From the NCBI GenBank assembly GCA_030587475.2, contig JAUQYZ020000186.1:1-11509 (forward strand): DNA of 11,509 bases. The letters run 5' to 3'. A model generated the notes under the pieces. It was not told the DNA's origin. It saw nothing but the letters and a program-made list of their open reading frames with translations, and did not search any database. This document shows, piece after piece, positions 1 through 11,509 of this stretch (positions are counted from its first letter, which is position 1; each line of letters starts with the position of its first letter). Position numbers and translations under genes: made by a program. This stretch comes from Candidatus Sigynarchaeum calidifontis. Its GTDB lineage: Archaea; Asgardarchaeota; Lokiarchaeia; Sigyniarchaeales; Sigyniarchaeaceae.

Positions 1-146
1 GGTGCTCCCAGCGGCGCCACGCCTGGGAACCGACGAGGGCCCCACATGAACGCCGGGAAGGAGAAGGTCCGCTTCCAAATTGAGTTGGCGGTCGACTATT
101 TGAACGGATGGCGGGCCTGGAACCGAATAAAAACATCAGCGACTCG

Positions 147-302
147 TCATTCGCTGGTGTTGGCCACCCGCGGCACGACCCCGTTGTAGTGCTTGCAGTA
201 ATACTGCTCGCCGAGGTATGGGCAACCCCGATTGCATTGCGGGGCCCGCGGGTTGACGCATCTCCCCCGCAGCGAGTACATGCAACTCTCGCCGAGCCGC
301 AT
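147..302 (-). CDS. Small Cys-rich hypothetical protein (51 aa), possibly metal-binding
   Basis: Manual translation: MRLGESCMYSLRGRCVNPRAPQCNRGCPYLGEQYYCKHYNGVVPRVANTSE*, with 5 Cys and 1 His. Its ATG overlaps the TGA of a 15-aa upstream ORF (349..302), which is preceded by AAGGAGG and a TTAAAATA box. It is too short for the ORF track. Confidence 0.5.
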   Translation of the reverse strand: MRLGESCMYSLRGRCVNPRAPQCNRGCPYLGEQYYCKHYNGVVPRVANTSE

Positions 303-556
303 CACGTCATGTCCACCGCCGTTGCGGTTCGTTCTCGATCGATCGACATTGCCTCCTTAGTGACACCCGTCTATTTTAAGGGCGTGGCACATGGAACCAA
401 AACAGCATCAAAAACAGATGCGAGCAGCCCCATGTCGATCGCCCGCCCTTGATAGCCGGCACACGCGGGCGATCCGGGCTCGTTCGTCGGTCAATGCTCT
501 GTTTCATAAGGGATCTTGCGTTCGAAGTCCTATCACGAGAACCACGCGAGCAGGCG

Positions 557-888
557 ATGAACCAAGCGCTTGCACCGATGATGGGCGGGCCATGCGGTTA
601 CATGCCAGTCGAGCTCATCGTGGCTGCGGGCTTCCCCCCGCTTCGTTCGCGGAAATGGCAAACGAGTTCAAGGTGGACGGTGCTCACAACCCGTCGCATT
701 GGGGTTGCCGGCAGGTCGGCGGCATGCGCGGGCTATTCAGGAACGCGTTCTAGGACATGAACATCCCGCTCGTCCACCTCGACGTCGATTGCGTGGACGA
801 GAGAAACTATGCCCGCGGCCGGGTACTCACGCGGCTCGAGGCCTTTATGGAATTGCTCGGCTCGAGGGCTGGCACGGGCAAGCCGTGA
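557..888 (+). pseudogene. 2-hydroxyacyl-CoA dehydratase (HgdA/B, FldB/C, HadB/C family) remnant
   Basis: Frame 2 from ATG 557 gives GPCGYMPVELIVAAGFPPLR, matching the family N-terminal motif CxYxPxELIxAAG. From about 646, frame 1 gives FAEMANEFKVDGAHNPSHWGCRQVGG...AF*DMNIPLVHLDVDCVDERNYARGRVLTRLEAFMELL, matching the family C-terminus. There is an in-frame TAG at 751-753 and a final TGA at 886-888. The middle of the protein is missing. Confidence 0.8.
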
Positions 889-893
889 ACCCG

Positions 894-2114
894 TCAAGCA
901 CTGTTGGCGCCCTTCGTCGCGGCGGCTTCCTTCAAGACAGACACCTCGGGTATGCGTGCCCGTCGCACCTCGGCGCGGCGAACGAATACCCACGTGTTTT
1001 TCTCCGCTGCACAGATGTAGAAGTTTTCCTTCTCGAGCAGGGCCCTGTCCACGAGCACCCGTGTGCCGGTCGCGAGGTCACAGGCACCACCGGCCAGCCG
1101 CGACGCCGCGTCCGCATTCGCGGGGGCGATCGAGCGGGCCGTCCCGGATAGCCGGTGGCGCGCCGCAGCGACCTGGCGGAGTTTCTCGACGTCCACCTCG
1201 GCATCCACGGGGATCATGACGGCGGTGACTTGTTCAGCCCCGTCATTCTTGTTGACGTGCCGCTTGGTCATGATACAAGCCACCGCGGTTCGCTCGTCGA
1301 TTTTAGGATACAAGGTTACCAGGCGCCCGGCGAGATGCAGGCGACGCAGCACGGCGGGCACGAGACCGGGCACGTCTCCCGCATCGCCGCCGGGATGAAC
1401 CCACACGGGACGGGCGCGCGAGCCAGTCCTGGAAGAATGGGTGGATCTTGACGAGGCAGGCGCCCGCGAACGCCTTGAATGGCTCCTCGATTGCTGCCCC
1501 GAGACCACATCGCGGGTGGGTTCCTCGGCAATTTCGGGAAGCCGGGCGCGCACGGCATCGGCAATCGCCGGCATTCCCTTCACGGTGGACACGAGCCGGT
1601 ACCGATTCTTGCCCTTGACCAGCTCGAGCAAGCCTTCTTCACATGCCCTGGCCACCATCTGGCGTACCTGTCGCTCCGTGTATCCAGCAGCCCCCATGTC
1701 GTCGGCGATCTCGGAAAATGACCTTGATATAACCCCCTCTGAGACGAGCAAAGCGATGTCTGCCTTCAATGCCTTGTAGGCGAGTTCTCTCCGCGTTGCG
1801 ACCCGTTTCGCGTACCCGATGATGCCCCGGCCAGGCGAGATGCGTGCTTCCTCGGCAGCGGCACGATCCAGCACGAGACCGCCCGCGGCACGAGCACGCT
1901 CGACCTCCCGGTCGATGAGCAGCGAAATGATGTCGAACACCAGCAAGAACACGAGGCATGCCTCGGTTATCATGGATGCGATGGGCCAGAACCAGTTTTC
2001 CGCTGGCGGCCGGAGCGCGGCATACACGACGGGGAGCAGCACGAGGCCACACGCGATGCCCAGGGCCGCTTGCACCTTGCGCCACCGCAGCCATCTCGAT
2101 ACTTGTCTTGCCAT
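894..2114 (-). CDS. Membrane-anchored protein: two N-terminal TM helices, winged-helix domain, Ser/Arg-rich linker, C-terminal degenerate YbaK/ProX-like domain
   Basis: Hydrophobic segments ALGIACGLVLLPVVYAAL and FWPIASMITEACLVFLLVFDIISLLI. wHTH-like segment SFSEIADDMG...TERQVRQMVARACEEGLLELVKGKNRYRL. YbaK-like segment AVMIPVDAEVDVEKL...RVLVDRALLEKENFYICAAEKNTWVFV. ATG 2114 was chosen as start; TTG 2135 is an alternative. Confidence 0.65.
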   Translation of the reverse strand: MARQVSRWLRWRKVQAALGIACGLVLLPVVYAALRPPAENWFWPIASMITEACLVFLLVFDIISLLIDREVERARAAGGLVLDRAAAEEARISPGRGIIGYAKRVATRRELAYKALKADIALLVSEGVISRSFSEIADDMGAAGYTERQVRQMVARACEEGLLELVKGKNRYRLVSTVKGMPAIADAVRARLPEIAEEPTRDVVSGQQSRSHSRRSRAPASSRSTHSSRTGSRARPVWVHPGGDAGDVPGLVPAVLRRLHLAGRLVTLYPKIDERTAVACIMTKRHVNKNDGAEQVTAVMIPVDAEVDVEKLRQVAAARHRLSGTARSIAPANADAASRLAGGACDLATGTRVLVDRALLEKENFYICAAEKNTWVFVRRAEVRRARIPEVSVLKEAAATKGANSA

Positions 2115-2250
2115 CAGCCTCGCACCCGTGAGCAATCCTCGTCGTGCAGCTTGTACAAGGTTGGGTACGTTTTAATCGATGCCCGCGGTAAAGAAGCATT
2201 ATATCTCCCGACCCAGATACACAACTAGCAACCAAACGGGGCACGCGCTC

Positions 2251-3138
2251 ATGGCAAAACCACCCGCATCGAAGGTCGTCTTCATCACCGGCACGAGCAG
2301 CGGCTTCGGGTACCACACCGCGAAGCAGCTCGCACGTGACGGCCACAAGGTCTACGCGAGCATGCGCGACACGAGTACTCGGAACAAGATAAAGAAGGAT
2401 GAGCTCGAAAACTTCGCGAATGAGAACAATCTCAGCATCAAGGTGCTTGAATGCGACGTGATGGACACGGTCTCGGTCAACGCTGCTATCAAGGCGATCG
2501 TCGACGCGGAGGGGCGCCTGGACGTGCTCGTCAACAATGCCGGCTATGGCATCTATGGCCCTCTCGAGGCATACGACGATGCCAAGGCGCGGCACGCGTT
2601 CGACACGAACGTGTACGGGTACATCAGGACCATCCGCGCGGTCATGCCGCAGATGCGGAAGCAACGCTCCGGGCTCATCATCAACATTTCGAGCGTGCTC
2701 GGCAAGCTCGGCTTGCCGGTCATGGGCTTCTACAACGCAACGAAGTTCGCGGTCGAGGGCTTGTCGGAAGCATTGCTTGGCGAATGCTACTTGTTTGGCA
2801 TCAACGTATCGGTCGTGGAGCCCCACATGTTCAACACGAACTTTGCAGGCCCGTCCGCGAAGATGATGGCGGATCCGGGCGAGACCGGCGAGTATGAAAA
2901 GGCATTCAGGCTCTTGCTCGAAAAGCAAGGGAACCTCGTGAACCCGAAATCCGGTCCAGAGGAGGTCGCCCGCAAGATCTCATGGATAGTAAAGCAGAAG
3001 AAGCCGCCGTTCCGCGTGCCGGTCGGCAAGAACGCCCGCCGGGACATGTTTTTCGCCAAGCTCTTGGGCCCGCTGACGCTGCAAAAGATCGCAGCCAAGA
3101 TGTACGGTTTGGACGAGGCGTTCAAGAAAATTAGGTGA
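2251..3138 (+). CDS. Classical short-chain dehydrogenase/reductase (17beta-HSD-like SDR)
   Basis: TGTSSGFG cofactor motif, CDV, NNAG, catalytic Ser (ISS) and YNATK (YxxxK), VEP. ATG 2251 puts the Rossmann beta1 strand near the N-terminus; the ORF track starts at 2179. Confidence 0.93.
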   Translation: MAKPPASKVVFITGTSSGFGYHTAKQLARDGHKVYASMRDTSTRNKIKKDELENFANENNLSIKVLECDVMDTVSVNAAIKAIVDAEGRLDVLVNNAGYGIYGPLEAYDDAKARHAFDTNVYGYIRTIRAVMPQMRKQRSGLIINISSVLGKLGLPVMGFYNATKFAVEGLSEALLGECYLFGINVSVVEPHMFNTNFAGPSAKMMADPGETGEYEKAFRLLLEKQGNLVNPKSGPEEVARKISWIVKQKKPPFRVPVGKNARRDMFFAKLLGPLTLQKIAAKMYGLDEAFKKIR

Positions 3139-3139
3139 A

Positions 3140-3742
3140 TTATTTTGCGGCCGCGATAGCCGTCCCGCAAGAGGGACAGAACCGCGACTCTCGCGCGATC
3201 ACCGCCCCGCAGTTCTTGCACGGGGGATAGTTTCCGCTCGCAACGTTGGTCGAGAAGTCCTCTACTTTCTTCAAGGTGTCCCGGATGTGCGTCGAGAAGT
3301 GTTCGATCGCGAGCTTGATTTTCGGGAAGTTGATGCCGGACGCGGGATCCTTCATGCGTACCTTTATCATCATCTCGGCAATAAAGTCAAGATAATTCCC
3401 GAAGAAAATGAGCTCGGGCTCGAAATTCTCGAGCAACATGACCTCGATAAATCCGCGAGAGAAATCCGTGAGGCGGAATACCTTCTTGGCAGGGCCGAGA
3501 GCCGATTTCTGCTCTTGACCCTCGATATACTTCTCGCCTTGCATCCGGGAGAGCAGAGGGTAAATAGTGCCGGATTGGGGTGTCCACATGCCCGCAAAGG
3601 TCTTGTTAAGGTCATTGATGAGATCGTACCCCGATATTCCGATAGGGTCAGCTTGATACACCTTGAGCAGGATCATGAATTCCAGCGGTGACAATTTCAC
3701 GTCCACGCCCTTGATCTTGAGCTTCTTTCCCATGAAGAACAT
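3140..3742 (-). CDS. PadR-family transcriptional regulator with C-terminal zinc ribbon
   Basis: PadR wHTH signature ILLKV...SGYDLINDL...WTPQSGTIYPLLSRM...GPAKKVFRLT. C-terminal CKNCG...CPSCG. Confidence 0.9.
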   Translation of the reverse strand: MFFMGKKLKIKGVDVKLSPLEFMILLKVYQADPIGISGYDLINDLNKTFAGMWTPQSGTIYPLLSRMQGEKYIEGQEQKSALGPAKKVFRLTDFSRGFIEVMLLENFEPELIFFGNYLDFIAEMMIKVRMKDPASGINFPKIKLAIEHFSTHIRDTLKKVEDFSTNVASGNYPPCKNCGAVIARESRFCPSCGTAIAAAK

Positions 3743-3743
3743 C

Positions 3744-4265
3744 TCACGCTTGCCTCGCTACCTTTTTCAATTCCTCGTCGATCTTCTTGTCCAACCATGA
3801 CCGCTTTTGTGCTGGCGAACCAGCGTTTTTACGGAACATTAAGTAGAACACGAGGTGCACGAGAACCGCCAGGCCCATCGCCCCGACCGGCCATACGAAC
3901 CACGGGATCGCCGGGCTCGCGACCAAGTTTATCACGATGACCGCCTGGGTTGAGAACAGCTCGGCAATGACGTGGAAGATGAGACCTTTCTTATTCCCGC
4001 CAATGACACCCCTCGCGTAGATCAAGTACGCGGTGGCGTGGATGCCGACACCCACGAGCCACGAGCTCACGACGATGATCGCCCAGTCGAGGCTGCCATG
4101 ATTCACGATAAAATAGTCCAAGAGTAGTAAAAAGATGTTGACACAAATATATGCAATGACATGAACTTTCAAGACAAAGGCAAGGATGACCTTCTCCTTT
4201 GCAATCCGCCTGAGTGCCTCGTCGGAGAACGGCGAGGCAGGCTCTCCAGCCGTGCGATTTGCCAT
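3744..4265 (-). CDS. Membrane protein with tandem 2TM-domain repeats (4 TM helices)
   Basis: Two similar units: HVIAYICVNIFLLLLD...WAIIVVSSWLVGVGIHA and HVIAELFSTQAVIVIN...WFVWPVGAMGLAVLVHL. Charged tail SWLDKKIDEELKK. The start could be 4265, 4280 or 4310. The stop lies 1 nt before the PadR ATG, suggesting a shared operon. Confidence 0.8.
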   Translation of the reverse strand: MANRTAGEPASPFSDEALRRIAKEKVILAFVLKVHVIAYICVNIFLLLLDYFIVNHGSLDWAIIVVSSWLVGVGIHATAYLIYARGVIGGNKKGLIFHVIAELFSTQAVIVINLVASPAIPWFVWPVGAMGLAVLVHLVFYLMFRKNAGSPAQKRSWLDKKIDEELKKVARQA

Positions 4266-4430
4266 CAAGATCACGCTCATCAAAACGGTTCTAAATCGAG
4301 AACTTGCCAAATCTACATAGATTTTATCGCGGCGACATAGATAATTTCACGTGGGCATTTATAATTGTTCCATCATCGCCAGTTCTATCGGGAAAAAAAA
4401 GCCCACCAGCGCAGGATCCTGGGTGAGAAA

Positions 4431-5828
4431 TCAATTCCGCTGGTGAAACTGAGGAAGGTATGGCTTCTGGAGGGCAAGCATCTTGTCCAAGATGGCGCGG
4501 GCGATGTTCGGATTGGGCACCGTGCCGTCGATGCACAGGGCCTGGAGCGCGGTGTTGTAATCGCCGGTAATGGCCGCCTCGACCACCAAGTCTTGGAGCG
4601 CCGCTTCCCGCACGAGAAGGGCCTCGATACCCTTGGGCATGCGGCCGACCGGAGTGCCGTGAATGCCATTTTTGTCGACCGTCGCCGGTATCTCCACCGT
4701 GCAGTCGGGCGGCAGACGCTCGATGTAAAAGCTATCGTTTTGGATGTTCACCGCGTGCTCGTGTTGTTTCGTGTCGTGCTCGATGCCGATCATGATCGGG
4801 ATGGCCCGCTCGCCCGATTGCTTAACCCACCAGTGGTTGCCGATTTTCCCGTCGATCGTGTCTTGCATCTGTTGCTTGAGCTGGCGGCTGTGGCTCGCAT
4901 CGGCCTTGAAATCATACTTTCCAGCCATGGTGTAATACAAGCTCCACGGGATGTATTCCCCGGGATGGTTGGCTCCCGGATAGGTAAGATGGCCATATAT
5001 GTTTATCAATTCGACGAGAAAAGGGTTTTCCATCTCCTCGAACAGCACGGGTGCCCGCTTGCGGATCTCGGGCAGCAAATCAGTGCCAGCAGGGAGCTTG
5101 ACCTCTGGATGCGGGCCGAGTTGGCGCAGCTTGACCTCTTCCTTCGCAACGAGCTTGATTATCCAAAAGAAGTGGTTAAGGCCCGCGGACACGAGCTCGC
5201 ATTTCCGGAGGATCCCGCCGAAAAGGCCTTCGATGAACGCCATGGCACTGCCAACGCCGTGGCACAGGCCCGTGTTCCGCTTGTAAAAGGTGGGCTCTGT
5301 TTTACTCATGTACCGGTTGATTGCCCAGGTGAGCCGCGGTACCGGGTTCGAGTAATTGAAGAGTCGGGCCGTTTTTGCGACATCGTGCATGGTATCGGCG
5401 AGTTTAAGCATGGGCGGTACTTGCCGGAACGTGTGGAACATGCCTCCAGGACCACCATTTTCTCCGTAAACCTGGGTGCTGCCCAGGGAGATGGGCACGT
5501 AGTAATCCTGCTTCCAGGTCTCCATGCGGTTGCCATGCTCGATGGTCATGATCACGTACGTCGCATCCCGCAATGCTTCTTGAGGATTCGTCGTCGCCTC
5601 GACCTTGAAATGTATAGGCTCGCCTTCGTTCGTGGATTCCTTTATCGCCATGTTGAATACTTTCTCTACCCGCCTCAAGTTGATCTCGTCGATGTCGTGT
5701 AGCATAATGGTCGCGCCGGCGAGCTGCTCGGCGCCGATCGTCATGAGGTCGCCAAGCGTGCCTAGCCCGAACTGGACCGACCCGGCACCGACGACCACTA
5801 TCTTCGCATCGCATTGTTTCGCTGTCAT
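4431..5828 (-). CDS. Glycoside hydrolase family 4 (NAD+/Mn2+-dependent alpha-galactosidase/alpha-glucosidase-like)
   Basis: KIVVVGAGS NAD-binding start, GENGGPGG, NYSNP, GLCH (metal Cys), AGLNHFFW, VEIPA, ALQAL. An AAGGTG SD-like sequence lies upstream of ATG 5828. Confidence 0.93.
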   Translation of the reverse strand: MTAKQCDAKIVVVGAGSVQFGLGTLGDLMTIGAEQLAGATIMLHDIDEINLRRVEKVFNMAIKESTNEGEPIHFKVEATTNPQEALRDATYVIMTIEHGNRMETWKQDYYVPISLGSTQVYGENGGPGGMFHTFRQVPPMLKLADTMHDVAKTARLFNYSNPVPRLTWAINRYMSKTEPTFYKRNTGLCHGVGSAMAFIEGLFGGILRKCELVSAGLNHFFWIIKLVAKEEVKLRQLGPHPEVKLPAGTDLLPEIRKRAPVLFEEMENPFLVELINIYGHLTYPGANHPGEYIPWSLYYTMAGKYDFKADASHSRQLKQQMQDTIDGKIGNHWWVKQSGERAIPIMIGIEHDTKQHEHAVNIQNDSFYIERLPPDCTVEIPATVDKNGIHGTPVGRMPKGIEALLVREAALQDLVVEAAITGDYNTALQALCIDGTVPNPNIARAILDKMLALQKPYLPQFHQRN

Positions 5829-5931
5829 GGATTCGCACCTTGGTAATGCTAGCATGTCACGGTCTGAGCCCGGGGCATTTAACGATGTGGTGGATGACGA
5901 GCATCCGGGTTGGATCAAAAAAGGGGGATTG

Positions 5932-6942
5932 CTATTTCAGCGCGTTGTAGGCCAAGACGATGCCAGCGAAGTGTTTAAAAACCTTGTCCACGTTTTCCCC
6001 TGTCTTGGCGGAAGTTTCGAAATAAGGGACATTGAGCGTGGCGGCCATCGATTTTGCTTCGAGTTCGCTGATCGCCCGCTGGTCGACAAGGTCGTTCTTA
6101 TTCCCGAGCAACACGCAGTTAAATGGAGCCCCTTCGAGGCTCTTCTTGACGTCCTCGTGCCAGTCCTTGATGCTGGCGAGCGATTCCTTTTTCGTGAGGT
6201 CGAAAACGAGGATGACGCCACTTGCGCCCGAGTAGAAGTGCTTCCGCATCTTCGTGAACTTCGCTTGCCCTGCCACGTCCCATAAAATCATGGTGAAAAG
6301 CCCGTTCTCGTAGGTGATGGTCTTTTCCGTGATGTTCACGCCGATCGTGGGAAGGTATGTCTTGCGGAAGGCCTTTTCCGTGAACTGGATGACGAGGCTG
6401 GTCTTCCCGACGTTGGGATCGCCAACCACGACGATCTTGCACTTGAACGGCGCCTTTTCGCCCTCGGTCTCGTCCGATGGGAACGCTCCGCCCGTCTTTT
6501 CCTCGCGCTCGAGGGCCTCGAGCATACCACTCACCTCTTCATGGAAGCCGGAAAGCATGTTGGTGTAATGGGGTTTGGGTGCCTTTTTCTCGTGCAAGCC
6601 CTTCGCGATGGCCGCGTACTTGTCGAATATCTCCTCGAACTGCTTGAAATACCGGTAGAAGGCGGCGTCTTCTGCCTCGTCGAACAGCAAGACGATCGCC
6701 GCCTCCCCCGTGCCAGCCCGTAGCTTCGCATCCTCAAAGCTGACGAACCGGACGAGCGCCTTCATACCATACGCTGGGACGGGGATCATAGCCACGCCCT
6801 TCGGTAGCGCCTCCATGGTGGCGACCATAGTCATCATGGGGATCTTGTCCCGCATCTCCTCGGACAAGTCCTGGGGCAACCAGTTCTGCGCCATCGGCCC
6901 GAGTTTCTCGTCGAACACGACGTAAAGAACGCTCGTCTTCAT
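5932..6942 (-). CDS. uDENN/longin-like domain fused to a Rab-like small GTPase
   Basis: C-terminal G motifs: G1 GDPNVGKTS, G2 PTIG, G3 WDVAGQ, G4 NKND, G5 ETSAK. RabF-like motifs IGVNI, FYSGA, LVFDLT. No C-terminal Cys prenylation motif. N-terminal LYVVFDEKLGP...FVSFEDAKLRAG...AIVLLF resembles uDENN/longin domains. ATG 6942 is preferred because ATG 6987 overlaps a TATA-like box. Confidence 0.88.
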   Translation of the reverse strand: MKTSVLYVVFDEKLGPMAQNWLPQDLSEEMRDKIPMMTMVATMEALPKGVAMIPVPAYGMKALVRFVSFEDAKLRAGTGEAAIVLLFDEAEDAAFYRYFKQFEEIFDKYAAIAKGLHEKKAPKPHYTNMLSGFHEEVSGMLEALEREEKTGGAFPSDETEGEKAPFKCKIVVVGDPNVGKTSLVIQFTEKAFRKTYLPTIGVNITEKTITYENGLFTMILWDVAGQAKFTKMRKHFYSGASGVILVFDLTKKESLASIKDWHEDVKKSLEGAPFNCVLLGNKNDLVDQRAISELEAKSMAATLNVPYFETSAKTGENVDKVFKHFAGIVLAYNALK

Positions 6943-6986
6943 AGTCAGGTCAACTACTAATCCATTTCTCGCATACCCCCTGATCA

Positions 6987-6992
6987 TTTAAA
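6987..6992 (-). promoter_or_regulatory. Putative archaeal TATA box for the Rab-like gene
   Basis: TTTAAA about 45 nt upstream of ATG 6942, next to a GC-rich intergenic stretch. Confidence 0.4.
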
Positions 6993-7106
6993 CAAGCCAC
7001 GCGATCATCGCCGCCGAAGGATTCAAGAGCGGTAGACGCGCCTGGTTTGCCTGGCAGGGAGCCCGTCGCGCCGTGCCCCGCTCCGCACGGGCACTGGTGC
7101 AACACG

Positions 7107-7114
7107 TTTTTATC
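7107..7114 (+). promoter_or_regulatory. Putative archaeal TATA box for the Arf-like gene
   Basis: TTTTTATC ends about 20 nt before ATG 7135, which is leaderless-type spacing. TAATATA at 7126-7132 could instead serve ATG 7168. Confidence 0.4.
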
Positions 7115-7134
7115 ATCTCGGGGGGTAATATAGG

Positions 7135-8223
7135 ATGATCACTTTCCAATCACCCGCGTGGGAGACCATGAGCGACAAGATCGAGCCATCAGCCCTTTTA
7201 CCAGCCTTCCAGGACTTTCTACAGAAAGGAAAAGCATCGCTGGACGCGAAAAACTACAAGATGGCAGCTGCCAGTTTTAACATTGCCGCGAAGATCTTGA
7301 CCGACATTCAAGCTTCTGGCGGGGAGGTGCCGGAAGCAGACGTGAAAGTCCTCGCGGAGCTCTTGGCTAAAGCTAACGAGGGTAGCGAGAAAGAAGACAA
7401 GCAGGCGAAGGAGACGTCCGGATCGCAGCTCGCCGTCCTGCGCGAGCGCGGCGCCAAGGCCGAGTCCGCGGGCAAGAAGGTCAAGATCATGAGCGTCTTC
7501 CTCTTCGGCCTCGATGCCGCGGGCAAGACCACGTTCATCGATTACATCAACAACGAGCGGTTCATCGACCACGCGCCGACCGTCGGCGTCAGCATCAGCC
7601 GCATCGCGCTCGGCAGCATGAAATTCGTGTTCAACGATGTCGGCGGGCAAGAAAAATACCGCAATGAATGGCGGAAGTACTGGAAGGACCCGGACTTCAT
7701 GGTGTTCATGGTCGACGCGTCTGACAGCGCTAGGTTCGAGTTCGCGAAGGATTATCTCTGGAAGGTCCTCAACGATTTCGTCACCGAGGGTGTCCCGCTC
7801 GTGGTCATGTCCAACAAGATCGACAAGCCCGATGCCAGGCCGCTGGCCGAGGTGGTGAACGCGCTCGATCTCGGGGCGATAAAGGATCGTCTCGTCGGGG
7901 TGTTCGAAACGTCCGTGAAAACGAGCAAGAACATAGACAAGGCGCTCAACTTCGTCGCGAGCACGGCGCTGAGCGACCAGGCCTTGCGACGCTTCGTCGA
8001 TTCCGAGATTGCTCGACTCAACCGCAACCTCGGCGAGTTCTACAAGGCCTATGTCGAGGAAGCGAAGTATCTCGAAGGGCAGAAGGATTTCAAGAAGGCC
8101 GCAGACCGCGTGAACAAGGCCAAGCTCGTGCAAGAGGAGCTGTTCAAGCAAGGATTCTCGAAGGCTGCGAAGGAAATTCAAAAATGTAACGCGTGGATTG
8201 CCAGATTGAATGCAGCGAAATAA
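7135..8223 (+). CDS. Arf-family-like small GTPase with N- and C-terminal helical (MIT/TPR-like) modules
   Basis: G1 GLDAAGKTT (Arf signature), G2 PTVG, G3 NDVGGQ followed by EKYRNEWRKYW (Arf RxxWxxY), MVDASDSARF, G4 NKID, G5 ETSVK. Helical extensions on both sides. Alternative start at 7168 (GGAG upstream). Confidence 0.88.
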   Translation: MITFQSPAWETMSDKIEPSALLPAFQDFLQKGKASLDAKNYKMAAASFNIAAKILTDIQASGGEVPEADVKVLAELLAKANEGSEKEDKQAKETSGSQLAVLRERGAKAESAGKKVKIMSVFLFGLDAAGKTTFIDYINNERFIDHAPTVGVSISRIALGSMKFVFNDVGGQEKYRNEWRKYWKDPDFMVFMVDASDSARFEFAKDYLWKVLNDFVTEGVPLVVMSNKIDKPDARPLAEVVNALDLGAIKDRLVGVFETSVKTSKNIDKALNFVASTALSDQALRRFVDSEIARLNRNLGEFYKAYVEEAKYLEGQKDFKKAADRVNKAKLVQEELFKQGFSKAAKEIQKCNAWIARLNAAK

Positions 8224-8257
8224 ATTCCTGTTTTTTGCATCACCTTATTTTAATAAC

Positions 8258-8470
8258 ATGTCCTCGGTTCCTTGTACGACGTGTGGATAATGCCGACCGG
8301 CCCGAGCACCAATGGCAGATTCGGGTTCGAACCCCTCGGCAAGGCATTATCTCATCGTCGAGGGATTTATTTGTGTCCAAGGGCATTGCCAAACGAAGAC
8401 CATGTGTACGGGTAACGTGGTCTACGGTCGATATTTTTCCCGCTTGATGTCGAATGGAAAAACGAGACCG
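8258..8470 (+). ncRNA. Candidate structured RNA element (leader or ncRNA) upstream of the RuBisCO-like gene
   Basis: Nested complementary segments 8258-8267/8377-8386, 8269-8273/8361-8365, 8277-8281/8356-8360 and 8286-8294/8343-8351 (perfect 9 bp). Further hairpins at 8397-8405/8415-8423 and 8428-8435/8446-8453. No family recognised. Confidence 0.3.
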
Positions 8471-8537
8471 GCAAGAACTTAACGAAAATTGAATATGGCT
8501 TGTATTTGGAAAAAAAAAACGAGCACGATGATATGAT

Positions 8538-9941
8538 ATGAGTACAGACATGAGCACGTGGGCGGAGGCACTGTTGGACGGCATCGATATCGACAAGTTC
8601 ATCGTGTGCACGTACATCGTGTGCTTGCCCTATGATTATGAGAACCAATTTGCAAACATCGCCAAGGTCATCGCGGAGGAGCAGTCGATCGGGACGTGGA
8701 CGCACGTGCCAGAGGAGACTCCCGCGGTGCGGCGGCGCTTCATCGGCAAAGTGCTTCAATGCGTCGAGATCCCCCAGTACGAGGTCATGCGCCCCGAGCG
8801 GAAGAACCGGGTACCCTTCGGTGGCGACGGGCAGATCCCCCTCATCCCGTACTTGATGACCATCGGTTACCCAGCGGATCTTTTCAACGACGATAACTTC
8901 AGTCTGCTCTTGACGTCGATTTATGGCAACATTTCCATGGTAGGGCCAATTAGATTGGTGAGCGTCCGGTTTGGAAAGGAAACAATGAGCCGTTATAAAG
9001 GCCCGACATTTGGCTTGGAGGGTATCTACAAGAAACTCAAGATTCCGCTCGCACCCGATCCCAAGACCCGTCCGGTCACGATCAACATGATCAAGCCCAA
9101 GACGGGTTACACGAAAGATGTCGGAAAGAAGATCTTCTGGGAGGCGGCCATCGGTGGCGTCGACATCATCAAGGACGACGAGATGATCGCCGACTGCAAG
9201 CAAATGGATAACGCGATCGAGGAACGCGTCCCCATGTACATGGAGATGCGCGACAAGAAACTGGCCGAGACCGGCGAGGAGACCATCTACACCGTGAACA
9301 TTTCCGACCGAATGGATAGGATGCTGGAGCTTTATGACAAGGTCGTCTCGCTGGGTGGAAACGGCGTGATGATCAATTACATCAACTGTGGCTGGTCATG
9401 CGTGAAACCACTTACCGACAAGGGCAAGCTCGTCATGCTTGGCCACACGGATGGCGGAGGCGCGTATTACGTTTCACCAATGTCCGGTATCTCGTCCGAT
9501 CTCGTGCTCGGCATCTTCCCGCGCATGCTCGGCGTCGACATCCCGCTCGTCCCGGCCCCCTACGGCAAGGCACCGTACATCGTCGACCGGTACCTCCAGC
9601 TTTGCAAGGCCATCACCATGCCCCTCGGGTACGGCGACCACCAGCTCAAGGCCTGCCTGCCCTTCCCATCCGGCGGCATCCAGACCCAGCACATCCCCCA
9701 ATTGATCAAGGATCTCGGCCCCAACATCGGCATCGGCACGGGCGGTGGCATCCACGCGCACCCCATGGGCTCGATCGCCGGCGCCAAGGCCTTCCGCCAG
9801 GCGTTCGACGCGTGCATGGCAGGCGAATGGGATCTCAAGAAATATGCCAAGGAAAAGAATTTGCAAGAACTTGCCGTTTCCTTGGGCATGATGGACATGG
9901 CACACGATGGCCTCAAGACTATGTTCAAATCGAAGAAATAG
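8538..9941 (+). CDS. RuBisCO-like protein (form IV RLP, probably DeepYkr-like)
   Basis: EQSIGTWT, YGNISM, IKPKTG, GGVDIIKDDE (carbamylated Lys motif), LGHTD, PAPYGK, PSGG, GGGIHAHPMG. It lacks the H-R pair (R295) and the H327 equivalent of bona fide RuBisCO. Confidence 0.92.
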   Translation: MSTDMSTWAEALLDGIDIDKFIVCTYIVCLPYDYENQFANIAKVIAEEQSIGTWTHVPEETPAVRRRFIGKVLQCVEIPQYEVMRPERKNRVPFGGDGQIPLIPYLMTIGYPADLFNDDNFSLLLTSIYGNISMVGPIRLVSVRFGKETMSRYKGPTFGLEGIYKKLKIPLAPDPKTRPVTINMIKPKTGYTKDVGKKIFWEAAIGGVDIIKDDEMIADCKQMDNAIEERVPMYMEMRDKKLAETGEETIYTVNISDRMDRMLELYDKVVSLGGNGVMINYINCGWSCVKPLTDKGKLVMLGHTDGGGAYYVSPMSGISSDLVLGIFPRMLGVDIPLVPAPYGKAPYIVDRYLQLCKAITMPLGYGDHQLKACLPFPSGGIQTQHIPQLIKDLGPNIGIGTGGGIHAHPMGSIAGAKAFRQAFDACMAGEWDLKKYAKEKNLQELAVSLGMMDMAHDGLKTMFKSKK

Positions 9942-9953
9942 GTTCAACCTACC

Positions 9954-9971
9954 TTTCTTTTTCTGTTTTTT
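9954..9971 (+). terminator. Oligo-T archaeal-type terminator after the RLP gene
   Basis: TTTCTTTTTCTGTTTTTT shortly after the stop. Comparable T-runs follow the Arf-like gene (8231-8236), the transporter (11491-11497) and, on the minus strand, GH4 (4393-4400) and the Rab-like gene (5917-5922). Confidence 0.5.
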
Positions 9972-10034
9972 CATTCATGAAAAATGCCGGGCGAGAGATA
10001 CGTCTTATTTACCTTCCGAGCATAGCACGGGATC

Positions 10035-11471
10035 ATGATAGAATCAACTAGCGGTTACCAGGAAAGGCTCCCGGCGCGGTCGAAAGCCGCCTACGCGCTC
10101 GCTAACGGTGCAAATGGGCTCCTTTCCGGGCTCGGGCTGAATAACTTGATTTTTTTTTATTCAGAGAAGCTCAATTTCGACACGAGCCTGCAAGGAATAG
10201 CATGGCTAATTTTCATCGTCGTGAACGCGCTCAACGATCCTATCCTTGGCATTCTCGAAGAACGGGTCAACACCAAGATCGGCCGCAGGATCCCGATCTT
10301 GCGATATGGTGCACCCTTGTACGCAGTGTTATTCATTCTCATGTGGTTCCCCTTTGCCCCCGCCGGTAACCAGCCTCTTCTCTTCGTGAATTACTTGCTG
10401 ATGCTCTGCATATTCGACACCGTGTACTCCATGATCGGCCTCGTGACCTATTCCTTGCCCGCGGAAATGGCGATCACGGCGAAAGAGCGTTCCAGTATCA
10501 TGGTGTATTCCACGCTGATCGGCTTTGTCCCGACGGTCCTTGGCTTCGTCTTGCCTTTGGCACTCTTGAAAAAAGGCCCCGGTGGGGTCCTTGAATGGCA
10601 AGTGATCATGCTGCTGATCGCGGCGATCGGCGGAGGCTTGCTCTACGGAAGCAGCTATTTCATCAAGGAAAATGCCTGGGCGAGGAGAGAACAAGCACTC
10701 GGGTTTGTCGCGAGTATCAAGGAAACGCTCAAGAACAAGCAGTTCCTCGTGCTGGAAGTAAGCATCTTCGCATTGCTCATCGTGTCGACGACGATCACTA
10801 CTGGATTGCTTTATCTTTTCAATTACGTCTTCATCAAGAGTAGCTCCCTCGATTACGCATATTTCATTTTCCCCATCAGTGCGCTGGTCGCGACCATTTT
10901 CTTTTTCAACAAGTTCGTCCCGCGTCTCGGCGTGCGCAAGATTTTCATCATCGGTTCGGTCATTGGTGGGTTAGGATTCGCCATGCTGCCGTTGTTCGGC
11001 CGCCAACTTTCCATACTATGCATTCCGATAACGTTCGTGGCCGTTGGCTTCGCGGCCATCATCATCGGACAGCAACCGCTCATGTCGGACGTGATCGACT
11101 ACGACGAGATGCTCACGGGCAAGCGCCGCGAGACCACCTACAGCGGGGTCAATGCCCTGATCACGAAGGCAGCAATCTCGATCGCTAACTGGATGTTCCT
11201 GGAGATCATACGGGCTTACGGATATAATTCCACTTGCGATGAATGCACCCAGCCAGACAGCGTGGCAACGGGCGTGATCATGGCCTTTACCATCATCCCC
11301 GTGGTCTGCGTTTTTTTCGCGACGATCTCGCTCAAGTACTTCAAGCTCGACGGCCCCGAATGGCTCGCCAAGAAAAAAGCACTGGAGCAAGAGCACCAGA
11401 GAAAGGAGAAAGAATACATCGAATTCTTGTCTCGCCAGGGAAAATTGCCAGGCGGGGAAGCAAAAAAATAA
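10035..11471 (+). CDS. MFS transporter, glycoside-pentoside-hexuronide (GPH/MelB-like) family
   Basis: About 12 hydrophobic segments; NALNDPILG, TKIGRRIP, LPAEMAITAKER, SDVIDYDEMLTGKRRETTYSG. Confidence 0.92.
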   Translation: MIESTSGYQERLPARSKAAYALANGANGLLSGLGLNNLIFFYSEKLNFDTSLQGIAWLIFIVVNALNDPILGILEERVNTKIGRRIPILRYGAPLYAVLFILMWFPFAPAGNQPLLFVNYLLMLCIFDTVYSMIGLVTYSLPAEMAITAKERSSIMVYSTLIGFVPTVLGFVLPLALLKKGPGGVLEWQVIMLLIAAIGGGLLYGSSYFIKENAWARREQALGFVASIKETLKNKQFLVLEVSIFALLIVSTTITTGLLYLFNYVFIKSSSLDYAYFIFPISALVATIFFFNKFVPRLGVRKIFIIGSVIGGLGFAMLPLFGRQLSILCIPITFVAVGFAAIIIGQQPLMSDVIDYDEMLTGKRRETTYSGVNALITKAAISIANWMFLEIIRAYGYNSTCDECTQPDSVATGVIMAFTIIPVVCVFFATISLKYFKLDGPEWLAKKKALEQEHQRKEKEYIEFLSRQGKLPGGEAKK

Positions 11472-11509
11472 AAGATGCAAGATTTTGATCTTTTTTTGAT
11501 TCCCTTGAT

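What the first reader, a model, noticed from the sequence alone, without database searches (positions are those of the whole stretch)
5932..8223. Head-to-head pair of multidomain Rab-like and Arf-like GTPases: candidate two-GTPase signalling module
Seen: the two genes diverge from a spacer of about 190 bp with a TATA-like box on each strand. Both have complete G1-G5 motifs and a catalytic Gln. Neither has a lipidation signal (no C-terminal Cys motif, no N-terminal Gly2), and both carry protein-interaction domains instead. Known: Rab-Arf cascades organise eukaryotic trafficking, and C9orf72-SMCR8 has longin-based GAP activity toward ARF proteins. Inference: this could be a co-regulated cascade in which the longin-Rab protein regulates the Arf-like protein. 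Placement among sugar-utilisation genes hints at nutrient-linked signalling, but Asgard genomes have many small GTPases, so adjacency could be chance.
Basis: partly seen in the sequence, partly recalled or inferred. Interest (0 to 1): 0.75.

Follow-up and report, generated by a model that had tools for sequence, protein, structure and literature searches.

The report
Asgard Arf with candidate off-switch neighbour
In one family of Asgard archaea (close relatives of eukaryotes), an Arf-type GTPase switch gene sits head-to-head with a gene for a Rab-like GTPase fused to the kind of domain that human cells use to turn Arf switches off, which gives an untested but directly testable candidate for an archaeal Arf regulator.

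Summary
The pair is real. Gene A (minus strand) encodes a longin domain fused to a Rab-like (RasL) GTPase. Gene B encodes an Arf-family GTPase between two homologous three-helix modules. A's longin folds like FLCN/C9orf72/NPRL2 longins and keeps their GAP signature (GP motif, Arg75 in the β4–β5 loop). A model docks it on B's switch I/II and catalytic Gln: score 0.75, best control 0.00 (mark reached by 58/80 solved, 2/110 mismatched pairs). This may be memory of SMCR8–ARF1, and specificity is untested. The orthologues are head-to-head in four distant lineages, three with different flanking genes, and unpaired in one incomplete genome where A was not found. Background retention of divergent pairs is 43%, so this excess is modest. 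B's clade was found only in this family, whereas longin–RasL proteins occur widely in the order without it. Best reading (about 0.5): A's longin is B's GAP. A Rab-gated cascade is inference. Missing lipidation is normal for Asgard GTPases; only one TATA-like box is conserved; the sugar link is weak. The scan has noted GAP-type longin–GTPase fusions on other Asgard DNA many times, but not this pair.

The parts
5932..6942 (-). Gene A: GAP-type longin fused to a Rab-like (RasL) GTPase, 336 aa (longest ORF extends to 6987)
   Evidence: Pfam Ras E 1e-49; best PDB sequence match Rab1B E 9e-34
6493..6942 (-). Longin domain with helical extension (residues 1-150), FLCN/C9orf72/NPRL2 type
   Evidence: model pLDDT 93; Z 18.1 to Loki longin 8yqg (rmsd 2.0, 138 aligned), 13.5 Lst4, 13.3 FLCN, 12.7 C9orf72-SMCR8 complex, 11.6 GATOR1 chain; Pfam Folliculin weakly in 9 of 71 family members
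6895..6900 (-). GP motif (G15-P16, in FDEKLGP) before the second strand
   Evidence: invariant in 15/15 paired-clade sequences; G 70/71 and P 67/71 in the wider family
6718..6720 (-). Candidate arginine finger R75 in the β4-β5 loop (D-x3-R-G/A-G)
   Evidence: invariant 15/15 in the paired clade; 69/71 and 84/93 in wider sets; lies between strands 60-70 and 78-88 of the model
5953..6447 (-). RasL/Rab-like G domain with G1-G5; catalytic Gln Q226 at 6265-6267
6943..7167 (.). Divergent spacer, 225 bp; conserved core TTTTTATC (7107-7114), then TAATAT, then the GGGAG context before gene B's ATG
   Evidence: four-way alignment with L063, L054, L056
6987..6992 (-).
7168..8223 (+). Gene B: Arf-family (ArfR/AArf-type) GTPase between two homologous helical modules, 351 aa (longest ORF from 7135)
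7186..7416 (+). N-terminal three-helix module (TPR/MIT-like; family unassigned)
   Evidence: helices 7-26, 30-49, 56-83; homologous to the C-terminal module, hhalign probability 96.6, E 7e-10
7477..7971 (+). Arf G domain: GLDAAGKT, DVGGQ-x3-R-x2-W signature, Gln161 at 7648-7650
   Evidence: Pfam Arf E 1e-38; best PDB matches ARL8A/B E 2e-27, Asgard entries 8oun/8oum/8oul E 3e-23 to 1e-21; Foldseek TM 0.88 to GerdArfR1
7978..8217 (+). C-terminal three-helix module, conserved ELFKQG motif
   Evidence: only weak TPR-like matches (5jno_B E 0.003); no Pfam family above cut-off

Best explanation
Gene A's longin domain is a GTPase-activating (GAP) domain of the FLCN/SMCR8/NPRL2/Avl9 class, and the neighbouring helical-domain Arf (gene B, possibly also its unpaired paralogues) is a substrate in trans. 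The longin, probably as a dimer, binds B's switch I and II; its GP loop sits against Gln161 and it supplies Arg75 to speed GTP hydrolysis, switching B off. The fused RasL domain probably localises or gates this activity, and B's twin helical modules are protein-binding outputs in place of a membrane-binding helix. Shown: the folds, the conserved motifs, orthology, conserved head-to-head order and a passing model. Inferred: catalysis, specificity for B, dimerisation, the role of RasL and co-expression.
For: The fold is nearest to GAP longins, ahead of GEF/adaptor longins. GP and R75 are at the positions published as the GAP-longin signature (PMC12290439; Avl9 preprint 10.64898/2026.01.05.697756 places the finger between β4 and β5) and are invariant in the paired clade. 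Eukaryotic members act mainly on Arf- and Rag-branch GTPases (10.1101/2021.04.13.439632), and B is Arf-family with the Gln intact. Complex model of longin + B's G domain + GTP + Mg: score 0.75, best control 0.00; the mark was reached by 58 of 80 solved and 2 of 110 mismatched pairs (counts hold only roughly here); runs agree in at least 85% of contacts; partner pLDDT at least 88. GP loop touches Q161-Y164 and R75 touches P137; V139/G140/K163 correspond to ARF1 I49/G50/K73, mutated at the SMCR8-C9orf72 interface. The pass may be from memory of solved complexes such as 7MGE. Paired A copies form one clade (100/98); every member with known context faces a B orthologue, three lineages with unrelated flanks. 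A tandem duplicate of A lost GP, the Arg loop and the G3 Gln together while the intact copy kept them.
Against: Divergent pairs are retained in 19 of 44 background comparisons; 4 of 4 distant lineages gives about P 0.03 and 4 of 5 about P 0.11 if independent, which kin are not. Longin-RasL proteins of the same family occur in 25/25 sampled genomes of another family, while B's clade was found in none of 150 genomes outside this family, so the domain has other targets there. This genome has six longin-RasL paralogues, five without an Arf neighbour. One B orthologue (G002, 78% complete) has no A next to it and none was found in that genome. Eukaryotic longin GAPs need a second longin or a cDENN domain; here only a helical extension follows. 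The model was not run against A's own RasL domain or other GTPases.
Confidence: 0.5

Rival explanations
1. The adjacency is inherited gene order with a shared short promoter region and no special functional link; A's longin is a GAP for other Arf- or Rag-type GTPases of the cell.
For: 43% background retention of divergent pairs; the GH4/RLP/MFS block also survives to 52-56% GTPase identity; about 54-67 small-GTPase ORFs in the genome; longin-RasL is widespread without B's clade; the sister paralogue P0041 lies next to a different, ArfL/Rag-like GTPase.
Against: The A-B link is the only link of the block never interrupted when both genes are present; the GH4 and RLP links are broken, inverted or lost. 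The model passes with B in catalytic geometry (with the memory caveat).
Confidence: 0.3
2. A is a self-contained switch: the longin is the GAP of its own fused RasL domain (in cis or across a dimer); B is merely co-regulated.
For: The fusion is conserved widely in the order without B. C9orf72-SMCR8 has weaker RAB8A GAP activity. In the L139 duplicate the Arg and the RasL Gln were lost together.
Against: Across 99 longin-RasL sequences, loss of the Arg and of the Gln are not significantly coupled (81/12/4/2, Fisher P 0.2). Published GAP longins prefer Arf or Rag substrates.
Confidence: 0.12
3. The longin is a non-catalytic binding platform, dimerisation module or GEF-like domain; A and B interact or are co-regulated without GAP catalysis.
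For: Most longins are GEF or adaptor platforms. The closest solved structure (8yqg) is a homodimeric Loki longin without the Arg. No Asgard longin GAP activity was found in the papers searched.
Against: R75 and GP are the best-conserved residues of a family at 22-40% identity, and PMC12290439 reports GP as absent from non-GAP longins.
Confidence: 0.08

Closest known systems
C9orf72-SMCR8(-WDR41) longin Arf GAP (PDB 7MGE, 7O2W, 6LT0; 10.1101/2021.04.13.439632)
   Same: Longin fold (Z 12.7 and 11.3), GP motif, β4-β5 arginine, modelled contact with Arf switch I/II at equivalent positions
   Different: Heterodimer of longin-DENN subunits in eukaryotes; here one longin with no DENN domain, fused to a RasL GTPase; 7-8% identity; activity untested
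Avl9/DENND6A monomeric DENN GAPs (10.64898/2026.01.05.697756): Rab8 recruits Avl9, which inactivates Arf1; DENND6A acts on ARL8B
   Same: Single-chain longin arginine finger acting on an Arf; Rab-to-Arf logic; B's nearest PDB sequences are ARL8A/B
   Different: Avl9 uses cDENN to grip the switches and binds Rab8 as a separate protein; here the Rab-like domain is fused and no membrane anchor is evident
FLCN-FNIP2 and GATOR1 (NPRL2) Rag GAPs
   Same: Longin fold (Z 13.3, 11.6), GP and Arg signature
   Different: Substrates are Rags; heterodimeric; part of mTORC1 nutrient signalling, for which no counterpart was shown here
Asgard GP+Arg 'Folliculin/SMCR8-type' longins (PMC12290439) and Asgard longin-GTPase fusions (PMC10933270; 10.1101/2020.10.19.343400)
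   Same: Same domain class and same kind of fusion
   Different: Those papers name no substrate; PMC10933270 notes that MK-D1 GTPase genes are generally not in operons with longin genes. Here a conserved divergent Arf neighbour supplies a candidate
Asgard ArfR/AArf GTPases (10.1101/2024.02.28.582541; PMC11914678; PDB 8OUK-8OUN)
   Same: GLD G1, DxGGQ G3, Arf fold, no Gly2
   Different: Helical modules on both sides instead of an N-terminal amphipathic helix; clade found only in this family in the genomes searched; architecture not found in the papers searched

Membership tests
GAP-type longin (FLCN/SMCR8/NPRL2/Avl9 class) | Longin fold nearest to GAP longins | tested here: met
GAP-type longin (FLCN/SMCR8/NPRL2/Avl9 class) | GP motif before β2 | tested here: met
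   G15-P16
GAP-type longin (FLCN/SMCR8/NPRL2/Avl9 class) | Conserved Arg in the β4-β5 loop | tested here: met
   R75. Residue-level superposition on SMCR8 R147 was not printed; equivalence rests on topology and the docking model
GAP-type longin (FLCN/SMCR8/NPRL2/Avl9 class) | Arg-dependent GAP activity | not testable with these tools
   needs biochemistry
C9orf72-SMCR8 / FLCN-FNIP / GATOR1 complexes (membership) | Longin-DENN subunits forming a heterodimer | tested here: not met
   The longin is followed by a GTPase, not a DENN domain; works-like only
Arf family (ArfR/AArf) | G1 with Leu-Asp, G3 DxGG, Arf switch II signature | tested here: met
   GLDAAGKT and DVGGQ-x3-R-x2-W against the criteria in PMC11914678
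Arf family (ArfR/AArf) | Nearest structures and sequences are Arf proteins | tested here: met
Arf family (ArfR/AArf) | Phylogenetic placement inside the published ArfR clade | not tested
   No reference ArfR/ArfL/Rag set could be loaded; the tree has only Asgard relatives
Membrane-binding Arf/ArfR subgroup | N-terminal amphipathic helix directly before the G domain | tested here: not met
   A helical domain occupies the N-terminus; linker helix 85-95 has hydrophobic moment about 0.2
Eukaryotic Rab | C-terminal prenylation cysteines | tested here: not met
   A ends without Cys
Eukaryotic Rab | Rab-like G domain | tested here: met
   best PDB matches Rab1B/Rab27A, E 1e-33; published phylogeny puts such Asgard proteins in RasL, not sister to Rab
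MIT or TPR domain (helical modules of B) | Profile or structure match to MIT/TPR | tested here: inconclusive
   three-helix modules; weak TPR-like hits only; module not folded alone
Co-regulated divergent pair | Head-to-head order kept above background | tested here: inconclusive
   4 of 4 (or 4 of 5) distant lineages against 43% background
Co-regulated divergent pair | Co-expression or shared promoter | not testable with these tools

The most novel reading that the evidence does not exclude
An archaeal Rab-like-to-Arf cascade in two genes: the nucleotide state of the RasL domain gates or places a fused FLCN/SMCR8-type GAP that specifically inactivates the divergently co-transcribed Arf. It would be a defined Asgard Arf-GAP pair and a fused prokaryotic analogue of Rab8-Avl9-Arf1.
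Probability: 0.25. Interest if true: 0.85.

Novelty: new variant of a known kind. Interest (0 to 1): 0.62.

Why it matters
Three recent papers leave the same question open: no regulator of Asgard Arf proteins is known (PMC11914678), it is unknown whether GP/arginine longins of Asgards act on ArfR or Rag (PMC12290439), and gene order rarely helps to match Asgard GTPases with regulators (PMC10933270). This locus offers a named enzyme-substrate candidate of two soluble ~340-aa proteins with a predicted catalytic residue, so a simple assay can decide it. A positive result would date longin-based Arf inactivation to before eukaryotes. The limit is that the pair was found only in one Lokiarchaeia family, away from the lineage closest to eukaryotes, so it would be an analogue rather than a direct ancestor.

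Tried and rejected
The sigma-70 promoter scan is not informative for archaea. The 'TATA on each strand' argument was dropped: the A-side box is not conserved. L064 (P0020) first looked like an unpaired orthologue, but its clade is a paralogue that co-occurs with the paired copy in the same MAGs. The truncated A copy in G003 is probably an assembly join, not decay: the same species (100% identical DNA over 3 kb) has the intact gene; G003 and L061 were counted once. Coupled loss of Arg and Gln as support for self-GAP was not significant. Naming B's helical modules failed: Pfam, PDB profile, ESM Atlas features (0.76) and whole-model fold searches gave nothing firm. The nutrient link was not accepted: glycoside hydrolase genes of nine families fall within a 12-kb stretch 14% of the time in this genome (an underestimate), and Sigynarchaeota are reported rich in carbohydrate enzymes; three of three lineages with new flanks do have one nearby, which is post hoc. 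Only one complex job was allowed, so no specificity control with A's own RasL domain or paralogues was run.

Full report
Setting. The window is a whole 11.5-kb contig of a 5.0-Mb MAG. Database names of homologues are Lokiarchaeia, Sigynarchaeota and Promethearchaeota, so this is an Asgard archaeon, probably Sigynarchaeota-like (inference from names). The genome has about 54-67 small-GTPase ORFs.

Observation. Both genes are present and divergent. The likely starts are 6942 (A, 336 aa) and 7168 (B, 351 aa), giving a 225-bp spacer. G1-G5 and the G3 Gln are intact in both; B's G5 reads SVK. Neither has a lipidation signal, which is general for Asgard GTPases (PMC10933270, PMC11914678). The box TTTTTATC at 7107-7114 is conserved in close relatives; the TTTAAA box toward A is not.

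Gene A. Residues 166-330 are a Rab-like G domain (Pfam Ras E 1e-49; Rab1B E 9e-34); published phylogeny calls such proteins RasL and finds no true Rab in Asgards. Residues 1-150 have no Pfam hit of their own but fold confidently (pLDDT 93) into a longin nearest to a Loki longin dimer (Z 18.1), Lst4 (13.5), FLCN (13.3), the C9orf72-SMCR8 complex (12.7, 11.3) and GATOR1 (11.6), ahead of TRAPP, DENND1 and Mon1-Ccz1. G15-P16 and R75 are the best-conserved residues of a family at 22-40% identity. They match the signature that PMC12290439 gives for GAP longins and the β4-β5 arginine of Avl9-type GAPs.

Gene B. The G domain is Arf-family by motifs (GLD, DxGGQ), sequence (ARL8A/B best, Asgard ArfR structures close behind) and fold. 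It lies between two homologous three-helix modules (hhalign 96.6%) of unassigned family. No amphipathic helix precedes the G domain. The clade was found in all four genomes of this family and in none of 150 other genomes of the order; it includes tandem Arf-helix-Arf-helix paralogues.

Conservation of the pair. B orthologues at 91, 82, 75, 67, 60, 56, 53 and 52% identity face an A orthologue head-to-head, as does one more locus. The A partners form one clade (100/98). Three lineages (L058, L061, L067) have unrelated flanks; in others the GH4 and RuBisCO-like links are interrupted or inverted while the pair is not. One true B orthologue (G002) is unpaired, and no A orthologue was found in that 78%-complete genome. 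L064 and L068 are paralogues. Background: divergent pairs of two other genera are adjacent in this genome in 13 of 31 and 6 of 13 cases. Four of four distant lineages gives about P 0.03, four of five about 0.11, assuming an independence that kin lack. The order is therefore ancestral to the family and only modestly better kept than average.

Model of the interaction. The longin with B's G domain, GTP and Mg scored 0.75 against a best control of 0.00; the mark was reached by 58 of 80 solved complexes and 2 of 110 mismatched pairs (counts hold only roughly here); runs agree in at least 85% of contacts; partner pLDDT at least 88. The GP loop touches Q161-Y164 and the P-loop, and R75 touches P137. 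B's V139, G140 and K163 correspond to ARF1 I49, G50 and K73, tested at the SMCR8-C9orf72 interface. Like complexes are solved, so the pass may show likeness rather than that this pair binds. It does not distinguish B from A's own RasL domain or from paralogues.

Against a dedicated pair. Longin-RasL proteins of this family occur in 25 of 25 sampled genomes of another family where B's clade was not found, and five of six paralogues here have no Arf neighbour. A sister paralogue lies directly downstream of an ArfL/Rag-like gene, and an unrelated Asgard locus has a GAP-type longin near an Arf gene, which suggests that such longins recur beside Arf/Rag-branch GTPases but have varied partners. Loss of the Arg and of the RasL Gln are not coupled across 99 sequences (P 0.2), which gives no support to an obligatory self-GAP; one duplicate lost both with the GP motif.

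Mechanism and verdict. Most likely (0.5) A's longin is an arginine-finger GAP for B in trans; gating by RasL, dimerisation and co-expression are inferred. Rivals: inherited order with other targets (0.3), self-GAP (0.12), non-catalytic platform (0.08). The nutrient link is weak. The parts are published (longin-GTPase fusions, GP/Arg longins, ArfR), and the scan has noted GAP-type longin fusions in at least 43 genomes (AI notes, not evidence). What is new here is a conserved gene pair that names a substrate in trans, which makes an explicitly open question testable. New variant of a known kind; interest 0.62.

Noticed in passing
L139:2-2923 (ENA ERZ27247709): Tandem duplicate of gene A next to the Arf gene has lost the GP motif, the Arg loop and the G3 Gln together, while the second copy is intact: a possible dead or decoy copy and a natural negative control.
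   Followed up: partly
L032:924-2520 (G003): The sister longin-RasL paralogue (P0041, GP and Arg intact) lies 16 bp downstream of a co-directional 177-aa ArfL/Rag-like GTPase (WDAPGQ, HKMD).
   Followed up: partly
L118:302-3415 (G145, another Asgard family): A 417-aa GAP-type longin protein without a GTPase domain lies between two response-regulator genes, divergent from an Arf-family gene with a C-terminal extension.
   Followed up: no
G000 C233:35381-36994, C252:82-1818, C126:6943-8160: Family-specific expansion of Arf-plus-helical-module proteins, including tandem Arf-helix-Arf-helix genes with two G domains.
   Followed up: partly
window 8538-9941: RuBisCO-like protein (nearest MtnW/OiaX models, all below cut-off), 79-96% identical in relatives where the GTPases are 52-75%; travels with the GH4 (4431-5828) and GPH-type sugar transporter (10035-11471) genes.
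   Followed up: no
window 894-2135 (-): Protein with N-terminal membrane helices, a winged-helix-like middle and a weak YbaK/tRNA-editing domain match (E 6e-4); conserved in L054.
   Followed up: no
window 3140-4310 (-): PadR regulator with C-terminal zinc ribbon directly downstream of a double 2TM-domain membrane protein.
   Followed up: no
L061:7045-9413: In this lineage the pair is followed on the opposite strand by ThiF (E1-like), JAB and Roc-like GTPase genes, a ubiquitin-like cluster.
   Followed up: no
L017, L018: In another family, a ~300-350-aa Arf-like gene, a 198-aa gene and a small RasL gene form a co-directional cluster.
   Followed up: no
L058, L061, L067: Each lineage with new flanks has a different glycoside hydrolase gene (GH29, GH31, GH3) within about 3 kb of the pair; post hoc, background at least 14%.
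   Followed up: partly
L162, L164 (WJJB01): The genome G002 of this Asgard family is labelled Bathyarchaeota in its record title.
   Followed up: no
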